The notes under the pieces are model-generated. The model searched no databases. It saw only the letters and a list, made by a program, of their open reading frames with translations, and was not told where the DNA came from. Positions 1-64,000 of a stretch of 64,000 bases of DNA are shown here, one piece after another (the first letter of the stretch is position 1; the number at the start of each line of letters is the position of its first letter). The translations under genes were made by a program, and so were the position numbers. This DNA is from Candidatus Falkowbacteria bacterium (lineage in GTDB: Bacteria; Patescibacteriota; Patescibacteriia; Patescibacteriales; GWE2-39-37): the NCBI GenBank assembly GCA_013336275.1, contig JAAXUA010000001.1:206167-270166 (forward strand), read 5' to 3'.

Positions 1-434
1 AGGTTGTATTTGAAGCAGCGGATAGCGACGATAGTTTCGCGGATTGCCTCTTCGAGCCGGTCAACGCCGTTCTTGACGAACTCCGGGTAGAAGTTGGGTA
101 TGGCGTTATAGCCGCGCGCTATTGCCTTGCCGATGCCCTCGACGCACTCGTTAATCCCTGGGTTGGTCAGGCCGTAGGCATTGACCATCCCTCGGTCTTT
201 GATTCGGCGGATGTATTGGTAGGCTGTCCAGGGCTTGTGCATCACTACGTTGCCGACACGCTTGTTATAAGTGGCCGATTTGGTCAGGATAGCGGTTCTG
301 GTTTCGGGCAAGCTGCTCATGAGGTGGTTGTAGCCGGCGTCAAAAATGTAAGGGAACATGCCGCTGCCATAGTGCCCGCCGATAGTGGAAAGAACCACTG
401 AGGGAAGGATTTTGCCGTTCGGGAATCTGATCAT
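1..434 (-). CDS. partial (C-terminus off window) dihydroorotate-dehydrogenase-like TIM-barrel oxidoreductase
   Basis: Minus-strand frame open to the left edge, so it is absent from the ORF track. ATG at 434-432 (MIRFPNGKILPSVVLSTIGG...). 'TKSATYNKRVGN' and 'NAYGLTNPGI' resemble the GN..PR and N-x-G-L-x-N-x-G loops of the class 1 DHOD/DPD family. Confidence 0.45.
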   Translation of the reverse strand, partial: MIRFPNGKILPSVVLSTIGGHYGSGMFPYIFDAGYNHLMSSLPETRTAILTKSATYNKRVGNVVMHKPWTAYQYIRRIKDRGMVNAYGLTNPGINECVEGIGKAIARGYNAIPNFYPEFVKNGVDRLEEAIRETIVAIRCFKYN

Positions 435-644
435 GTCTCTTCTCCTTTGCGAGGGTATATTCTGCCTTAAAGGCTTAAAAATGTGCGAAATTTAAATAAA
501 TATAGTATAAAATAGCTGAAATAGCAAGCAACGATACCAGTGGAATACCGGCCGATAAATGGACACTTAAGGCGATGCGTGATACAATTTTCGAAGAACG
601 CCCTGATCAGAGGCGGATTTTGTTTAATAAGCTAAAGAACGAAA

Positions 645-872
645 ATGAAAGTAATCTTACTTAGGGACATCAAGAATGTCGGTCGCAAGAACGAAGTCAA
701 AGAGGTTGCCCAAGGCTACGCAGTGAACTACTTGGTTCCAGCCGGCTTGGCCGATCTTTACAATACTGCCAAGCGCAACGAAGTCGAGACCAAGCAGAAG
801 GCGCAGGCGGCATCCAAGAAGCCAGCAGCGCCGAAAAAGGCTGGTCGCAAGGACAAGAAGAAAAAGAAGTAG
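645..872 (+). CDS. rplI: ribosomal protein bL9, N-terminal domain only, with a Lys-rich tail (75 aa)
   Basis: [36 protein letters not shown] matches the bL9 N-domain. The C-terminal globular domain is absent and is replaced by [18 protein letters not shown]. Confidence 0.8.
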
Positions 873-895
873 ATTATAATTCTTTTTTAAAATAC

Positions 896-2554
896 ATGGC
901 GGAAAAAACCTCCAAAAAACCAACTAAGTACATCTTCGTGCTTGGCGGCGTGATGTCGGGCGTCGGCAAAGGCGTAACGGCCGCTTCGATCGGCCGCATC
1001 CTGATTGGCCGCGGCTTTAATGTCAGCGCTATCAAGATCGACCCTTATGTCAATGTCGATGCCGGGACGATGAACCCGACCGAACATGGCGAGGTTTTCG
1101 TGACTGAGGACGGCGACGAGACCGACCAGGACATCGGCAACTACGAGCGCTTTTTGAATAAGAACATCTATCGCGAGAACTACATGACCACCGGACGGGT
1201 CTACCTCTCGGTCATCAACCGCGAACGCAATCTGGAGTTCGGCGGCGCTTGCGTCCAAGTCGTACCGCATATCCCGTTGGAGGTCATCGACCGCATCAAG
1301 ATCGCCACCGAGAAAGCCAAGGCTGAAATCATGATCATCGAGATTGGCGGTACGGTCGGCGAGTATGAGAATATCCTGTTTTTGGAGGCCATCCGCCTTT
1401 TGAAGATCAAGAATCCGCTTGATGTCATGACCGTGATGGTCAGCTATGTTCCGGTCCCGGGCAAGGTCGGCGAGATGAAGACCAAGCCGACCCAGCACGC
1501 CGTCCGCACCGTCAACGGCGCAGGCATCCAACCGGATATTATCGTGGCTAGAAGCGAAGTGCCGATGGATCAGAAGCGCAAGGAGAAGATTTCCATGTTT
1601 TGCAACGTCTCCGAAGAATGCGTCATCAGCGCGCCGGACGTCGATTCGATTTACGACATACCGGTCAATTTCGAAAAAGATAACCTGGGCGATGTCGTCT
1701 TGAAGAAGCTCGGCTTGAAGACCAAGGGCAAAGACCTGGTCGATTGGCGCGCCATGCTGGAAAAGTACAAGAACGCCAAAAAAGAAGTGCGTATCGGCGT
1801 GGTCGGCAAATATTTCAAGACTGGGGATTTTAATCTCTCCGATTCCTACATTTCCGTGATCGAGGCCCTGAAGCACGGCGGCATGGCCAACGGCGTTAAA
1901 GTGAAACTCGACTGGATCGATACCGAAGACGTCGAGCAGAAGGGCACCGGTATCCTGAGGCAATACCATGGCATCGTCGTCCCGCAGGGCTGGGGTTCGC
2001 GAGGCGCCGAGGGCAAAATCAAGACCATCCAATACTGCCGCGAGAAAAAAGTGCCATATTTCGGACTTTGCTACGGCATGCAGATGGCAGTCATCGAATT
2101 TTCCCGTAACGTTCTCAAATACAAAGACGCCAACTCTGAAGAGGTCAATCCCAAGACGGCTCATCCGGTCATCCATTTGATGGAGGAGCAGAAGGAACTG
2201 ATTGCCAAGAAACAATACGGCGGCACGATTCGCCTGGGCGGCTGGCCCTGCAAACTAGTTAAGGGCACGCACCTAGCCAAGGCTTATGCCAAGAAGTTCG
2301 GCGAAGAAAATATCATCTCTGAGCGCCACCGTCACCGCTACGAATATAATAATGCCTACCGCGAGCAATTGGAAAAGGCCGGACTCAAGGTATCTGGCAC
2401 CTCGCCGGATAATAAGCTGGTAGAGGCCGTGGAAATCACTGATCACCCTTTCTTCATCGGCACCCAGTTCCATCCTGAATATATTTCACGGCCGCTTGAC
2501 CCTCACCCATTGTTCGTCGAGTTCGTGAAAGCCTGCTCCTCATTAAAAAAATAA
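896..2554 (+). CDS. pyrG: CTP synthase
   Basis: 552 aa. N-terminus KYIFVLGGVMSGVGKGVTAASIGRIL...IDPYVNVDAGTMNP..HGEVFVTEDG, plus a C-terminal glutamine amidotransferase domain (GLCYGMQ, HRHRYE). Confidence 0.97.
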   Translation: MAEKTSKKPTKYIFVLGGVMSGVGKGVTAASIGRILIGRGFNVSAIKIDPYVNVDAGTMNPTEHGEVFVTEDGDETDQDIGNYERFLNKNIYRENYMTTGRVYLSVINRERNLEFGGACVQVVPHIPLEVIDRIKIATEKAKAEIMIIEIGGTVGEYENILFLEAIRLLKIKNPLDVMTVMVSYVPVPGKVGEMKTKPTQHAVRTVNGAGIQPDIIVARSEVPMDQKRKEKISMFCNVSEECVISAPDVDSIYDIPVNFEKDNLGDVVLKKLGLKTKGKDLVDWRAMLEKYKNAKKEVRIGVVGKYFKTGDFNLSDSYISVIEALKHGGMANGVKVKLDWIDTEDVEQKGTGILRQYHGIVVPQGWGSRGAEGKIKTIQYCREKKVPYFGLCYGMQMAVIEFSRNVLKYKDANSEEVNPKTAHPVIHLMEEQKELIAKKQYGGTIRLGGWPCKLVKGTHLAKAYAKKFGEENIISERHRHRYEYNNAYREQLEKAGLKVSGTSPDNKLVEAVEITDHPFFIGTQFHPEYISRPLDPHPLFVEFVKACSSLKK

Positions 2555-2563
2555 TTCAAAAGT

Positions 2564-2803
2564 ATGACGATCGAACAGCCAGAAACACAACCGAATAATT
2601 TCGTCGAATTTGCCCAGACCCTTTCAGCGGCCGACAAGGCTCGCCTGGAATATATCCTTAATTTCATCGGCGAGACTGAAAAATCATTGGAAATGGCGGA
2701 CGACCAGCTGGCCGTAATCGAAGCTTTGAAGGAGGTCTTCCAAGCCGAGAGCGATCAGAAGGCTTCCAAGGTTGCTAAAGACGTTCTTGAGGAACTCCTT
2801 TAG
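2564..2803 (+). CDS. hypothetical small acidic helical protein (79 aa)
   Basis: ORF packed 10 nt after pyrG. No motif recognised. Confidence 0.45.
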   Translation: MTIEQPETQPNNFVEFAQTLSAADKARLEYILNFIGETEKSLEMADDQLAVIEALKEVFQAESDQKASKVAKDVLEELL

Positions 2804-2832
2804 TCGAATAACTTATAAATTAACCTATAACT

Positions 2833-3165
2833 ATGTCACACCCAATCATTTTGACGGATGAGAATTTCGAAACGGAAGTGATCAAATCAGAGCTGCCGGT
2901 TTTGGTTGATTTCTGGGCAGAGTGGTGCGGCCCTTGCCGCATGATGATCCCGGTCTTGGATGAGGTGGCGGAAAAATTTGTGGGCAAGATAAAGATTGCC
3001 AAACTCGATGTCAATGACGAAAAACATCAAGCTTTAGCGGAAAAATATCAGATTCAGGGTATTCCAGCCTTGAAAATATTCAAAGGCGGCGAGGTGGTAA
3101 AGGAGCTGGTCGGTTACCAGCCGACGGAGAGTTTGGAGAAAGAATTGGCCGCTTTTTCGGCCTAG
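2833..3165 (+). CDS. trxA: thioredoxin
   Basis: 110 aa with the WAEWCGPC active site and a thioredoxin-fold sequence pattern. Confidence 0.93.
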   Translation: MSHPIILTDENFETEVIKSELPVLVDFWAEWCGPCRMMIPVLDEVAEKFVGKIKIAKLDVNDEKHQALAEKYQIQGIPALKIFKGGEVVKELVGYQPTESLEKELAAFSA

Positions 3166-3260
3166 GCTTTATTTTTTAAGCTAAATTTGCTACAATAGTA
3201 GCATATTAATAACTAACTTGTTTTGAGCCAAACAAGGAGTTGGCACAAAATTGCAAACAC

Positions 3261-3422
3261 ATGGAAGCATACTGCGTAAAATGCAAGGCCAAGAGAGAGA
3301 TGATTGAGGCCGTAGAAGTCGAGATGAAGGGCAAAGGCGAAGTTAAGCGCCGCGCCATGAAGGGCAAATGTCCGACCTGCGGCACCGCTATGTTCCGCAT
3401 CCTGGGTAAAGCAGCTGCCTAA
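3261..3422 (+). CDS. DUF5679-type small zinc-ribbon protein
   Basis: MEAYCVKCKAKREM...KGKCPTCGTAMFRILGK has two CxxC pairs. The ORF track starts at TTG 3240; I prefer ATG 3261. A strong terminator follows. Confidence 0.65.
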   Translation: MEAYCVKCKAKREMIEAVEVEMKGKGEVKRRAMKGKCPTCGTAMFRILGKAAA

Positions 3423-3442
3423 CCACTTTCGGATTACACATA

Positions 3443-3475
3443 AAAATCACCCCTTAGAAGGGGTGATTTTGTTTT
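3443..3475 (+). terminator. rho-independent terminator
   Basis: aaaatcacccc-ttagaa-ggggtgatttt forms an 11-bp stem, followed by gtttt. Confidence 0.8.
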
Positions 3476-3518
3476 GTCTTAATGGTTAGTTAATGGTATA
3501 ATTATATAAATATAACAT

Positions 3519-3917
3519 ATGGCAAAATTCCTAATCATAGACGATAATATTGTCATGACCAGCGGTTTGCTGGCCAAGATGAGACTGGCGGGCCATGAGG
3601 CTGACGTTGTCGGAGAGTCTACCGTATCTGAGCCGGTCATCACCCTTGCCAGGGTGCGACAACCGGACATGATTGTCATTGACCCCACCCTGGACAGCAA
3701 TCGAGCCGGCTATGGTCTTATTTCAGATTTGAAGGCGCATCCCGAGACTAAAGACATCCTTATTGTGGCTTATTCCGATCTTCCTGACTTATCTTTGCGT
3801 GAACGCGTTCTCAATCTCGGAGCTAGCACCCACTATGACCGTTCGAGTATGTCGGCGGAGGAGTTGATCGGGCGATTAGAAAAAATCATTATAAACAAGC
3901 AAAAATATGACGCTTAA
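3519..3917 (+). CDS. stand-alone response-regulator receiver domain protein
   Basis: 132 aa. LIIDDN acidic pocket, IVIDPTL putative phospho-Asp and VAYS are present. There is no output domain. It overlaps the next gene by 11 nt. Confidence 0.8.
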   Translation: MAKFLIIDDNIVMTSGLLAKMRLAGHEADVVGESTVSEPVITLARVRQPDMIVIDPTLDSNRAGYGLISDLKAHPETKDILIVAYSDLPDLSLRERVLNLGASTHYDRSSMSAEELIGRLEKIIINKQKYDA

Positions 3918-5910
3918 GGGCAAAAAACGCTACCTAGTCATTGCTGGGGTCATTCTTGCGGCCGGTGGCTTCTTTTACAACAGCTACAAGCAAGGAAACA
4001 AGGTCGAATACACGACCGCTGAGGCCAAACTTTCTCGAATCGTCCAGACCGTCAATGAGACTGGCACAGTCAAGACTGCCACTGAAATCAAATTGAATTT
4101 CTTGGCCAACGGCAAGATCGCTAAGATCGGAGCCAAGATCGGCGACAAGGTCAAGAAGGACCAAGTCTTGGCCGAGTTGGATTATTCCAACCTCCTGATC
4201 CAGCAGAAACAGGCTCAGGCGAATCTGGATGTCGCCAAGGCCAATCTTGCAAAAATCGCCAACGGCGCAACCGTTCAGGACGTCACCATCAGCCTCTCAA
4301 GCGTCAAGCAAGCCGAGACAGCCTATGTCAACGCCCAAGCTAACTATGAAAAGGTCAAAAAATCGACTGCCGAAGCTATCGTACAGGCCCAGAAGAACTT
4401 ATCTGACCTAGAGTCCAGCAACAAGGCCGCTTCGACTTATGGCCAGGCTATCCTGACGGCTCAGAACAATCTCGATAATACGAACCGGACTTATCTCCAA
4501 ACTATCTCCAATCGCCGGACTTCTCTCTTGAATTCGGCAGAGAATCAGATTGCCGCCGCCCAGGCTGCCCTGGACGCTGCTAATCGCGTTTTTACCGATG
4601 ACAATGCCAAAGACACCCTGAGCATCCAGGACGCCGGCCAGCTGATCAAAGCCAAGGCAAGCTATGATGCGGCTTTGATCTTAGTTGCCCCAGCTCGAGC
4701 TGATTTGGCTGATGGCAAGCGGACGGGGGCCAACAATGATGCCCTGACTGCGGCAAACTCGGTTCTTGGTCTCTTGAATGAGACCTTGGATGTGCTCAAC
4801 GCCACCTTCGCCGCCTTATCCAAGTCGGTCACCAGCTCCAAATTTTCCCAAGCCTCGCTTGATGCTTTCAAAACCAGCATCAGCGCTCAGAACACAGCGA
4901 TCAACGCCGGCATTTCCAGCATCAGCACGGCTGAGCAGAATCTCTCTGACACAGTATTAGCCTATAACACTAATCTTTCTTCGGCTCAGTCCAGTCTGGA
5001 TCAGGCCCAGGCCGCTTTCAACAATGCCTTGACCAACGCACGCAATGCCTTGACCAACGCACGGCTTTCCGGCGACCAACAGAATGCTAACGCCAAATCG
5101 CAAGTCGATGCGACCCTGACTTCCTACAAGCTGGCACAGGCCCAGTATAACAAAACGGTAGCACCCGCCAGGCCGGAAGATTTCAAGCTCTTCGAAGCCC
5201 AGGTCGCCCAGGCCAAGGCCAATCTCGATGCCTTGATCAACCAGGCCAACAATAGCATCATCAAGTCGCCGATCGATGGCGAAATCACCCAGGTCAACTA
5301 CGAAATCGGAGAAGAGCCCGGCGCTGCTAAGCCGGTTATGGCAATCCTGAGCCATGACAATTTTGAAATCGAACTAGATATCTCAGAGGCTGACATAGTT
5401 AAAGTGAAGCAGGGCAACCCTGCCAGCGTCACCTTCGATGCCTTGGGCGAGGCCGCTAAGTTCGCCGCCGACGTCACTTTCATCGAGCCGGCCCAGACGG
5501 TCATCCAGGAAGTCGTATACTACAAGTGCACCGTGAGCAATCTCCGCTCCCTCGATGCTGCTGGCGATCCTCTCGGCTCTACTGCCGGCACTTCCAGCGC
5601 ATCCACGACACCAGTAGCCCCTAGTACTTCGACCAGCAGCCCCTTGCGGCTAATCCGCCCAGGCATGACGGCCAATGTCAGCATCACCACCGCTATCAAG
5701 GACCAGGTTCTGATCGTGCCCAGCCGGGCGGTGATAGACAAAGGAAATAGCCAGAAGGTAGTCCGTCTGCTCGTCAACAACCAGTTCGTCGAGACTCCGG
5801 TCACTGTCGGTCTGCGCGGTGATGAAGGACTGACCGAAATCATTTCCGGACTGAAGCCGGGTGACTTGGCGATCACATCGATCAAGAACGCCCCCGCAGT
5901 TAACCAATAA
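3907..5910 (+). CDS. HlyD/MacA-family membrane-fusion (periplasmic adaptor) protein with a very long coiled coil
   Basis: 667 aa. N-terminal TM helix, then about 340 aa of heptad-like Q/A/N-rich sequence. Lipoyl/beta-barrel motifs IKSPIDGEITQV and IRPGMTANVSI. S/T/P-rich insert (GSTAGTSSASTTPVAPSTSTSSP). Confidence 0.85.
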   Translation: MTLKGKKRYLVIAGVILAAGGFFYNSYKQGNKVEYTTAEAKLSRIVQTVNETGTVKTATEIKLNFLANGKIAKIGAKIGDKVKKDQVLAELDYSNLLIQQKQAQANLDVAKANLAKIANGATVQDVTISLSSVKQAETAYVNAQANYEKVKKSTAEAIVQAQKNLSDLESSNKAASTYGQAILTAQNNLDNTNRTYLQTISNRRTSLLNSAENQIAAAQAALDAANRVFTDDNAKDTLSIQDAGQLIKAKASYDAALILVAPARADLADGKRTGANNDALTAANSVLGLLNETLDVLNATFAALSKSVTSSKFSQASLDAFKTSISAQNTAINAGISSISTAEQNLSDTVLAYNTNLSSAQSSLDQAQAAFNNALTNARNALTNARLSGDQQNANAKSQVDATLTSYKLAQAQYNKTVAPARPEDFKLFEAQVAQAKANLDALINQANNSIIKSPIDGEITQVNYEIGEEPGAAKPVMAILSHDNFEIELDISEADIVKVKQGNPASVTFDALGEAAKFAADVTFIEPAQTVIQEVVYYKCTVSNLRSLDAAGDPLGSTAGTSSASTTPVAPSTSTSSPLRLIRPGMTANVSITTAIKDQVLIVPSRAVIDKGNSQKVVRLLVNNQFVETPVTVGLRGDEGLTEIISGLKPGDLAITSIKNAPAVNQ

Positions 5911-5911
5911 C

Positions 5912-5995
5912 ATGAGTATGATAATAATTTTCATCGCTTTGGCGGTCGTCACGGCTTTCATCATTGCGGCAATAGTCGAAAGCGAAAAAAAATAA
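5912..5995 (+). CDS. candidate 27-aa single-TM micropeptide (MSMIIIFIALAVVTAFIIAAIVESEKK)
   Basis: ATG lies 2 nt after the MFP stop. Its TAA overlaps the ATG of the ABC ATPase (TAATG). It fills the whole intergenic gap and is below the ORF-track size cutoff. Confidence 0.3.
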   Translation: MSMIIIFIALAVVTAFIIAAIVESEKK

Positions 5996-6708
5996 TGCTG
6001 ATCGAAATCAAAAATCTGCAAAAAGATTACGTTAGCGGCGAGGTGGTCACACCAGTGATCAGAGGCCTCAATTTCACCATTGACAAGGGGGAATTCGTCT
6101 CGATCATGGGACCGTCCGGTTCCGGCAAATCCACCCTGATGCATATTTTAGGCTTCTTGGACCGGCCCACCAACGGCACGTATTTTTTTAACGGGCGGAA
6201 CACGACCGAATTGGCTGATGATGAACTGGCCGCAATGCGCAACCGCCAGGTCGGCTTCGTTTTCCAGGCATTCAACCTGTTGCCGCGTACGACCGTGCTC
6301 GATAATGTCAAATTGCCCCTGATCTATTCATCGGACAAGGAGGATATCGAAAAGAAGGCTAGCGAGACCCTCAAGAGCGTAGGCCTCGGCCACCGCCTGA
6401 ATTATTTCACCAATCAGATCTCCGGAGGCGAGAAACAGCGCGTCGCCATCGCCCGCGCGCTGGTCAACGGCCCTTCAGTCATCTTCGCTGACGAACCCAC
6501 CGGCAACCTTGATTCCAAATCCGGCGTCCAGATCATGGCCATATTGCAGCGGCTTAACGACGCGGGGAACACCATCATATTGGTCACTCATGAAACCTAC
6601 ACTTCGGAACATGCCAAGCGCATCATCAAGATAATGGATGGCCAGATTACCAGCGACGAGCCGGTCCTGAACCGGCGTTTCGCTCAAGACGGCGAATTGC
6701 TGAAGTAG
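5995..6708 (+). CDS. ABC transporter ATP-binding protein (MacB/LolD type)
   Basis: Walker A GPSGSGKST, signature LSGGEKQRVAIARAL, Walker B VIFADEPTGNLD. Confidence 0.93.
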   Translation: MLIEIKNLQKDYVSGEVVTPVIRGLNFTIDKGEFVSIMGPSGSGKSTLMHILGFLDRPTNGTYFFNGRNTTELADDELAAMRNRQVGFVFQAFNLLPRTTVLDNVKLPLIYSSDKEDIEKKASETLKSVGLGHRLNYFTNQISGGEKQRVAIARALVNGPSVIFADEPTGNLDSKSGVQIMAILQRLNDAGNTIILVTHETYTSEHAKRIIKIMDGQITSDEPVLNRRFAQDGELLK

Positions 6709-6748
6709 TTCTTGTCGCTGGCATAGATCGCTAACAATCCACAAATCC

Positions 6749-8002
6749 ATGATTCATTCGGCTATACAGGCAGTTAAGACTTCGCTATCAGCACTCCGTG
6801 CCAACAAAGGACGGAGTCTTTTGACTATGCTCGGAATCATCATCGGTGTCGGCGCGGTCATAGTCATCATGTCGGTCGGCGCCGGAGCTCAAAGCTTGAT
6901 ACTCTCACAAATCAAAAGCCTAGGCTCCAATTTGATAGGCGTCTTGCCCGGCAAATCGGACAAGAATCAGCCGCCAGCCTCGGTTCTTGGCATCACTATC
7001 ACCACCCTGACTTATGACGATGCTCGCGCCATGCTCGACAAGTCGCGTTTTCCGCACATCATCAGCAATGTGGCTTACACCAAGGGTTATGGCACCCTCT
7101 CCTGGAATGCCAACACTTATGAGACCAACCTATCCGGCTCGACCGTCGGTTATCTCCAAACGGAAAACGGCGAAGTGGCCGAGGGGCGGTTTTTTACCGA
7201 GGACGAAGAGCGAAACCTCTCGCGTTATGTCGTTTTGGGAAGCACTGTTAAAAATGAGCTCTTCGCCGAATCGAACGCCGTCGGCCAGCGCATCAAGATC
7301 AATAAGAAAAGCTTTGAAGTTATCGGCGTCATGAAAGAGCGGGGAACCGTCGCCTTCCAGAATTACGACGACCAGGTGTTCATACCGATCTTGACGATGC
7401 AGAAGCTGGTTGCAGGCGTCGATAATCTGGGCTTGATCAGGGTCAAACTGGACGACCAGAACAATATCGATAGCACGATCGAAGACGTCACGCAGCTCCT
7501 GCGCGAACGTCACGGCATCAACGACTCCAGCGGCGATAGTGATGATTTTACCGTGCTTAATGCAGCCGAGGCTTTGGATCTTCTCAAGACCATAACCAAT
7601 GCTTTGAGGTATTTCTTGGCGGCCATTGCCGCCCTTTCGCTTGTTGTCGGCGGTATCGGCATAATGAATATCATGCTCGTGGCCGTCTCCGAGCGGACAC
7701 GAGAGATAGGCCTGCGCAAGGCCGTCGGTGCCACCAACTCGAATATCCAGATCCAGTTCCTGTTAGAAGCGGTCATCATAACTTTCTTGGGCGGCATCAT
7801 CGGCATCATCGGCGGCAGTGTTTTATCGTTTTTGATCGCGACCATCGCCCAGGCGCTGGGCTATGCCTGGGAGTTTTCAATCTCCTTAAGCTCAGTATTG
7901 CTTGCTGTTTTCGTTTCTATATCAATCGGTATCATTTTCGGACTTTTTCCGGCAATCAAAGCCAGTCGGCTGAACCCGATCGAGGCTTTGCGTTATGAAT
8001 AA
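6749..8002 (+). CDS. ABC transporter permease, MacB_PCD + FtsX domains
   Basis: 417 aa. N-terminal TM, large extracytoplasmic domain, and a C-terminal FtsX-type 3-TM bundle (REIGLRKAVGAT...RLNPIEALRYE). Confidence 0.9.
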   Translation: MIHSAIQAVKTSLSALRANKGRSLLTMLGIIIGVGAVIVIMSVGAGAQSLILSQIKSLGSNLIGVLPGKSDKNQPPASVLGITITTLTYDDARAMLDKSRFPHIISNVAYTKGYGTLSWNANTYETNLSGSTVGYLQTENGEVAEGRFFTEDEERNLSRYVVLGSTVKNELFAESNAVGQRIKINKKSFEVIGVMKERGTVAFQNYDDQVFIPILTMQKLVAGVDNLGLIRVKLDDQNNIDSTIEDVTQLLRERHGINDSSGDSDDFTVLNAAEALDLLKTITNALRYFLAAIAALSLVVGGIGIMNIMLVAVSERTREIGLRKAVGATNSNIQIQFLLEAVIITFLGGIIGIIGGSVLSFLIATIAQALGYAWEFSISLSSVLLAVFVSISIGIIFGLFPAIKASRLNPIEALRYE

Positions 8003-8005
8003 ACT

Positions 8006-9265
8006 ATGAAAATCGGCGCTGTCGTAAAACTATCCTTGAAATCCCTCATAGCCAACAAGATGCGGACGTTGTTGACGGTTTTGGGCATGGTTATCGGCAT
8101 CGCAGCGGTCATCATCGTCTTCAGCGCCGGCGAGGGAATCAAATCGTTGATTTTGGGCCAAGTCGAGGCTTTCGGCACCGACATCATCCAGACCGAGCCG
8201 CGCCTGCCTTCGAATAAATCGACTGCGTCCAAGGATGCCCAATCCGGCCAAGCCATTGCCCAGGGCGTCCAGCTGACATCGCTCAAGCTTTCGGATATGG
8301 ATGACATAGGCCGCCTGAGCAACATCAAGGGCAGCTATGCTACGTTGACCGGGCAAGCGCTGGCAAGCTACGAAGGCGAGACAAAGAAAGCAATCATTTT
8401 CGGCGTTAGCGCTTATTTCATAAACATCGGTTCGTTCGAACTATCAGAGGGCCGCTTCTATTCCGACGAGGAGGAGCGCAGCTTGTCCCAGGTCGCGGTC
8501 TTGGGCAGCAAGATGAAAGAGACCCTCTTCGGTGACTCCGAGGCCGTGGGCAAAATGGTGCGTTTGAAAAAGGAAAAATATCTGGTAGTTGGCGTCATGA
8601 AAGAGCGCGGGGCGACCGGGTTCATCAGTTTCGACGACTTCATCTATGTCCCGGCACGGACCATGCAGAAAAGGATTTTGGGCATCGACCACGTCGTTTC
8701 AGTTACCAGCCAGCTGCGCGACGTTTCCTTGGCCGAAGATACGGCTGAAGATATCAGGCAGATACTCCGCGAGAATCACCAGATTGAAAATCCGACCAAG
8801 GACGATTTCCGGGTCGCTACCATGGCCGAACTGATGGACACGCTCGGAACTATCACCGGAGCGATAACATTGCTTCTGCTGGCCATAGTCGGCATATCAT
8901 TGGTCGTCGGCGGCGTGGGCATCACCAATATCATGTATGTCATCGTCACTGAGCGCACCTCGGAAATAGGCCTGCGTAAGGCCGTCGGCGCCACTTACCG
9001 CGATGTCATGCTCCAATTCCTGATAGAGGCCGTACTCATAACATTGTTGGGCGGCGTAATCGGCATGATTGTCGGAATTTTCGTCTCTTTCGGTATCGCC
9101 ACGGTCGCCTCGAGCCTTTTGGGGTTAAGTTGGAAGTTCATCATGCCTATGAAGGGCTTTATCGTTGCAACTATCTTTTCCGTGTTTTTCGGCATCATTT
9201 TCGGTGTTTATCCGGCACGTAAGGCGGCTCGCCTTGACCCGATCGAGGCCTTGCGCTCCGAGTAA
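8006..9265 (+). CDS. ABC transporter permease, MacB_PCD + FtsX domains (paralog)
   Basis: 419 aa with the same architecture (SEIGLRKAVGAT...RLDPIEALRSE). Confidence 0.9.
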   Translation: MKIGAVVKLSLKSLIANKMRTLLTVLGMVIGIAAVIIVFSAGEGIKSLILGQVEAFGTDIIQTEPRLPSNKSTASKDAQSGQAIAQGVQLTSLKLSDMDDIGRLSNIKGSYATLTGQALASYEGETKKAIIFGVSAYFINIGSFELSEGRFYSDEEERSLSQVAVLGSKMKETLFGDSEAVGKMVRLKKEKYLVVGVMKERGATGFISFDDFIYVPARTMQKRILGIDHVVSVTSQLRDVSLAEDTAEDIRQILRENHQIENPTKDDFRVATMAELMDTLGTITGAITLLLLAIVGISLVVGGVGITNIMYVIVTERTSEIGLRKAVGATYRDVMLQFLIEAVLITLLGGVIGMIVGIFVSFGIATVASSLLGLSWKFIMPMKGFIVATIFSVFFGIIFGVYPARKAARLDPIEALRSE

Positions 9266-9340
9266 GCGTTTTCTTGTGAAGCTAGGCTAGGCTTGGTATA
9301 ATAGTAAGCGTTCTAATCAGTTGTAAATCATAGAAAAAAC

Positions 9341-9865
9341 ATGAAAACTTGGATTTGCGAAATCTGCGGCGATGCCTATATAGGCGACGAGGCGCCGCAC
9401 AATTGTCCTTTTTGCGGTGCCAGGAAAGGTTTCATCAAGCCCGGAAACCAAGCCGATCCAGTTACTGAAAACCGCAGCGAGTTGTCAGAGGAGACCAAAG
9501 GTTTTTTGACCGAAACCCTGCGCCTTGAGGTCCATGCCAACGCCATCTACACTTGCATGGCGAATGCGGCGGATACTTATGAAATCAAGAAGATGTATAA
9601 ACGCCTAGCCAAAGTGGAACTGGAACATGCCACTATCTGTACCAAATTCCTTGGGATAGCTATGCCGGAAATAAAGCCGGAAAACTGTAGCGCTCAGGAT
9701 CTGGAAAATTTCAAGAAGACGATCGAACTGGAAGAGCATGCCGCGGGCCTTTATGCCGAGTTTGCAAAAAAATCCCCAGAGAAGCATATCAAGATCATGT
9801 TTACGGCCCTGAACCAGGTCGAGGCTGACCACATCGTGCTGATCAATAGCTATATTAAGCAATAA
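9341..9865 (+). CDS. rubrerythrin-family protein with an N-terminal rubredoxin-like Cys4 knuckle (reverse domain order)
   Basis: CEICG...CPFCG at the N-terminus, then a ferritin-like four-helix region with E..H pairs (VELEH, LEEH, VEADH). Confidence 0.7.
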   Translation: MKTWICEICGDAYIGDEAPHNCPFCGARKGFIKPGNQADPVTENRSELSEETKGFLTETLRLEVHANAIYTCMANAADTYEIKKMYKRLAKVELEHATICTKFLGIAMPEIKPENCSAQDLENFKKTIELEEHAAGLYAEFAKKSPEKHIKIMFTALNQVEADHIVLINSYIKQ

Positions 9866-9868
9866 CAA

Positions 9869-11881
9869 ATGTTCCGACTATCAGGTTCTGACAATCTGAA
9901 TCTCGCCAAGATTTTCCGTAGCGCTCGCAGCGTTGCCCAGAATTTTCCTCTGGTAAAAAAAGTCCGTCGTCGACGGCATATCTTTGCGGCGCTCAAGATC
10001 ATCTCGCTCTTGGCCTTGGTGACGATCCTGCTCCTGATCATTCTCTTTGCCGCCCATTTCCTCGCCTTCAAGAGCATCCTGGCCAGTTCCTTGTCAGGCA
10101 AGTCATCCTTGGAGCAGGCAGTCGGTATGGCTAAGCAGGGAGACTTCAAATCCGCCCAGGCAGCCGCCAATCAGGCAGCCAGTGATTTTTATTATGCCAC
10201 GAGCAATCTTGAAGATATAAAGACTAGCCTGGTTTTTAATCAGGTCGGCGCGTTGCAATACCAGGTCGGCCAGCTCGGCTATTTGGTCGGTTCGGCGGAG
10301 ATGCTATCAAGGGCGGTCGGACAAGCAGTATCATTCGGTCTTGAGCTGCAGAATCTCTTGGATGGCAATCGCCAGCTGAATTACTCGACTTTCAGTCCGG
10401 ATGAGAAAAAGAAGATTCTCGGCCGGATCCAATATTCCGGGCCTGAATTGACCGGCATGAAAGCCAATCTTGATCTAGCGCTATTGAATCTGGCCAACAT
10501 AACTTACCCTGGCGTCTTGTGGCCACTGAAAGGCAAGATCGATGAGACCAAGAATCTGGTCGGCGAAGCCTCACAGGTCTTAGGCAAGTTGGCGCCTATG
10601 TCCCAGATCATACCGGCGTTGGCTGGCTATCCTAGCACCTCGACTTATCTGGTGCTGTTCCAGAATAGCGACGAATTGAGGCCGACAGGCGGCTTCTTAG
10701 GGACTTATGGCATCCTGCAGATGGAGAGCGGCGACATCTCAAGGTTCGAGACCCACGATATCTACCACATGGATATGCCAGTCAAAGACAAGGTGGATGT
10801 CATTCCGCCGGAACCGATAAGGAAATATCTGAACGCAAAATGGTATATGCGCGACGCTAACTGGTCGCCAGACTGGCCGACCGCCGCACAAAAAATAGAG
10901 TGGTTTTATAATCTGGAAAATCCGCTCTTGCCACCCAAGGACCAGGTCAATAATTTTTCCGGACAATTTGATGGCGTCATAGCGATTACGCCGAAACTGG
11001 TGACCGATCTATTGGCGATCGTCGGCCCGATCGTAATTGATGGCCAAGAATACAACCCGACCAACTTCGTCGACCTTTTAGAGTACCGGGTTGAAAAAGG
11101 CTATGTCCAACTCGGCGTCTCCTCCTGGCAGAGAAAAGAGGTGATAGGCCAGATAATGAAGGAAATGAAGATCCGGCTGATGAACCTGCCATCGGATAAA
11201 TGGCGCACGATATTGATGGTTTTTGATAACAATGTCGCTTCGAAAGATATATTGGTCTACCTGCACGATCAAGTGCTGCAGGGCTTGGCCAAAGAGCAGG
11301 GCTGGACTGGAGAGATCAAGCAGCCGCAAAGCGATTACCTGATGATCGTGGATGCGAACCTGGCCAGTTTGAAAACCGATGCCGTCATGAACCGTAGTGT
11401 CAGCTACGAGGTCAAGGAAGGAACGGACCGGCTGACCTCCCGGCTTATCATAAATTATGCCCACCGTGGCAAGCCGGACTGGAAAACCAGCTATTACCAG
11501 ACCTACACCCGGGTTTACGTGCCCAAAGGCAGCCGTCTGATCAAGATGGAAGGATGCAACAGCAAGCCGGACATTATCGATGAATATAACAAGACGGCCT
11601 TCGGTTGCCAGCTTATCGTTCCATTCAACCAAGTAGCGCCGCTCGTGTTGGAGTATGATCTCCCGAACCACCTGAAGACCGCCCTTGCCAAGAATGGTTA
11701 TGGCTTATTTGTTCAAAAACAGCCAGGCAACCAAGTCTCTGAATTGGCAGTTGACTTAAGCTTCATCAATGGTATAAAATCTTATAGTCCAGTAGGTTTC
11801 TCGGTCAATTTCCTGACTGGCAACCGAATCGGCTGGCTGACCGACCTGACACTCGACCGGCAGTACTCAGTCTCGTTTTAG
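9869..11881 (+). CDS. DUF4012 domain membrane-anchored protein
   Basis: 670 aa. N-terminal TM, then NSDELRPTGGFLGTYG and W.MRDANWSPDWP motifs typical of DUF4012. A paralog lies at 27387. Confidence 0.75.
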   Translation: MFRLSGSDNLNLAKIFRSARSVAQNFPLVKKVRRRRHIFAALKIISLLALVTILLLIILFAAHFLAFKSILASSLSGKSSLEQAVGMAKQGDFKSAQAAANQAASDFYYATSNLEDIKTSLVFNQVGALQYQVGQLGYLVGSAEMLSRAVGQAVSFGLELQNLLDGNRQLNYSTFSPDEKKKILGRIQYSGPELTGMKANLDLALLNLANITYPGVLWPLKGKIDETKNLVGEASQVLGKLAPMSQIIPALAGYPSTSTYLVLFQNSDELRPTGGFLGTYGILQMESGDISRFETHDIYHMDMPVKDKVDVIPPEPIRKYLNAKWYMRDANWSPDWPTAAQKIEWFYNLENPLLPPKDQVNNFSGQFDGVIAITPKLVTDLLAIVGPIVIDGQEYNPTNFVDLLEYRVEKGYVQLGVSSWQRKEVIGQIMKEMKIRLMNLPSDKWRTILMVFDNNVASKDILVYLHDQVLQGLAKEQGWTGEIKQPQSDYLMIVDANLASLKTDAVMNRSVSYEVKEGTDRLTSRLIINYAHRGKPDWKTSYYQTYTRVYVPKGSRLIKMEGCNSKPDIIDEYNKTAFGCQLIVPFNQVAPLVLEYDLPNHLKTALAKNGYGLFVQKQPGNQVSELAVDLSFINGIKSYSPVGFSVNFLTGNRIGWLTDLTLDRQYSVSF

Positions 11882-11945
11882 CGCCAATAATTGCCAATAA
11901 TATTAGCGTTTTTAGCTGGTTATTGGCAATTTTTAATAATACCGC

Positions 11946-12953
11946 ATGTTTATCAAAAGAATCGGCATCGATCTAGGCACAACCTATACTTTGGTCCATC
12001 TGCCAAAACGGGGGATTGTCATCAACGAACCGAGCGTGGTTGCGATTTCAGTTACGGACAAGAAGATTCTGGCCGTCGGCAACGAGGCCAAGGACATGCT
12101 TGGGCGCACTCCTGACACCATTATCGCCTTAAAACCCCTGAAGGACGGCGTTATCGCTGATTACCGGGCCACTGAGGCTATGCTTAGATATTTCATCAAC
12201 AAGTCCCTGGGCGGCATCCGCCTATTTCGTCCTGAAGTCATGGTCGCCGTGCCTGCTGGCATTTCCTCGACCGAACGCCGTGCCGTCATTGACGCCACCA
12301 TCGCAGCTGGAGCCAAGGCAGCCTATATCATCAAGGAGCCGGTCGCGGCCGCTATCGGCGCTGACATACCGATCGGCTCGGCGTCGGGCCACATGATCAT
12401 CGATATCGGCGGCGGTACTGCTGAAATGGCTGTCATCTCCTTGGGCGGTATCGTGGCCTCGACTTCGGTCAGGGTCGGAGGCACCCGTTTCGATAGCGCC
12501 ATCATCGACTACATCAGACGCAAATACAATCTCTCGATCGGCGAGCGCACAGCCGAAGAGATCAAAATCAATATCGGCTCAGCTTTATATCTTGAAAACA
12601 AGCTAACCATGGAAATCCGCGGACGCGATATCGTGACCGGGCTGCCACGGAGCATTATCGTCACCTCGAACGATGTGACCGAGGCGTTGCAGAACGAGTT
12701 GGAAGCGATCATCAATGCTGTCAAAAAAGTCCTGCACGAGACCCCTCCGGAACTTTCCTCGGACATTATGGACAAGGGCATGGTCCTGTCCGGCGGCAGC
12801 TCGCTTCTGCGCAATATCGACCAGCTCCTGTCTCGCGCCACTGGCGTTCCGGCCTACATCGCCAATGACGCCCTCCTTTGCGTCGCGAAGGGAACCGGCA
12901 TCGCTTTGGAAAATCTTGATTCATATAAGCGCAGCATCCTCGCAACCAAATAA
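11946..12953 (+). CDS. mreB: rod-shape-determining actin homolog MreB
   Basis: IGIDLGTTYTLV, IKEPVAAAIGA, IIDIGGGTAE, VLSGGSSLLRNID. Confidence 0.95.
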   Translation: MFIKRIGIDLGTTYTLVHLPKRGIVINEPSVVAISVTDKKILAVGNEAKDMLGRTPDTIIALKPLKDGVIADYRATEAMLRYFINKSLGGIRLFRPEVMVAVPAGISSTERRAVIDATIAAGAKAAYIIKEPVAAAIGADIPIGSASGHMIIDIGGGTAEMAVISLGGIVASTSVRVGGTRFDSAIIDYIRRKYNLSIGERTAEEIKINIGSALYLENKLTMEIRGRDIVTGLPRSIIVTSNDVTEALQNELEAIINAVKKVLHETPPELSSDIMDKGMVLSGGSSLLRNIDQLLSRATGVPAYIANDALLCVAKGTGIALENLDSYKRSILATK

Positions 12954-12954
12954 T

Positions 12955-14241
12955 ATGATTATCGGCATCGATGCCAGCCGGGCTAATCGCAAGCACAAGA
13001 CCGGCACTGAGTGGTACGCCTTCTACCTGATCAAGGAGCTGGCGAAGCTTGATGCGTCCAATCAGTACATACTTTATTCCGAGCAGCCGATTTCGAACGA
13101 CTTGAATGACCTGACCGACAACCCATCGGGCGGTCCTATTTCCTACGACCAGGACGGTTTTCAAGTCATCAAGAGTCCCCACGGCAACTTCAAGGCCAAA
13201 GTGCTTGATTGGCCGGTCCGACATCTGTGGACCCATCTCCGACTGTCCTGGGAAATGATTTGGCATCGCCCCGATGTGCTTTTCGTGCCTTCGCACGTCC
13301 TGCCGCTGATCCACCCCAGGCGCTCAGTCGTAACCATCCATGATGTCGGTTTCGAGCGCGACAAAAGCCTTTACCCGAAGCTCGATCTCGGCCCGAACAG
13401 CAAGCTGCAGAAACGAATCCTTAACGTGCTTGTCAGACTCTTCACTTTCGGACGTTTCGGCGCCAACGTCCAAGACTATCTGACTTGGTCAACCTTATTT
13501 TCCTTGCGCAAGGCCGAAAAGATCATCACCGTTTCCGAATTTTCAAAGCAGGAAATATTCGAAGTCTACAAAGACGAGCTGACCCCTGCGGTCTTGGGCA
13601 AGATCATCGCCATCCATAACGGGTATAACCAGGAATGCTACAGGCCGGTCACTAACCATGATAAGGTGACAGCTACTTTGGAAAAGTACGATATCGAACC
13701 CCCATATATCTTTTACCTGGGCCGTCTGGAGCGCAAAAAGAATACCCCCGCCTTAGTAGAAGCCTTCGGTATGATTAGCAAGCAATTTCCTGAGTACAAG
13801 CTAGTGCTGACCGGCCGGGCCAGCTTCGGCTATGACGAAGTCGAGTTCATGATCAGCCAGTACAAGCTCGACCATAAGGTCATCTGTACCGGCTGGGTCG
13901 ATGAAGCCGACCTGCCTTATATCTACGGCGGTGCAGACATATTCGCTTTCCCATCGCACTATGAGGGCTTCGGCATTCCTTTGGTCGAAGCCATGGCCTG
14001 CGGCGTGCCTGTTGCGGCATCCGACGTCGCTCCGATAACCGAGGTGGTTGACGGCGCAGCAATCCTTTTCAATCCTGAAAGCCCGGCTTCCATCAAAGAC
14101 GCCTTAGTCAAGCTCATCTCCGACAAGGAACTGCGAAACCGCCTTAGCGCACTGGGGTTAGCTAGGGCTAAGCAATTCGGCTGGAAGATAACCGCCGAAA
14201 AGACACTGGCCGTCCTAGACCCCAATTTCAAATTATCGTAA
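12955..14241 (+). CDS. glycosyltransferase family 4 (GT-B)
   Basis: Start moved to ATG 12955 (MIIGIDASRA...) because the track ORF from 12715 overlaps mreB. C-terminal EGFGIPLVEAMACGVPV motif. Confidence 0.85.
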   Translation: MIIGIDASRANRKHKTGTEWYAFYLIKELAKLDASNQYILYSEQPISNDLNDLTDNPSGGPISYDQDGFQVIKSPHGNFKAKVLDWPVRHLWTHLRLSWEMIWHRPDVLFVPSHVLPLIHPRRSVVTIHDVGFERDKSLYPKLDLGPNSKLQKRILNVLVRLFTFGRFGANVQDYLTWSTLFSLRKAEKIITVSEFSKQEIFEVYKDELTPAVLGKIIAIHNGYNQECYRPVTNHDKVTATLEKYDIEPPYIFYLGRLERKKNTPALVEAFGMISKQFPEYKLVLTGRASFGYDEVEFMISQYKLDHKVICTGWVDEADLPYIYGGADIFAFPSHYEGFGIPLVEAMACGVPVAASDVAPITEVVDGAAILFNPESPASIKDALVKLISDKELRNRLSALGLARAKQFGWKITAEKTLAVLDPNFKLS

Positions 14242-14340
14242 TTTCATGTTATAATATTTCTGTTTTTACCTATTTCAGACAACCATATAACCCTCAAATA
14301 CCCAAACATCATATTATCATTACTGAGCCGACGTAAATCG

Positions 14341-16383
14341 TTGGCTCTGGTTTTTATGCTGTCAGCCCTAGCCTTGTCAGGGCACGATTCGATCGCTAGC
14401 CCTAGCATCCCGGCAAGCCTTTTGGTCAAGTATCGAGGGGAAGACGCCATAAAAGAGGTTCGAGTGCCGGATCAGTCCCATTCCGATGAATTTATCATGG
14501 TCCTCAAACAAGATCCGAACATCGAGTGGGCCGAACCGGACTATTCGTTCCATTCCGCCATTATCCCCTCAGACACCCATTATAGCCAGCAGTGGTACTT
14601 GCAAAAAATCAAGGCCCCTTCGGCTTGGGACATCACGCAGTCTACCAAGAACATCGTCACCGCAGTCATTGATACCGGCGTTGACATCACGCACCCCGAC
14701 TTGAAGAATAACATCTGGATCAATCAGGATGAGATTCCGGGAAACAGGAAGGACGATGACAATAACGGCTTCATCGATGATATCAATGGCTGGGATTTTG
14801 TCGGCCGCAATGCCGACCCTATGCCGAAATTCGAAGAGGGGTTCACCTCCGACGTCCTTCATGGCACGATCATCTCCGGATTGATCGCTGCCGAAGGCAA
14901 TAACGCAGCCGGTGTTTCCGGAGTTACTTGGAATGCCAGGATCATGCCGTTGCGGGTTCTCAACGACAAGGGTGAGGGGACCGCTGGCAATGTCATCCGA
15001 GCTATCGATTATGCTATAAACAATGGAGCTCACGTAATAAATCTGAGCTTCATCGGCTTCAACTACAGCCAGGGAATGGATGAAGCGATCAGGCGTGCAT
15101 ACGAAGCAGGCGTAATCGTGGTAGCCGCGGCTGGCAACGAAGCTGGCGACCAGACCAAGGACACCGACCTTAACAAGACACCGATGTATCCGGTCTGTCT
15201 TGATGGCCGTCCGGGTGAGAATCGGGTCATTGGCGTAGCGGCGACAGATGCAATGGACCAGAAGACCTATTTTTCAGGTTATGGCTCGCGCTGCGTTGAT
15301 ATCACCGGTCCTGGTGTCAGTATCTTTAATCTCTCAGTCTACGCTCCGGACAAGACCTTGGATAATCAGCCTCTGAACAAATACTATGACGGTTACTGGT
15401 CAGGCACCTCTGTGGCCGCTCCGCAAGTGAGCGGCGTCCTCGCCTTGATCATGTCGACCAACCCAGGACTCGACCGCAAGGCAACGGTTGATGTCCTGCT
15501 GTCTAGCGCAACCAACATCACCCGTCTCAACCCGCTTTACCCCAATCAGCTCGGAAGCGGACGTGTCAGCGCAGCGGGCGCGGTTGAGCTCGCCAAAGAC
15601 AGGCTGACGGAAAACAAATTCGATCTCATAGTCAACCAAAGTAGCGGCACCTCGACCGTGCTCAATATCATCAATCCAGCCAGGTCCTACAACAAGGAAA
15701 TCGTGCTCGGCGCGGAATTGGCTGGAGGCGTCAATGTGGCGTCAGGCGATGTCGACGGTGACGGACGTGCCGAGATTATCGTCGGAGCCGGACCAGGCGG
15801 CGGCCCCCACGTCAAGATACTCGACCAAACAGGCAGGCTCAAGGGCCAATTCATGGCTTACAATACTAGCTTCAGAGGAGGCGTCAATGTGGCGTCAGGC
15901 GATGTCGACGGTGACGGACGTGCCGAGATCATCGTCGGAGCCGGACCAGGCGGTGGCCCCCACGTCAAGATCATCAATGGCCGCGGCCAGCTCAAAGGCC
16001 AATTCATGGCGTATAAAACTTCTTTTCGCGGAGGCGTCAATGTGGCCGTGGCCGACGTTGACGGCGGCACCATCAATCGGCGCTCTGAAATCGTAACCAG
16101 TCCCGGCGCCGGCATGCCCGCTGAAATCAGGATCTTTACCGACCACGCCAAACTGCTGAGCAAATTCTCTCCGTTCGCCGTAAATTTCGACAAAGGAGTC
16201 AACCTAACCAGCGCCGACACCAATCAGGATGGCCTGGCGGAGATCATCGTCGGAGCCGGACCAGGCGGCGGCCCCCACGTCAGGGTCTTCACTTCAGCCG
16301 GCAAGCTGGTAGACTCATTCTATGCTTATCCGAGCGAAATCAAGACCGGCGTCAGGATAACCTCCATCAAGTCCCAAAGGTAG
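14341..16383 (+). CDS. secreted S8 (subtilisin-like) serine peptidase fused to FG-GAP/VCBS-like propeller repeats
   Basis: Catalytic triad contexts VIDTGVD, HGTIISG and GTSVAAPQVSG. Four C-terminal repeats of GGVNVASGDVDGDGRAEIIVGAGPGGGPHVKI. Alternative start at ATG 14356. Confidence 0.88.
   Translation: MALVFMLSALALSGHDSIASPSIPASLLVKYRGEDAIKEVRVPDQSHSDEFIMVLKQDPNIEWAEPDYSFHSAIIPSDTHYSQQWYLQKIKAPSAWDITQSTKNIVTAVIDTGVDITHPDLKNNIWINQDEIPGNRKDDDNNGFIDDINGWDFVGRNADPMPKFEEGFTSDVLHGTIISGLIAAEGNNAAGVSGVTWNARIMPLRVLNDKGEGTAGNVIRAIDYAINNGAHVINLSFIGFNYSQGMDEAIRRAYEAGVIVVAAAGNEAGDQTKDTDLNKTPMYPVCLDGRPGENRVIGVAATDAMDQKTYFSGYGSRCVDITGPGVSIFNLSVYAPDKTLDNQPLNKYYDGYWSGTSVAAPQVSGVLALIMSTNPGLDRKATVDVLLSSATNITRLNPLYPNQLGSGRVSAAGAVELAKDRLTENKFDLIVNQSSGTSTVLNIINPARSYNKEIVLGAELAGGVNVASGDVDGDGRAEIIVGAGPGGGPHVKILDQTGRLKGQFMAYNTSFRGGVNVASGDVDGDGRAEIIVGAGPGGGPHVKIINGRGQLKGQFMAYKTSFRGGVNVAVADVDGGTINRRSEIVTSPGAGMPAEIRIFTDHAKLLSKFSPFAVNFDKGVNLTSADTNQDGLAEIIVGAGPGGGPHVRVFTSAGKLVDSFYAYPSEIKTGVRITSIKSQR
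15724..16350 (+). repeat. intragenic tandem repeats (153-nt period, 4 units)
   Basis: Units start at 15724, 15877, 16030 and about 16195. Units 1 and 2 are near-identical at the nucleotide level. The string atcgtcggagccggaccaggcgg[c/t]ggcccccacgtca occurs three times. Confidence 0.9.
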
Positions 16384-16434
16384 CCTCTTTCCCTAAAAAT
16401 TGCTAAAATAAAAACGTAATCATCAAAAAAACAT

Positions 16435-17451
16435 ATGGCAACGCAATCAATTTTCGAAAAGAAGAATATCCTGGTTATCGGCGGTGCCGGCTTTATCGGT
16501 TCCCATCTTTGCGATGAGCTGGTCAAGCATGCGAAGGTCATCTGTATCGATAACTTTTCAACCGGAGAAGAGAAAAACATCGACCACCTGCTGTCTGATC
16601 CGAATTTCAAATTCATCCGCCACGACATCTCTGAAAAAATCAATCTCGAGGCATTGCCAGAATTGGAGAACTTCAAGGTACCGTTCCAGGGCATACAGGA
16701 GATTTATAACCTGGCTTGCCCGACCTCGCCAAAGCATTTCGAAAACCTCCGGATCAGCAACCTGATGGCCAACTCCGTCGGAGTCATGAATTCTCTGGAT
16801 CTAGCCGTCAAATATCACGCCAAGTTCATGCACTTCTCGTCATCGGTCATCTATGGCGCACGTACGGCAGAGAATAGTAAGATCAAGGAAGACGTGCTCG
16901 GCTCAGTCGACATCCTTTCGCCGCGCGCTTGCTATGATGAGGGCAAGCGTTTCGCCGAGACCATCGTCAATACTTACCATGAAGTTTATCAGATCGAGAC
17001 CAAGATCATCCGCTTGTTCAGGACCTACGGTCCGAGAATGAAGCTCGATGATGACCAGATGATTCCAGACTTCGTTAGCGACGCTTTGGATAATAAGGAT
17101 ATCGTGATTTATGGCGATGAGAAATTCAGCTCCTCTTTCTGCTACATCTCCGACGCGATCGATGCTTCATTGAAGTTTATGGAAAAGGACGGCGGCGGCG
17201 TTATCAACATCGGCTCTGACACTTTGGTAACCCTCTCGAATCTGGCGCAGAAAGTGATCGACATGGTCGGCGCCAAATCAAAAATCATCTATCAGCCGGA
17301 AATCTTGTTCATGAGCCAGCTGCCAGTACCGGATATCAGCAAGGCGTTGAATGAGCTTGGCTGGCTGCCGATCATCACTTTGGAAAAAGGACTGGAAAAG
17401 ACTATATATGAATTGCGAGCGAGCAAGGGACTGGTTCGGATTCCACATTGA
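16435..17451 (+). CDS. UDP-glucuronate decarboxylase-like NAD-dependent epimerase/dehydratase (UDP-xylose synthase type)
   Basis: VIGGAGFIGSHLCDEL Rossmann motif, ICIDNFSTG, and a YDEGKR catalytic Y-x3-K context. Confidence 0.82.
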   Translation: MATQSIFEKKNILVIGGAGFIGSHLCDELVKHAKVICIDNFSTGEEKNIDHLLSDPNFKFIRHDISEKINLEALPELENFKVPFQGIQEIYNLACPTSPKHFENLRISNLMANSVGVMNSLDLAVKYHAKFMHFSSSVIYGARTAENSKIKEDVLGSVDILSPRACYDEGKRFAETIVNTYHEVYQIETKIIRLFRTYGPRMKLDDDQMIPDFVSDALDNKDIVIYGDEKFSSSFCYISDAIDASLKFMEKDGGGVINIGSDTLVTLSNLAQKVIDMVGAKSKIIYQPEILFMSQLPVPDISKALNELGWLPIITLEKGLEKTIYELRASKGLVRIPH

Positions 17452-17453
17452 AG

Positions 17454-18122
17454 ATGCCTTTGAGAATATTTTGCGTAATACCTGCACTTAACGAAAAGAA
17501 TAACATCCAGGACGTTGTCCGTGGTGTTGTTCCGTGCGTTGATTCGGTTATCGTAGTCGATGACGGCTCACAGGATGATACCGCCGGATTGGCTGAACAG
17601 GCTGGCGCAACCGTCCTGCGGCACGCGGTCAATCGGGGGCAGGGCGCGGCTTTGCGCACCGGCACCGAATACGCATTCGGCCAAGGCGCAGACATCGTCG
17701 TCCATTTCGACGCCGATGGGCAATTTCTCACCAAGGACATCGCTGTCGTTACCGGACCGATTGTCGACGGGCAAGCCGCCATCGTGTTCGGCTCCCGCTT
17801 TCTCGACAATACCACCAAGATGCCGTTAATAAAGAGGCGGGTAATCATGCCCTTGGCCAGGATAATCAACAAGCTCTTTCTTGGAGTCGAGCTGACCGAC
17901 CCGCAAAGCGGCTTCCGTGCCTTTTCGCGTGATGCTTTCAAGCGCTTGGCTTGGCAGCAGGACGGCATGGCCCACGCCTCGGAAATCTTGGCCTTGAGCG
18001 CCCATTCAGGCTTGGCGGTGAAAGAAGTGCCGATAACCGTCATTTATCACCAGTACGGACAGAAATTTTCCGGAGGGATGAAAATACTTAAAGATTTATT
18101 TTTTGGCAAATTAATCAGATAA
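17454..18122 (+). CDS. glycosyltransferase family 2 (polyprenyl-phosphate sugar transferase-like)
   Basis: VIPALNEKNNI...VVDDGSQDDT...DADGQ. I prefer ATG 17454 to TTG 17448, which overlaps the upstream stop. Confidence 0.85.
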   Translation: MPLRIFCVIPALNEKNNIQDVVRGVVPCVDSVIVVDDGSQDDTAGLAEQAGATVLRHAVNRGQGAALRTGTEYAFGQGADIVVHFDADGQFLTKDIAVVTGPIVDGQAAIVFGSRFLDNTTKMPLIKRRVIMPLARIINKLFLGVELTDPQSGFRAFSRDAFKRLAWQQDGMAHASEILALSAHSGLAVKEVPITVIYHQYGQKFSGGMKILKDLFFGKLIR

Positions 18123-18123
18123 C

Positions 18124-18453
18124 ATGACCCAACAGCTCATCGCATTAGCGATCATTTTATTCTTCATTACACGCCTCTTCGGGCAGCGGCGGCGTCAGCG
18201 ATTAGCGCCAGGCGAGTTCTGGTTCTGGCTGGCTTTCTGGCTTTTGGCTGCCGTACTGATACTCGGCCTTAAATGGATCGATCGCTTAGTCGCTGGCATC
18301 GGCTTTTCCGGGAGCGGAATCGAAGTGCTGCTCTACTTGGCCGTAACGGTCTTATTTTATTTCATTTTCCGCCTGCGCTTGCGCCTGGCCAAGGCCGAAC
18401 GCGACATTACGGAGATGGTGAAGCAGGTCGCATTAATCAATAAACAAAAATAG
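18124..18453 (+). CDS. DUF2304-like small membrane protein
   Basis: 109 aa with 3 TM helices, directly after the GT2 gene. This is the usual DUF2304 context. Confidence 0.55.
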   Translation: MTQQLIALAIILFFITRLFGQRRRQRLAPGEFWFWLAFWLLAAVLILGLKWIDRLVAGIGFSGSGIEVLLYLAVTVLFYFIFRLRLRLAKAERDITEMVKQVALINKQK

Positions 18454-18455
18454 CT

Positions 18456-18869
18456 ATGAACGCGAAGGACATGGTGCTCGATTTCATTTACTATACGGTC
18501 GTCCTGATCATCATCCTGGGCGCGCTTTTCCTGTTCTTGAATCCTAATTATTTCAAAGCCTTCTCGACCTTTATCAAAGCGATGGCTCCGGTCTTCTTTT
18601 TTGCCGGCTTTCTGATGATGAAGCTGCGTTGGATGCGAAAGGAATACAAGAAAAAGAAAGAAGAGGGTAGTACCGAGGTCCTGTTGCGCCTGAGCTATTT
18701 TGATAAGTTCACCACCGAGGTCCTAACTTTTCTTCTGCCGATGTCGATCAGCGTCATTGTCATGCTATCGGGCAGGGAATATACGGCCATCGACTTCATC
18801 CAAGCCGGACTGGCTTTCGTGATCTTATATCTCTGGAACAAGACCTTATTCAGCCATCGCGTCGATTAA
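18456..18869 (+). CDS. hypothetical membrane protein (137 aa, about 4 TM)
   Basis: Hydrophobic ORF packed into the operon, 2-nt gaps on both sides. Confidence 0.5.
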   Translation: MNAKDMVLDFIYYTVVLIIILGALFLFLNPNYFKAFSTFIKAMAPVFFFAGFLMMKLRWMRKEYKKKKEEGSTEVLLRLSYFDKFTTEVLTFLLPMSISVIVMLSGREYTAIDFIQAGLAFVILYLWNKTLFSHRVD

Positions 18870-18870
18870 T

Positions 18871-20001
18871 ATGAAAATAGCTCACTTGATTTGCGTTTTC
18901 AGGCCATACAAGGGCGGCATGGGCAACGCTGCTGGGCAATTCGCCAAAACTTTGGCCCAAAAAGGCCATGAGGTGACTGTTATAACGCCTGATTACGGTC
19001 AGGCTGATTTTTTATCATCCGAGACTGATGATTCCTACGAAGTCCGACGATTAAAACCGCTTTTTGCCATCGGCAATGCGGCCAGCTTGCCTCAATTGGT
19101 CTGGCAGCTTAGACGATATGATATCGTCCATTTGCACTACCCATTCTATGGCGCCGTGCTGCCTGTCCTGTTCGCTTCGCTTTTCAAAAAGAAAGGCAGC
19201 AAGCTCATCGTGCATTACCACATGGATAGCCTGGCCGCGGGAGTCCGCGGATTTATTTTCCGTCTCAATAAGATATTCATCTGGCCCATCCTCTTTAAGG
19301 CGGCCGACCTGGTGACCGCCGCTTCGCTTGATTACGTTGCCAATTCGCAGATCGCCAATTCGTATGTGAAGTCACCGCAAAAATTCTTCCAAGTGCCTTT
19401 CGGCGTCGACGCCGACTTTTTTCGCTTCACGCCGTCGATCATTACGGAACGAAAAAATATCCTTTTCGTCGGCGGGTTGGATCAGGCACATTATTTCAAA
19501 GGCATCCCGATCCTGCTTGAAGCGTTAAAAATCCTGAAGGCCGAACACCATCTGGATGCTATTTTAACCGTAGTGGGCTCTGGTGAGCTGCAGGGGCAGT
19601 ATGCCCATCAGGCCGAAAGCCTAGGCATAAGCAAAGATGTGGTATTTTCTGGAAGATGCAGCGACCAGGAGTTGGCCGCCCATTACCGGAACGCTTCGCT
19701 TCTGGTTTTGCCATCGATCAATCAGGGAGAAGCTTTCGGCCTGGTCTTGCTCGAGGCCATGGCTACAGGTCGTCCCGTTGTCGCCAGCGACTTGCCAGGC
19801 GTGCGGGGTGTCTTTACTGACAAAGTCGAGGGGTTTCGGGCCAAACCAGGCGATGCTTCTGATTTGGCGGCCAAGATATTTCTGATTCTCAGCAATCAGG
19901 AATTGGCCGAGACGATGGGCCAAGCCGCCAGACATAAGACAGAAACCACCTATCGCTGGTCGGAAATAGGCCGCCTTCTAGAAGAAGCCTACAGCAAATA
20001 G
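18871..20001 (+). CDS. glycosyltransferase family 4
   Basis: 376 aa with GEAFGLVLLEAMATGRPVVASD, an E-x7-E type GT-B motif. Confidence 0.85.
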   Translation: MKIAHLICVFRPYKGGMGNAAGQFAKTLAQKGHEVTVITPDYGQADFLSSETDDSYEVRRLKPLFAIGNAASLPQLVWQLRRYDIVHLHYPFYGAVLPVLFASLFKKKGSKLIVHYHMDSLAAGVRGFIFRLNKIFIWPILFKAADLVTAASLDYVANSQIANSYVKSPQKFFQVPFGVDADFFRFTPSIITERKNILFVGGLDQAHYFKGIPILLEALKILKAEHHLDAILTVVGSGELQGQYAHQAESLGISKDVVFSGRCSDQELAAHYRNASLLVLPSINQGEAFGLVLLEAMATGRPVVASDLPGVRGVFTDKVEGFRAKPGDASDLAAKIFLILSNQELAETMGQAARHKTETTYRWSEIGRLLEEAYSK

Positions 20002-20002
20002 C

Positions 20003-21142
20003 ATGAAAATATTGATATTGAACAATTTATACCGACCATTCGCCCGCGGCGGTGCCGAACGTATCGTTGAAATGACAGCTGCTGAGCTGACATCTCAGGG
20101 TCACAAAACCTTAGTCGCAACCACACTGCCGCTGGGCCGAAAGGGTCCGTCGACTAATGGCGTTGCCTACTACCGCGGACTACCTTCTTTGTTTTATTTT
20201 TTTGATAAGCTGCCCAAGACAGCCCGGCTCATCATGCACTTGCTCGGATACCTGGATTTTTGCACCTATCGGCAGACCAGGAGATTCATCAACGATTTCA
20301 AACCTGATCTGATCATTTCCAATAATCTGATCGGTATCGGCTTAGTTTCCGCGCGTGCGATCAGGCGCAGCGGCATCAAGCACGTCCACGTCTTGCACGA
20401 CATCCAGTTGCTTCACCCCTCTGGCCTTTTGATGTGGGGTAATGAAGGCTTGATTTCGACCTGGACCGCCAACAGATACCATAGGCTCAATCAGGCGGCT
20501 TTGCATGGCGCAAATCTCGTTGTTTCGCCGTCGCGATGGCTGCTCGACCTTCATCTGAAACACGGCTTCTTCAAGAATTCCGCAACGGTGACCATACCTA
20601 ACCCGATTGACTTCAAGACATCAGCGACATCAAGGACAAGGGCTTCAGAAACAACCGATTGCCTGTACGTCGGCCAGCTAGAGACGCACAAAGGCATAGG
20701 CTTGCTATTAGAGGCCTTTGCCGAGCTTCCGAGAACTTTTCGCTTGAATATAGCCGGTAGCGGCTCACAAAAGCGTGAAGTGATAGCAGCGGCCGAGCAG
20801 GACGACCGTATCATCTTCTTGGGGCGCCTGACTCCTGAACAAGTCTCATCCGAGATGGAGCGCAGTTCGCTTTTGGTCGTACCGTCGCTCTGTTACGAGA
20901 ACTCGCCGACAGTGATTTATGAGGCCATGTCACACGGTCTGCCGGTCATCGCAGCTGATATCGGCGGCATCCCTGAATTAATCGCAGATAAAGAAAATCT
21001 TTTCGAACCTGGCAATAAGCAAGCGCTCATCACTGCCATAACTGGCGATTACCAGCACCGCCAAAGGCTGCCCGACGGCAAAGCCTTATCCGCCAAACAA
21101 TACATCAGCGCACTCTTGGACATGATAAAAGCCCTCGACTAG
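20003..21142 (+). CDS. glycosyltransferase family 4
   Basis: 379 aa with YENSPTVIYEAMSHGLPVIAADIGGIPE. Confidence 0.8.
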   Translation: MKILILNNLYRPFARGGAERIVEMTAAELTSQGHKTLVATTLPLGRKGPSTNGVAYYRGLPSLFYFFDKLPKTARLIMHLLGYLDFCTYRQTRRFINDFKPDLIISNNLIGIGLVSARAIRRSGIKHVHVLHDIQLLHPSGLLMWGNEGLISTWTANRYHRLNQAALHGANLVVSPSRWLLDLHLKHGFFKNSATVTIPNPIDFKTSATSRTRASETTDCLYVGQLETHKGIGLLLEAFAELPRTFRLNIAGSGSQKREVIAAAEQDDRIIFLGRLTPEQVSSEMERSSLLVVPSLCYENSPTVIYEAMSHGLPVIAADIGGIPELIADKENLFEPGNKQALITAITGDYQHRQRLPDGKALSAKQYISALLDMIKALD

Positions 21143-21162
21143 AGGGCTTTTTAGATTTCTAT

Positions 21163-23076
21163 CTAGAATTCGTATTTGAAGACGACCGTTTCATTCTCGC
21201 CGAAAGGACGCCATTCGTCGGCCGCAGCCTTAGCCTCATCCATAACCTTAGGGAAAGCATACCAGTACTTGTTCAGTACGAAATATACGGTTTTCACGCC
21301 GGTCATTTCTGCCGCCTCACGGGCAGTCTCTTTGGCCGGTTTTTCGTAAACCATCTTAAGATAAGTCTGGTATAACGGGCTGGCAGTCGGCACCGGATAG
21401 TAAAATAGATCGTTGTAATAATGGGCGAAGCCGAACTCCCGCAATGCTGCCGCGCTGACTTGCTGATTAGCCAAGACGATATATGGCACTTGTGAATCTT
21501 GATCGATCCATCTAGCTGCTTCGATGTCGAACTTACCCACAGAGTAGCCGCGGCTATTGGCGTAACGATCAAGGCGAGGGTAGCTCAGATAAAAAACGGC
21601 GGTCAAGCACCCGGCCAGAAAAACCAGCCAAGGTCCCTTGGTCGGCATGCTGGCTGCACTCAGATTGACAAACAAGCGCTCAAGCGGCTTCAGAATGAGG
21701 GGCAGGGAAAATATCAAGGCCACCGTCAAAAGGCGGGCAGCATAATCATCGCGTTCGTAGCCGATAAGGAAATTGAACGGAAGCAGCTTGGTCAGCCAGT
21801 GCGCGAGCAAGAAGGCACCGGCCAAAGCCGTGGCCGCTTTCTGTTCTTGATAAAAAGCCGCGGATTCCTTGCGCCAAGCGAACCCGACGCTGACTAAAAC
21901 CAGAATTATCCAATACCAATTATTGCCAATAAGGTAGAGCGAATTCCAGCCGATCAATTCCTGATCAGGCAAGGACATGATGCTGTTGGGCAGCCAATCG
22001 GGCCAGGCAAAGGCCAAGGCGTTCATATCAAGCTTTTCTAAGCCGGCAAAGGCCAGCGGCAAGCCGAAGATGGAAAGGGCGAGCAAGACGCGGTGCGCCA
22101 ATTCGCTTCGCTTGAGCTTTAGAAAATCAACGGCTCGCCAAACGGTCAAAATCACTGCCGGGAGACCAGCGATTGGCTGGATTATGACCGCTGCGCATGA
22201 CAAAACGCCAGACGTGATCAAATCGAACCTGTCAGGGCGCCAAGACATGGCAAGAACGATAATCAAAAACAGATAAGCCAGGTTCTGCGGCGTAGTGAAT
22301 GTCAGCACGCCATATGGCAGGACTAGCAGGGCCAATGCCAGCAAGCGATGGCTTGATTTCAACTCCATCTTCTCAAACCAGCGCAGCACGACTGCCGGCA
22401 GCAACAACGCCGAAAGCAGAGGCACCAACAACAAGTGTACCCAATAGAGCGGGAGACCGATGAGCCGATGCAGCATCATGATCAGTCCGTATTGCCCAGC
22501 ATAGTAATTCGATTTGGGTAAGACAAGCCCGGCCTTATCGATCAACTCGAGGGTGGCCTGATGGACGAAAAAATCATAGCCATAACCGAGACGGTAGACA
22601 AAAATGATAATGGAAAAAGACAGGGCATAATGCAGTGCTATTAGCGGTGCCTGATATGACCTGGAGTTGCCGAAATGGACCAGCAGTGCCAGGCTAGCTA
22701 GGAAATATGCGCCCAGGATCCAAAGCGAGACTGCTTGCCAGGGCGAGACGATCGAATCCGAGGTGCCAGAGCGCACCAACAGAATAATTGCTAACAGCCA
22801 GAAGGCCAAGAAGGCGGAGGCATAGGGATGAAATCCGATCCTGAAATAACGATTACCCTCGGTTGGACCCCAAAACGGCTCGATTAGTTTAAGATTGAAT
22901 TTTTGGCCAAAATACCATAAAATAATGAAGAATAGAGCGGTCAGGACTAGCGAGAAAGCTATACCGGCCCAATTCAGGGCATAAAAACGATAAACCAGCC
23001 CGCTTGAGAGGGAAATGACCCCCAAAAGCAGGATAAATGGCTTGATATGCAGATTTATGATAAGCCTCAAAAACAT
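21163..23076 (-). CDS. large polytopic membrane protein with a C-terminal soluble domain (function unknown, possibly a glycan-handling GT-C-like enzyme)
   Basis: About 15 predicted hydrophobic helices followed by a soluble domain of about 130 aa. Start moved to ATG 23076 (MFLRLIINL...) to remove the overlap with the divergent gene. Confidence 0.6.
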   Translation of the reverse strand: MFLRLIINLHIKPFILLLGVISLSSGLVYRFYALNWAGIAFSLVLTALFFIILWYFGQKFNLKLIEPFWGPTEGNRYFRIGFHPYASAFLAFWLLAIILLVRSGTSDSIVSPWQAVSLWILGAYFLASLALLVHFGNSRSYQAPLIALHYALSFSIIIFVYRLGYGYDFFVHQATLELIDKAGLVLPKSNYYAGQYGLIMMLHRLIGLPLYWVHLLLVPLLSALLLPAVVLRWFEKMELKSSHRLLALALLVLPYGVLTFTTPQNLAYLFLIIVLAMSWRPDRFDLITSGVLSCAAVIIQPIAGLPAVILTVWRAVDFLKLKRSELAHRVLLALSIFGLPLAFAGLEKLDMNALAFAWPDWLPNSIMSLPDQELIGWNSLYLIGNNWYWIILVLVSVGFAWRKESAAFYQEQKAATALAGAFLLAHWLTKLLPFNFLIGYERDDYAARLLTVALIFSLPLILKPLERLFVNLSAASMPTKGPWLVFLAGCLTAVFYLSYPRLDRYANSRGYSVGKFDIEAARWIDQDSQVPYIVLANQQVSAAALREFGFAHYYNDLFYYPVPTASPLYQTYLKMVYEKPAKETAREAAEMTGVKTVYFVLNKYWYAFPKVMDEAKAAADEWRPFGENETVVFKYEF

Positions 23077-23100
23077 ACTATAATCATTGTAGTTTAATAA

Positions 23101-24813
23101 ATGGAAATTGAGCAAGCCAAAAAACCAGGTCGTTTCTTGAAAATCGGCAAACAAGAGCTGTTCGTGTTCTTTTTGGCGGCAGTGTTCTTTTTGGCGGCTA
23201 GCTTATTCAATTTCAGCACCCAATCACCCAGCTTCACCAAATGGCTTTCGCCTGACGAAACAGCGAACTATGCCTTTACCAAGAACTTCGCCCTGACCGG
23301 ACGGTTGAGCATCAGGGAACCATTAAACCCGCAGGTCGAGGGCATCATCCACCCTCGGAGCATGATGGTTGCCGGAGACGAGCTGAAACCGATGAGTTTT
23401 CTCGGCATCATTATCTTGTACGGTACTTTTGCCCGGTGGACTGACATCGCAGTCATTCCTTTCCTGACACCGCTGTTCGGCGCTATCGGACTCATAGTCT
23501 TTTACTTTCTGACCAAGCGTCTATTTGACCGACGCACCGCCTTGATCGCGGCCAGCGTCCTTACATTTTTCCCCCCTTATTTCTACTACTCCAGCCGAAG
23601 CATGTTCCATAACATACCATTTATCGTTTTTGCGCTTTCGGGCATGCTCTTTGCTGTGGCCATGAATCAGAAAACCAGGTTCGAGTGGGTTCAAAAATTC
23701 ATTTACCCCGCACTTGCCGGCTTATTCTTCGGCTTAGCAGTCATAACCCGCACCTCCGAACTGCTTTGGCTCGGACCAACCCTCGTCATCCTTTGGCTTT
23801 TAAACATCAAGAAGGTCGGCTTCACCAAGCTTTTGGTCTTTCTGGCTTTTCTGGGCATCGGCCTTTTGCCCTCGGCTTACTACAGCCAAGTCCTGCACGG
23901 CTCGCCGCTCGCAACCGGTTATCCGCAGATGAATAGCTCGCTTGCCCAGTTGGGCCAGACCAGCAGCCAGCTCATCACCAGCGGCATTACTGAAACCAGC
24001 CTTTGGCAGAAGATACGGGACCTGATCTTCTACTTCGGCTTCAATCCGAAACAGACAGTTAAAATGACTTATAACTACTTTTACTCTATGTTCGGCTGGC
24101 TTTTCTGGGGCGCAGTGCTCGGCTTGACGATTTTCCTCGTGCAGTTCAGGAAGATCCGAAAGCGCGGACTGCTTTTCGTGCTAGCCTTCACCATGTTCAG
24201 TGTCGTGCTTTTGCTCTATTATGGCAGCTGGGAATTCCACGACAATCCCGACCCGACCAAATCGACGATCGGCAACTCCTACACGCGCTATTGGCTTCCT
24301 GTCTACTTAGGGTCGATCATCTTAGCCTCATTAGGAGTTAACCGGCTCAGCCGTCTATTCAAAAGCCAAAACCTGCGCCACGCTTTTCGCTTTCTGGTTA
24401 TCGGCATCTTCATGCTTTGGGGCATCACCTTCTCGCTGACAGGGAGGGATGAAGGCCTGATTGAATCGTATTACAAGCAGAAGCTGAGCCAAGAGGAATG
24501 GCGCCAAGTCTTGGCCGTGACCGAAAGCGACGCCGTGATCATAACTAAATATCACGACAAACTTTTCTTTCCGGAACGCAAAGTCATCTACGGACTTTTT
24601 GACGATGATAATATGAACCGCACTTACGCCAAGCTCGTCAAGCTGGCTCCGACATATTATTATAACTTCACCTTCCCGGAAAAGGCTCTGGATTATCTTA
24701 ATCGCAGCAAGTTGGCCAAATCCGGACTCCACATCAGGAAAGTAAAAACCATGAACCCGACATTCACCTTATATAAACTTGAATCAGCAAAACAATCTTA
24801 TGCCAAATACTAA
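23101..24813 (+). CDS. GT-C fold glycosyltransferase (ArnT/PMT, GT39/83-like)
   Basis: 570 aa, polytopic. The first extracytoplasmic loop carries the 'SPDETANY' DE motif typical of GT-C enzymes. Confidence 0.65.
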   Translation: MEIEQAKKPGRFLKIGKQELFVFFLAAVFFLAASLFNFSTQSPSFTKWLSPDETANYAFTKNFALTGRLSIREPLNPQVEGIIHPRSMMVAGDELKPMSFLGIIILYGTFARWTDIAVIPFLTPLFGAIGLIVFYFLTKRLFDRRTALIAASVLTFFPPYFYYSSRSMFHNIPFIVFALSGMLFAVAMNQKTRFEWVQKFIYPALAGLFFGLAVITRTSELLWLGPTLVILWLLNIKKVGFTKLLVFLAFLGIGLLPSAYYSQVLHGSPLATGYPQMNSSLAQLGQTSSQLITSGITETSLWQKIRDLIFYFGFNPKQTVKMTYNYFYSMFGWLFWGAVLGLTIFLVQFRKIRKRGLLFVLAFTMFSVVLLLYYGSWEFHDNPDPTKSTIGNSYTRYWLPVYLGSIILASLGVNRLSRLFKSQNLRHAFRFLVIGIFMLWGITFSLTGRDEGLIESYYKQKLSQEEWRQVLAVTESDAVIITKYHDKLFFPERKVIYGLFDDDNMNRTYAKLVKLAPTYYYNFTFPEKALDYLNRSKLAKSGLHIRKVKTMNPTFTLYKLESAKQSYAKY

Positions 24814-25978
24814 ACGGATCGGCATCGACGCCAGGTTTTACGGCCCCATCGGCAAGGGCCTCGGCCGCTACACCCAAGAGGTGGTGGACAACATCATCCG
24901 ATTGGATACAGAGAACGAATATGTGATCTTCTTGCGACGCGAAAATTTCGATGAGCTCAATCTTGATAATTTTCCGCGAGCCAGCAAAGTTTTGGCCGAG
25001 ATTCGTTGGTACACTTTAGCCGAGCAGCTGATTATGCCATGGCTCATCTACAAGCAAAAGCTAGACTTGATCCACTTTCCGCACTTCAATGTGCCGATCT
25101 TGTGTCCGACCAGATTAGTCGTGACTATCCATGACTTGATTCTCATTAACTTTCCTACCAAGAAGGCGACCACCCTTGGGCCGCTGACGTATTTCATCAA
25201 GAACCTCGGTTACCGCTTGACGATTTGGCTAGCCCTAATGCGCGCCAAGTCCATTATCGCTGTCTCGCAATTTACCAAAGACGATATCGTCAAGCACTTC
25301 GGCGTCAAGCCCGAGAAGATCGTTGTCACCTACGAAGGCGTAGCCGACTTCGCACAAAGCGAATTAGCATCTGCCCAGGCTTCGTCGGAGCAAAGCCAGA
25401 CCTTGATCAAATACCGCATCAATCGCCCATATATCCTCTACGTCGGCAATGCCTACCCTCACAAGAATCTTGAACAGCTGCTTAACGTCTTCAACAGCTT
25501 GCTCAAGACACGCCCCAATCTGCAGCTAGTCCTCGTCGGCAAAGAAGACCATTTTTACAGCAAGATCAAACAACAGGCCAAAGAGTTGCAGCTGACCATC
25601 CCAGGCAAGAGCAGCCCGGTAATTTTCACCGACTATGTCGACGACCGTGAGTTGGCCGAGCTTTATTCCCATGCCACCCTCTACGTCTTCGCCTCTTTCT
25701 ATGAAGGCTTCGGCTTGCCGCCGCTTGAGGCTATGGCCAAGGGCTTGGCTGTTGCCAGTTCGAACACCACCAGCATGCCGGAAGTGCTGGGAGATGCAGC
25801 AGTCTACTTCGATCCGCGCGACACGACAGACATCCAAAACAAGATCAGCTCGCTGCTTGACGATCAGGAGCTGAGAAAAAAGCTTGTTGACAAGGGTTAT
25901 GCCCAGATCAAGAAGTATAGCTGGAACACTTGCGCGCAGCAGACATTGCTGGTTTACCGCGAAAATCTGAAGTCATAA
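24800..25978 (+). CDS. glycosyltransferase family 4
   Basis: MPNTKRIGIDARFYG...; FYEGFGLPPLEAMAKGLAVASSN. I prefer ATG 24800 to TTG 24779. Confidence 0.85.
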   Translation: MPNTKRIGIDARFYGPIGKGLGRYTQEVVDNIIRLDTENEYVIFLRRENFDELNLDNFPRASKVLAEIRWYTLAEQLIMPWLIYKQKLDLIHFPHFNVPILCPTRLVVTIHDLILINFPTKKATTLGPLTYFIKNLGYRLTIWLALMRAKSIIAVSQFTKDDIVKHFGVKPEKIVVTYEGVADFAQSELASAQASSEQSQTLIKYRINRPYILYVGNAYPHKNLEQLLNVFNSLLKTRPNLQLVLVGKEDHFYSKIKQQAKELQLTIPGKSSPVIFTDYVDDRELAELYSHATLYVFASFYEGFGLPPLEAMAKGLAVASSNTTSMPEVLGDAAVYFDPRDTTDIQNKISSLLDDQELRKKLVDKGYAQIKKYSWNTCAQQTLLVYRENLKS

Positions 25979-26004
25979 ATTGTTTGGTTATTTTTTGTCG
26001 TTCG

Positions 26005-26013
26005 TGGTATAAT
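26005..26013 (+). promoter_or_regulatory. extended -10 (TGgTATAAT) 7 nt upstream of ATG 26021; likely leaderless transcript
   Basis: cgTGgTATAATaacgaccATG. Confidence 0.5.
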
Positions 26014-26020
26014 AACGACC

Positions 26021-27394
26021 ATGAATGATGAAATAAATCACTGGGAAATTGAGGTGCGCAATCGGCAGCATTACGTTTCAACGAACCCCGAATTGGCCCA
26101 CTCTTCCGCCTACTTCAACCTGTCGACCTTCGAAAAGGGAATCGGCATTTCCAACATTGCCGACAACCGGATTACCGCATACTGGCCCTTGGATTTTTCC
26201 GACTACTGCATAGAAGAACACCTCTCTGACGGCCGCATCGCCCGCCTCGACAACCATACCGGCTCTTCAGCCGCAGATGGAGATTTCATCGTGCTTCAGG
26301 TGATATCTGCTGCCGGCACCCCAGCAATCATCAATTGGCTCAAGCAAGGATTGGCAGTCGAGTCCTCGGAGGTCGGTTACGCCAGCAGCAAAGAGCCTGG
26401 ACTTATTACTAGCCAATTTTTCAGCTTGCCAGCCAGGGTCGCCCAACAACTGGCCTCTTTACCGGCACCGACCGGCTTTAGCGCAATCATAGCCGAAACT
26501 TCCTATTCCGCCGAAGCCATCTCACCGGCAAAACTCAAAGGCAACACCCACACGCTGCTTCTGCGGACACAGGAAGCATTTGAAAATGACCTCCTCGGCT
26601 TAAAGGCTGAAATATTGGCCAAATACGGCGCTTTGAATTATTTTCCGCCGAAGCGATTCGGCCGACGGCACAACTCACACCTTTTGGGCAAGCTCGTACT
26701 GTCGGAAAACTTCGAAGAAGCGATCAAGGACTTCCTTTGCCAGACCAGCCCGACCGAAGAACTTCTTCTTACACGATTGCGCGAAGTCGCCCTGTCTGGC
26801 TTTCCGAACTTCGAGAAGCTCGACAAGATCTTTTCCGTCCTTCCGGTAACTTTCTCCCACGAACTGGCTGTGATAAGATATCTCCATGACCACCCGGCCG
26901 ATTACGCCGGCGCCATCATCCAGATCAAGCATTTGGCCAAGCAATGGCTTTTCGCTTATGGCGCATATATTTTCAACACGAATCTGGGCGAAGCCTCGGG
27001 CATCAAGGGCATCATCAACGAACAACTGCCCTGGACCTTCAGCCCCGATACGGCGGACAAGCTCGTGTACCGGCGCTGTTTCGAACGCGACAACATCTTT
27101 AACGGTTTTGAAGTCAATTTCATCAAGGAACTTATTCCTGAACGCAAACAATTGATTCCTGGCAGGATTTTTCCCAAGGCCCTGACTTGCCGCGCCGTCG
27201 GCAAGGGCGTGGCCTTGTCGTTTTTTTTAGAAGGGACTATGCCAGCTGAAACCGTAGTGGCGAATCTTTTAAATTTCACTTCCGTTACGCCTCGCCCAGA
27301 CTGGGTCGACGTTTCCAGATTCGACGCTAAGAAGATGCTTGATCAAGGAAGCGTCGCCGATATAGCTTTAAGACTTTCACCTCAAAATGCCTAA
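26021..27394 (+). CDS. divergent TruD-family pseudouridine synthase-like protein
   Basis: LNYFPPKRFGRRHN resembles the TruD NYFGxQRFG motif. YGAYIFNTNLG resembles the S-x-x-FN motif. I could not see a clear GxKD catalytic-Asp motif. Confidence 0.5.
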   Translation: MNDEINHWEIEVRNRQHYVSTNPELAHSSAYFNLSTFEKGIGISNIADNRITAYWPLDFSDYCIEEHLSDGRIARLDNHTGSSAADGDFIVLQVISAAGTPAIINWLKQGLAVESSEVGYASSKEPGLITSQFFSLPARVAQQLASLPAPTGFSAIIAETSYSAEAISPAKLKGNTHTLLLRTQEAFENDLLGLKAEILAKYGALNYFPPKRFGRRHNSHLLGKLVLSENFEEAIKDFLCQTSPTEELLLTRLREVALSGFPNFEKLDKIFSVLPVTFSHELAVIRYLHDHPADYAGAIIQIKHLAKQWLFAYGAYIFNTNLGEASGIKGIINEQLPWTFSPDTADKLVYRRCFERDNIFNGFEVNFIKELIPERKQLIPGRIFPKALTCRAVGKGVALSFFLEGTMPAETVVANLLNFTSVTPRPDWVDVSRFDAKKMLDQGSVADIALRLSPQNA

Positions 27395-29912
27395 GATAAG
27401 TTACAAGCCGCTGCCGAAATCGCAGCACGTCATCAACCTCAAAGACGAACTGGCTAAACGCCAGGATGCTTCTGCGAGCTCGAACTCCAACAAGCAGTGG
27501 AGCCGAGTCATGGCTAAGCCGGTGCAGATTTTTGACAGGCCGGCGGAACCGATCAAGTCAGAAGCCAGGCCAGCCAAAGAACGCAAGGTACCAAAGGAAC
27601 CCAAAGCAGAGAAGGCCATAAGGGAGCCGATAAAACTCGACCTCCGTCTTGAATTGAATTTGTGGCAGCACTTCTACAGTTTCTGCGTCATCCTAGGCAA
27701 ATCTATTTTCTCTATCGGCAAACTCTACTTCGCCCCAGTCTCTGCGGTCAAAAAAATATTCGCCGAAAAACCGAAGGCCGACCCGATCAAATCCGAGACA
27801 AGGGCAGACAAGAAAGAAACCAAGAAGCGGGTGAAAGTCGAACCGGCACCCGCCTTGCCCGCTCCAGCCCCTTCGCCGATCATCAGGATATCGCCCGTGC
27901 GCTCAGCTTTCGCTTTCACTGTCATCCTTCTGCTGCTCGCTGCTTTGCTCAAGGGCACGGTATTATTTGCTGCCGTCTCACAAGCTAAGGATAGGGTTGT
28001 ACGCAATGTGGCTGACAGCCTTTCAAGCCTGGCCGGCGCCAGCAAAGCCGCGGCTGACAAAGATTTTCTCAATGCTACTCGCTCGCTCTCCGAGGCCAAA
28101 CAAGGCTTCGTTGGGGCTCAACAGGAACTCTCATCCATCAATGACCTGCTTTTGAAGCTGGCCGGCGCAGCACCGAGCCCCGAACTCAAGCTGGCCGGCA
28201 ACAGCAAGGCTATACTCGCAGCTGCCGAGTCGGCATCGTCATTGGGGCAGAACCTGACCCAAGCCATCTCTTATTTCACCGCTGATTTTGCCAGCACGAC
28301 AGACCTCGCCGCCAAACTAGAAAATATCAATGTCCAAGCCAGGGCGGCGGCCGACAACTCACGTCTCTTAAACCAGGAACTGAACAGCATCGACATGCAA
28401 GCCATCCCCGACGGACTGCATAACCAATTCATTTTCATCCGCAATAAATCCAACGACCTCTACAAGAGCCTCGAGGAATTATCTAATCTTTCCGATGCCG
28501 CCAACCTTTTTCTCGGCCTCAACCAAGATCGCCGCTACCTCCTGATTTTTCAGAACAACGCCGAGGCCCGAGCGACCGGCGGCTTCTTCGGCAGCTTCGC
28601 CTTGATTGATTTCAGCAAAGGCAAAATCAAAAAAATCGAGACACCGGGCGGAGGCAGTTACGACACCGACGCTGGCCTGCGCGAACGCATCATCGCGCCA
28701 GAGCCGTTGCAGCTGGTCAACGCCCAGTGGCACTTCTGGGATTCTAACTGGTGGCCGGACTGGCCGACCTCGGCCAAGAAAATCGCCTGGTTCTATGAAA
28801 AATCAGCCGGCCCCTCGGTCGATGGCGTGATCAGCTTCACTCCGACCGTCATGGAGGAGCTCCTGCGAGCAGTAGGACCAATCGATATGACAGCGCAGTA
28901 CGGCGTCACCATCGATGCCGACAACTTTTGGGACGTGACCCAGGAATTTTCCGAACAAAAGCCGGACGTGACCAAGACGCCCAAGAAAATCATCGGCGAC
29001 CTGATGAACCAGCTCTTGGCCGAAATCCCAAAAAGGATGAACAAGGAGATCTCTCTCAAATTATTAGCATTAGCTGACAAGGAGCTGTCCGAACGGCAGA
29101 TCCTGCTTTATTTTTTCAATGACGAACTGGAGAACACGGTCCAGCGCTTCGGCTGGGATGGCCGGGTGAAGGCAACCAACTGGGATTACCTCTCCGTCAT
29201 CAATTCCAATATCGCCGGCGGCAAGAGCGATCGTCGCATCAGGCAGACTTTCACTCACAATGCTGTGCTGCAGCCCGATGGCACGATCATCGATGAAGTT
29301 AAGATCAAGCGCGAACACACTGCCGGCAACAGGGAACCTTTCGCCGGCGTCCGCAACGTCGACTGGATGCGTGTTTACGTACCGCACGGCAGCCAGCTTC
29401 TCGAGGCAACGGGATTCGAGACGCCATCGAGCACCTTCTTCGACAAGCCGGATGACACCTGGGAACACGACCCGAGTTTGGCTGCCGAAGAGCAAGCCCA
29501 GGTCGACCCCATGAGCGGCACCAAGATATATGACGAAGCAGGCAAGACGGTCTTTGCCAACTGGAGCATGATCGATCCGGGGCAGACCGAAGAAATCACC
29601 CTGCGCTACCGCCTGCCGTTCACTATCAAGAATGCAACAAAAGAACAAACCTGGCAGGACGAATTAGATAACTTCATGGGCTGGACTCAGGCCAATTATT
29701 ATCCCTATTCATTGCTGGTCCAGAAGCAGTCCGGCTCGCTTAACACCACCCTGATCAGCAAATTCGAGATACAGTCACCGACCGCAGGCCGGCCAAAGCT
29801 TAAGGTCGCACAGACCCAACCGAGATCGAGCGGTCAGACCACGATCGGCTGGAGCGGCGAGCAATCCCTCGACACTGATTATTACCAAGCAGCTTTTTTA
29901 ACTGATTATTAA
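27387..29912 (+). CDS. DUF4012 domain membrane protein (paralog of 9869..11881)
   Basis: 841 aa with NNAEARATGGFFGSFA and WHFWDSNWWPDWP. The Lys/Pro-rich N-terminal region has a duplicated (E/D)PIKSE(A/T)R motif flanking a hydrophobic segment. Confidence 0.75.
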   Translation: MPKISYKPLPKSQHVINLKDELAKRQDASASSNSNKQWSRVMAKPVQIFDRPAEPIKSEARPAKERKVPKEPKAEKAIREPIKLDLRLELNLWQHFYSFCVILGKSIFSIGKLYFAPVSAVKKIFAEKPKADPIKSETRADKKETKKRVKVEPAPALPAPAPSPIIRISPVRSAFAFTVILLLLAALLKGTVLFAAVSQAKDRVVRNVADSLSSLAGASKAAADKDFLNATRSLSEAKQGFVGAQQELSSINDLLLKLAGAAPSPELKLAGNSKAILAAAESASSLGQNLTQAISYFTADFASTTDLAAKLENINVQARAAADNSRLLNQELNSIDMQAIPDGLHNQFIFIRNKSNDLYKSLEELSNLSDAANLFLGLNQDRRYLLIFQNNAEARATGGFFGSFALIDFSKGKIKKIETPGGGSYDTDAGLRERIIAPEPLQLVNAQWHFWDSNWWPDWPTSAKKIAWFYEKSAGPSVDGVISFTPTVMEELLRAVGPIDMTAQYGVTIDADNFWDVTQEFSEQKPDVTKTPKKIIGDLMNQLLAEIPKRMNKEISLKLLALADKELSERQILLYFFNDELENTVQRFGWDGRVKATNWDYLSVINSNIAGGKSDRRIRQTFTHNAVLQPDGTIIDEVKIKREHTAGNREPFAGVRNVDWMRVYVPHGSQLLEATGFETPSSTFFDKPDDTWEHDPSLAAEEQAQVDPMSGTKIYDEAGKTVFANWSMIDPGQTEEITLRYRLPFTIKNATKEQTWQDELDNFMGWTQANYYPYSLLVQKQSGSLNTTLISKFEIQSPTAGRPKLKVAQTQPRSSGQTTIGWSGEQSLDTDYYQAAFLTDY

Positions 29913-29924
29913 ACAACGTTTGAA

Positions 29925-30000
29925 GCAAATCTTTTGAGAATTGATTTTATCGCGCATACGTACTCGTCTAAGCAGGAAAATTAATTCTCAAAAGATTTGC
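29925..30000. repeat. foldback element copy 1: 24-bp stem (one G.T) around a conserved 28-nt loop
   Basis: Arms gcaaatcttttgagaattgatttt / aaaattaattctcaaaagatttgc. Loop atcGCGCATACGTACTCGTCTAAGCAGG. The core is shared with 37560-37598. Confidence 0.75.
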
Positions 30001-30043
30001 CAGCGACCATTCCATAGAAGCAATTAAAAATCTCAAATACCAT

Positions 30044-32032
30044 ATGCCAAAACCAAAAAAGACAGGCAAGAACATCGCGCCAGCCGCCGCGGCTCCAGCC
30101 CCGGAGGCGAACGACGTCGTGCTTAAGAACGAGCAATCGGCAGTCAGCGAATTTGTCGAGCGCAACCTGCCGAACACCACCGAGACCGAAGAGTTCGAGG
30201 AGTTCGTCCAAAACGAAGTCCGCCAAAGCCAGATCGATGCCGGTCTTGAAGAGATCTACCACGACGAGGATGGCAATATGGTTGACGTTAAAACTATGGT
30301 TATGAAAAAAGGCCACGGCCTCATCTACCGCGGGTTCGTCACGCTCCTCACCCTGGCATTGATCGCCGGGGCCGGCTGGAGCGCTTACCGTTTCTACCTG
30401 ACCAAGCAAGTCGAGAACAACAGCTCGGTCAGCCTCTCCATCTCCGGCGATGCCGAAACGCTGCTCGGAGAAGAGAAGACCTATATCATCAGCTACAAGA
30501 ATCTCGACCAGGTCGACTTGAAGAATATCAACATCAAGGCGACATTGCCGGATAATTTCATCGTCACCGAGACTCAACCGCAAGCGGCCACCGGCACCAC
30601 CTGGCACATTGATCTCTTGGGCAGTAAACGCTCCGACCAAATCACCATCAAGGGGCGCATCGTCGGTGAAGTCGGACAGAGCGCCATTTTCCTGGCCACC
30701 ATGTCCTATCAGCCGGCCAATTTCTCCTCGGAGTTCAGCAAAGAAGCCAGCTTCAATTCAAAAATATCCGGGCTCGGCCTCGACCTCAATTTCGATTACC
30801 CATCCAATGTCTTAGTCGGCGAGACGAATGCAATCACCGTCAAATACAAAGCGCAGGACAAGTCGTTCGTGCCCAACTACCGCCTGAGTATCGAGCAGGC
30901 GGAAAACATCGAAATCATCGGGGCGGCCTCGAGCTCGGCTTCGACCACCTCGTGGCAGGTCGCCAGCACCACCAACCAAGAAAAATCCTTGGAAATCAAG
31001 TTCAAGTTCAAACAGAAGACGACAGACAAGCAGGAAATCAATCTGGTTTTCGAGTACACCAGCGATGGCCAGAAATATTTCACTTTCTTGAAAAAGCCGC
31101 TGCCCTTCAACGTCATTACCAAGAATTTGAACCTGAACCTCATCATCAACGGCTCACAGAACGACCAGGGCGTCGATTTCGGCCAGACTTTGAATTACAC
31201 CATCACCTACGCCAACAAGGGCGAGGCCGCCATGAAAGAAGTGGTCATCATGGCCAATCTTGAAAGCGACTTCCTCGATTGGCCGTCGCTCGCCGACAAA
31301 AACCAGGGCCAGGCCGGCAACCAACACATTACTTGGTCCAAGGACCAGATTCCAGCCTTGGCCGATCTGGCACCAGGCAACGAGGGTACGATCGACTTCT
31401 CGATTAAGGTCAAACCAGCCGGCGATATCGATCCAACCAAGAATTACCAGATCAAGAGCTACGCCCGCTTCCAGATCGGCGCTTCGACCTCGACCGACGC
31501 CACATCAACCGAGGAGACGAGCGACCGTAGCAACGCCATCACCAACAAGATCAATTCGGACCTTTCATTGAAGGAGGAAATCCGCTACTTCAATGACGAC
31601 AACATCGCTGTCGGCTCGGGCCCGATGCCGCCGAAAGTCGGCGAGGCCACAAGTTACCGCGTCTACTGGCACTTGTCCAATAACCTGAATGAGTTGAACG
31701 AACTGAAGATCACCACCAAGCTGCCGCCGTACGTCAAATGGGACAGCCGCAACCGCGCTGATGTCGGCGCAGTCAGCTACGACCAGGCGACAGGGAACAT
31801 TACCTGGCAGATCGGCCGCCTGCCTATCTCGGTCTACAAGGCCGAGGCCGAATTCAGCATCTCCATCCTCCCTACCGAAGAGGACAAGAACAAGATGCTG
31901 GTGTTGCTGCCTGGCTCGACGATCGAAGCCATCGACACCACCACCCAGACCCGCATCAACAAGACATCAAAAGCCAAAACCACAAAACTCGAAGACGACT
32001 CGGCCATTACTGACGATGGACGAGTACAATAA
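30044..32032 (+). CDS. membrane-anchored surface protein with DUF11-like (Ig-like) repeats
   Basis: 662 aa: a cytoplasmic N-terminus of about 95 aa, one TM, then repeats such as EKTYIISYKNLDQVDLKNINIKATLP and QTLNYTITYANKGEAAMKEVVIMANL. Confidence 0.5.
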   Translation: MPKPKKTGKNIAPAAAAPAPEANDVVLKNEQSAVSEFVERNLPNTTETEEFEEFVQNEVRQSQIDAGLEEIYHDEDGNMVDVKTMVMKKGHGLIYRGFVTLLTLALIAGAGWSAYRFYLTKQVENNSSVSLSISGDAETLLGEEKTYIISYKNLDQVDLKNINIKATLPDNFIVTETQPQAATGTTWHIDLLGSKRSDQITIKGRIVGEVGQSAIFLATMSYQPANFSSEFSKEASFNSKISGLGLDLNFDYPSNVLVGETNAITVKYKAQDKSFVPNYRLSIEQAENIEIIGAASSSASTTSWQVASTTNQEKSLEIKFKFKQKTTDKQEINLVFEYTSDGQKYFTFLKKPLPFNVITKNLNLNLIINGSQNDQGVDFGQTLNYTITYANKGEAAMKEVVIMANLESDFLDWPSLADKNQGQAGNQHITWSKDQIPALADLAPGNEGTIDFSIKVKPAGDIDPTKNYQIKSYARFQIGASTSTDATSTEETSDRSNAITNKINSDLSLKEEIRYFNDDNIAVGSGPMPPKVGEATSYRVYWHLSNNLNELNELKITTKLPPYVKWDSRNRADVGAVSYDQATGNITWQIGRLPISVYKAEAEFSISILPTEEDKNKMLVLLPGSTIEAIDTTTQTRINKTSKAKTTKLEDDSAITDDGRVQ

Positions 32033-32055
32033 AAATTTATAATTAACCTAAACTT

Positions 32056-32388
32056 ATGAAATTTGGAGAACCAAAATTAACTTCTGTGCCAGAGTCTGAA
32101 GAATTAAAAAAAGAAAGGGAAAGGGAAGGAAAAGGTGAATTTAAATTTTGGCGGCTGACACAACAGGAAAAAATGGCAATTATTTATTCCTACTCAGACT
32201 ATGGAAAAAGTGATGAATCTCTGAGCTTTTTAGCTGATGACAGCCTAATTGATGACGCTGTCATTTCTCAAACTGACATCAGTGAATTACAACAATTCGA
32301 CTTAGGCAGAATACTCGAAGGAGAAGCCGAAGAGGAAAGAAAAACAAAAATATTGGCCATTCTACATAGAATAAGACTAGAAAAATAA
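32056..32388 (+). CDS. hypothetical acidic protein (110 aa) in a low-GC islet
   Basis: ORF of about 35% GC (counted over the first 100 nt) against roughly 50-55% in the neighbours. No motif recognised. Confidence 0.45.
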   Translation: MKFGEPKLTSVPESEELKKEREREGKGEFKFWRLTQQEKMAIIYSYSDYGKSDESLSFLADDSLIDDAVISQTDISELQQFDLGRILEGEAEEERKTKILAILHRIRLEK

Positions 32389-32414
32389 AAAAATTGAAAA
32401 AATACCATTATCAT

Positions 32415-32666
32415 ATGGTTAGTAAAAAATTAGCTCTCGCGCAATTCATTGTCCTGCTCTTTGGTACTATCTTTGCTTGGACCAATCTTGGACTGGAAAC
32501 TTACAACTATCTCAACCAGAAACCGTGCCAGTTTTCTTGCACGGCGGGGCAGGTGGTCAATCCGGTCTTTACTCCGTGTTTTTATGGCGCACTCTTCTTC
32601 TTGACGGCTTTTGTTTTGAGCGCCATAATGCTAAATCAAAGCCGAAATGCTTTGACGAAGCAATAA
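32415..32666 (+). CDS. small 2-TM Cys-containing membrane protein (possible VKOR/DsbB-like fragment)
   Basis: Two hydrophobic helices flank a loop KPCQFSCTAG..., then TPCFYGALFF. I prefer ATG 32415 to TTG 32394. Confidence 0.4.
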   Translation: MVSKKLALAQFIVLLFGTIFAWTNLGLETYNYLNQKPCQFSCTAGQVVNPVFTPCFYGALFFLTAFVLSAIMLNQSRNALTKQ

Positions 32667-32668
32667 TC

Positions 32669-33799
32669 ATGAAACCATTCTCAGTCAATAAGACCTCCAA
32701 AAAATCCAAAGCACGCCTGGGTAAGTACAAAACTGCCCATGGAGCTTTAAATACGCCATTTTTCATGCCGGTGGCGACACAGGGCGTCTTGAAGCATGTT
32801 ACCACCGAGGAGGTCCGCCAGCTTGGCTCGCAGATCATCCTTTCCAATACTTACCACCTAATGCTCCGACCCGGCTCGGCACACGTCAAGAAGATGGGCG
32901 GCCTGCACGCCTTCGCCGACTGGCAAGGCAGCATCCTCACCGACTCAGGCGGGTTCCAAGTCTTTTCCTTAGCCGGCACCAAGAAGCGCACCGGAGAGGG
33001 GTTGGTAAAAATTACCGACAACGGCGTCGAGTTCCGCTCCTATGTCGACGGTTCGAAGCACTTGTTGACCCCAGAGCGCGCCTTGCGCATCCAGGCCGAG
33101 CTCGGCGTGGATATCGCCGTCTGTCTCGACCAGTGCGTCGCCTTGCCGGCCGACGAAAAGAAATTGAAGCACTCGGTCGAGATCACCACCAAGTGGGCCG
33201 AGCGCACAAAGAAAGAATTAAAGAAAATTAAAAATAAGCCACTAGTCCACGCCGTCATCCAAGGCGGCCTCGATATCGAATTGCGCAAGCAGAGTCTGAC
33301 CGAACTGGCCGCCCTCGACTTCGACGGTTACAACATCGGCGGTCTGGCCGTGGGCGAGACAAGCGAGCAGATGGACGACATGCTGGCCGAGCTGACGCCG
33401 CTTTTGCCAGCCGACAAGCCTCGCTATCTCATGGGTGTCGGCTACCCGGAGCAGATTGTCCACGCGGTCAAGCAGGGCATCGACATGTTTGATTGTGTTA
33501 TCCCGACCCGTGAAGGCCGCCACGGACGACTCTTTCAGTTCGCCAAAGGCAAGAGCCTTGCGAGCAAAAACTTTTACAGCACAATCAACATCACCAATAG
33601 TAAATTCGCGAGCGACAAGCACCCGATAAACCCCGATTCAAAAATCCCAGCGCTGCGCAAGTACACCCTCGGCTATCTGAATTATTTATACAAGATCAAC
33701 GAGCCGCTCGGCCTGCGCCTGGCCACGCTCAACAACGTCGAGTTTTATTTGAAGCTTATGGAAAGAATTCGACAAGATATCAAGCTTGGGGAGATATAA
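32669..33799 (+). CDS. tgt: queuine/preQ1 tRNA-ribosyltransferase
   Basis: Start at ATG 32669 (MKPFSV...). TPFFMPVATQG, LTDSGGFQ, YLMGVG and DMFDCVIPTR are present. The Zn-site residues are substituted (see findings). Confidence 0.92.
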   Translation: MKPFSVNKTSKKSKARLGKYKTAHGALNTPFFMPVATQGVLKHVTTEEVRQLGSQIILSNTYHLMLRPGSAHVKKMGGLHAFADWQGSILTDSGGFQVFSLAGTKKRTGEGLVKITDNGVEFRSYVDGSKHLLTPERALRIQAELGVDIAVCLDQCVALPADEKKLKHSVEITTKWAERTKKELKKIKNKPLVHAVIQGGLDIELRKQSLTELAALDFDGYNIGGLAVGETSEQMDDMLAELTPLLPADKPRYLMGVGYPEQIVHAVKQGIDMFDCVIPTREGRHGRLFQFAKGKSLASKNFYSTINITNSKFASDKHPINPDSKIPALRKYTLGYLNYLYKINEPLGLRLATLNNVEFYLKLMERIRQDIKLGEI

Positions 33800-33824
33800 A
33801 AAGGGCCCAGTTCAATCTGGGCCC
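33797..33824 (-). terminator. hairpin plus U-tract terminator for the minus-strand gene (convergent with tgt)
   Basis: gggcccag-ttcaat-ctgggccc. The A5 on the + strand gives a U5 for the minus-strand transcript. Confidence 0.55.
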
Positions 33825-33856
33825 CGAGATACTGACAATAGAAGTACCGTTGACAA

Positions 33857-34204
33857 TCACTGTTCCGCCAACTCGCACAACCTGTTTGCTCCTGCAAATG
33901 CAACGCGATAGAAGCAGCGAGACATGCCAGGAACACCAGACCAACATTTCTCGATAAGTCTGGAATCCTCTGCGAGTTGCATGTCAGAACCAGAAACTGA
34001 ACTTCTGGCTATGGCGTCGAATCCGCTTACACGGTTGCCGACTGATACTCTTTTTGCAGTTTGAATGAGCGCGATCACTGCTCGGTCGTTAGCAGCCATA
34101 ATTTGCTCCACCGTTTCTAGGGATATTTTTGCAACAGCACTAAGTGCAATCGCCGAAATTTCCCACTCCTCATACGGAACTCCACCTGATTTTTGGGGAA
34201 TCAT
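33857..34204 (-). CDS. hypothetical protein (115 aa) with a strong SD
   Basis: ccAGGAGGtgcttATG supports a start at 34204 (MIPQKSGGVPYEEW...). No motif recognised. Confidence 0.55.
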   Translation of the reverse strand: MIPQKSGGVPYEEWEISAIALSAVAKISLETVEQIMAANDRAVIALIQTAKRVSVGNRVSGFDAIARSSVSGSDMQLAEDSRLIEKCWSGVPGMSRCFYRVAFAGANRLCELAEQ

Positions 34205-34373
34205 AAGCACCTCCTGGTACGAATGGTTGGGTAATATCTGATTAAGCAAGTTATCATTAATTATTTACATAGTCAATAATCAAAGCCTGTAAGTCCTGTA
34301 TTTATCAACACCCGATATTTTTTCACAAAAAATACACCAGACTTATACCATTAAACACGCTGTTTATCGGGCT

Positions 34374-34402
34374 TTGCCTGGTTTGCCGAAAGTTGCTATA
34401 AT
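34374..34402 (+). promoter_or_regulatory. promoter TTGCCT-17-TGcTATAAT, 6 nt before ATG 34409 (leaderless)
   Basis: ttgcct(34374)...tgcTATAAT(34397-34402)atcaacATG. Confidence 0.55.
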
Positions 34403-34408
34403 ATCAAC

Positions 34409-35935
34409 ATGTCACAAAAAGAATTTTTAACATTCACGGAGTTCTTGCTAGAGAAAAATAATCTCGGCACGCTGCCTTTGAAAGCACCCGTTGCCAAGCA
34501 AGACGTCCTTCAGGAATTCACTCCAACCAAGCCAGTCACCAAGACATCCGTCCCACTTTCAGTGCCGACGGCTTTGTCGTTGTCCAACCTGAACCAGCCG
34601 ACCGAAAAGGCACCGACCTCCAAGCTTCAGGCCACCATCGGCAAGCCCAACGCCAAGACCGGCAAGGTTAAGGACTATTTCATTCCGCACGAAGGCAACG
34701 GCTACCACCCGCACGCTCTTCACCCGCAACGCTTGGCCTTTCACGCTACCTCGGCCGTAGTCATAAAAATCGTCACTCTTTTGATATTGGTAAGTTTCCC
34801 AGTCGAAGCCTGGCTCGCTCCGGAAGAACTGACTGCCCAGAACCAGCAGATCATCAAGTATACCAACCAGATTCGCCGCGAGTCCAACCTGAACGAACTC
34901 AAGGTCAGCCAGCGCCTGAATCAGGCTTCATATTTAAAAGCACAGGACATGCTGATCAAGCAGTACTTCGCCCACATCAGTCCAGATAAGGTCGGGTTAT
35001 CCAACTGGCTTGCCATGGCCGAATACCCCTACGCCGTTGCCGGCGAGAACTTGGCCATGGGTTTCACCAGTGCGGCCGACGTCATGCTCGGCTGGCGCCA
35101 GAGTCCGACCCACTATGCCAACCTAATCGATCCGGAGTTCAAAGAAATCGGAGTTTCCAGTGTCGCAGGCGCATACCAGGACACGGACACTACCTTTGTC
35201 GCCCAGTTTTTCGCCAAGCCTGATCCGGGCGTCATGGCGGCTGCCAAATCCACCACCCCTGAGGTCAAGGCCAAGAAGCTGATGGGCAAAGTCATCGTCG
35301 CCGCTGCCCGTCCAGAAACTTTCACTTCAGTCACTGCAAATATCGAACCGGTCGAACAGGTCCTCGGCATCAAAGCCACTGAAATCCCCTCAACACCAGT
35401 CGAACCGCAACTCACTCCTGATGGCCAACCGAGGGTCAGCCTATTTATCAATCAGCCTCAGACCGGCAAGCTGCTGATCCAAAGCGAAGCTTTTGTCCCG
35501 AAGGATACGACCAAGGCGCAAATCTCTGTCAAAGGGCGCACCATCGACCTGGAGCTGATTAATCCCAACTCCGGCCTCTGGGGCACCAACCAGCTGATCT
35601 ACACCGAGAAGCCTGACCCGGCCGAGGCGGTCGTACCGGCAGTTATCACTGTCTGGGACAAAGATGGCAACAAGACCAGCACTGACATTAACGCCAGCAA
35701 TCTCAAACCGACCGCAACAACTTACGTCAAGCAATACCAATACGCCAAGAGCCACCAGCCGGGTGTCACTTCATCCATCATTTCCTTTACCTCTTCCTAT
35801 TATCTGGTACTGCTTCTCCTGGCTATGGTCGCCCTGACTTTCAATATCTTCGTCGCTTTCAACAAACAGCACCCCCGCTTGATTGCCAGCACCATCGGCT
35901 TCATGAGCCTGATTGCCTTACTGATCCTGCTCTAA
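34409..35935 (+). CDS. CAP/SCP/PR1-like (YkwD-type) domain protein with TM segments
   Basis: 508 aa. CAP motifs: IRRESNLNELKVSQRLNQASYLKAQDM, GENLAMGF, WRQSPTHYANLIDPEFKEIGV. There is an internal TM and a C-terminal TM. Confidence 0.78.
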   Translation: MSQKEFLTFTEFLLEKNNLGTLPLKAPVAKQDVLQEFTPTKPVTKTSVPLSVPTALSLSNLNQPTEKAPTSKLQATIGKPNAKTGKVKDYFIPHEGNGYHPHALHPQRLAFHATSAVVIKIVTLLILVSFPVEAWLAPEELTAQNQQIIKYTNQIRRESNLNELKVSQRLNQASYLKAQDMLIKQYFAHISPDKVGLSNWLAMAEYPYAVAGENLAMGFTSAADVMLGWRQSPTHYANLIDPEFKEIGVSSVAGAYQDTDTTFVAQFFAKPDPGVMAAAKSTTPEVKAKKLMGKVIVAAARPETFTSVTANIEPVEQVLGIKATEIPSTPVEPQLTPDGQPRVSLFINQPQTGKLLIQSEAFVPKDTTKAQISVKGRTIDLELINPNSGLWGTNQLIYTEKPDPAEAVVPAVITVWDKDGNKTSTDINASNLKPTATTYVKQYQYAKSHQPGVTSSIISFTSSYYLVLLLLAMVALTFNIFVAFNKQHPRLIASTIGFMSLIALLILL

Positions 35936-35953
35936 ATTTCCCAACAAAAAAGC

Positions 35954-35979
35954 AAGCGGCCTTTACGGGCCGCTTTTTT
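35954..35979 (+). terminator. rho-independent terminator (bidirectional shape)
   Basis: aagcggcc-tttacg-ggccgctt followed by tttt, with an A-run upstream. Confidence 0.8.
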
Positions 35980-35983
35980 ATCC

Positions 35984-36017
35984 AAAAAAAATGGGGTGCA
36001 GCTGGTGACTGCACCCC
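35984..36017 (-). terminator. minus-strand terminator-like hairpin with a U8 tract
   Basis: ggggtgcag-ctggtga-ctgcacccc, preceded on the + strand by A8 (U8 after the hairpin on the minus strand). Confidence 0.45.
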
Positions 36018-36105
36018 CAAGGAGGGCTGTTGCTTCGGCACTTGAAGGAGCGACGTATTCAAAGCAACGGCGTTCTACGCTGCTATTATGACATTATACT
36101 TACAT

Positions 36106-36134
36106 TTGTCAAGAAAATGATAATGTAGTATAAA
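36106..36134 (+). promoter_or_regulatory. promoter TTGTCA-17-TATAAA, 6 nt before the mnmA ATG (leaderless)
   Basis: ttgtca(36106)-17 nt-tataaa(36129)-gcactt-ATG(36141). Confidence 0.5.
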
Positions 36135-36140
36135 GCACTT

Positions 36141-37217
36141 ATGCCAAAAAATAGGAAAAAGATAATAATCTCGATGTCGGGCGGAGTGGATTCTTCGGTG
36201 GCCGCCGCCTTATTGAAAGAGCAGGGACATGAACTGATCGGCATCTTCATGCATTTTTGGGCTGAAGAAAGCCAAAATACGGGCCAGACCAACAAGTGCT
36301 GCTCGGTCGAATCGTTCAATGACGCCCGCCGCGTGGCCAATCAGCTGGGCTTTCCTTTATATACCCTGAATCTTGATGACCAATTCAAAAAAGAGATTGT
36401 TGACGATTTCCTCTTGGAATACCAGCGGGGCAATACGCCCAACCCGTGCGTAGCCTGCAACAAATTCATCAAGTTTGATGCCATCCTGAAAAAGGCTGAG
36501 GAGCTAGGTTTTGATGCCGTGGCCACCGGCCACTACGCCCGAATCGTAGAAAACGACGGCCATCTGCATCTGGCCAGACCCAAAGACCTGAACAAGGACC
36601 AAACCTATTTCCTTTACACCTTGAGCGAAGAGAAACTTAAGAAGATAATTTTTCCTTTGGCCGAGCTGACCAAGCCCGAAGTAAGGGAACTGGCCAAAAA
36701 ATTCGGCTTGACCACAGCTTCGAAGCCCGAGAGTCAGGAAATCTGTTTCGTCGGCTCGAACGACCACAACGATTTCCTTAGACGTCACCTCGACCTCAAG
36801 CCAGGACCGATCGTCACTTTGGACGGACAGACACTGGGCGAACACAAAGGTTTACCGCTTTACACGCTTGGCCAGCGCAAAGGCGTAGAAATCGGCGGCA
36901 TCGGCCCATTCTACGTAGCCGGATTTGATTATCCCAAAAATATCCTGTATGTTACCAGCAACGGCGAAGGTCCGGAGCTTTACCGCGATCAACTCCAAGT
37001 GAACGATATTTCTTGGACCGGCAGCGAACCAGCCTTTCCGTTCGAATGCCAGGCCGTTATCCGTTATCGACACAAGCCTTGCGAAGTCACCATCGACCGT
37101 GCAGGCGATTCATCATATACTGTTCATTTCAAAACACCCCAGCGTGCCATCACGCCAGGGCAAAGCGTAGTCTTCTATCAAGACGATACCGTTATCGGCG
37201 GAGGAATCATAATCTAG
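36141..37217 (+). CDS. mnmA: tRNA 2-thiouridine(34) synthase
   Basis: SMSGGVDSSVAA PP-loop, CCS...DARRVA, NPCVACNKFIKF. Confidence 0.95.
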   Translation: MPKNRKKIIISMSGGVDSSVAAALLKEQGHELIGIFMHFWAEESQNTGQTNKCCSVESFNDARRVANQLGFPLYTLNLDDQFKKEIVDDFLLEYQRGNTPNPCVACNKFIKFDAILKKAEELGFDAVATGHYARIVENDGHLHLARPKDLNKDQTYFLYTLSEEKLKKIIFPLAELTKPEVRELAKKFGLTTASKPESQEICFVGSNDHNDFLRRHLDLKPGPIVTLDGQTLGEHKGLPLYTLGQRKGVEIGGIGPFYVAGFDYPKNILYVTSNGEGPELYRDQLQVNDISWTGSEPAFPFECQAVIRYRHKPCEVTIDRAGDSSYTVHFKTPQRAITPGQSVVFYQDDTVIGGGIII

Positions 37218-37238
37218 CGACCAGTCCAGGAGGGAAAG

Positions 37239-37421
37239 ATGCCACTAAGTCCATACTGCTCAGGCAATCAAGTTGCCACACCTAAACCGAGCTGCACCTG
37301 TCATCTTTATTCCAAATCAGATGAGTTGATCCACCATACCTGCCCGGTGTGCGGACCGACTCACAACGGCGGCACTATGCGCCAATCTTCCAACGAAAGG
37401 GGGTGTTCTACTTGTTCATAA
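37239..37421 (+). CDS. Cys-rich 60-aa protein (7 Cys; CxC, CPVC and CSTC motifs)
   Basis: AGGAGGgaaagATG SD lies 21 nt after the mnmA stop. A terminator follows downstream. Sequence: MPLSPYCSGNQVATPKPSCTCHLYSKSDELIHHTCPVCGPTHNGGTMRQSSNERGCSTCS. Confidence 0.5.
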   Translation: MPLSPYCSGNQVATPKPSCTCHLYSKSDELIHHTCPVCGPTHNGGTMRQSSNERGCSTCS

Positions 37422-37472
37422 CCAAATGGATGCTGCGTGGACCCACGCACTGTAAAGAAGGCTGCTGAACCG

Positions 37473-37518
37473 GGGCCGGCAATCTACCGCAAGGATGATT
37501 GACCGGCCCTCTTTTTTT
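37473..37518 (+). terminator. rho-independent terminator
   Basis: gggccgg...(23-nt loop)...ccggccc followed by tcttttttt. Confidence 0.6.
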
Positions 37519-37541
37519 ATTTTAATAATAAATTGGCGGCA

Positions 37542-37615
37542 GCCCAGCCTCGGTATTAAATTTTAATGCGCATACGTACTCGTCTAAGCAGGAAAATTTA
37601 ATACCGAGGCTGGGC
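37542..37615. repeat. foldback element copy 2: 23-bp perfect stem around the conserved 28-nt loop
   Basis: Arms gcccagcctcggtattaaatttt / aaaatttaataccgaggctgggc. Loop aatGCGCATACGTACTCGTCTAAGCAGG. Followed by gtttt. Confidence 0.75.
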
Positions 37616-37640
37616 GTTTTAAATTACCAAAGCATAATCC

Positions 37641-37668
37641 TTGAAAAAAATGCGAAAATCAGTATAAT
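37641..37668 (+). promoter_or_regulatory. alaS promoter TTGAAA-16-TATAAT
   Basis: ttgaaa(37641)-16 nt-tataat(37663). Implies an SD-less leader of about 23 nt. Confidence 0.6.
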
Positions 37669-37697
37669 TAATTTATTCTTATTACCAAACCAAAAAT

Positions 37698-39560
37698 ATG
37701 ACCGCCAACGAACTTAGGCAGAAATATCTCGATTTCTTCAAATCAAAAGGCCACTCAATCATTCCGAGCGCCTCATTGATGCCGGAAAATGACCCGACAG
37801 TACTATTTACCACTGCCGGCATGCATCCGTTGGTGCCATACCTGATGGGCGAGAACCATCCAGGCGGGACGCGCGTCGCCGACGTACAGAAATGCATCCG
37901 CACCGGCGACATCGACGACGTAGGCGACAATCGCCATCTGACTTTTTTTGAAATGTTAGGCAATTGGTCGTTCGGCGACTACTTCAAAAAAGAGGCTATC
38001 AGCTGGAGTTGGGAATTCCTAACTTCCAAAGAATGGCTCGGCCTCGACCCAAATCGCTTATACGTCACCGTCTTTATGGGCAATGACGACTCGCCAGTAG
38101 ATGAAGAATCGATCGGCGTCTGGCAAGAACAGTTCGCCAAGTTCGGCATCAAGGCCGAGGTCTGTCCTTATGGAGAGAAGATTGCCGGCAATCCTGCCTA
38201 CCGCATCTTCACCTTGCCTGCCAAAGACAACTGGTGGGGACCGGCCGGCGAGACAGGCCCATGCGGCCCATGCTCCGAGATGTTTTATGACGTCCGACCA
38301 GCAGAAGGCGCGCTCGAACTGACCTTCGACGAAGAGGTCGACCGCTTCCGTATCATGGAAATCTGGAATGATGTCTTCATGGAATTCAACAAAGTAGCCC
38401 CCGGCCAATTCGAGAAACTATCACAAAAGAATGTCGACACTGGCATGGGACTCGAACGTACCATCACCGTCCTGACCGGCAAACAGAGCGTCTTCGAGAC
38501 CGACATCTTCAAAACCATATTCGCCAAGATTGAAAGCCTGACCGGCAAAACCTATGGCGCAGACGAAAAAGATGACAAAGCCATGCGCGTCATCGCTGAC
38601 CACCTCAAAGCTTCAACCTTTATAATCGGCGACAACAAGGGGGTGACTCCATCGAACAACGCACACGGCTACGTCGTGCGACGCCTCTTGAGGCGCGCTA
38701 TGCGTTACGGACGCCAGCTCGGCCTGATCAATCAGATTTGGATCAGCGAGGTTGCCAAGGTAATTATCGCCGATTTTGCCGACATCTACCCGGAATTAGC
38801 TAAAAATAGCGACTTTGTTTTGGCCCAACTCAGCGAAGAAGAGGAAAAATTCAGCAAGACTCTGGAAAACGGCTTGAAAGAGTTTGAAAAGCTCAAAAAC
38901 AAGACCCAGATTGCCGAAAGGCTGATTGACGGCGTCGACGCCTTCAATCTATACCAGACTTACGGCTTTCCTTTGGAAATCACCAAAGAACTGGCAGCCG
39001 AAGCCGGCTTAACCATCGATGAAGCAGCCTTTAACCAGGAGCTGGAGAAGCATCAGGAACTTTCACGCACCGCTTCAGCTGGAATGTTCAAGGGCGGTTT
39101 GGCTGATGCCTCGGACGAAACCAAGAAACTTCACACCGCCGCTCACTTGATGTTAGCCGCCTTACGCCAAGTTTTGGGAGACCACATCCAGCAAAAGGGC
39201 TCAAACATCACCGCCGAGCGCCTGCGCTTCGACTTTTCTCATCCGGACAAGATGACCCCCGAACAAATCGCTCAGGTCGAGGCCATCGTCAATAAGAATA
39301 TCGCTGATGACCTGCCGGTAGGCTACCAGGAGATGACCCTGGAGGAGGCCAAGGCCATCGGTGCAACCGGCGTTTTTGAGTCTAAATATGGAGAAAAAGT
39401 GAAGGTTTATACCGCCGGCGAGGGAGCTAATATCGCCAGCCGGGAGATCTGCGGCGGCCCTCATGTTGACAGAACTGGAATTTTAGGTAAATTTAAGATA
39501 CAGAAAGAAGAAAGTTCGTCTTCTGGCGTCCGCCGTATCAAAGCGGTACTGGAACAGTAG
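37698..39560 (+). CDS. alaS: alanyl-tRNA synthetase, short form lacking the C-Ala domain
   Basis: N-terminal LRQKYLDFFKSKGH..LFTTAGM. Editing-domain HTAAHLM...CGGPHV. 620 aa versus about 870 in E. coli. Confidence 0.92.
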   Translation: MTANELRQKYLDFFKSKGHSIIPSASLMPENDPTVLFTTAGMHPLVPYLMGENHPGGTRVADVQKCIRTGDIDDVGDNRHLTFFEMLGNWSFGDYFKKEAISWSWEFLTSKEWLGLDPNRLYVTVFMGNDDSPVDEESIGVWQEQFAKFGIKAEVCPYGEKIAGNPAYRIFTLPAKDNWWGPAGETGPCGPCSEMFYDVRPAEGALELTFDEEVDRFRIMEIWNDVFMEFNKVAPGQFEKLSQKNVDTGMGLERTITVLTGKQSVFETDIFKTIFAKIESLTGKTYGADEKDDKAMRVIADHLKASTFIIGDNKGVTPSNNAHGYVVRRLLRRAMRYGRQLGLINQIWISEVAKVIIADFADIYPELAKNSDFVLAQLSEEEEKFSKTLENGLKEFEKLKNKTQIAERLIDGVDAFNLYQTYGFPLEITKELAAEAGLTIDEAAFNQELEKHQELSRTASAGMFKGGLADASDETKKLHTAAHLMLAALRQVLGDHIQQKGSNITAERLRFDFSHPDKMTPEQIAQVEAIVNKNIADDLPVGYQEMTLEEAKAIGATGVFESKYGEKVKVYTAGEGANIASREICGGPHVDRTGILGKFKIQKEESSSSGVRRIKAVLEQ

Positions 39561-39707
39561 ACGGCCAATTAATGTGAATAATTCCACAGTTGCCTTTCGG
39601 GCGGCTGGAGGAAAAGACTTGAATAGGGGATTAATGACCCGTTAATTTGGTTTAAAATTACTAATGTTAGCAAATTAATAATTTGCCTTAATTTTTAGCC
39701 AAGAGCC

Positions 39708-39736
39708 TTGACATCATGATGCATTGCATATATAAT
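39708..39736 (+). promoter_or_regulatory. consensus sigma-70-type promoter TTGACA-17-TATAAT upstream of infA
   Basis: ttgaca(39708-39713), 17-nt spacer, tataat(39731-39736). About 92-nt AT-rich leader. Confidence 0.7.
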
Positions 39737-39834
39737 TATTTTGCAATTGATTAGATTAGATCAATATTTTTAGCTTAATCCAATCTACCAATTTTTGGTA
39801 AAGTTAAGTCTTGCCAAAATTTTTTGTTTATTAA

Positions 39835-40083
39835 ATGAAACATAGAGACAGAGCACAGCCAGAACAGAACAGCTCCAAGGACTTCATCGAAACCGAAGGT
39901 GAGGTTTTGGAATTATTGCCAGCAGCCACTTTCAAGTTAGCGCTGGCCAACGGCCACGAAGTCTTAGCCCACCTTTCCGGGAAGATGCGGATGAACAAGA
40001 TCCGCCTATTGCCAGGAGACCGGGTCAAGCTTGAAATGAGCCCCTACGATCTGACCAAGGGTCGGATCACCTACCGTTTATAA
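39835..40083 (+). CDS. infA: translation initiation factor IF-1
   Basis: S1-like fold sequence: [61 protein letters not shown]. Confidence 0.92.
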
Positions 40084-40095
40084 TTATCCCCATTT

Positions 40096-40209
40096 ATGAA
40101 AGTAAGAGCATCTGTTAAAAAAATTTGTAAGGACTGCAAAACTATCCGCCGCAAGGGCAGGGTGTGCGTCGTCTGCAAGAACCCCAAGCACAAACAGCGA
40201 CAGGGGTAG
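40096..40209 (+). CDS. rpmJ: ribosomal protein bL36
   Basis: [37 protein letters not shown] (37 aa). Translated by hand because it is below the ORF-track cutoff. Confidence 0.9.
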
Positions 40210-40234
40210 TTATTTATTTATTACCTAAGAATTT

Positions 40235-40627
40235 ATGGCAGTTAGAATCGCCGGAGTCACAATTCCTAATGATAAACGTGTAGAGGTCGCCCTGACCTAT
40301 ATTTACGGTATCGGTTTGACCAAGTCCCAGAAGATCCTGGGCCAGACCAGCGTCAGCCCTGACGTCCGCGTCAAGGACCTGACCGATGAGCAGGTCAACA
40401 AGATCCGCAATCTGATCGAGAAGCAGAACAAGGTTGAAGGCGATTTGCGACGCGAAGTATTGAGCAACATCAAGCGCCTTAAGGATATCGCTTCTTATCG
40501 CGGCTCCCGCCACGCCAAGGGCTTGCCATTACGCGGACAGCGCACCAAGACCAACAATCGGACCACTCGCGGCAACGCCCGCAAGACCATGGGTTCCGGT
40601 CGCGCCAAATCTGCCCAAAAGACCTAA
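40235..40627 (+). CDS. rpsM: ribosomal protein uS13
   Basis: [27 protein letters not shown]...[21 protein letters not shown]. Confidence 0.95.
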
Positions 40628-40651
40628 TCTTTGTTAAAAACGAATTATTTT

Positions 40652-41260
40652 ATGTCTGAAGAGAAGACTAACAATCAAGAAACCGCTGACGAGACTCCAG
40701 TTACGCCAGCAACCGACGACACCCAGAATGACAATGCAGCGGGTGAAATTTTCTCATTCCGTGACGACAAGTCCAATGACAAAGTTGTCCGCGTAGTCCA
40801 CGGCCAGGCCGAGGAATTGCCGGATAGCGTCAAGAAGATCCTGGAAAAGCGCAAAGAGAAGGCTGAAGGCAAAGGTGCCAAGAAGAAAGGCAAGAAAAAG
40901 AAAGTCGACAAGAAGGTCAGCGTCGGCAAAGCCTTCATTAAGGCCACCTATAACAATACTATCATCACATTGGCTGACAATACCGGAAACGTTATCAGCT
41001 GGGCAAGTGCCGGCGTAGCAGGCTTCAAGGGTCCGAAGAAATCGACCCCTTACGCTGCTTCGATCATCACTCGCATCGCTGTCGAACGCGCCAAGGAATA
41101 CGGTCTTGAAGAAGTCGGAGTCTACGTCAAAGGCGTCGGCACCGGCCGCGAGTCCGCTATCCGCGCTTTGAACGCCAGCGGCTTGACCGTCAGCTATATC
41201 CGCGACATCACCCCGATCCCGCACAATGGCTGCCGCGCTAAGAAACCGAGACGCGTTTAA
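40652..41260 (+). CDS. rpsK: ribosomal protein uS11 with an N-terminal extension of about 75 aa
   Basis: Core [28 protein letters not shown]...[17 protein letters not shown] prefer ATG 40652 to TTG 40631. Confidence 0.92.
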
Positions 41261-41283
41261 TCAATGAACTTACTTGAATAAAT

Positions 41284-41913
41284 ATGGCAAGAAACCTAGA
41301 TCCAAAATGTAAACAGTGCCGCCGCTTAGGGGATAAGCTTTTCCTCAAGGGTGAACGTTGCAATAGCGCCAAGTGCGGAATCGTCAAGCGCAATTTCCCG
41401 CCTGGAGTCCACGGCTCAAAAGGCCGCACCCGCCAGACCGAATTCGGCCTGCAGCTGGCTGAGAAGCAGAAAGCCATGAAGGAATACCGCATGCTGGAGA
41501 AGCAATTCCATCTGACCTTCGAAAAGGCTCAGGAGCAGTCCGGCGATACCGGCGAGAACTTCCTGCGCATGCTCGAGTCACGTCTGGATAACGTCGTCTA
41601 CCGCCTGGCTTTCACCGAGTCACGCGACAAGGCCCGCCAGCTGGTCAATCATGGCCACTTCACCGTCAACGGCAAGACTGTTACTATTCCTTCTTTCATA
41701 GTCAAAGTCGGCGACATCGTTGCCATCAAGGAATCTAGCAAGAAAGCCAAAGTCTTCGCCAACCTGAGCGAGAAGGTCAAGAAGCAGTCCATCCCTGGAT
41801 GGCTGAACCTTGATGCCGCCGTCTTGTCTGGCAAAGTGCTGAATCTGCCGAAGAAAGATGATTTAGCTCTGAATCTGAATCCGCAAATGATTGTCGAATT
41901 CTATTCTCGCTAA
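41284..41913 (+). CDS. rpsD: ribosomal protein uS4
   Basis: MARNLDPKCKQCRRLGDKLFLKGERC...LESRLDNVVYRL...GHFTVNGK. Confidence 0.95.
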   Translation: MARNLDPKCKQCRRLGDKLFLKGERCNSAKCGIVKRNFPPGVHGSKGRTRQTEFGLQLAEKQKAMKEYRMLEKQFHLTFEKAQEQSGDTGENFLRMLESRLDNVVYRLAFTESRDKARQLVNHGHFTVNGKTVTIPSFIVKVGDIVAIKESSKKAKVFANLSEKVKKQSIPGWLNLDAAVLSGKVLNLPKKDDLALNLNPQMIVEFYSR

Positions 41914-41938
41914 AACATAAATTATATAAAAAGCAACT

Positions 41939-42757
41939 ATGGAAAAAATTGCCTTGCCACAAAAAATTAAAATCGAGAAAGGTGAGCAACCGAACCAGGA
42001 GATCGTTACGATCGAACCTTGTTTTCCGGGTTATGGCATCACTTTAGGCAATTCCTTGCGTCGCGTCCTGCTGTCTTCGCTTCCGGGCGCAGCAGTCATC
42101 GGCGTAAAAATCGAAGGCGCTGACCATGAATTCATGACCGTCCCGCACGTCAAAGAAGACGTCCTGGAAATCATCATGAATCTGAAGCAGCTTCGCCTCA
42201 AGGTCCATAGCGATCAGGTCATCAAACTGCAATTGAATGTCCATGGCGAGAAGGTCATTACTGCTGCCAATATCGAGGCTAACAGCGAAGTCGAGGTCAT
42301 CAACAAGGACCTACTCATCGCCAATATTACCGATATGGCTGGCAGCCTGAAGATGGAAATCTCCGTCCAGGCCGGCCGCGGTTATGAGACCATCGAGAGC
42401 CGCGAGAAAATCAAGCACGAAATCGGCTACATCGAGATCGATTCGGCCTATTCTCCTGTCATGAATGTCGGCCTGCAGGTCGAGAATGTCCGCGTCGGCA
42501 AGATGACCAACTGGGACAAGCTGGTAATGACCATCATCACCGATGGCACTATCACTACTGAGCAAGCATTTACTGATTCTGTAAATATTTTAATCGAACA
42601 GTTCGGCGCTTTATTGGCCGCACCAGCCGCAAAGAAATCAGAAGCTGCCGTTTCCGAGGAAGAGGCAACCCAAGATGAGGCGGAAGAAGAGTCGGAAGAC
42701 GAAGATGGTGACGAGCAAGAATCCAAGAAGAAGCGCGGACGACCAAAGAAGGGCTAG
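41939..42757 (+). CDS. rpoA: DNA-directed RNA polymerase alpha subunit: N-terminal domain only, plus an acidic tail and an AT-hook
   Basis: LGNSLRRVLLSSLPGAAV and other NTD sequence up to about aa 228. It then runs APAAKKSEAAVSEEEATQDEAEEESEDEDGDEQESKKKRGRPKKG. Total 272 aa. Confidence 0.9.
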   Translation: MEKIALPQKIKIEKGEQPNQEIVTIEPCFPGYGITLGNSLRRVLLSSLPGAAVIGVKIEGADHEFMTVPHVKEDVLEIIMNLKQLRLKVHSDQVIKLQLNVHGEKVITAANIEANSEVEVINKDLLIANITDMAGSLKMEISVQAGRGYETIESREKIKHEIGYIEIDSAYSPVMNVGLQVENVRVGKMTNWDKLVMTIITDGTITTEQAFTDSVNILIEQFGALLAAPAAKKSEAAVSEEEATQDEAEEESEDEDGDEQESKKKRGRPKKG

Positions 42758-42784
42758 TCCTTCGCTAGTTATTAATGCACTACT

Positions 42785-43135
42785 ATGAGGCATCGCAACA
42801 AAAATAAAATACTTGACCGTGCTAAGGCACCCCGCGAACTGATGTTACGGAACCTGGCCTCTAGTATTATCATTTATGAAAAGGTCAAGACTACCGAGGC
42901 TAAGGCCAAGGCTGTCAGGACTTTGCTTGATCGCATGATCACCGTAGCCAAGGCTGGCGATCTGACCGCACGCCGCCGCTTGCTGGCAACCCTGCCGCAG
43001 ACTTTGGCTGCCAAAAAGGCTATCGAAGTGTTGGGCGAACGCTATAAGGAACGTCCGGGCGGATACAGCCGCATCGTAAAGCTTGGCGCTCGCCAAGGCG
43101 ATGGCGCCGAAATGGTTCAGATCGAACTGGTTTAA
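42785..43135 (+). CDS. rplQ: ribosomal protein bL17
   Basis: MRHRNKNKILDRAKAPRELMLRNLASSII..EKVKTTEAKAK. Confidence 0.93.
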   Translation: MRHRNKNKILDRAKAPRELMLRNLASSIIIYEKVKTTEAKAKAVRTLLDRMITVAKAGDLTARRRLLATLPQTLAAKKAIEVLGERYKERPGGYSRIVKLGARQGDGAEMVQIELV

Positions 43136-43148
43136 ATTCATCATTCAT

Positions 43149-43511
43149 ATGGCCACACCAAAAGTAGAACGAAAAATCCATAATATCGACGCCACCGGCA
43201 AAGCCGTAGGACGTTTGGCTACCCAGATCGCCCTCTTGCTTCGCGGCAAGCACAAGCCTGAGTTCCAGCCGCACCTTGACCTTGGCGACATCGTCGAAGT
43301 CAAGAATATCGATCAGCTGTCATTCACCGGCAAGAAGGTTGAACAGAAACTGTACTATCGCCATTCGCAGCACCCAGGCGGTCTGAAAGTAACCCAGATG
43401 AAGAATTTGAAAAAAGATAATCCGGCCGATATCCTGAAGCGGGCTGTCCGCGAGATGTTGCCGCCGATCAAGAAGCGCCCAGACCTAATGCGTCGCTTAA
43501 TAATTCGCTAA
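43149..43511 (+). CDS. rplM: ribosomal protein uL13
   Basis: Start at ATG 43149 (MATPKVERKIHNIDATGKAVGRLATQIALLLRGKHKP...). The track ORF from 43083 overlaps rplQ. Confidence 0.9.
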   Translation: MATPKVERKIHNIDATGKAVGRLATQIALLLRGKHKPEFQPHLDLGDIVEVKNIDQLSFTGKKVEQKLYYRHSQHPGGLKVTQMKNLKKDNPADILKRAVREMLPPIKKRPDLMRRLIIR

Positions 43512-43524
43512 TTACTCCTTGACT

Positions 43525-43986
43525 ATGACCGAACCAAAGAAAAAAACCGAAGCAGTGAAGGAAACCAAGAAGGCTGCTGCTCCTGCTACCCAGTTCAAGG
43601 GGCGATATATCGAAGCCGTCGGCAAGCGCAAATCGGCGATTGCTCGCGTCCGTCTCTACCAGAAGGGCGAAGGCATCATCACCGTCAACGGCATGACCCT
43701 CGAGGAATATCTGACACCGACTTTTTCCAATATTTCACTTGTCCCATTGAAACTGACCAGCCACACCAAGGACCTGAATTTCTCCGTCCTAGTCTCAGGC
43801 GGTGGCAAGAAAGGCCAGGCTGATGCGATCCGCCACGGCATTTCCCGCACCCTGATCGAACTGGAAGCAGCTCTGCGCCCAACCTTGAAGGCCAAGGGCC
43901 TCCTGACCCGCGATTCCCGCATCAAGGAACGCAAAAAGCCAGGCTTGAAGAAAGCTCGCAAAGCTCCGCAGTGGGCCAAGCGCTAA
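43525..43986 (+). CDS. rpsI: ribosomal protein uS9
   Basis: GKRKSAIARVRL...GGGKKGQADAIRHGISRTL...RDSRIKERKKPGLKKARKAPQWAKR. Confidence 0.93.
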   Translation: MTEPKKKTEAVKETKKAAAPATQFKGRYIEAVGKRKSAIARVRLYQKGEGIITVNGMTLEEYLTPTFSNISLVPLKLTSHTKDLNFSVLVSGGGKKGQADAIRHGISRTLIELEAALRPTLKAKGLLTRDSRIKERKKPGLKKARKAPQWAKR

Positions 43987-44019
43987 ACGAACAGTATACA
44001 CCTCTTTGTATATACCAAC

Positions 44020-44055
44020 AAATAACCTCCGACACGCTCGGAGGTTATTTGTTTT
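44020..44055 (+). terminator. rho-independent terminator ending the ribosomal-protein operon
   Basis: 13-bp stem aaataacctccga / tcggaggttattt, 5-nt loop, then gtttt. Confidence 0.88.
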
Positions 44056-44116
44056 AATGGCTGGATTTTTCGCTTAAATAAGGTATAATACACCTAGGCC
44101 CGGCTTGGGCTTTTTG

Positions 44117-45586
44117 ATGAATCTTATGGCTCAAAAAGTAGTCAATATCGCAAAGAATACCTCATATTACACCCTCGCCTTAATACTCCAGAAGGTAGTA
44201 TCTTTTTCCTATTTTGTCATCATCGCCCGGGCTCTCGGTCCGGAAGACCTGGGCAAATACTACTTCGCACTCTCATTCACCACCATCTTCGCCGTTTTTA
44301 TCGACTTGGGTTTTTCCAACGTCTCGACCCGTGAGACGGCCAAAGATCCGGAGCGGGCAGGGCAGTACCTCAACAACATCCTCGGGCTCAAGCTGCCGCT
44401 GACCCTGGTAGTCTGGCTCGCCTTGGTCGCTTCGGTTAATCTGATGGGCTATCCGCAACTGACCAAGATGCTCGTCTATCTGGCCTCGGCCTGCATGATT
44501 CTCGATTCTTTCACCCTGACATTTTTTTCGCTGAGCCGCGGATTCCACAACCTGATTTTTGAAAGCGTCGCTTCGGTCAGCTATCAGATAATCGTGCTGG
44601 TCGCCGGACTTGCCACCCTTAAACTCGGCTACGGCGTCGAATGGCAGATGGGTGCCTTGGTTGCGGCCAGCCTGCTCAACACCATTTACGCTTACCTCGT
44701 CGTTGTCCGCAAATGGAAGGTCAAAGTCAGACCGACTATCGACCGTGAACTGGCCAAGAAAATGATCTTGATCAGCTTGCCCTTCGCCACCTTCGGCATC
44801 GCCCAGCGCTTCTATACATATTTTGACACCGTCCTTCTATCGAGGTTGGCCGGAGACGAGGCCGTCGGCATCTACCAAGTCGCTTTCAAAATCATTTTTG
44901 CTTTGCAATTCCTGCCTGCCGCTTTCTCGGCCTCGCTTTATCCCGCCTTCGCCTCCTACTGGCAGAACAACCGCTCACAACTGGCCATCACCTTCGAGCG
45001 GGCCATGAATTATCTTTTGATTATCGCTATGCCAATCAGCATCGGCATCATCTCGATTGCCGACAAGATACTTTTACTGTTCACTAACAGCTATGCCAAC
45101 GCCCTTTGGCCGCTACGTCTGAATATCGCGGCCCTGGTCTTCAGCTTTCTTAACTTCGCTCTCGGCGCTTTGCTCAACGCCTGCGACCAGCAGCGCGCCA
45201 ACACGCGCAATATGATCATCATCACCTTAACGAGCGCGGCGATCAACCTCGCGCTTATACCAAAATACCAGGCTGTCGGCGCCTCAGTGGCCGTCTTGGT
45301 TTCCAATATCATGATGTTCATCCTGGGGATGCGCCTAATTCCGGCCATCACCAACTACGACCGGCGCAAGGTCGCCATCATGGCCGGCAAGGTCCTCTTG
45401 GCCTCGGCCGTCATGGGCGCTCTCTCGACTCTGCTCAAAAATTATCTTAATGTCTTTCTCGTGGTCGCCATTTCGGGCCTGGCTTACTTCGGCCTTCTGT
45501 TCGCCGTCAGGGCTTTCCGCAAAGAAGACATCCTAAGCATCGTCTCTTCCTTCAAACGAGGCGGGGGCGGGGAACAAACCTCATGA
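44117..45586 (+). CDS. MOP-superfamily polysaccharide/oligosaccharide flippase (Wzx-like)
   Basis: About 490 aa with about 14 TM helices. The N-terminus NIAKNTSYYTLALILQKVVSFSYFVIIARALGPEDLGKY is typical of the polysaccharide biosynthesis protein family. Confidence 0.78.
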   Translation: MNLMAQKVVNIAKNTSYYTLALILQKVVSFSYFVIIARALGPEDLGKYYFALSFTTIFAVFIDLGFSNVSTRETAKDPERAGQYLNNILGLKLPLTLVVWLALVASVNLMGYPQLTKMLVYLASACMILDSFTLTFFSLSRGFHNLIFESVASVSYQIIVLVAGLATLKLGYGVEWQMGALVAASLLNTIYAYLVVVRKWKVKVRPTIDRELAKKMILISLPFATFGIAQRFYTYFDTVLLSRLAGDEAVGIYQVAFKIIFALQFLPAAFSASLYPAFASYWQNNRSQLAITFERAMNYLLIIAMPISIGIISIADKILLLFTNSYANALWPLRLNIAALVFSFLNFALGALLNACDQQRANTRNMIIITLTSAAINLALIPKYQAVGASVAVLVSNIMMFILGMRLIPAITNYDRRKVAIMAGKVLLASAVMGALSTLLKNYLNVFLVVAISGLAYFGLLFAVRAFRKEDILSIVSSFKRGGGGEQTS

Positions 45587-46671
45587 AGACACTGCTTTTC
45601 ACAACCGAATATCCGCCGCAGTTCGGCGGGGTCTCGAATTATTACGAAGAACTTGTCAGGCATTGGCCCGATCAGGACGGTTTGGCCGTCCTTGATAACT
45701 CGAACGGCAAACTCGTCGACAACAAGCTTTCATTTTTCAAATGGCGTCCTGCCTTCAGCGCTCTTTCGCACGCCGTAAAAGAGCAGGGGATCAAGCACAT
45801 CATCGTCGGACAGATCTTGCCCTTGGGCACCGTAGCCTGGATCAAATCCAAACGCCTGGGCTGCACTTACAGCGTCGTACTCCACGGCATGGATGTACCA
45901 TTTGCCCTGAGAAGCTCCCGTAAGCGCTGGCTCGCCAAGCGCATCCTGGCCGGAGCCGAGAGGGTTATCTGCACCAATAGCTATGTCGCTGAACTAGCCA
46001 AGCCTTTACTCAATGACCATTCCAAAATAGCTATAGTCAATCCCGGCATCGGCAAGGTACCGGCCGTGGACGGTTTCATGACCGATTCGCTATCGGCAAA
46101 ATATTCACTAAGCGGCAAAACGATTATCTTGTCGCTCAGCCGTTTAGTCAAGCGCAAAGGCATGGATATGGTCATCCGGACCCTGCCTGCGCTCTTCGCC
46201 GATGACCCTAAGCTGATTTACGTCATTGCTGGCACCGGTCCGGATGAAGCCTATCTCAAAGGCCTGGCCGCCGCCTTGCCGGAAGAAGACCAAAAACGCA
46301 TCATCTTTACCGGCCAGATCACCGATGCCGAGAAATGGTCTTGGCTCTCGCTCTGCCGTCTCTTCATCATGCCAGCCCGCGATATCGACGGCGACTTCGA
46401 GGGCTTCGGCATCGTCTATCTCGAGGCCAATCTCATGGGCAAGCCGGTCATCGCCGGACGATCCGGCGGCGTACCGGACGCGGTGGTCAGCGACCTCAAC
46501 GGCCTTCTGGTTAATCCTAACGACACCAACGAGATCAGACAGGCGATCCAGACTTTGACCCAAGACGAGGCCTACGCCGAAAAGCTAGGCACCCAAGGAA
46601 GGGAAAGGGCGATACGCCATTTCACCTGGAACGACAAGGCTAAATCATTCCACGATTATATCAATAAATAA
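45583..46671 (+). CDS. glycosyltransferase family 4
   Basis: ATGA overlap with the flippase gene. FEGFGIVYLEANLMGKPVIAGRSGGVPD. Confidence 0.85.
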   Translation: MKTLLFTTEYPPQFGGVSNYYEELVRHWPDQDGLAVLDNSNGKLVDNKLSFFKWRPAFSALSHAVKEQGIKHIIVGQILPLGTVAWIKSKRLGCTYSVVLHGMDVPFALRSSRKRWLAKRILAGAERVICTNSYVAELAKPLLNDHSKIAIVNPGIGKVPAVDGFMTDSLSAKYSLSGKTIILSLSRLVKRKGMDMVIRTLPALFADDPKLIYVIAGTGPDEAYLKGLAAALPEEDQKRIIFTGQITDAEKWSWLSLCRLFIMPARDIDGDFEGFGIVYLEANLMGKPVIAGRSGGVPDAVVSDLNGLLVNPNDTNEIRQAIQTLTQDEAYAEKLGTQGRERAIRHFTWNDKAKSFHDYINK

Positions 46672-46678
46672 ACCCCTC

Positions 46679-47383
46679 ATGATTTCGATAATCATTCCTG
46701 CCTACAACCGCGCCGACAAGATCGGCCAGACGCTCGATTCGATCATTGCCCAAAGCGAGAAAGATGTCGAGGTTATCGTCGTCGACGACGGGTCGAAAGA
46801 CGGCACCCAAGACGTGCTCGCCTCTTACGATGGCAGATTCAAGCAGGCACAGATACCTTATCGCTTCTCGAAGCAGGCTAACGCCGGCGCGCCAGCAGCC
46901 CGCAACCGCGGCTTTGCAGCCAGCACGGGCGAGTTTCTGATCTTCTGCGATGCCGACTCCGAGCTGGTTCCGGACGCACTGGCGACGATGAAGAAAACCC
47001 TGATCGACAATCCCGCTGCCAGTTATGCCTATTCTTCATTCTACTGGGGCAGCAAGCTCTTCAAGGTCGGACCATTCTCACCCGAACGGCTGAAGCAAGG
47101 CCCGTTCATCCACACCATGGCCCTCATCCGCCGTTCAGATTTTCCGCAATCGGGCTGGGACGAAGCGGTGAAGAAGCTTCAGGACTGGGACTTGTGGCTG
47201 ACCATGCTCGAGGCAGGGAAGCAAGGCGTCTTTATCGACAGACCGCTTTTCCGCATCTGGCCGGGCGGCACTATCTCTAGCTGGCTGCCTTCATTCGCTT
47301 ACAAACTTTTGCCCTTTCTGCCACAGGTCAAGAAATACAAAGCCGCAGTTGAGCTGATTAAGGGGAAACACAAATTATCATGA
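46679..47383 (+). CDS. glycosyltransferase family 2
   Basis: ISIIIPAYNRADKI...VIVVDDGSKDGT...CDADS. Confidence 0.85.
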   Translation: MISIIIPAYNRADKIGQTLDSIIAQSEKDVEVIVVDDGSKDGTQDVLASYDGRFKQAQIPYRFSKQANAGAPAARNRGFAASTGEFLIFCDADSELVPDALATMKKTLIDNPAASYAYSSFYWGSKLFKVGPFSPERLKQGPFIHTMALIRRSDFPQSGWDEAVKKLQDWDLWLTMLEAGKQGVFIDRPLFRIWPGGTISSWLPSFAYKLLPFLPQVKKYKAAVELIKGKHKLS

Positions 47384-48201
47384 GCAAGAACCGAAGAACC
47401 TTTTCGGGTTTGAAAAAATACTGGATCGTCTGCCAGAATGGCATGCAGAAAGTCATGGTCTACCGCCTCAATTTCTTCGCTTGGTTCTTCGTCGAAGGAT
47501 TGGGCTTTTTGGTCATGGCCTATATTTGGCTTTCCATCTACAAGCAGGGCAACCAAGTGGGAAGCTACACCCTGGCAACGCTTTTATGCTATTTCGCTAT
47601 CAGCCGAGTGCTCGGCATGGTCGTCACCTCTGACGACATGGCCCGCCAAATCAATGAGGACATCAGCCAAGGGCGGCTGGTGAATTTCCTCCTGAAGCCG
47701 ATCAGCTACTCTAAGAAATTATTTTTCCAGAATACGGGCGAGATCATCATTGCCGCGATTTACACTTTGCCCGTGGCCATTCCCGTAGCTTATTACTTCC
47801 GCGACCAGCTCGCCTTCACCGCAACGCGGATTCTCCTATTCTTAATCGCTATCATGATCGCATGTTTCATGGATTTTTTCTTCAACTACCTTATCGGGAC
47901 CCTGACCTTTTACTCAGAGAACATCTTCGGCATCATCTTCCTGTCTTGGACGATTACCGGAATCTTTTCCGGAAGGGTCGTACCGATCGACCTGCTACCA
48001 GGATTCCTGCAGCACCTCGCCGACTTCCTGCCATTCAAATACGTCCTGTTCATACCGTTATCGATAATTTCCGGCCGGATCGACCCGTCAGCGGCAGTCG
48101 TCGAGCTAGGCTTCGGACTGGCTTGGGTAATCGCTCTTTGGTACGCCGGGCGGCTGATCTTTAATTCAGGCCTAAAACGTTACGAAGGCTATGGCATCTA
48201 G
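47380..48201 (+). CDS. ABC-2 (DUF990-like) transporter permease, copy 1
   Basis: 273 aa with 6 TM. ATGA overlap with GT2. C-terminal KRYEGYGI. Confidence 0.72.
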   Translation: MSKNRRTFSGLKKYWIVCQNGMQKVMVYRLNFFAWFFVEGLGFLVMAYIWLSIYKQGNQVGSYTLATLLCYFAISRVLGMVVTSDDMARQINEDISQGRLVNFLLKPISYSKKLFFQNTGEIIIAAIYTLPVAIPVAYYFRDQLAFTATRILLFLIAIMIACFMDFFFNYLIGTLTFYSENIFGIIFLSWTITGIFSGRVVPIDLLPGFLQHLADFLPFKYVLFIPLSIISGRIDPSAAVVELGFGLAWVIALWYAGRLIFNSGLKRYEGYGI

Positions 48202-48988
48202 ATATATAAAAATCTATCTCATCCGCATGCGCGCTTCAGTCATGACTAGAATGGCTTATCCTTTGAATTTCTTCATCCTGACGATTTCAGTCATCGCCCA
48301 GGGCCTGCTTTCGATCATCTTCATCAAGGTTATCTACAAATACGCGAGCAATATCTCCGGCTGGAACTATGACCAAGCCATGTTAGTGCTAGCTTCATTC
48401 TTGATCGTAGAGGGGATGATGTGGACGACCAATGCCTATATGGCCGGCATTCGCAAAAATGTCCTGATGGGCTCCTTTGACCGTTTTCTGATACAGCCGC
48501 TCAATACGCTTTTTTCAGTCTCGACCTGGCGCGTCGACCCCGAAGACCTGATGCGTTTGGTCATAGCCGGCTACATCTTCGCCAGCACCATCGGCCATCT
48601 GCACTTGCCGGCCGCCGAGCTTCTGACACGCGGCTGGGTCTACGCATTGCTGATTCTCGATGGCTATATCGTCTTTTACTCTTTGTCTTTGGCTATCAAT
48701 TCCTTATACTTCTGGTACTCGGAAATCAGCAGCATCAACATCATGTTCGAAAATTTCCTGCGCATGGCCCAATATCCGACCGACATCCTTTACGGCAAAT
48801 TCATCAAGATTTTCTTTTCGACGATTTTTCCGATCGCCTTCATGGCCACCGTTCCCGCCAGAGCCTTGGCCTTCGGTGCGGATTACCTGATGCTTCTGGC
48901 GGCGACCGCAATCGCTTTGGCGTTTTTCTTTTCGGCCAGAGCCATTTTCAACGCAGGGTTAAGAGCCTATTCCAGCGCTTCAAGCTAA
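48191..48988 (+). CDS. ABC-2 (DUF990-like) transporter permease, copy 2
   Basis: 265 aa with 6 TM. 11-nt overlap with copy 1. Confidence 0.72.
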   Translation: MASRYIKIYLIRMRASVMTRMAYPLNFFILTISVIAQGLLSIIFIKVIYKYASNISGWNYDQAMLVLASFLIVEGMMWTTNAYMAGIRKNVLMGSFDRFLIQPLNTLFSVSTWRVDPEDLMRLVIAGYIFASTIGHLHLPAAELLTRGWVYALLILDGYIVFYSLSLAINSLYFWYSEISSINIMFENFLRMAQYPTDILYGKFIKIFFSTIFPIAFMATVPARALAFGADYLMLLAATAIALAFFFSARAIFNAGLRAYSSASS

Positions 48989-48989
48989 T

Positions 48990-49787
48990 ATGAAAAAATA
49001 CGCTGCCATCATCAAGACTTCCTGGCTCCGGCAATTCGCCTACCGCACCGACATCCTGGGCTACCGCCTAGCCAATCTTTTCGACATCCTGTTCCAGATG
49101 GCGATTTGGTATGCGGTCTTCCAGACAAGCAGCGTAGTCAACGGCTACACGTTTCCGGAGATGATGACCTATGTCATCATCGGCTGGCTCTTTTCCTTTC
49201 TCACTGCCAATTTCGGTTTGGAGACGGTGGTCAACCGTGATATCCGCGACGGCACCCTGAATAATTTCCTGACCAAGCCAATCAGCTATTTGAAATATAT
49301 GGTCGTCCTGTCGATCGGCAGGGCATCGCTCGCCCTGTTTTCCGGCGTGGTGGTCCAGGCCGCCTTGATCATCTCATTCCACGGCTTCATCTCAGCGCCA
49401 CCCAGTTTGGCCAAAATCCTGTTGATCATCCTGATAGTCTTCATCGGTTATTTCATCAGGCTTTTCCTCTCCATCCTGATCGGCCTTTTGTCCTTCTGGG
49501 TTACCGAGAATGCCGGGCTTAACAGCTTTTTCAACGTCCTGATCCGCTTCCTGTCCGGCGGCTACGCGCCGCTGAGCATCCTACCCACCGCTTTCTACCA
49601 GCTGAGCCTGGCTTTCCCGTTCGCCTATATCATCTTCTTTCCGGCGCAGCTCTATCTCGACAAAGCTACCACCGCCCAGGGCATACGAGGGCTGGCCATC
49701 GAGCTGGCCTGGCTGGCGGCGCTTTATATATTGATCAAGATTACCTGGAAGCGCGGCCTTCGCAACTACGAAGGCACCGGAGCATAA
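48990..49787 (+). CDS. ABC-2 (DUF990-like) transporter permease, copy 3
   Basis: 265 aa. Motifs GTLNNFLTKPISYLKYM, FWVTENAG, RNYEGTGA. Confidence 0.75.
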   Translation: MKKYAAIIKTSWLRQFAYRTDILGYRLANLFDILFQMAIWYAVFQTSSVVNGYTFPEMMTYVIIGWLFSFLTANFGLETVVNRDIRDGTLNNFLTKPISYLKYMVVLSIGRASLALFSGVVVQAALIISFHGFISAPPSLAKILLIILIVFIGYFIRLFLSILIGLLSFWVTENAGLNSFFNVLIRFLSGGYAPLSILPTAFYQLSLAFPFAYIIFFPAQLYLDKATTAQGIRGLAIELAWLAALYILIKITWKRGLRNYEGTGA

Positions 49788-49791
49788 CCAT

Positions 49792-50589
49792 ATGAAAAAA
49801 TACATCACCATACTCAAGAACGAGTTCCAGCGCCATCTGGCATACCGCGCCAACATTGCCAGCTATAGTCTCGGCCATATTTTCGAAGTAGTTTCGCAGG
49901 TGGTCGTCTGGACCGTCATTTTCCAGAACGCCGATATCATCAAGGGCTATACCTACGACGAGATGATCACTTACGTCGTCATCGGCTGGTTCATCCTCTT
50001 CGCCACCTCGAACTACGGCTTCGAAGAAAAGATCGCCAAGGATATCCATCAGGGCACGCTGTCTAATTTCATCACCAAGCCGATCAGCTATCTCCGCTAT
50101 ATGGCCTCGGTTTCGATCGGCCGCATCGTCTTCGCTTTCGTGGTAGTGGTCGGCATCGAGACCGTCCTGATCTGGCTGATGCGCGATCACATCATCTTCA
50201 ACCGCGATCCGGCTGTATTGCTGTTACTTTTGTGCATGGTGGGCGCCGCCTATTTCATCCGGCTTTTCTTTTCGGTAATCATCGGCTTGTTCGCTTTCTG
50301 GATCGTCGAGATTTCCGGAACCTATTTTTCCTTGAACATCATCAGTAAATTCCTCTCCGGCGCCTACTTTCCCATGGGCCTCTTGCCAGCCGCCTTTGTC
50401 AGAGTCAGCATGTTCTTTCCGTTCGTCTACACCTTCTTCATCCCGATACAGCTCTACCTAGGCAAAATAACCCTTCTGGACGGCCTTTACGGCCTAGGGG
50501 CTGAGCTGATTTGGCTGGCACTGCTTTACGGCGGAATCAAGGCGGTCTGGCACTACGGCCTGAAGCGATATGAAGGAGTTGGCATTTGA
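49792..50589 (+). CDS. ABC-2 (DUF990-like) transporter permease, copy 4 (close paralog of copy 3)
   Basis: 265 aa. Motifs GTLSNFITKPISYLRYM, FWIVEISG, KRYEGVGI. Confidence 0.75.
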   Translation: MKKYITILKNEFQRHLAYRANIASYSLGHIFEVVSQVVVWTVIFQNADIIKGYTYDEMITYVVIGWFILFATSNYGFEEKIAKDIHQGTLSNFITKPISYLRYMASVSIGRIVFAFVVVVGIETVLIWLMRDHIIFNRDPAVLLLLLCMVGAAYFIRLFFSVIIGLFAFWIVEISGTYFSLNIISKFLSGAYFPMGLLPAAFVRVSMFFPFVYTFFIPIQLYLGKITLLDGLYGLGAELIWLALLYGGIKAVWHYGLKRYEGVGI

Positions 50590-50613
50590 TAACAATTCAC
50601 CTAAAATACTATT

Positions 50614-51597
50614 ATGTCCATCATCGAAGTAAAGGGGCTTTCCAAAACCTACGAGTACTACAAGAAGCAGCCCGGGCTCATGGCCTCGATCAAGGGCTTG
50701 TTCAAGCGCGAAAAGCTGGTTACCGAAGCGGTCAAGGATATCAGTTTGACGATCGAAGAAGGGGAACTGATCGGCTTTCTCGGTCCCAACGGCGCCGGCA
50801 AGACCACGACCTTGAAGATGCTCTCCGGTATCCTGCATCCTTCATCAGGCGAGGCCAAAGTCCTGGGCTTTACCCCGCACAAGCGGCAGAAGGAATACCA
50901 GAAGCAATTCGCCTTGGTTATGGGACAGAAGAATCAGCTGTGGTGGGATCTACCAGCCATGGACAGTTTCATCCTCAACAAGGAAATTTACGAAGTGCCG
51001 GATGAAGAGTTCAAAAGCAGCCTGGAAGAGCTGACCACGCTCTTGGAAATCAAGGACATCCTGGACGTCCAAGTGCGCAAGCTATCACTGGGTCAGCGAA
51101 TGAAGTGCGAGCTAGTCGCCGCTTTGCTGCATCAGCCGCGCATCCTGTTCCTGGACGAGCCGACCATCGGCCTTGACGTCGTCGCCCAGAAAAACATCCG
51201 CGACTTCATCAAGAAATACAACCGCGAAAAGAAGACGACCATCATCCTGACTTCCCATTACATGGACGACATCAAGGAGCTTTGCAAGAGAGTCGTCATC
51301 ATCGACCACGGCCAGATCGGCTACGACGGCCTGCTTGAGGATCTGATCAAACACTACGCCCCCTACAAGACCTTAAAGATCACTTTCAACGACCAAGGCG
51401 TTACCAGGGAAGAGGTTGAGCCTTTCGGCAATATCCAGAAATTCAACCGCTACGAGGCTTGGATCGAAGTCGAACGCGACCAGGTCAAGCAAGCCGCTAC
51501 CAGCATCCTCTCCTCCGACCTGCCGGTGGACGACATCCTGATCGACGAGGTCGATATCGACGAAGTCATCCGCAAGATATTCAAAGAGAAAAAATAA
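50614..51597 (+). CDS. ABC transporter ATP-binding protein with a C-terminal accessory domain
   Basis: Walker A GPNGAGKTT, signature LSLGQRMK, Walker B ILFLDEPTIGLD. 327 aa. Confidence 0.9.
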   Translation: MSIIEVKGLSKTYEYYKKQPGLMASIKGLFKREKLVTEAVKDISLTIEEGELIGFLGPNGAGKTTTLKMLSGILHPSSGEAKVLGFTPHKRQKEYQKQFALVMGQKNQLWWDLPAMDSFILNKEIYEVPDEEFKSSLEELTTLLEIKDILDVQVRKLSLGQRMKCELVAALLHQPRILFLDEPTIGLDVVAQKNIRDFIKKYNREKKTTIILTSHYMDDIKELCKRVVIIDHGQIGYDGLLEDLIKHYAPYKTLKITFNDQGVTREEVEPFGNIQKFNRYEAWIEVERDQVKQAATSILSSDLPVDDILIDEVDIDEVIRKIFKEKK

Positions 51598-52043
51598 TGA
51601 AAAACCTCCGTTTAGCCACGATATTATCGCTTGTTTTCATCCTCTCCGGCTGCGCCTCAAGCAAGCAGGGGTCTGGCATGCCGTATCTCACGGTCGGCGG
51701 AAAGACGGTCGAAATCGAGCTGGCGCGAACCAGCGCCGAACGCATCAAGGGTCTTTCCGGCCACGCACCGCTCAAGCAGAACCAGGGCATGCTCTTCGTC
51801 TTCAACGAGTACACGCCTCGGACATTCTGGATGAAGGACATGCTTTTTCCGCTAGACATCATCTGGATCAAGGATGACACGGTCACCAAAATCTCGCCCG
51901 ATCTGCCACCCGAGGGAAGTAATCCGCAAAAACTCTATGAATCCGGCGAAGCAGTCAACTATGTCCTCGAGGTCTCTGCCGGCTGGGCACAGATGAACAA
52001 GATAAAAGCCGGCGACAAGGTTTCCTATCACTATGATCAATAA
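51597..52043 (+). CDS. DUF192 domain lipoprotein
   Basis: TAATG overlap with the ATPase stop. Lipobox LSGC. GMLFVF...FWMKDMLFPLDIIWI is the DUF192 core. Confidence 0.75.
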   Translation: MKNLRLATILSLVFILSGCASSKQGSGMPYLTVGGKTVEIELARTSAERIKGLSGHAPLKQNQGMLFVFNEYTPRTFWMKDMLFPLDIIWIKDDTVTKISPDLPPEGSNPQKLYESGEAVNYVLEVSAGWAQMNKIKAGDKVSYHYDQ

Positions 52044-53577
52044 TTTTTCCATCTTCAAGAAAGTTCTAGCCGCTTTGTTTCTGGCCGAGCTTTTTTCCTA
52101 TTACAGCTACTCCATCCCGCAGATGAGCGCTTGGACCTTTTGGCTTTTGGCAGCCTCCTTTCTGGCTGTTGCTGTTTGGCGGCTTGAAGCTGGCATCCTG
52201 ATCGTCTTGGCCGAGCTTTTCATCGGCTCAAAGGGCTACCTCTATTTTATTGAGCTGGGCGGCTTCAAAATCTCAATCCGCATCGCTTTCTGGTCGATCT
52301 TGATGCTTGTCTGGCTTGTCCGTCTCGGCATCAATCTTTGGCACGAACGCGGCCTCAAGCCGATGATTCAGAGAGCCAAAAAATCGCGTTTCGGACTCGC
52401 TTTCGCGGCTTTGTTTATCTTCATTGCCTGGGGCGCGCTCAACGGCTGGCTCAACCAACCTAGTCTCCGAGGCGTCTTTCTGGATGCTAACGCTTGGATC
52501 TATTTCGGTTTAGTCTTTCCGCTTTACTGGATCAGGAGAAACGAAGGCCTAGCCGAAAAAATCTGGTCGGTCTTCTGGGCGGCTACCACCTGGCTCTCGA
52601 TCAAAACACTTTTCCTGCTTTACATCTTTTCCCACGGACAGACGCTCCTGATCTTCTCTCTCTACCATTGGGTTCGCGATACCGGCGTCGGCGAGATTAC
52701 GCAGATCGAAGGCGGCTTCTACCGTATCTTCATCCAATCGCAGATATATAATCTCTTCGCCTTCTTCTTCGCCCTGTGCTGGCTGGCTGCCGGCGGTTTC
52801 GGCAAGAAAACCATCGCCTATCTCCGCGAACGGCAATCCAAAATAATCTTAAGCCTGCTAGCGCTCAATCTCGGCACCATCCTCCTGAGCTTTTCGCGCA
52901 GCTTTTGGGTCGGCGCGGCTGCCGGCCTAGCAGCATTAGCCATCTGGCTGCTATCAGGCCTGGGCAAGGCGCCCCTGCCATTCCTGAGCCGCTTCGCCTT
53001 TTCTTTCAAACTCACCTTTGCTGCCGTTTTTATTTCCACCATTCTAAGCGTCACAATCATCGGCGCTACCATCGCCTTCCCGTGGCCCCGACCGACCGGG
53101 GGCTTCAGCGCGACCGACCTCTTTTCCGAGCGATTGACTGATGCTGACGAATCGGCCATCGGATCGCGCTGGGCGCTGTTGCCTAAGCTGTGGCAACAGG
53201 TAAAATCAAATGCCGTTCTAGGCAAAGGATTCGGTGCCGAGGTCACCTACAAATCACAGGATCCGCGAGTCATCAAAGAGAATCCGGAAGGGAATTACAC
53301 CACCAGTTCGTTCGAGTGGGGTTGGCTTGATATTTGGCTAAAATTAGGTATTTTTGGCCTTTTATCCTATCTATTTTTACTGTACAAGATAGGTCGTGAG
53401 GATTGGCGCGATAATAGTAAAGGCGGTCTGCCTCCCGGCAGCCTGACTATTGCCATCGTAATTCTGGCGGCGGTGCATGTCTTCACGCCATACCTCAACC
53501 ACCCCCTGGGCATCGGCCTTGTCCTGATCGCCGCCGCGCTGATCGACCAGGAGAGGGATAGCGCGCTTGCTTTATAG
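52033..53577 (+). CDS. O-antigen ligase/polymerase-like (Wzy_C) polytopic membrane protein
   Basis: 514 aa with about 12 TM. SFSRSFWVGAAAG and an extracytoplasmic loop before the last TM helices. 11-nt overlap with the DUF192 gene. Confidence 0.65.
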   Translation: MINNFSIFKKVLAALFLAELFSYYSYSIPQMSAWTFWLLAASFLAVAVWRLEAGILIVLAELFIGSKGYLYFIELGGFKISIRIAFWSILMLVWLVRLGINLWHERGLKPMIQRAKKSRFGLAFAALFIFIAWGALNGWLNQPSLRGVFLDANAWIYFGLVFPLYWIRRNEGLAEKIWSVFWAATTWLSIKTLFLLYIFSHGQTLLIFSLYHWVRDTGVGEITQIEGGFYRIFIQSQIYNLFAFFFALCWLAAGGFGKKTIAYLRERQSKIILSLLALNLGTILLSFSRSFWVGAAAGLAALAIWLLSGLGKAPLPFLSRFAFSFKLTFAAVFISTILSVTIIGATIAFPWPRPTGGFSATDLFSERLTDADESAIGSRWALLPKLWQQVKSNAVLGKGFGAEVTYKSQDPRVIKENPEGNYTTSSFEWGWLDIWLKLGIFGLLSYLFLLYKIGREDWRDNSKGGLPPGSLTIAIVILAAVHVFTPYLNHPLGIGLVLIAAALIDQERDSALAL

Positions 53578-53627
53578 CAGGTAATGAGGTATATTTTGAT
53601 TTATAAAATTAAAAGAAAGGCTACTCT

Positions 53628-54086
53628 ATGAATGAACAAATCATCTCTCAAGAAGGGTATGACAAACTGAAAAACGAGCTCGAGACCCTGATCAAGATCA
53701 AGCGTCCGGAAATTGCCCGCCGCATCCAGACGGCCAAAGACATGGGTGACTTGAGCGAGAACGCCGAGTACTCTGACGCCAAGGAAGCCCAAGCCTTCAA
53801 CGAGGGACGTATCGCCGAACTGGACGCCACTCTGAAGAACGTTACTGTCATGAACAACCACGAAAGCCGAGAAGAGGTCAGCCTAGGTTCCGTAGTCATC
53901 GCCAAAATCGATGGCAAGAGCAAAGAGTACACCATCGTCAGCTTCAATGAGGCCGATCCGCTCGAGGGCAAAATCTCTAACGAATCGCCACTCGGACGCG
54001 CGCTGCTCCACAAGCGGCCAGGCGACACTGTTACGGTCAAGACCCCCAAAGGAGAAGCTAAATACGAAATCGTCGAAATCAGATAA
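53628..54086 (+). CDS. greA: transcription elongation factor GreA
   Basis: GYDKLKNELETL...RPEIARRIQTAKDMGDLSENAEYSDAKEAQ... Confidence 0.93.
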   Translation: MNEQIISQEGYDKLKNELETLIKIKRPEIARRIQTAKDMGDLSENAEYSDAKEAQAFNEGRIAELDATLKNVTVMNNHESREEVSLGSVVIAKIDGKSKEYTIVSFNEADPLEGKISNESPLGRALLHKRPGDTVTVKTPKGEAKYEIVEIR

Positions 54087-54090
54087 AAAG

Positions 54091-54119
54091 AAAGACCCGG
54101 ATAGAACCGGGTCTTTTTT
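54091..54119. terminator. bidirectional rho-independent terminator shared by convergent genes
   Basis: aaagacccgg-atagaa-ccgggtcttt flanked by A- and T-runs. Confidence 0.85.
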
Positions 54120-54624
54120 ATTGCCTGTCTTGGAGGCAAACAATGGAGCAGATTGAGGTGGTATGCAGTTTTTTCTCCTTGTTGATTATTCGGTAATGGA
54201 GCTGGCCGGTGTGGATGATAGATTTGCAGACTTCGCATCTGCCGGAGGTGCCATTGTCTATGACGGTGGCGTAGTTGATCACTCTGCGCTTCAGCTTATC
54301 TCCTTTCCTTGGAGAAAGTACTTCGATACTCGCTCGGCTGACAACGGTGATTCCGGGCAGGACATCGATCTTCGGCGCTTGTTCGGGATTAGAATCCCGC
54401 TTCTTGATAATTTCTTTCTGTCTCGCCTCGAAACATTTGAGCGAGCAAAATCCGCCCGTCTGGCATTGTCGGAACGTCTTGTCCCATGGTTTATAAATTT
54501 CTCCTCCTTCAGGGATGATTCCGCGGCATTTGGTGCACTTTTTTCCTGATTTTTTGTTTTCAAAAATCCGGCAATACACGATTTCTTTTCCGATCTTAAT
54601 CTGGCGGATATTTATTTTAGGCAT
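54118..54624 (-). CDS. hypothetical protein with two C-x2-C...C-x3-C (TRASH/MYM-like) zinc modules
   Basis: 168 aa. CTKC...CSLKC and CEVC...CSIVC. Strong SD cacAAGGAGGcaggtATG and its own promoter. Confidence 0.6.
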   Translation of the reverse strand: MPKINIRQIKIGKEIVYCRIFENKKSGKKCTKCRGIIPEGGEIYKPWDKTFRQCQTGGFCSLKCFEARQKEIIKKRDSNPEQAPKIDVLPGITVVSRASIEVLSPRKGDKLKRRVINYATVIDNGTSGRCEVCKSIIHTGQLHYRIINKEKKLHTTSICSIVCLQDRQ

Positions 54625-54665
54625 ACCTGCCTCCTTGTGAATGAGCGTTTTGATAAATACCTAAA

Positions 54666-54694
54666 CATATACCATATTTTAGCTATTTTGTCAA
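54666..54694 (-). promoter_or_regulatory. minus-strand promoter TTGACA-17-TGgTATATG
   Basis: Reverse complement reads cTTGACAaaatagctaaaatatggTATATGt. Implies a leader of about 40 nt ending in the SD. Confidence 0.6.
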
Positions 54695-54933
54695 GTCTCT
54701 TTGACTTTAGGCCTAAAATAGCCTAAAATAATAGGACTAACCTAATTATTTTTGACTAAAGTAACACCCTCAAGCGGAGCGGATCTGCTTGGAACTTTTT
54801 GTGATTAAGATGGAAATCCTACTGCAAATCATCGACTTGCCAGCGCTTTCGACCATGGGCGGATACCTGGCAATGGTAATAGTCTCCGCCTTCATGATAT
54901 TCGTGACTAACAAACTAATCTTCTGGGAATAAA

Positions 54934-55386
54934 ATGAAAATAACCATCTGCGGCAGCATCGCCTTTTTTGAAGAGATGGAACGTGCCAAGGAGGTCCTAG
55001 AGGCTCTCGGCCACGAAGTCGATCTGCCGCCGTCGAAGCTTCATGACGATCAAGGCAATATCATCTCGGTCCAGGATTATTATGCCTTGCGCAAAAGCGA
55101 GCTGCCGGCCGACTGGGTCTGGGACCGCAAGAAATGGGCGATGAAGACCCACTTCAACAAAGTCGACTGGTCCGACGTCATTCTGGTCTTGAATCACGAG
55201 AAGAACGGCATACCTGGCTACGTTGGCGCCAACACCTTGATGGAGATGGGTCTGGCGCTGCACCTGGATAAGCCGATCCTGCTTCTGCACCAGTTACCGG
55301 AAATATCCTACAAAGAAGAGTTGCTCGGCATGAAGCCGATCATCCTTGACGGGGACTTGAACAACATCGCTCAATTAAGCTTTTAA
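54934..55386 (+). CDS. nucleoside 2-deoxyribosyltransferase-like protein
   Basis: MKITICGSIAFFEEM... and GANTLMEMGLAL (conserved Glu context) resemble the small NDT-like family. Confidence 0.55.
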   Translation: MKITICGSIAFFEEMERAKEVLEALGHEVDLPPSKLHDDQGNIISVQDYYALRKSELPADWVWDRKKWAMKTHFNKVDWSDVILVLNHEKNGIPGYVGANTLMEMGLALHLDKPILLLHQLPEISYKEELLGMKPIILDGDLNNIAQLSF

Positions 55387-55394
55387 ACATACCC

Positions 55395-56672
55395 ATGCTA
55401 GATATCAAATTCGTCCGCGAAAATGCGGAACTGATCAAGGCCAACACCAAAAACCGGCTAGTCGACATCGACATCGATGCTTTGCTGGCCACCGACCAAG
55501 AACGCCGCGGCACCGAAGGCAAGATCGACCAGCTGCGTGCCGAACGCAACCGCGTCTCCAAGGCCAAGCCGACGCCAGACATCATCCTGCAGATGAAAGC
55601 GGTCGGCGAAGACATCGCCACTTTCGAAAAGGAGCTGGCAACACTTGAGGCCAAACAGCGCGAGATGCTGCTCAAGGTGCCTAACCTGACCCACCCCCAA
55701 GTCGTCGTCAGCAGCAACGAGAACGACAACCCGGTCGTCTCGGTCTTCAAGGAGCCGACCAAATTCTCCTTCGAGCCGAAAGATCACGTCGAGCTCGCCA
55801 CCAAGCTTGACCTGATCGATTTCGATCGCGCTACCAAAGTCACCGGCGCCAAATTCTATTATCTTAAGAACGAACTGGCCTTGCTTGAATTCGCTTTGAT
55901 CCAATACACCTTGCAGATCCTGACCAAGAGCGGCTTCACTCCGGTCATTACCCCGGACCTGGCCAAGAGGGAGGTCCTGGAGGGCCTGGGCTTCAACCCG
56001 CGCGGCGAATCGACCCAGATTTACAATATCGAGAATACTGACCTGAGCCTGATCGGCACGGCCGAGATTACCATGGGCGGCTACCACAAAGACGAGCTGT
56101 TCGAAGCAGCTGAGCTGCCGAAGAAGTATGTAGCCGTTTCCCACTGCTTCCGCACCGAGGCGGGGAGCTATTCCAAATTCTCCAAAGGCGTTTTCCGCGT
56201 ACACCAATTCACCAAGATCGAGATGTTCGTCTACACCACCCCTGAACAAAGCGAAAAGATCCACCAAGAGCTTCTGAAAGTCGAGGAAAAGATCTTCAAA
56301 GGTCTAGACGTCCCGTTCCGCGTGGTCGACCATTGCACGGCCGATCTTGGCGGCCCTTCTTACCGCACCTACGACCTTGAGGCCTGGATGCCAGGCAAGC
56401 CGAACCAGGCTGGTGTCAACGGCGATTGGGCGGAAATCACTTCCACTTCCAATTGCACCGATTACCAGGCGCGCGGCTTGAATATCAAATACAAGACCGC
56501 TGACGGCGCCAAGCAATACGTGCACATGCTCAACGGCACCGCCATCGCCATTACCCGGGCCATGATCGCCATCATGGAAAACTATCAGCAGGCGGACGGC
56601 TCTATCATCATTCCTAAAGTCTTGCAAAAATATCTGCCCGGCCGCATCAAGGCCATCACGCCTAAAGCCTAA
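55395..56672 (+). CDS. serS: seryl-tRNA synthetase
   Basis: MLDIKFVRENAELI..., a coiled-coil arm, and class II motifs FRTEAGS, GTAIAITRAMIAIMENYQ. Confidence 0.95.
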   Translation: MLDIKFVRENAELIKANTKNRLVDIDIDALLATDQERRGTEGKIDQLRAERNRVSKAKPTPDIILQMKAVGEDIATFEKELATLEAKQREMLLKVPNLTHPQVVVSSNENDNPVVSVFKEPTKFSFEPKDHVELATKLDLIDFDRATKVTGAKFYYLKNELALLEFALIQYTLQILTKSGFTPVITPDLAKREVLEGLGFNPRGESTQIYNIENTDLSLIGTAEITMGGYHKDELFEAAELPKKYVAVSHCFRTEAGSYSKFSKGVFRVHQFTKIEMFVYTTPEQSEKIHQELLKVEEKIFKGLDVPFRVVDHCTADLGGPSYRTYDLEAWMPGKPNQAGVNGDWAEITSTSNCTDYQARGLNIKYKTADGAKQYVHMLNGTAIAITRAMIAIMENYQQADGSIIIPKVLQKYLPGRIKAITPKA

Positions 56673-56684
56673 ACGCTTACGCCA

Positions 56685-57545
56685 ATGAGGAGGGAAAAGC
56701 GACTAAAAAAGATCGACTACAGCCGGAAGCAATACCGGAATCCTTTTTTTTCCCAAAAGCACGCCCAGGCAAAGCACCAATCCCAGGATAAGTGGCTCCT
56801 GCTCAAGGCCTTCGGCATAGCCATGGTCGTCGTCTCTATCATTTGCGGCACCTTCTGGGCCGTCTGCTACAGCCCTTGGTTCGATATAGTCAACCTATCC
56901 GTCGCCGTGCCGAAAAAAATCAGCCAGCAAGAAGTCGAAAATCTAGTCTGGGGCCAAGTGAACGGCAACCGCTGGCTGGTCATCCCTGAACGCAACATGA
57001 TCTTTACCGACACGCAGGCGCTTGAGGCTTCGCTTAGGCAACGTTATGTCTTGGGCGGATTGGCCATCAAGAAGGATTGGCCGCACGGGCTATCGGTAGA
57101 GCTGATAGAAAAGGCTTATCACGTTGCCTGGCAAGAGAACGGCAAGAAATACCTGGTCAACAAGGATGATTTCACTGCCATCGAAACCACTGACCAGGAA
57201 ATCGCCGAAAAGAAATTGCCGCTGATAAATAACGTCGGCCAGCCGAAGATAAATGACGGCCAACTAGCGGAGGGGCGGAATTCTCTGACCGCGGTGATGT
57301 CTGCCGATGACAAACTGGCAAAAAAGCCTAACCGCTTAGGAATCAAGAATTTTGAAATCAGCAACGACTTCGCCTCCGGCTTCATCGGCATCACGGCTGG
57401 ACCGAAAATAATTTTCAACGCCAGGGAAGACTTGGATCGCCAAGTGAACAAGTTCGAATCCCTGATGACGCAGGAACAGAAAACCGAGCTGGCGCAAAAA
57501 AAATACATCGATCTGCGCTTCGGCGACAAATTATTTTATCAATAA
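56685..57545 (+). CDS. FtsQ/DivIB-like cell-division protein (TM + POTRA-like)
   Basis: 286 aa, one TM, then FDIVNLSVAV..ISQQEVENLV, a POTRA-like start. Weak assignment. Confidence 0.45.
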   Translation: MRREKRLKKIDYSRKQYRNPFFSQKHAQAKHQSQDKWLLLKAFGIAMVVVSIICGTFWAVCYSPWFDIVNLSVAVPKKISQQEVENLVWGQVNGNRWLVIPERNMIFTDTQALEASLRQRYVLGGLAIKKDWPHGLSVELIEKAYHVAWQENGKKYLVNKDDFTAIETTDQEIAEKKLPLINNVGQPKINDGQLAEGRNSLTAVMSADDKLAKKPNRLGIKNFEISNDFASGFIGITAGPKIIFNAREDLDRQVNKFESLMTQEQKTELAQKKYIDLRFGDKLFYQ

Positions 57546-57554
57546 AATACCACC

Positions 57555-57797
57555 ATGCCCAAGGAGACGACTAGCCGCAGGACGGTTCGCCGGCCCACAG
57601 TGCCGCAACCACCCGTGCAAAGCCTAAAAACAAGCAGTTGGAAGCTTAAGCGCCTAAGCCAGCTCATGGCCGGCGACCCTTCGATTTGGGGTGTCGCCTG
57701 GGCCTTGTTATGGCGTATTATGGTCTTATTGCTCGCCTTTCGTACCATTATCGTCATTATCAAATCAATATTGTATTATTTAGCTAATATTAGCTAA
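57555..57797 (+). CDS. hypothetical small membrane protein (80 aa)
   Basis: Basic/Pro-rich N-terminus and one C-terminal TM. Lies 9 nt after the upstream gene. Confidence 0.4.
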   Translation: MPKETTSRRTVRRPTVPQPPVQSLKTSSWKLKRLSQLMAGDPSIWGVAWALLWRIMVLLLAFRTIIVIIKSILYYLANIS

Positions 57798-57864
57798 ATA
57801 ATTATTGTAACATTCGCGGGCTTGAAATGTAATATTTAGTATAATAAGTAACTAAAGACACCCT

Positions 57865-59139
57865 ATGAAAAAGACAGCAATTGCCAGTTTCGCGTTGCTC
57901 GCGTTCCTGGTTGCTGGCAACGTCCAAGCGGTCAATTACACCGCCCAAGACGTAGCCACTCACAACACAGCAGCCGACTGCTGGACCACCGTAAACGGCA
58001 AGGTTTACAATTTGACGACCTACATCGCATCCTCATCCCATCCAGGAGGGAATTCAGCGATCACCGGTCTTTGCGGTATCGACAGCACGGCCCAATTCAC
58101 GGCTAAGCACGGTTCGTCCGCTGCAGCCAATGCAGCCTTGGCCAACCTCTTTCTCGGAGACATCTATGTAGCTCCAGTCGTCGACACTACAAAGCCTTCG
58201 ACTCCGACCGGTCTTTCGGCCATCGTGACCACCAGCAGCGTAGCACTGAATTGGAACGCTGCCAGTGATAACGTCGCTGTCACCGGATATAACGTAATGC
58301 GCGGCACTTCAACCATCGCCACTACCACTCAGAGGAATTATACTGATTCCGGACTGGCAGCGAGCACCAGCTACATCTATGCCGTTTCGGCATTCGACGC
58401 TGCGGGGAATACCTCTTCCAGCTCGGCAGCTCTCACCATCAACACTGCCCAGCCGACCCCGGCCAGCACATCGACTGCTACTTCGACCCCGAAGAAGCGC
58501 TTCAAGTTCAAGGGCAACGTCGATAATTTCGCCAAAGTCATCAACATCCGCTCTAATGAGCTGGTCAAGATCTATATTTTCGGCGATGCGACACTTGATC
58601 CGACCCAGATCGACATGAAGACCGTCAAACTGGCTGGCGCATCTGCTGTCCAGTTGGTCCTGCGCGACCTGAACCGCGATAAAAAGATCGATGCTATCGC
58701 ATCCTTCCGCGCCAAGCAGATGACCGAATTCAACAACGCCACATCGAGCGTAACGACTGCCAAGCTCGTTTTCAACACCAAAGATGGCAAGGCCTATGAG
58801 CAAATCATCAAGGTCCGTGTCAAATACTGGAAGACCGAGAAGCAGCGCAAAGAAGAGAAGCGCATGGAAGAGCTTAAGAAGAAAATAGAGAAGCAGAAAG
58901 AACAGCTCAAGAAAGAGGCCGAAAAGAAAAGGGAAGCACTGAAGCAAGCTGCAGAGAAGAAGAAAGCAGCATTAAAGAAAGAAATGGAAAAGAAGCAGGA
59001 GGCCTTGAAGAAAGAGGCCGAAAAGAAAAGGGAAGCACTGAAGCAAGCTGCAGAGAAGAAGGCCCAGCAGATCAAAGGCTGGGAGGACAAAAGTTACGAG
59101 CAACTGAAAAAGCTCGAAGACAGGACTTCGAAAAAGTAA
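57865..59139 (+). CDS. secreted cytochrome b5-like heme-binding domain + fibronectin-III domain + Lys/Glu-rich coiled-coil protein
   Basis: Signal peptide. YTAQDVATHNTAADCWTTVNGKVYNLTTYIASSSHPGG...FTAKHG is the b5 fold with both His ligands. FN3: PTGLSAIVTTSSVALNWNAASDNVAVTGYNV. KE-rich tail. Confidence 0.8.
   Translation: MKKTAIASFALLAFLVAGNVQAVNYTAQDVATHNTAADCWTTVNGKVYNLTTYIASSSHPGGNSAITGLCGIDSTAQFTAKHGSSAAANAALANLFLGDIYVAPVVDTTKPSTPTGLSAIVTTSSVALNWNAASDNVAVTGYNVMRGTSTIATTTQRNYTDSGLAASTSYIYAVSAFDAAGNTSSSSAALTINTAQPTPASTSTATSTPKKRFKFKGNVDNFAKVINIRSNELVKIYIFGDATLDPTQIDMKTVKLAGASAVQLVLRDLNRDKKIDAIASFRAKQMTEFNNATSSVTTAKLVFNTKDGKAYEQIIKVRVKYWKTEKQRKEEKRMEELKKKIEKQKEQLKKEAEKKREALKQAAEKKKAALKKEMEKKQEALKKEAEKKREALKQAAEKKAQQIKGWEDKSYEQLKKLEDRTSKK
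58909..59061 (+). repeat. perfect 54-nt direct repeat at a 99-nt period inside the KE-rich tail
   Basis: aagaaagaggccgaaaagaaaagggaagcactgaagcaagctgcagagaagaag occurs at 58909-58962 and 59008-59061. Confidence 0.9.
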
Positions 59140-59151
59140 CCACTTTTCAAT

Positions 59152-59184
59152 AAAAAAACCGCGCTGACAAAGCGCGGTTTTTTT
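59152..59184. terminator. rho-independent terminator (bidirectional shape)
   Basis: aaaaaaaccgcgct-gacaa-agcgcggttttttt. Confidence 0.88.
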
Positions 59185-59646
59185 ATTGAAACTGCGACTT
59201 CCCTGTGCTAAAATTAATAAAAGAGCAGGGCAATGGGGCCTCGGTCCCGATATTTATAAAGAGCCAGGGAAGTACTAGTTCCCTCCTAATCCTCAAAAAA
59301 ATGGAAGCGGCATTCAAGTTCCTATTCGCCTTCGGCATATTCATCTTCTGTTTGGTAGTTATCGGCTTCTTTATCTTGTTGATAAAATTCCTGCTGCTGT
59401 TTACCGACCACATCCAGATCATGGGCGTGATAATGACCAGCAGCTAGTATTCGGACACGAACTCTTGATAATAACGATGGCACTTATCCTGTGAACAGGC
59501 CGTCAAGCACAAACTGTCAAAACCCACACGGACAAGGTGTGGTGTTATATCATACACCCTTCATTTCGATTAATCTACATTACGCGAAGTGACATATGGG
59601 TGGTATAACTATACCCAAGGTTAGCTAAAAAATATCGCCCTACCCC

Positions 59647-60612
59647 ATGAGCAAGTCCCAAAAACCTATAATCGACTACCTCTACGACTTCCTCGACTAC
59701 CTCGAGATAGAAAAAGGTCTGGCCTCTGAGTCGCAAAAAAATTATTCACGATTCTTGAAGAAATTTTTCGACTGGCTGGAAGACACTGACTTGGCCGAAC
59801 TCAAGCCAGGCCAGCTGACTGCGGATCATGTCTGGAAGTACCGGCTCTACCTCTCTCGTCACCAAAGCGAACGGAGCAGGGCGAACTTGAAGAAGAGCAC
59901 ACAGAACTACTACCTCATCGCCCTACGCAACCTATTGGCTTACTTCGTGGAAAAGGACATCACTTCCCTGCCGCCTGATAAAATAAAACTGGCCAAAGAG
60001 AAATCGGACAAACAGGTGACCTTTTTAAAAATCGACCAGATCGAAAAGTTGCTCCTAGCTCCGGACACGACCTCGGTCAGCGGCCTCCGTGATCGGGCCA
60101 TCCTTGAGACTCTTTTCTCGACCGGACTGCGGGTGGCCGAGCTGACCCGCCTTGACCGCGACCAGCTGAAAATCAAGCCGGGGAGCAACACCTTTTTAGA
60201 AATCAGCATTACAGGCAAAGGCAGCAAGGTCCGCACCGTCTATTTCTCTGAACGGACAGTGCAGTGGCTAGCCAAATATCTGGCCAAGCGCTCGGACATC
60301 GACCCTGCCCTGTTCATCAACTTCACCACGGCCCAGCAGAAGAGCGAGTCGCGCCGCCTGACCGTCCGCTCGATCGAAAACATCGTCAAGAAATATATCA
60401 AGATTTCCGGACTGCCGATAATGTCCAGCCCGCATACTCTCCGCCACTCATACGCTACTGACCTTTTATCCCAAGGCGTCGACCTGAGGCTGGTCCAAGA
60501 GTTCCTTGGCCACGCCAATATCGCCACTACCCAGATCTATACCCACGTGACCAACAAGCAGCTCCGCGACGTGCACCAGAAATTCCACTCTGGCAAGAAT
60601 CTCAAGAACTAG
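59647..60612 (+). CDS. XerC/XerD-family tyrosine site-specific recombinase
   Basis: 321 aa. SAM-like N-domain. RDRAILETLFSTGLRVAEL, HTLRHSYATDLL, LGHANIATTQIYTHV (R-H-R-Y catalytic set). Confidence 0.9.
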   Translation: MSKSQKPIIDYLYDFLDYLEIEKGLASESQKNYSRFLKKFFDWLEDTDLAELKPGQLTADHVWKYRLYLSRHQSERSRANLKKSTQNYYLIALRNLLAYFVEKDITSLPPDKIKLAKEKSDKQVTFLKIDQIEKLLLAPDTTSVSGLRDRAILETLFSTGLRVAELTRLDRDQLKIKPGSNTFLEISITGKGSKVRTVYFSERTVQWLAKYLAKRSDIDPALFINFTTAQQKSESRRLTVRSIENIVKKYIKISGLPIMSSPHTLRHSYATDLLSQGVDLRLVQEFLGHANIATTQIYTHVTNKQLRDVHQKFHSGKNLKN

Positions 60613-60630
60613 CCCTTCCCTGCTATAACA

Positions 60631-60665
60631 AAAAAGGCCCGGCATTGCTGTCGGGCTTTTCGTTT
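60631..60665. terminator. bidirectional terminator between convergent genes
   Basis: aaaaa-ggcccggca-ttgc-tgtcgggc-tttt (8-bp stem with one G.U). Confidence 0.7.
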
Positions 60666-60680
60666 GCGAGATGTGCTTGT

Positions 60681-61355
60681 TCAGATGGACGTTGCGGCCA
60701 GCTGGTTGCGGTTCTGGCGCCTTTTGCCATAGATGGCCAAGGAGGCTAAACCGATTCCCAAAAGGACGCTGGTGGCGGGTTCGGGCACAGGCGCCGACTG
60801 GTCGGTCGGGACGGTCCACTCCCCCCGCAGTTCGGCAAAATCCTCTGCCCGGTAATCGACCATGTCGCTGGCGTACATATTCGGAATGGGTCCGAAGCTG
60901 TTTTCGTGGATGCTTGAGTACATTTGCCACGATCCGTTGTAGTAGTTGGTCTGGAACGTCAGCAGATTGATCTGCCCTTGCGGCGGAGCGTCGATGCTGG
61001 GGGTGTTGTAGAAAAACCAGAAAATGCTGATCCCCAAGGGGCTGCCTTCATAAGTCCTTCCGTCGAAAACGGAATCCCAGACGAGATAATTATCGCTGGA
61101 CCCCCAGGCGCGAACATAGTTTTGGTTCGGCCTATCCCCATGCCAACCCGGATTCAGAATGTTGCCGATTCCGTCGAAGTTGATGCCATTCTCTGGCGAT
61201 GCTGTTGAAAACCGTTGACCAGAGAGGATGAAGCCTTCGACGAAGTTGAAGGGCTCGACCGATACCTGGGCGAATGTTTGCGTCCAGGGCAAAGCGAATG
61301 CGGTGCCGGTGGACAGGATGGCCAAAACGATTACGGATACCAGGATCTTTCTCAT
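60681..61355 (-). CDS. secreted PEP-CTERM sorting-domain protein
   Basis: Signal peptide MRKILVSVIVLAILSTGTAFA. The C-terminus VPEPATSVLLGIGLASLAIYGKRRQ has the PEP motif, a TM helix and a basic cluster. Strong SD cacAAGGAGGaaacaaacaATG. Confidence 0.8.
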   Translation of the reverse strand: MRKILVSVIVLAILSTGTAFALPWTQTFAQVSVEPFNFVEGFILSGQRFSTASPENGINFDGIGNILNPGWHGDRPNQNYVRAWGSSDNYLVWDSVFDGRTYEGSPLGISIFWFFYNTPSIDAPPQGQINLLTFQTNYYNGSWQMYSSIHENSFGPIPNMYASDMVDYRAEDFAELRGEWTVPTDQSAPVPEPATSVLLGIGLASLAIYGKRRQNRNQLAATSI

Positions 61356-61464
61356 TGTTTGTTTCCTCCTTGTGCTGGGTTGACTGCGGATAAGTGTCGT
61401 GCTTCTGAACGATGTTTAAGGTGCTGCCTCAGTGAGGATTTCTTTGGAATTTCCAAATGTCGTT

Positions 61465-61493
61465 ATATTAACACTTATTAACTTTTTTGTCAA
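61465..61493 (-). promoter_or_regulatory. minus-strand promoter TTGACA-17-TAATAT with a structured leader of about 105 nt
   Basis: Reverse complement reads ccaTTGACAaaaaagttaataagtgtTAATATaacg. The leader contains the hairpins tttggaa/ttccaaa and cctca-c-tgagg. Confidence 0.6.
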
Positions 61494-61504
61494 TGGGTAC
61501 AGAG

Positions 61505-61536
61505 CAACAAAAAACAGGCCCAACAGGGCCTGTTTT
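61505..61536. terminator. terminator downstream of the M23 peptidase gene (bidirectional shape)
   Basis: aaaacaggcc-caacag-ggcctgtttt with flanking A- and T-runs. Confidence 0.75.
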
Positions 61537-61544
61537 AACTAATT

Positions 61545-62789
61545 TTACGGAAGATATTCCAGAGGATTTACTGGTATGCCGTTCAATCTGACCTCAAAAT
61601 GAAGGTGGGGACCAGTCGTCAGCTTGCCTGCTCCTGGCGTGCCTGGCATGCCTCCTGAGAGGCCTATAGGCTGCCCCTGGACGACGTATTGGTCCTCTTC
61701 AACCATTATCTTGGAAACGTGGCCGTAGACCGTAGCAAGGTTGTTGCCATGGACGATCATAATGTAGCTATACCCCATGCCCGCATCCTTGGCCCGAGCA
61801 ACGTAGCCTGATGCAGCGGCACGCATGGTCGTTCCCTGCTTGGCGCGGATATCGACGGCTGGGTGCTCGAAGATGTATCGGAAAGGATAATCGGGGTCGT
61901 GGAAATACGTGGTGATGGTGTTCTTGGAAACAGGCCAAATCATCCCGGCAGGATTCTGTTCAAGTTTCTGCTGCTGCTTCTTCGAAAGCTTCTCGCGCAT
62001 CAATTGCTCCAATTGGACGACTTCGGCGGCGGCGGCAGACTGTTCCTGTTTGGCCTGGGCAATCAAGCGCTGGAACTGCTGTTCCGATTCCTCGGTCTGG
62101 ACGACCAAGAAATTCTTATCCTCTTTCTCGCTCTCGAGCGAGACGCGCTTGTCATCAAGGCCCTTTTTCAGTTCAGCCAGCTTCTTGTTTTTCACTTCCA
62201 GAGCGCTCTTCTTCGCCTGAAGATCGTCATGAAGTTTTCTCAAATCCTCAAGGCTGTCAGCCAGTTCCTGATTCACGTCTTCTAGATATTTGACCTGGTT
62301 CATGAACTCTGAAAATGAATCGTTCAGCAACAAGACCTCAAGGGCATTGGCGCGATCCCTTTTGTATAAAAGCTTGAGCACCGTACCGACGTGATCCTTT
62401 TCGCGTTTGATCTCTTCCTCCTTGTTGGTTATCTCAATCGTGGTCTTTTTCATCTCAAGAGTGGTCTCATCGATCTCAACCTGCAGGCGCTCTATCTCCA
62501 ACATGGTCGCAGCGATACGGTTATCCAATACCCCCAGCTGATCAACCAAAGTTGCCTTCTCGTTCTTCTTCTCGGCCAATGCTTTGGCGTACTCCTCCTG
62601 CTTCTTCTGTATTTCTTCTGATTTTTGACGCCTAGCCTTTATTTCCTTATTGATCTTATCAACTTCCCTGTCTATGGTGGCGTTGTCTTCTTGCCCTTGC
62701 ACGAACAAAAAGCCGACAGCGAATAAGATTATCGCCGTAGGCAAGGCAAGCCAGTACATTTTTCTGAAGGGCTGCACGGAGCTTTTCAT
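61545..62789 (-). CDS. M23 family metallopeptidase with an N-terminal TM and a long coiled coil (EnvC-like)
   Basis: HPAVDI, GHVSKI and GPHLHFEVRLNG are M23 motifs. About 250 aa of coiled coil. The start is chosen at ATG 62789, 6 nt after TGgTATAAT; ATG 62795 is also possible. Confidence 0.85.
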   Translation of the reverse strand: MKSSVQPFRKMYWLALPTAIILFAVGFLFVQGQEDNATIDREVDKINKEIKARRQKSEEIQKKQEEYAKALAEKKNEKATLVDQLGVLDNRIAATMLEIERLQVEIDETTLEMKKTTIEITNKEEEIKREKDHVGTVLKLLYKRDRANALEVLLLNDSFSEFMNQVKYLEDVNQELADSLEDLRKLHDDLQAKKSALEVKNKKLAELKKGLDDKRVSLESEKEDKNFLVVQTEESEQQFQRLIAQAKQEQSAAAAEVVQLEQLMREKLSKKQQQKLEQNPAGMIWPVSKNTITTYFHDPDYPFRYIFEHPAVDIRAKQGTTMRAAASGYVARAKDAGMGYSYIMIVHGNNLATVYGHVSKIMVEEDQYVVQGQPIGLSGGMPGTPGAGKLTTGPHLHFEVRLNGIPVNPLEYLP

Positions 62790-62795
62790 GTTCAT

Positions 62796-62804
62796 ATTAT
62801 ACCA
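62796..62804 (-). promoter_or_regulatory. extended -10 TGgTATAAT, 6 nt before ATG 62789 (leaderless)
   Basis: Reverse complement reads cgTGgTATAATatgaacATG. Confidence 0.5.
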
Positions 62805-62869
62805 CGATTTTAAAAAATGTAAAAATTCCGCTGCTGCCACAGTGTCATTAATAAATTTTTAATGTATAG

Positions 62870-62878
62870 TGCTATAAT
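62870..62878 (+). promoter_or_regulatory. extended -10 TGcTATAAT, 6 nt before ATG 62885 (leaderless)
   Basis: agTGcTATAATtaaggcATG. Confidence 0.5.
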
Positions 62879-62884
62879 TAAGGC

Positions 62885-63262
62885 ATGAAAGACCTTGAAC
62901 AAATCTTTACTGCGCTCAAGAGCATCCTTGAGCGCTACAACCCGCCTCTGATTGTAAAAGGTGCCAATACCGCCAAGCCACAGTACATTCTTTGGTCGGT
63001 GAAGGATGTTGTAATTGCTGGACGCCCGCGCAAAGAGATCGCTTTTGCCGGCCTAATAATCCAAAAATCATATGTCGGCTTTTACTTTATGCCGACTTAT
63101 GCTAATGACGAATTGAAGAAATTTTTCGCACCTGGCTTGCTGAAGTTGCTTAAGGGTAAAAGCTGCTTCCATATCAAGGAGCTCACCCCGGAGCTGCAAA
63201 AAGAAATCGAGCAGGCGCTTGATCTCGGCTGGAAAAGGTATGAAAAGAATGGCTGGGTTTGA
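62885..63262 (+). CDS. hypothetical protein (125 aa)
   Basis: Clean ORF with a leaderless-type promoter. No motif recognised with confidence. Confidence 0.5.
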   Translation: MKDLEQIFTALKSILERYNPPLIVKGANTAKPQYILWSVKDVVIAGRPRKEIAFAGLIIQKSYVGFYFMPTYANDELKKFFAPGLLKLLKGKSCFHIKELTPELQKEIEQALDLGWKRYEKNGWV

Positions 63263-63266
63263 CCGT

Positions 63267-63884
63267 TCAAAAAATCTTCGCTCTTTTCGCCCACCAGATC
63301 GCCAAGGCGAATCCGGCAACTGCTAACAATAGCTGGAGCGCGAAAGGCCAAGCTGCGGCATAGGAAAAGATGAATGAGAAAGGCAGCAGGCCTAGGGCTG
63401 TTGCCCAAAAATACGGCGTAAAGCTGATCGAGGTGAAGAGACCTAGGGTGTAGCTTAGCAGATCGGCCGGCAAGATGATGCGCAAGACCACGATAGTGAC
63501 AAACAGGTTGTGTTCACCGATAACTTTCTCTATCCTTTCCAGTTTATCGATTTCAAAAAATCGCGCCACCAGGGGCTTACCGAAACGTCGTGCCAGAAGG
63601 AAGGCGATAACCGAACCCGCCAGCCAGCCAGCGAAACTTATGATTGCGGCCCAGAAACTGCCCCATAACGCCACTGCCAACGGCAAGAGAGGCAAAGCGC
63701 TGACTGGGGCCACTACCGTTGCCAGCAGTTCACCCAAGAAATAAGCGAAAATACCCACGCCATTACGGACTGACATCCACTCCCTGATCGCCTCGGCATA
63801 TCGTCCGGAGTAATATGATGAAACCAGAAACAGTATTATGATAGCAGCTGTAACAAGTATCTCCCTTTTGTGTTTTATGGCCAT
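63267..63884 (-). CDS. DedA/TVP38-TMEM64 (SNARE-associated, VTT domain) family membrane protein
   Basis: 205 aa with 5-6 TM. PLLPLAVALWG..., AFLLARRFGKPLV and ILPADLLSYTLGL are typical of the VTT domain. Confidence 0.72.
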   Translation of the reverse strand: MAIKHKREILVTAAIIILFLVSSYYSGRYAEAIREWMSVRNGVGIFAYFLGELLATVVAPVSALPLLPLAVALWGSFWAAIISFAGWLAGSVIAFLLARRFGKPLVARFFEIDKLERIEKVIGEHNLFVTIVVLRIILPADLLSYTLGLFTSISFTPYFWATALGLLPFSFIFSYAAAWPFALQLLLAVAGFALAIWWAKRAKIF

Positions 63885-63925
63885 AACATTGCATTTATTC
63901 TCATACCATAGTATAGTATCGCCGC

Positions 63926-64000
63926 ATGAAAAATCGATTAAGCACTAACCTCAAACATATGCGTAAAACATTTTTTGCCTTTTTGGCCGCTAGCCTGCTC
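63926..64000 (+). CDS. partial ORF (N-terminus only), probably a secreted or membrane protein
   Basis: MKNRLSTNLKHMRKTFFAFLAASLL... runs off the right edge. Signal-peptide-like. Confidence 0.3.
   Translation, partial: MKNRLSTNLKHMRKTFFAFLAASLL

Follow-up and report, generated by a model that had tools for sequence, protein, structure and literature searches.

REP, BIME and REPIN repeats are short intergenic hairpins that lie after stop codons in either orientation, sometimes in tandem, and that are gained and lost while their pairing is preserved; in REPs, the stem is conserved, with GTAG or CGTC at its foot, and the loop is short and variable. Their genomes hold a cognate RAYT (Y1 transposase) gene, typically with REPs on its flanks. 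REP sequences and TnpA-REP are described in PMC3333891 and PMC8266576. MITEs and attC sites are likewise small, non-coding palindromic insertions, both with conserved ends and a variable middle, and the arms of attC sites covary too. Among RNAs, the stem-loop tigRNAs of CPR bacteria have variable, always palindromic stems with conservation only beside the loop, and sometimes a secondary hairpin in mid-loop (bioRxiv 10.64898/2026.09.09.750476; PMC12045711). TigRNAs are defined by a pair of variable spacers of 8-12 nt, each lying between box C (CUU) and box D (UG), and by arrays beside or within a tas gene. Cuckoo RNAs combine conserved loops with variable stems (PMC4615179). They are built of at least two short hairpins, with an anti-SD loop, and have their own promoter and terminator. 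In yeast Rnt1p AGNN hairpins and in pre-miRNA, the loop gives identity on a sequence-free helix of fixed length. We know of no bacterial enzyme of this loop-recognised, ruler-type RNase III kind and, to our knowledge, few regulatory RNAs or repeat families are known in CPR/Patescibacteria, which have tiny genomes.

Here we describe a new family of loop-conserved, stem-covarying hairpins that is inserted and lost like mobile DNA and is constrained in place. To judge from the sequences of its copies, it is a lineage-restricted interspersed family of a genus-level clade of Candidatus Falkowbacteria. By analogy, its behaviour resembles that of REP/REPIN repeats, with which it shares the placement, the free orientation, the occasional tandem, the turnover and the preserved pairing named above, and its conservation pattern resembles that of RNAs in which the loop is the working part. 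In contrast to REPs, the loop is conserved and the near-perfect stem of 21-26 bp is free; the stem varies at nearly every position, and no conserved tetranucleotide was found at its foot across the copies. This pattern is also the opposite of that seen in MITEs and attC sites, a contrast already drawn in an earlier, sequence-only reading of this DNA. Unlike MITEs, the element has neither a terminal inverted repeat consensus nor a consistent target duplication, and its arms are the variable part. Unlike attC sites, it lacks R/L boxes and a conserved stem base, its stems are essentially perfect, and it sits among housekeeping neighbours with no integron.

The most striking structural parallel is with tigRNAs, which come from the same phylum and share the variable palindromic stem, conservation beside the loop and a hairpin in the centre of the loop. 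On this comparison, we would nevertheless not class the element with them, as their defining features were not found: the loop is invariant, without variable spacers or symmetric CUU/UG boxes, and the elements are dispersed singly, two in tandem at most, with no tas gene adjacent. With cuckoo RNAs the likeness lies in a conserved single-stranded loop motif that is functional, covarying stems and multiple copies in unrelated intergenic regions, whereas the element is one long hairpin with a 28-nt structured loop and no recognisable promoter. The likeness to Rnt1p substrates and pre-miRNA, in loop identity and fixed-length helix, is one of analogy, since those systems are eukaryotic.

Results

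Two hairpins with one apical module

The window, by which we mean the whole 64,000-nt stretch of DNA analysed, is unremarkable chromosomal DNA (CTP synthase, ribosomal proteins, rpoA, aminoacyl-tRNA synthetases, glycosyltransferases) with nearly all genes on the + strand. Its DUF4012 protein matches, at 100% identity, a protein annotated from Candidatus Falkowbacteria on a 338-kb contig. The window holds two copies of the element, with these features in and around them:

27387-29912, + strand: DUF4012 gene (841 aa); copy 1 starts 12 nt past the last base of its stop codon (29912)
29925-29948, + strand: copy 1 (site S1a), 5' arm of a 24-bp stem, with the inner TTTT conserved in the family
29949-29976, + strand: copy 1, apical module of 28 nt, with the 25-nt core at 29952-29976
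29977-30000, + strand: copy 1, 3' arm, with the inner AAAA conserved in the family and one G.T with the 5' arm
37473-37518, + strand: terminator-like hairpin (GGGCCGG..CCGGCCC plus T-run), read from the sequence, ~24 nt upstream of copy 2
37542-37564, + strand: copy 2 (site S2), 5' arm of a perfect 23-bp stem
37565-37592, + strand: copy 2, apical module of 28 nt, AAT plus the identical 25-nt core
37593-37615, + strand: copy 2, 3' arm, followed by GTTTTAAAT
37641-37668, + strand: conserved alaS promoter-like site, TTGAAA-16-TATAAT (11/12), ~25 nt downstream of copy 2

The arms of copy 1 indeed pair as first read, over 24 consecutive positions including one G.T (5' G29943 with 3' T29982), and enclose the 28-nt loop atcGCGCATACGTACTCGTCTAAGCAGG. 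The reported identity of 37/39 between the inner 39-nt modules of the two copies was reproduced. For copy 2, the claimed perfect complementarity of the stem held, but the claim that it has the same total length as that of copy 1 did not (23 bp, not 24). Searching the window with the 25-nt core gave exactly two matches, 29952-29976 and 37568-37592, both on the + strand; shuffled sequences gave none in 100, even with 3 mismatches allowed, so that the chance expectation is none. Fold energies on the + strand were -35.8 kcal/mol for copy 1 (z -6.8) and -48.9 kcal/mol for copy 2 (z -8.3), values unmatched by any shuffle. A covariance-model search for divergent copies in the window, run with filters off, returned only these two and ordinary terminators.

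Seventeen elements at nine genomic sites

Further copies were sought in three ways: by scanning public genomes and metagenomes for the core, by walking along homologues of the proteins that flank elements, and with a covariance model for which the first 13 copies served as input. The sequence-only reading had taken the foldback for a member of a repeat family; more copies were found, every one with paired flanks. In the window and related contigs together, the family has 17 elements, which occupy 9 genomic sites and come from about four related species of Falkowbacteria and one more distant organism:

S1a: 3' of the DUF4012 gene; window, L017/L002, L011
S1b: 11 nt downstream of S1a; L017/L002, L011 (decayed), L012
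S2: upstream of alaS; window, L007/L018, L017
S3: 3' of tgt; L004, L017
S4: between a CYTH gene and dnaK; L001/L021, L022
S5: between a holin-like gene and a NAGPA-domain gene; L003
S6: 3' of trpS/tyrS; L005
S7: 5' of lgt; L010
S8: 3' of a NUDIX gene; L008, a different organism (42% G+C contig, 10-bp stem)

Element density is low, at 1 per 5-30 kb in the DNA examined, and the 20-kb stretches from more distant Falkowbacteria (L013-L015, L020 and L023) contained no element. One metagenome match, L009, was rejected as probably due to chance; it has no hairpin and lies in G+C-rich surroundings.

A structured loop on a variable stem

The whole element measures ~70-80 nt and is intergenic at all 9 sites. 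Stem length ranges from 21 to 26 bp and loop length from 26 to 29 nt across the family, with L008 as the exception in both (10 bp and 33 nt). Except again in L008, the stem invariably ends at the loop in four or five U-A pairs; the foot of the stem is G+C-rich. Within the loop, an invariant G-C/C-G clamp is followed by an internal loop, in which GCAU faces C(C)UAA, and then by a mini-helix of 3 bp (ACG/CGU), which closes a tetraloop that varies between UACU, UACC, UACA, UAAU and UAUU. In copy 1, the clamp pairs 29952-29953 with 29972-29973, the internal loop is GCAU opposite CUAA, and the mini-helix pairs 29958-29960 with 29965-29967 around the tetraloop UACU (29961-29964). The loop segments AUCGCGCAU and CUAAGCAGG, 9 nt each, are invariant across copies.

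The outer arms of the two window copies had been called unrelated. This did not survive the family alignment, in which a consensus GGCTTTTGGAAAT..GTTTTT is recognisable throughout, indicating that the whole hairpin is the unit that duplicated. Arms of different sites are linked in the alignment by a network of partial similarities. When the arms were considered as guides, their matches in ~300 kb of related DNA were only to themselves, orthologues and paralogues, which gives no hint that they guide anything.

Selection on pairing and on the loop

Watson-Crick pairs make up 345 of the 356 stem pairs in the 16 intact copies; the 11 others are eight G.T or T.G, one A.C and two further mismatches. 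In a model-fitted alignment of 14 of the copies (A4), 93.9% of cells pair, compared to 36-47% when partners are slid by 1-3 columns, and changes on both sides are found in 21 of 23 stem pairs. Double-change cells number 110 versus 30 ± 5 in shuffles, and not one of the observed values was attained in 500 shuffles. Stem covariation, which the sequence-only reading had put forward as a check, is overwhelming in this alignment and is also seen among orthologous copies.

Comparison of orthologous copies is the stronger test, being independent of how paralogues are related. At four-fold codon sites of the flanking genes, identity between the window species and the L017 species is 0.44-0.69 (~55%), compared to ~94% between the loops of orthologous copies. 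By site, the orthologs compare as follows:

S1a: loop 28/28; three compensated double substitutions in the stem
S2: loop 27/29; ~8/23 positions per arm (~35%) replaced in each of three species, all paired
S1b: loop 25/27; stems 42/42 identical between L012 and L017
S3: loop 27/29; four Watson-Crick to Watson-Crick double changes, and two further positions mismatched in one ortholog
S4: loop about 25/28; stems ~55% identical, with pairing kept

One S1a pair records a complete two-step compensation path, with C-G in the window, U.G in L011 and U-A in L017. Both loop changes at S1b amount to one compensated A-U to G-C switch in the mini-helix. The same switch bears on the hexamer TACGTA in the loop, previously proposed as a kissing or dimer site: an A-to-G change, present in L008 and in the S1b copies of L017 and L011, destroys TACGTA and is compensated by T to C across the mini-helix (ACG/CGT to GCG/CGC). 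Since the mini-helix is restored where TACGTA is lost, the helix, and not the hexamer, is the selected feature. The 42/42 identity of the S1b stems in L012 and L017 is unexplained by a constraint on pairing only.

Loop conservation so far above neutral between orthologs calls for more than recent common descent. On these alignments, the loop of copies resident since the species split is under strong purifying selection, and the stems drift at a roughly neutral rate under a pairing constraint. Both the covariation and the compensated orthologous changes back the earlier proposal that a single strand is selected for its fold, with the apex conserved and the stems compensated.

A wobble bias towards the top strand

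Wobbles favour the top strand, that is, the strand reading GCGCAUACGUAC, by 8 to 1: read on this strand, the non-Watson-Crick pairs include 8 G.T/T.G versus 1 A.C (one-sided p = 0.02), or 7 versus 1 when the pair shared at S1b is scored once, both of them small numbers. L022 alone holds three wobbles, which are clustered; its top strand forms an unbroken 24-bp helix (-46.7 kcal/mol), versus an internal loop in its bottom strand (-38 kcal/mol). An identical G.T is retained by the S1b orthologs L012 and L017, which argues against arm-to-arm DNA homogenisation, as this would erase wobbles. Because G.T is the best-tolerated mismatch in DNA hairpins too, the wobble bias tells which strand folds, and not whether it is RNA or DNA.

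Position and orientation

At 7 of the 9 sites, the element lies 11-25 nt past a stop codon and between co-directional genes. Relative to its flanking genes, whose calls are backed by Pfam, it is sense at five sites and antisense to both neighbours at four (S4, S5, S6 and S8), and its orientation is stable among orthologues. On a 772-kb MAG contig (CAYUCS010000001.1), the S1-S3 copies and the S4 copy, 120 kb apart, point in opposite directions with genes on the same strand, so that there is no fixed relation to the lagging strand. A link between orientation and replication through GC skew, considered when all elements seemed to lie on the C-rich strand, was rejected: four-fold sites show that codon composition dominates the skew.

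With a terminator-like hairpin upstream and a promoter-like site downstream, copy 2 is placed between terminator and promoter. The hairpin at 37473-37518 is conserved in L007, L018 and L017; our consensus scan omits it because its 23-nt loop exceeds the limit of the scan. S7 is placed like S2, and the position of these two sites in terminator-to-promoter spacers indicates that the element is not simply part of the flanking mRNAs. No consensus promoter was found upstream of copy 1, and the -10-like hexamers that precede other copies show no conservation. Given the antisense sites and the terminator-promoter spacers, an RNA from the top strand would need its own promoter.

Insertion, gain and loss

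At the DUF4012 site, the three outgroups L013, L014 and L015 (DUF4012 protein identity 74%, 53% and 48%) have only a 14-24-nt spacer from stop to next start, without a palindrome. The empty sites place the insertion of the hairpins, with short flanks, in the ancestor of the clade, and they contradict the earlier suggestion that a 39-nt module inserts into palindromes already in place. Target-site duplications were inconsistent, with ATTAA at S1, TTAAAT at S2, ATTG at S6 and none at other sites.

Occupancy of S1 differs between species: the window species has a only, L017 and L011 have a and b, and L012 has b only, with an apparent remnant of the 3' arm of a. The S1b copy of L011 is decaying, with four mismatches. 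At S3, two species have a copy and the window has none; the S3 spacer of L019 holds a different long hairpin, and L019 also lacks the S2 copy. This distribution indicates that copies are gained, are lost and decay, and that not every copy is needed.

Searches for known families and partner genes

Rfam 15 gave no match to the whole window at gathering score. At permissive E-values, only miRNA-precursor models appeared, at 12-26 bits versus thresholds of 50-330, reflecting shape alone. The 38-nt apical module likewise had no Rfam match, and L008/L009 had only spurious miRNA-shaped ones. ARAGORN found no tRNA or tmRNA. In viral contigs, two scans with the full core pattern (19-20 specified bases) were empty, and a scan with a shortened pattern gave 7 chance matches without hairpins; BLAST against phages and plasmids returned nothing meaningful. 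Literature searches found no paper for the core string, and keyword searches yielded no such element in Patescibacteria.

Pfam scanning of the window ORFs found no transposase, RAYT, Rep or Nop/Tas gene, and none of 10 ORFs flanking six related loci encoded a Nop-domain protein. Binding by the Xer recombinase of the window had been suggested as well. The Xer-like integrase, the only tyrosine recombinase in the window, lies at 59647-60612, ~30 kb away, and the loop contains no dif-like dyad, which speaks against such a link.

Discussion

The reading that we favour, at a probability of roughly 0.5, is that the folding molecule is the top strand, most likely as RNA, and that it offers the apical module to a partner on a helix of fixed length. 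The element would act as a folded single strand reading GCGCAUACGUACUCGUCUAAGCAG, most likely as RNA, and its 21-26-bp helix, constrained only to pair, would serve as a pedestal or ruler. This pedestal would display the conserved apical module of 26-29 nt to a sequence-specific partner, probably a protein, the parts of the module being the U4-5/A4-5 closing pairs, the 2-bp G-C clamp, the internal loop, the 3-bp mini-helix and a UANN tetraloop. The whole hairpin would have been duplicated and inserted, in either orientation, into short spacers between genes, most often immediately 3' of a stop codon, and retained copies would stay under purifying selection in place. We infer three of these points: the molecule is RNA and not ssDNA, its partner is a protein, and the length of the stem serves as a ruler.

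A DNA hairpin is the main alternative, possible though on balance unlikely. Here the structure would form in ssDNA or as a cruciform, with the loop as recognition or nicking site of a transposase-like enzyme (REP/RAYT-like, or HUH/recombinase-like) encoded elsewhere, and the elements would be non-autonomous mobile DNA, moved and kept up by that enzyme. Such an origin would suit the behaviour of a dispersed repeat, seen in presence or absence at orthologous sites, a tandem pair, decay and insertion into tight spacers, and it would suit the two sites in probably untranscribed terminator-promoter spacers and the occurrence in either orientation relative to genes and transcription units. Recognition of hairpin loop sequences is established for HUH enzymes, and compensatory evolution has also been reported for REPINs. 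However, selection for mobility alone is insufficient to explain resident loops kept over ~45% neutral divergence, and the window encodes no transposase, RAYT or Rep. The conserved foot tetranucleotide and the consistent target duplication that would fit such an enzyme are both missing from the copies. In addition, the three G.T wobbles clustered in L022 would cost a DNA helix more stability than an RNA helix, and the opposite-facing copies 120 kb apart, beside same-strand genes, have no fixed relation to the lagging-strand template.

It is doubtful that the element is a purely cis-acting mRNA hairpin (an intercistronic RNase III site, a 3'-exonuclease barrier or a terminator) whose loop is shared by recent descent. 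Loop conservation between orthologs is far above neutral, the loop is reversed in orientation at 4 of the 9 sites, and, at the three wobbles of the antisense strand, the sense mRNA of L022 would have A.C/C.A mismatches. These points weigh against the usual position shortly past a stop codon between co-directional genes, and against the match between a ~23-bp stem and the smallest RNase III substrate, an A-form RNA helix of two turns, both of which such a hairpin would explain. As to termination, a U-tract (GTTTT in the DNA, GUUUU in a transcript) follows only the S2 copies; most copies have no T-run, and copy 1 has none 3' of its stem, as the sequence-only reading stated. Its view that this is not a standard terminator stands, given the 28-nt loop, the T and A runs inside the stem and the lack of any terminator-like site at copy 1. 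The genuine terminators of the window, like the ordinary ones of this genome, differ from the element, consisting of A-run, G+C stem and T-run (e.g. 59145-59191).

Very unlikely, in our assessment, is a solitary stem-loop RNA of the tigRNA or box C/D kind, with invariant guide segments and bound by a Nop-domain (Tas-like) protein encoded elsewhere. The single-stranded segments are only 9 nt each and invariant, in place of variable 8-12-nt spacers; symmetric CUU/UG boxes are lacking, although CUU is present in many 5' arms and the architecture parallels that of CPR stem-loop tigRNAs. The elements are also singly dispersed, not arrayed beside a tas gene, and the window encodes no Nop-domain protein. 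Finally, a 39-nt module inserting at the apex of existing palindromes, or two coincidental palindromes, is hardly credible: the outer arms of the two window copies may look unrelated, but stems share ancestry across the family, empty orthologous sites have no palindrome, the core occurs twice versus none by chance, and the flanks are paired in 16/16 intact copies.

Going further than the favoured reading of a folded top-strand molecule, the hairpins might be bound by a dedicated protein that reads the loop and acts a measured distance away along the sequence-free ~23-bp helix, and the elements might be dispersed, mobile 'solo' genes for a trans-acting RNA in CPR, transcribed independently of their neighbours. 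We give this extension a slim chance. If true, bacteria would have a counterpart to loop-specified RNase III, Dicer-type or Tas-type RNPs, and CPR bacteria a new class of mobile, structured, trans-acting RNA.

The family joins two properties, as a non-coding element that is strongly constrained and yet has copies gained and lost between close relatives. Its conservation pattern reverses that of REPs, MITEs and attC sites and points to a partner for which a structured loop of 28 nt, carried by a generic helix, is what is read. Such a partner could be a new RNA- or ssDNA-hairpin-binding system, and might relate to the stem-loop TIGR-Tas RNPs of the same phylum. Even if the element is merely selfish, it would still be an interspersed hairpin repeat family for which we found no prior description in the Falkowbacteria group, and its orthologous copies with compensated stems, such as the series from C-G through U.G to U-A, offer clean material on how hairpins evolve.

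Hairpins and genes around the element

In this lineage, ordinary bidirectional terminators take the form of unusually long, perfect palindromes (16–21 bp) whose pairing continues past the A-run and the T-run; those listed here include one from L010, the related locus with an element before lgt.

Terminators and other features of the window and of L010
Window 33803-33826, short hairpin GGCCCAG..CTGGGCC directly after tgt
Window 33857-34249, minus strand, 130-aa ORF without a Pfam match
Window 44017-44053, long palindromic bidirectional terminator
Window 47380-50589, four paralogous ABC-2 permease genes (PF06182) in a row, then an ABC ATPase gene
Window 59145-59191, long palindromic bidirectional terminator
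Window 59647-60612, Xer-like tyrosine recombinase (Phage_integrase and N-terminal SAM-like domain)
L010 2572-2627, long palindromic bidirectional terminator

Copy 1 of the element is about 30 kb, and copy 2 about 22 kb, away from the gene for the Xer-like recombinase, which showed no sequence relation to the element loop.

Between tgt and the CAP-domain gene, the window contains about 500 nt of extra sequence missing from its relatives, within which the 130-aa ORF and the short hairpin after tgt lie. In the same spacer, where other species carry the element S3, a related species (L019 2002-2074) has a long hairpin unlike the element, with perfect 25-bp arms, a 24-nt loop and a small palindrome, ATTCCCGCGCAGGCGGGAAT, inside each arm. 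Its layout is similar to that of a REPIN, that is, two REP-like units in inverted orientation; the window lacks this hairpin.

Two further features occupy the interval between mnmA and alaS (window 37239-37421 and 37437-37518; L017 20524-20670 and 20705-20800). The first is a small conserved Cys-rich ORF (..ELIHHTC.V.GPTHNGG..), and the second is a conserved stretch with ..HCKEGC* at its end and a terminator-like hairpin after it. In L017 and in the related locus L018, this second stretch can be read as an ORF of 16 aa that has a strong ribosome-binding site.

L017 belongs, together with L001, L002 and L021, to the 772-kb MAG contig CAYUCS010000001.1, whose record is titled 'uncultured Gammaproteobacteria'. 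This contig is syntenic with the Falkowbacteria window. Identity is 82% for the DUF4012 protein and, in comparison with DnaK from the window's genome, 96% for DnaK; the title appears to be mistaken.

Stem identity and strand sense

At S1b, the element site directly downstream of S1a (the site that copy 1 occupies in the window), the stem is identical at 42 of 42 positions between L012 (7272-7340) and L017 (12624-12692), two species that share about 57% identity at four-fold sites. This contrasts with the freely drifting stems at other sites, and a second function overlapping the stem or a recent exchange between lineages are possible explanations.

Five of the eight wobble pairs fall in copies antisense to their flanking genes, namely L022 1819-1892 (between the CYTH gene and dnaK) and L008 572-624 (after a NUDIX gene). 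Sense mRNA over these two copies would have A.C mismatches at the wobble positions, and the wobbles could reflect selection against hairpin formation in the operon's own transcript.

Follow-up and report, generated by a model that had tools for sequence, protein, structure and literature searches.

A low-copy family of intergenic hairpins with a freely varying stem and a conserved tip in Patescibacteria

Results

An intergenic hairpin between a terminator-like structure and the alaS promoter

The window (the whole stretch of DNA that was analysed, 64 kb in length) carries two copies of a long intergenic hairpin. Copy 2, on which this study centres, lies between a terminator-like hairpin that follows a Cys-rich ORF of 60 aa and a promoter-like site of alaS, as the first-pass annotation of this DNA had placed it. 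The features of copy 2, its surroundings and copy 1 are as follows:

36141-37217: mnmA, a neighbour of copy 2
37474-37518, + strand: terminator-like hairpin GGCCGGCAATC / GATTGACCGGCC with a T-run, after the Cys-rich ORF; context outside the element, conserved in the orthologous locus L019
37542-37615, + strand: copy 2, whole hairpin, 74 bases (23-bp inverted repeat and 28-nt tip)
37542-37564, + strand: copy 2, outer helix P1, 5' arm, GCCCAGCCTCGGTATTAAATTTT; free sequence in the lower 18 nt, ATTTT at the top
37565-37592, + strand: copy 2, conserved tip (loop) of 28 nt, AATGCGCATACGTACTCGTCTAAGCAGG
37568-37573, + strand: copy 2 tip, invariant GCGCAT
37574-37576 / 37581-37583, + strand: copy 2 tip, inner helix ACG / CGT of 3 bp
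37577-37580, + strand: copy 2 tip, free tetraloop TACT
37584-37591, + strand: copy 2 tip, invariant CTAAGCAG
37593-37615, + strand: copy 2, 3' arm of P1, AAAATTTAATACCGAGGCTGGGC, 23/23 Watson-Crick pairs with the 5' arm
37641-37668, + strand: alaS promoter-like site TTGAAA-16-TATAAT, score 11/12; context
37698-39560, + strand: alaS, a short alanyl-tRNA synthetase of 620 aa; context
29925-30000, + strand: copy 1, whole hairpin (24-bp stem with one G.T pair, 28-nt tip)
29925-29948 / 29977-30000, + strand: copy 1, arms of 24 bp

The arms of copy 2 are complementary at 23 of 23 positions around the 28-nt loop, which bears out the perfect inverted repeat that had been described, and the distance of 25 nt to the -35 element of alaS (promoter-like site at 37641-37668) and the GTTTT directly 3' of the stem had also been given correctly; among the family copies, this GTTTT occurs only in copy 2 and in its orthologue L013. 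The upstream terminator-like hairpin has a T-run whose last position is 37518, and the gap to the element is consequently 23 nt, not 24 nt as previously noted. With a loop of more than 8 nt, this upstream hairpin escapes the consensus terminator scan. The alaS promoter-like site is identical in L019 and is also present in L020, a locus without the element. Relative to shuffled sequence, copy 2 folds with a z-score of -9.8 as RNA and -9.2 as DNA, the values for copy 1 are -7.2 and -7.1, and as DNA the hairpin is stable on both strands.

Copy 1 is situated 13 nt past the stop codon of a DUF4012 gene and 44 nt ahead of a DUF11 gene. The two copies share the 25-nt core GCGCATACGTACTCGTCTAAGCAGG, which has exactly two matches in the window, at 29952 and 37568 and both on the + strand, against 0 expected by chance (100 shuffles). 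They differ at 13 of 23 stem pairs and at 2 of 28 tip positions; the earlier count of 25 matching loop nucleotides out of 28 thus holds for the unbroken exact core but understates the similarity of the loops. The shared top stem pairs ATTTT/AAAAT had been read correctly, and the rule that stems start and end with GC applies to the two window copies but not to the family described below, in which other stems start with CCTGGC, GTCCCGC, CCCGAC or TACATC.

When the window was searched for further copies using the covariance model with its filters off, only ordinary short-loop hairpins were recovered, and ARAGORN found 0 tRNA- or tmRNA-like genes. The only tyrosine recombinase seen is a Xer-like protein encoded 22 kb from the element, within the window. 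A small ORF begins with an ATG in the tip of copy 2, L013 and L009; the other copies do not contain it, and it was rejected as the function of the tip on the ground that this ATG is not conserved elsewhere.

Members and hosts of the family

The hairpin is a member of a small, low-copy repeat family that was previously undescribed. The family was collected from one metagenome scan and one genome scan. Its members occupy 10 sites and amount to 12 distinct intact copies, to which a split variant and a broken copy are added. The genome scan, performed with the exact core, led to a related 772-kb contig (CAYUCS010000001.1) with ~77-82% DNA identity to the window and two occurrences of the exact 25-nt core; this contig contains a copy that lies between a CYTH gene and dnaK, a site not seen before (locus L001), and an orthologue of copy 1 that is directly followed by a second, more divergent tandem copy (L002). 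The metagenome scan, performed with a degenerate core, yielded seven more true copies (L007, equivalent to L012; L008; L009; L010; L013; L014; and L018, with two), together with five kinds of chance match, all of which were devoid of a flanking repeat. A tandem second copy is present in both L002 and L018. In every true copy the outer stem begins 26 nt ahead of GCGCAT, and across the 12 copies the arms measure 22-24 bp and the tips 27-28 nt. The neighbours of the element are housekeeping genes (mnmA, alaS, tgt, trpS and dnaK).

Relatives of the AlaRS and TrpRS proteins place the host organisms in Patescibacteria; the nearest relative with a name is Candidatus Falkowbacteria, the source of a TrpRS that shares 96% identity with its counterpart in the L010 genome. 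In the scans run, the family was confined to a narrow Patescibacteria clade and one other lineage. The latter is represented by L009 (equivalent to L022), from a groundwater MAG (GCA_964366745.1) that has no DNA similarity to the window; the 23 bp and 28 nt of the element are retained there, with the T-run placed 4 bp lower in the stem, and at the clpB site of two relatives of this second lineage (L023 and L024) the element is absent. Phage and plasmid collections searched by blastn gave no family match, viral contigs gave 0 matches with three patterns, one of which allowed a free inner hairpin, and a search of the literature on such elements in CPR bacteria found no description. The flanks of 11 copies share no common motif and no conserved target, and CGTC occurs only inside the tip.

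The stem covaries and the tip is fixed

The 12 copies form an ungapped alignment, from which the covariance model was built. Its invariant columns are GCGCAT, CGT, CG and CTAAGCAG; in RNA letters, the tip presents two invariant strings, GCGCAU and CUAAGCAG, which face each other across the 3-bp inner helix. This inner helix changes from ACG/CGT to GCG/CGC in the second copy of L002 (L002b), and its tetraloop occurs as TACT, TACC, TAAT, TCTT or TACA. The outer helix (~23 bp), capped by 4-6 A/T pairs, changes on both sides at 23 of 23 pairs, a degree of covariation reached by 0 of 500 shuffles. Approximately 97.8-97.9% of the cells in the alignment are paired, compared with 41-48% in slid controls; the 276 outer-stem cells consist of 266 Watson-Crick pairs, 4 G.T pairs and 6 mismatches.

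Orthologous copies show the same division. A comparison of copy 2 with L019 shows a single difference among the 28 tip positions and a block of the stem that has been replaced on both arms with compensation, a 1-nt indel in one arm being balanced in the other; the unconstrained spacer next to the element has diverged heavily. Copy 1 behaves alike towards its orthologues in L002 and L018, whose stems have drifted with compensation below a nearly constant tip; relative to the first copy of L002 (L002a), three pairs are compensated and the G.T pair has become G-C. The proposal that geometry and pairing are constrained, rather than the sequence of the stem, is therefore upheld by the covariation of all 23 pairs and by lengths that are constant even in the L009 lineage. 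Some stem similarity nevertheless persists among copies at different sites, namely among copy 1, L008, L002b and L007 and, separately, between L010 and L014, with copy 1 and L008 being 87.5% identical over 64 nt. Because stems of different copies are still alike, the whole hairpin, stem and tip together, is the inherited unit, and the stem subsequently drifts with compensation.

The core does not belong to an Rfam family either: the whole window gave 0 Rfam matches at gathering thresholds. In E-value mode, only generic long-hairpin matches appeared (miRNA precursors with at most 31 bits, against thresholds of 50-140), and these cover the stem and not the tip. Several other roles were considered and rejected: guide or target-mimic arms, on the reasoning that orthologous arms drift freely with compensation; an invertible switch operating through the arms, because orthologous copies in different genomes share their orientation and 28 bp is too short to invert; and K-turn, loop E, tetraloop-receptor, bulge-helix-bulge or anticodon-like motifs, because the GA/GA, AGUA/GAA and UAUGG/CCUAAG patterns that they require are absent.

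A split copy retains both halves of the tip

The split variant, found at L031 as a match to the covariance model, consists of TTTTTATTGCGCATACG, 69 nt with a hairpin of their own, and CGTCTAAGCAGGAAAA. The 69 nt replace the inner-helix tetraloop, the inner helix is extended (ACGGAT/ATCCGT), the outer stem has decayed, and the two conserved halves are identical to the consensus at 33 of 33 positions. Since the invariant strings adjoin only once the strand is folded, the element appears to work as a folded single strand, and a protein site made of contiguous duplex is hard to reconcile with halves that stay conserved although 69 nt separate them. The conserved object is the asymmetric internal loop between two helices. 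We envisage that the helices would supply the fold and that a trans-acting factor would read this loop; the fixed apical internal loop, the free stem and the split copy together point to a protein or another factor that reads a folded single strand.

Turnover at orthologous spacers

The trpS-ddl spacer was compared among three near relatives, the TrpRS proteins of which fall within one 90% cluster. The element is present in L027, L010, L028 and L025, the spacer is empty, with a length of 11 nt, in L031, and it is filled in L030 by a different repeat composed of inverted ATTCCCGCGCAGGCGGGAAT units. The tgt-CAP spacer likewise exists in three states, with the element in L008, an ATTCCC-type repeat in L020, and an 8-bp plain hairpin with a 580-nt insert in the window. 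Ahead of alaS, L020 has no element, and its terminator is directly followed by the promoter. The genome represented by L020 and L030 has no copy of the hairpin family in 26 kb, and the ATTCCC repeat was found neither in the window nor in any other locus compared. When the second tandem copies of L018 and L002 are aligned, the left arm and tip are identical and the right arm and downstream DNA have diverged, which constitutes a recombination break at the tip.

Orientation follows local strand asymmetry

Copy 1, its tandem partner, copy 2 (with L013/L019), L008 and L014 are co-oriented with their neighbouring genes; at four sites, L001, L007, L010 (with L027/L028/L025) and L031, the element is antisense to both neighbouring genes, and L009 lies between convergent genes. 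The earlier statement that the element occurs downstream of a gene end in the same orientation is hence true of the two window copies, both on the + strand, but is contradicted as a rule by the four antisense sites. At 10 of 10 sites, the strand bearing GCGCAT is the locally C-rich strand, that is, the strand with a negative GC skew, which was calculated on short loci and serves as a proxy for the direction of replication. The skew of each locus, read on the element strand, is as follows:

Window (copies 1 and 2): -0.06
L001: -0.07
L002 / L018: -0.11
L007: -0.06
L008: -0.11
L009 / L022: -0.05 / -0.09
L010 / L027: -0.03 / -0.04
L013 / L019: -0.10 / -0.05
L014: -0.16
L031: -0.05

A single polarity in ten insertions corresponds to a two-sided sign test of ~0.002, three of the sites sharing one region. 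The coding-strand skew is mostly negative for the + strand genes of the window and mostly positive for the genes of L027 and L031, and L027 belongs to the same assembly as L019, for which it is negative; at L001, the C-rich strand is the same when determined from genes of either orientation. The skew is thus regional and strand-based, not coding-based, and polarity relative to the local GC skew, unlike gene orientation, is a rule that holds at all sites. The ribosomal-protein cluster is on the C-rich strand, and the tRNA-Pro gene that adjoins the L007 copy is on the opposite, G-rich strand. No promoter-like site was detected inside or upstream of the element at copy 1 or copy 2, nor at a fixed distance across the family. 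Each of the 5 or 6 wobble-type mismatch events reads as G.U on the gene-sense strand, and this is also true of both mismatches in the antisense L010, a hint that pairing has also been selected in RNA; pairing may therefore also matter in the mRNA.

Discussion

The family described here combines a covarying outer stem, a tip that is preserved at orthologous sites, a polarity tied to GC skew and turnover among close relatives. Our preferred reading, to which we give a probability of roughly 0.4, is that the hairpin is a dispersed site read as single-stranded DNA in a replication-strand-specific manner, according to the logic of REP or attC elements with their conserved and free parts swapped. 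Since the polarity follows a replication-type asymmetry and no promoter accompanies the element, we take the folded strand to be DNA, exposed at the replication fork. We speculate that an enzyme with strand specificity, the gene for which would lie elsewhere in the genome, recognises the element and copies it to new intergenic places, in the manner of REP/RAYT systems, the ends of IS200/IS605 or integron attC sites, except that conserved and free parts are exchanged. A copy behind a gene would also be transcribed and would then provide a strong hairpin at the 3' end of the mRNA as a side effect; such a side role is likely. No gene for a HUH/Y1 transposase, a reverse transcriptase or a Cas protein was found in the window or in the fetched loci, which represent a small part of any genome. 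Further observations count against the preferred reading: the copy number is low, unlike that of REP families; no conserved target motif flanks the stems; the wobble-type mismatches hint at selection on pairing in RNA; the skew comparison was made on short loci; and old orthologous copies still have a conserved tip, for which a purely selfish element offers no explanation.

The main rival places the function in RNA. A duplex of ~23 bp is the length that RNase III needs, and the element could be a cis-acting hairpin at the ends of transcription units, where the duplex would process or protect the 3' end of the upstream mRNA and a protein would bind the tip. The location agrees with this proposal, for the element always lies 13-120 nt past a stop codon and ahead of the next promoter, and relatives have other hairpins in the same spots; so does the structure, with strong covariation in both helices, an inner hairpin of variable length as in structured RNAs, a 23-bp stem that is kept in the distant copy L009, and wobbles that are all G.U in the gene-sense strand. 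However, G.U pairs make up a mere 4 of 276 cells, no U-tract is present, copy 2 already stands behind a terminator-like hairpin, and the empty 11-nt spacer of L031 implies that no hairpin is needed after trpS. At four sites, moreover, the gene-sense RNA would contain the complement of the tip, which is equally conserved there, and orientation follows GC skew and not transcription. We accordingly regard a primary role in RNA as possible but rather doubtful.

A host chromosomal signal with replication polarity, selected at its sites and non-mobile, would explain why all 10 sites have one polarity with respect to GC skew, and it would fit the low copy number and the strict conservation of the tip both at orthologous copies and in the second lineage. 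Such a signal might recruit priming or restart functions, act as a polar fork signal, or mark segregation or chromosome orientation; a hairpin on one template strand at the fork would display the conserved internal loop to a dedicated protein, and the element would then be the first chromosomal polar signal that is defined by a fold with a free stem, and not by duplex sequence. We know of no precedent for a polar chromosomal signal with a free 23-bp stem. Presence and absence, however, differ among very close relatives, a sister genome without a copy in 26 kb has another repeat in the same spots, and one copy has been duplicated in tandem, one has decayed and one has been split, and we therefore consider a fixed host signal unlikely.

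The first-pass annotation had raised the idea of a mobile module of ~39 nt (ATTTT, core and AAAAT) that inserts into the tips of pre-existing palindromes, and it had proposed to trace the polarity of insertion in orthologous spacers. The top A/T pairs do accompany the core in most copies, the L031 tip holds another hairpin, which demonstrates that hairpin tips accept insertions, and native perfect palindromes of 16-21 bp are present in this genome. The spacers compared, however, were empty (11 nt in L031), reduced to terminator and promoter (L020) or occupied by another repeat (L020 and L030), and an orthologous palindrome without the module was not found among them. Removal of the module would leave loop-less 36-bp palindromes, unlike native terminators, in which the top is rich in G+C and the A/T-runs stand at the base; moreover, the T-run of L009 sits 4 bp below the tip, and the stems of different copies are still akin, as noted above (copy 1 and L008). 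Insertion of such a module is thus very improbable. Least probable of all is a family of independently transcribed small RNA genes co-directional with replication, which would account for a conservation pattern typical of an RNA family and, if the C-rich strand carrying the ribosomal-protein cluster is the leading strand, for the gene-independent polarity, but for which promoter-like sites at a consistent distance, room for a promoter in several copies (L007 abuts a tRNA and L008 the end of tgt), a terminator past the stem and an Rfam match are all missing.

Returning to the single-stranded DNA reading, a polarity that is set by strand asymmetry, apart from transcription, is indicative of a process at the replication fork; such a property is rare and open to testing. 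The hosts have reduced genomes, are uncultured and have almost no described non-coding elements, and the covarying motif with its covariance model offers a handle on the partner through gene co-occurrence as well as a means of studying genome dynamics in the candidate phyla radiation. Should the family be only a lineage-specific selfish repeat, its value would be modest, as a marker of strain-level turnover.

Comparison with known systems

Dispersed hairpin repeats are common in bacteria, and in REP, REPIN, MITE and attC elements it is the stem, or the foot of the stem, that is conserved. Like the present element, intercistronic RNase III hairpins and intrinsic terminators are positioned behind genes and have a duplex of about two helical turns, but the element has no U-tract, its tip is conserved and asymmetric, and its orientation is independent of transcription; the terminator scan called no intrinsic terminator at either window copy. 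TIGR arrays, which occur in parasitic bacteria including CPR, consist of stem-loops in which variable, always palindromic flanks surround conserved inner motifs (Faure et al. 2025, PMC12045711). In contrast to these arrays, the interior of our element is invariant, its copies are solitary and box motifs are absent; neither variable spacers nor the RUGAUGA and CUGA motifs by which such units are defined (PMC12045711) were found, and the window contains no tas gene and no Nop-domain protein.

The core of dif, a Xer site of 28 bp (11-6-11), is similar in its 28-nt length, partial dyad symmetry and variable centre, and a Xer-like gene is present in the window; an 8-nt string, TGCGCATA, is common to the tip and to the XerC arm of E. 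coli dif, the sequence of which was confirmed. Nevertheless, the conserved XerD arm is absent and the element is multi-copy, compared with one dif per chromosome, and the Xer/dif reading was dropped because of the missing XerD arm and because the L031 halves are 69 nt apart.

Integron attC sites conserve their structure while their sequence is free; they act as folded single-stranded DNA, their terminal part varies in length, and their orientation is tied to replication, all of which has a seen or proposed counterpart in the element. They differ in having conserved boxes at the stem base and extrahelical bases, whereas the base of our element is free in sequence, perfectly paired and without R and L boxes, and its conserved part is apical. 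A cassette array next to intI is also lacking, the neighbours being housekeeping genes with no integrase or cassette ORF pattern. The hairpins of IS200/IS605 elements and of their miniature derivatives are read in single-stranded DNA by their shape and a few bases, and Ton-Hoang and colleagues are said to have tied the orientation of these elements to the replication strand in 2010. An orientation bias of this type was found at 10 of 10 sites, with GC skew as the proxy. In the present family, however, a single hairpin is the whole element, with no separate left and right ends, no target tetranucleotide or other flanking motif, and no tnpA or tnpB gene alongside.

REP and REPIN sequences are similarly short intergenic hairpins just past stop codons that form lineage-specific families, persist at orthologous sites and nevertheless come and go between relatives, and a REPIN-like repeat (the two inverted ATTCCCGCGCAGGCGGGAAT units) fills the spacers of the element in the sister genome. 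Placement near gene ends is common to both, but REP families reach tens to hundreds of copies per genome and the element only a few (two exact cores in the 772-kb contig and two in the 64-kb window), and neither the ORFs of the window nor the genes called in the fetched loci, which cover less than 10% of any genome, include a RAYT (Y1 HUH) gene. A REP sequence consists of a conserved stem with a foot tetranucleotide, GTAG or CGTC, and a free loop or spacer; our element is the reverse, in that the stems of copies 1 and 2 differ at 13 of 23 pairs within one genome and the flanks of 11 copies have no GTAG or CGTC tag in common. The element thus lacks the conserved stem and foot tag of REP/REPIN, the basal boxes and cassette context of attC, and the defining features of Rfam families, intrinsic terminators, TIGR and dif, and with single-strand DNA elements it shares only the replication polarity. 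The inverted pattern of conservation, with a free stem and a fixed tip, sets this family apart from the known intergenic hairpin repeats.

A split copy and an apparently recombined copy of the conserved-tip family

Two copies of the conserved-tip family (a free-sequence outer stem of ~23 bp carrying a conserved 28-nt tip) depart from the usual architecture, one in the trpS region of a close relative (L031) and one in the tandem second copy that follows the orthologue of window copy 1 (L018 and L002).

L031 4071-4171, - strand: split copy
L018 4921-5004 and L002 119-194: tandem second copy, compared as a pair

In the split copy, the inner helix has at its tip a 69-nt insert that is a hairpin in its own right (TTTTTAGTGCAAAGTAAT..ATTATTTTGCACTAAAAA). 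The outer stem has decayed, but the two conserved halves remain intact. The genomes carrying L018 and L002 are near-identical, and their tandem second copies share an identical left arm and tip, but the right arm and all sequence downstream diverge strongly, leaving the stem of the L018 copy unpaired. The pattern resembles a breakpoint left by recombination within the conserved tip.

L002 (like L001) lies on the related 772-kb MAG contig CAYUCS010000001.1, whose record is labelled 'uncultured Gammaproteobacteria'. This label is probably wrong: the genes of both the contig and the window (DUF4012, a short AlaRS, best hits to Patescibacteria and Falkowbacteria) indicate a CPR bacterium.

Genomic surroundings

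window 33803-33824: plain 8-bp hairpin GGGCCCAG..CTGGGCCC, without a T-run, 3' of tgt
window 33857-34249: reverse ORF, 130 aa
window 37239-37421, L019 832-978, L020 5016-5216: small Cys/His-rich ORF, 60-66 aa, after mnmA
window 59647-60612: Xer-like tyrosine recombinase (Phage_integrase, 5e-36)
L007 1462-1533, - strand: tRNA-Pro(cgg)

The content of the spacer after tgt differs in each of three relatives, and the ~550 nt that follow the plain hairpin in the window (33830-34360), within which the reverse ORF lies, are missing from relatives. Neither this ORF nor the small Cys/His-rich ORF had a Pfam hit; the latter is kept in three relatives, where a conserved terminator-like hairpin follows it, and in L020 the ORF is separated from alaS by two additional genes, one of them PRK/CYTH. 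The tRNA gene lies on the strand opposite to the L007 element copy, 26 nt from the foot of that copy. The window contains no recombinase other than the Xer-like one; the small palindromes GGTGTTATATCATACACC and GGTATAACTATACC that precede its gene (59520-59640) might represent the site on which this enzyme acts or an operator.

Measured on the coding strand, GC skew is negative throughout the window, the infA-rpsM-rpsK-rpsD-rpoA-rplQ cluster included, whereas in close relatives (L027, L031) the 14-19-kb trpS regions show positive values. Either large blocks of genes are placed on opposite replication strands, or this clade follows an unusual skew rule.

Comparison with other hairpins

window 59145-59191, window 44017-44053, L014 2577-2623: long perfect palindromes
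window 11886-11934: hairpin, 15-nt arms, 19-nt loop
L020 2002-2074, L030 6163-6250: ATTCCCGCGCAGGCGGGAAT inverted-unit repeat

The long palindromes, with arms of 16-21 bp, 5-nt loops and an order of A-run, G+C core and T-run, are native bidirectional terminator-like hairpins, clearly unlike the conserved-tip element in build. The hairpin at 11886-11934 has a loop unrelated to the family; the stop codon of DUF4012 gene number two (9869-11881) lies directly before it, and a mreB-like gene starts at 11946.

A second, REPIN-like family, in which two inverted ATTCCCGCGCAGGCGGGAAT units flank a variable spacer, was observed in one sister genome (L020, L030), at the exact spots that the conserved-tip element occupies in relatives. 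No copy was found in the window or in any other locus, and one arm of the L030 copy is interrupted by a 27-nt insert. The repeat fits the pattern of Neisseria dRS3, ATTCCC-N8-GGGAAT.
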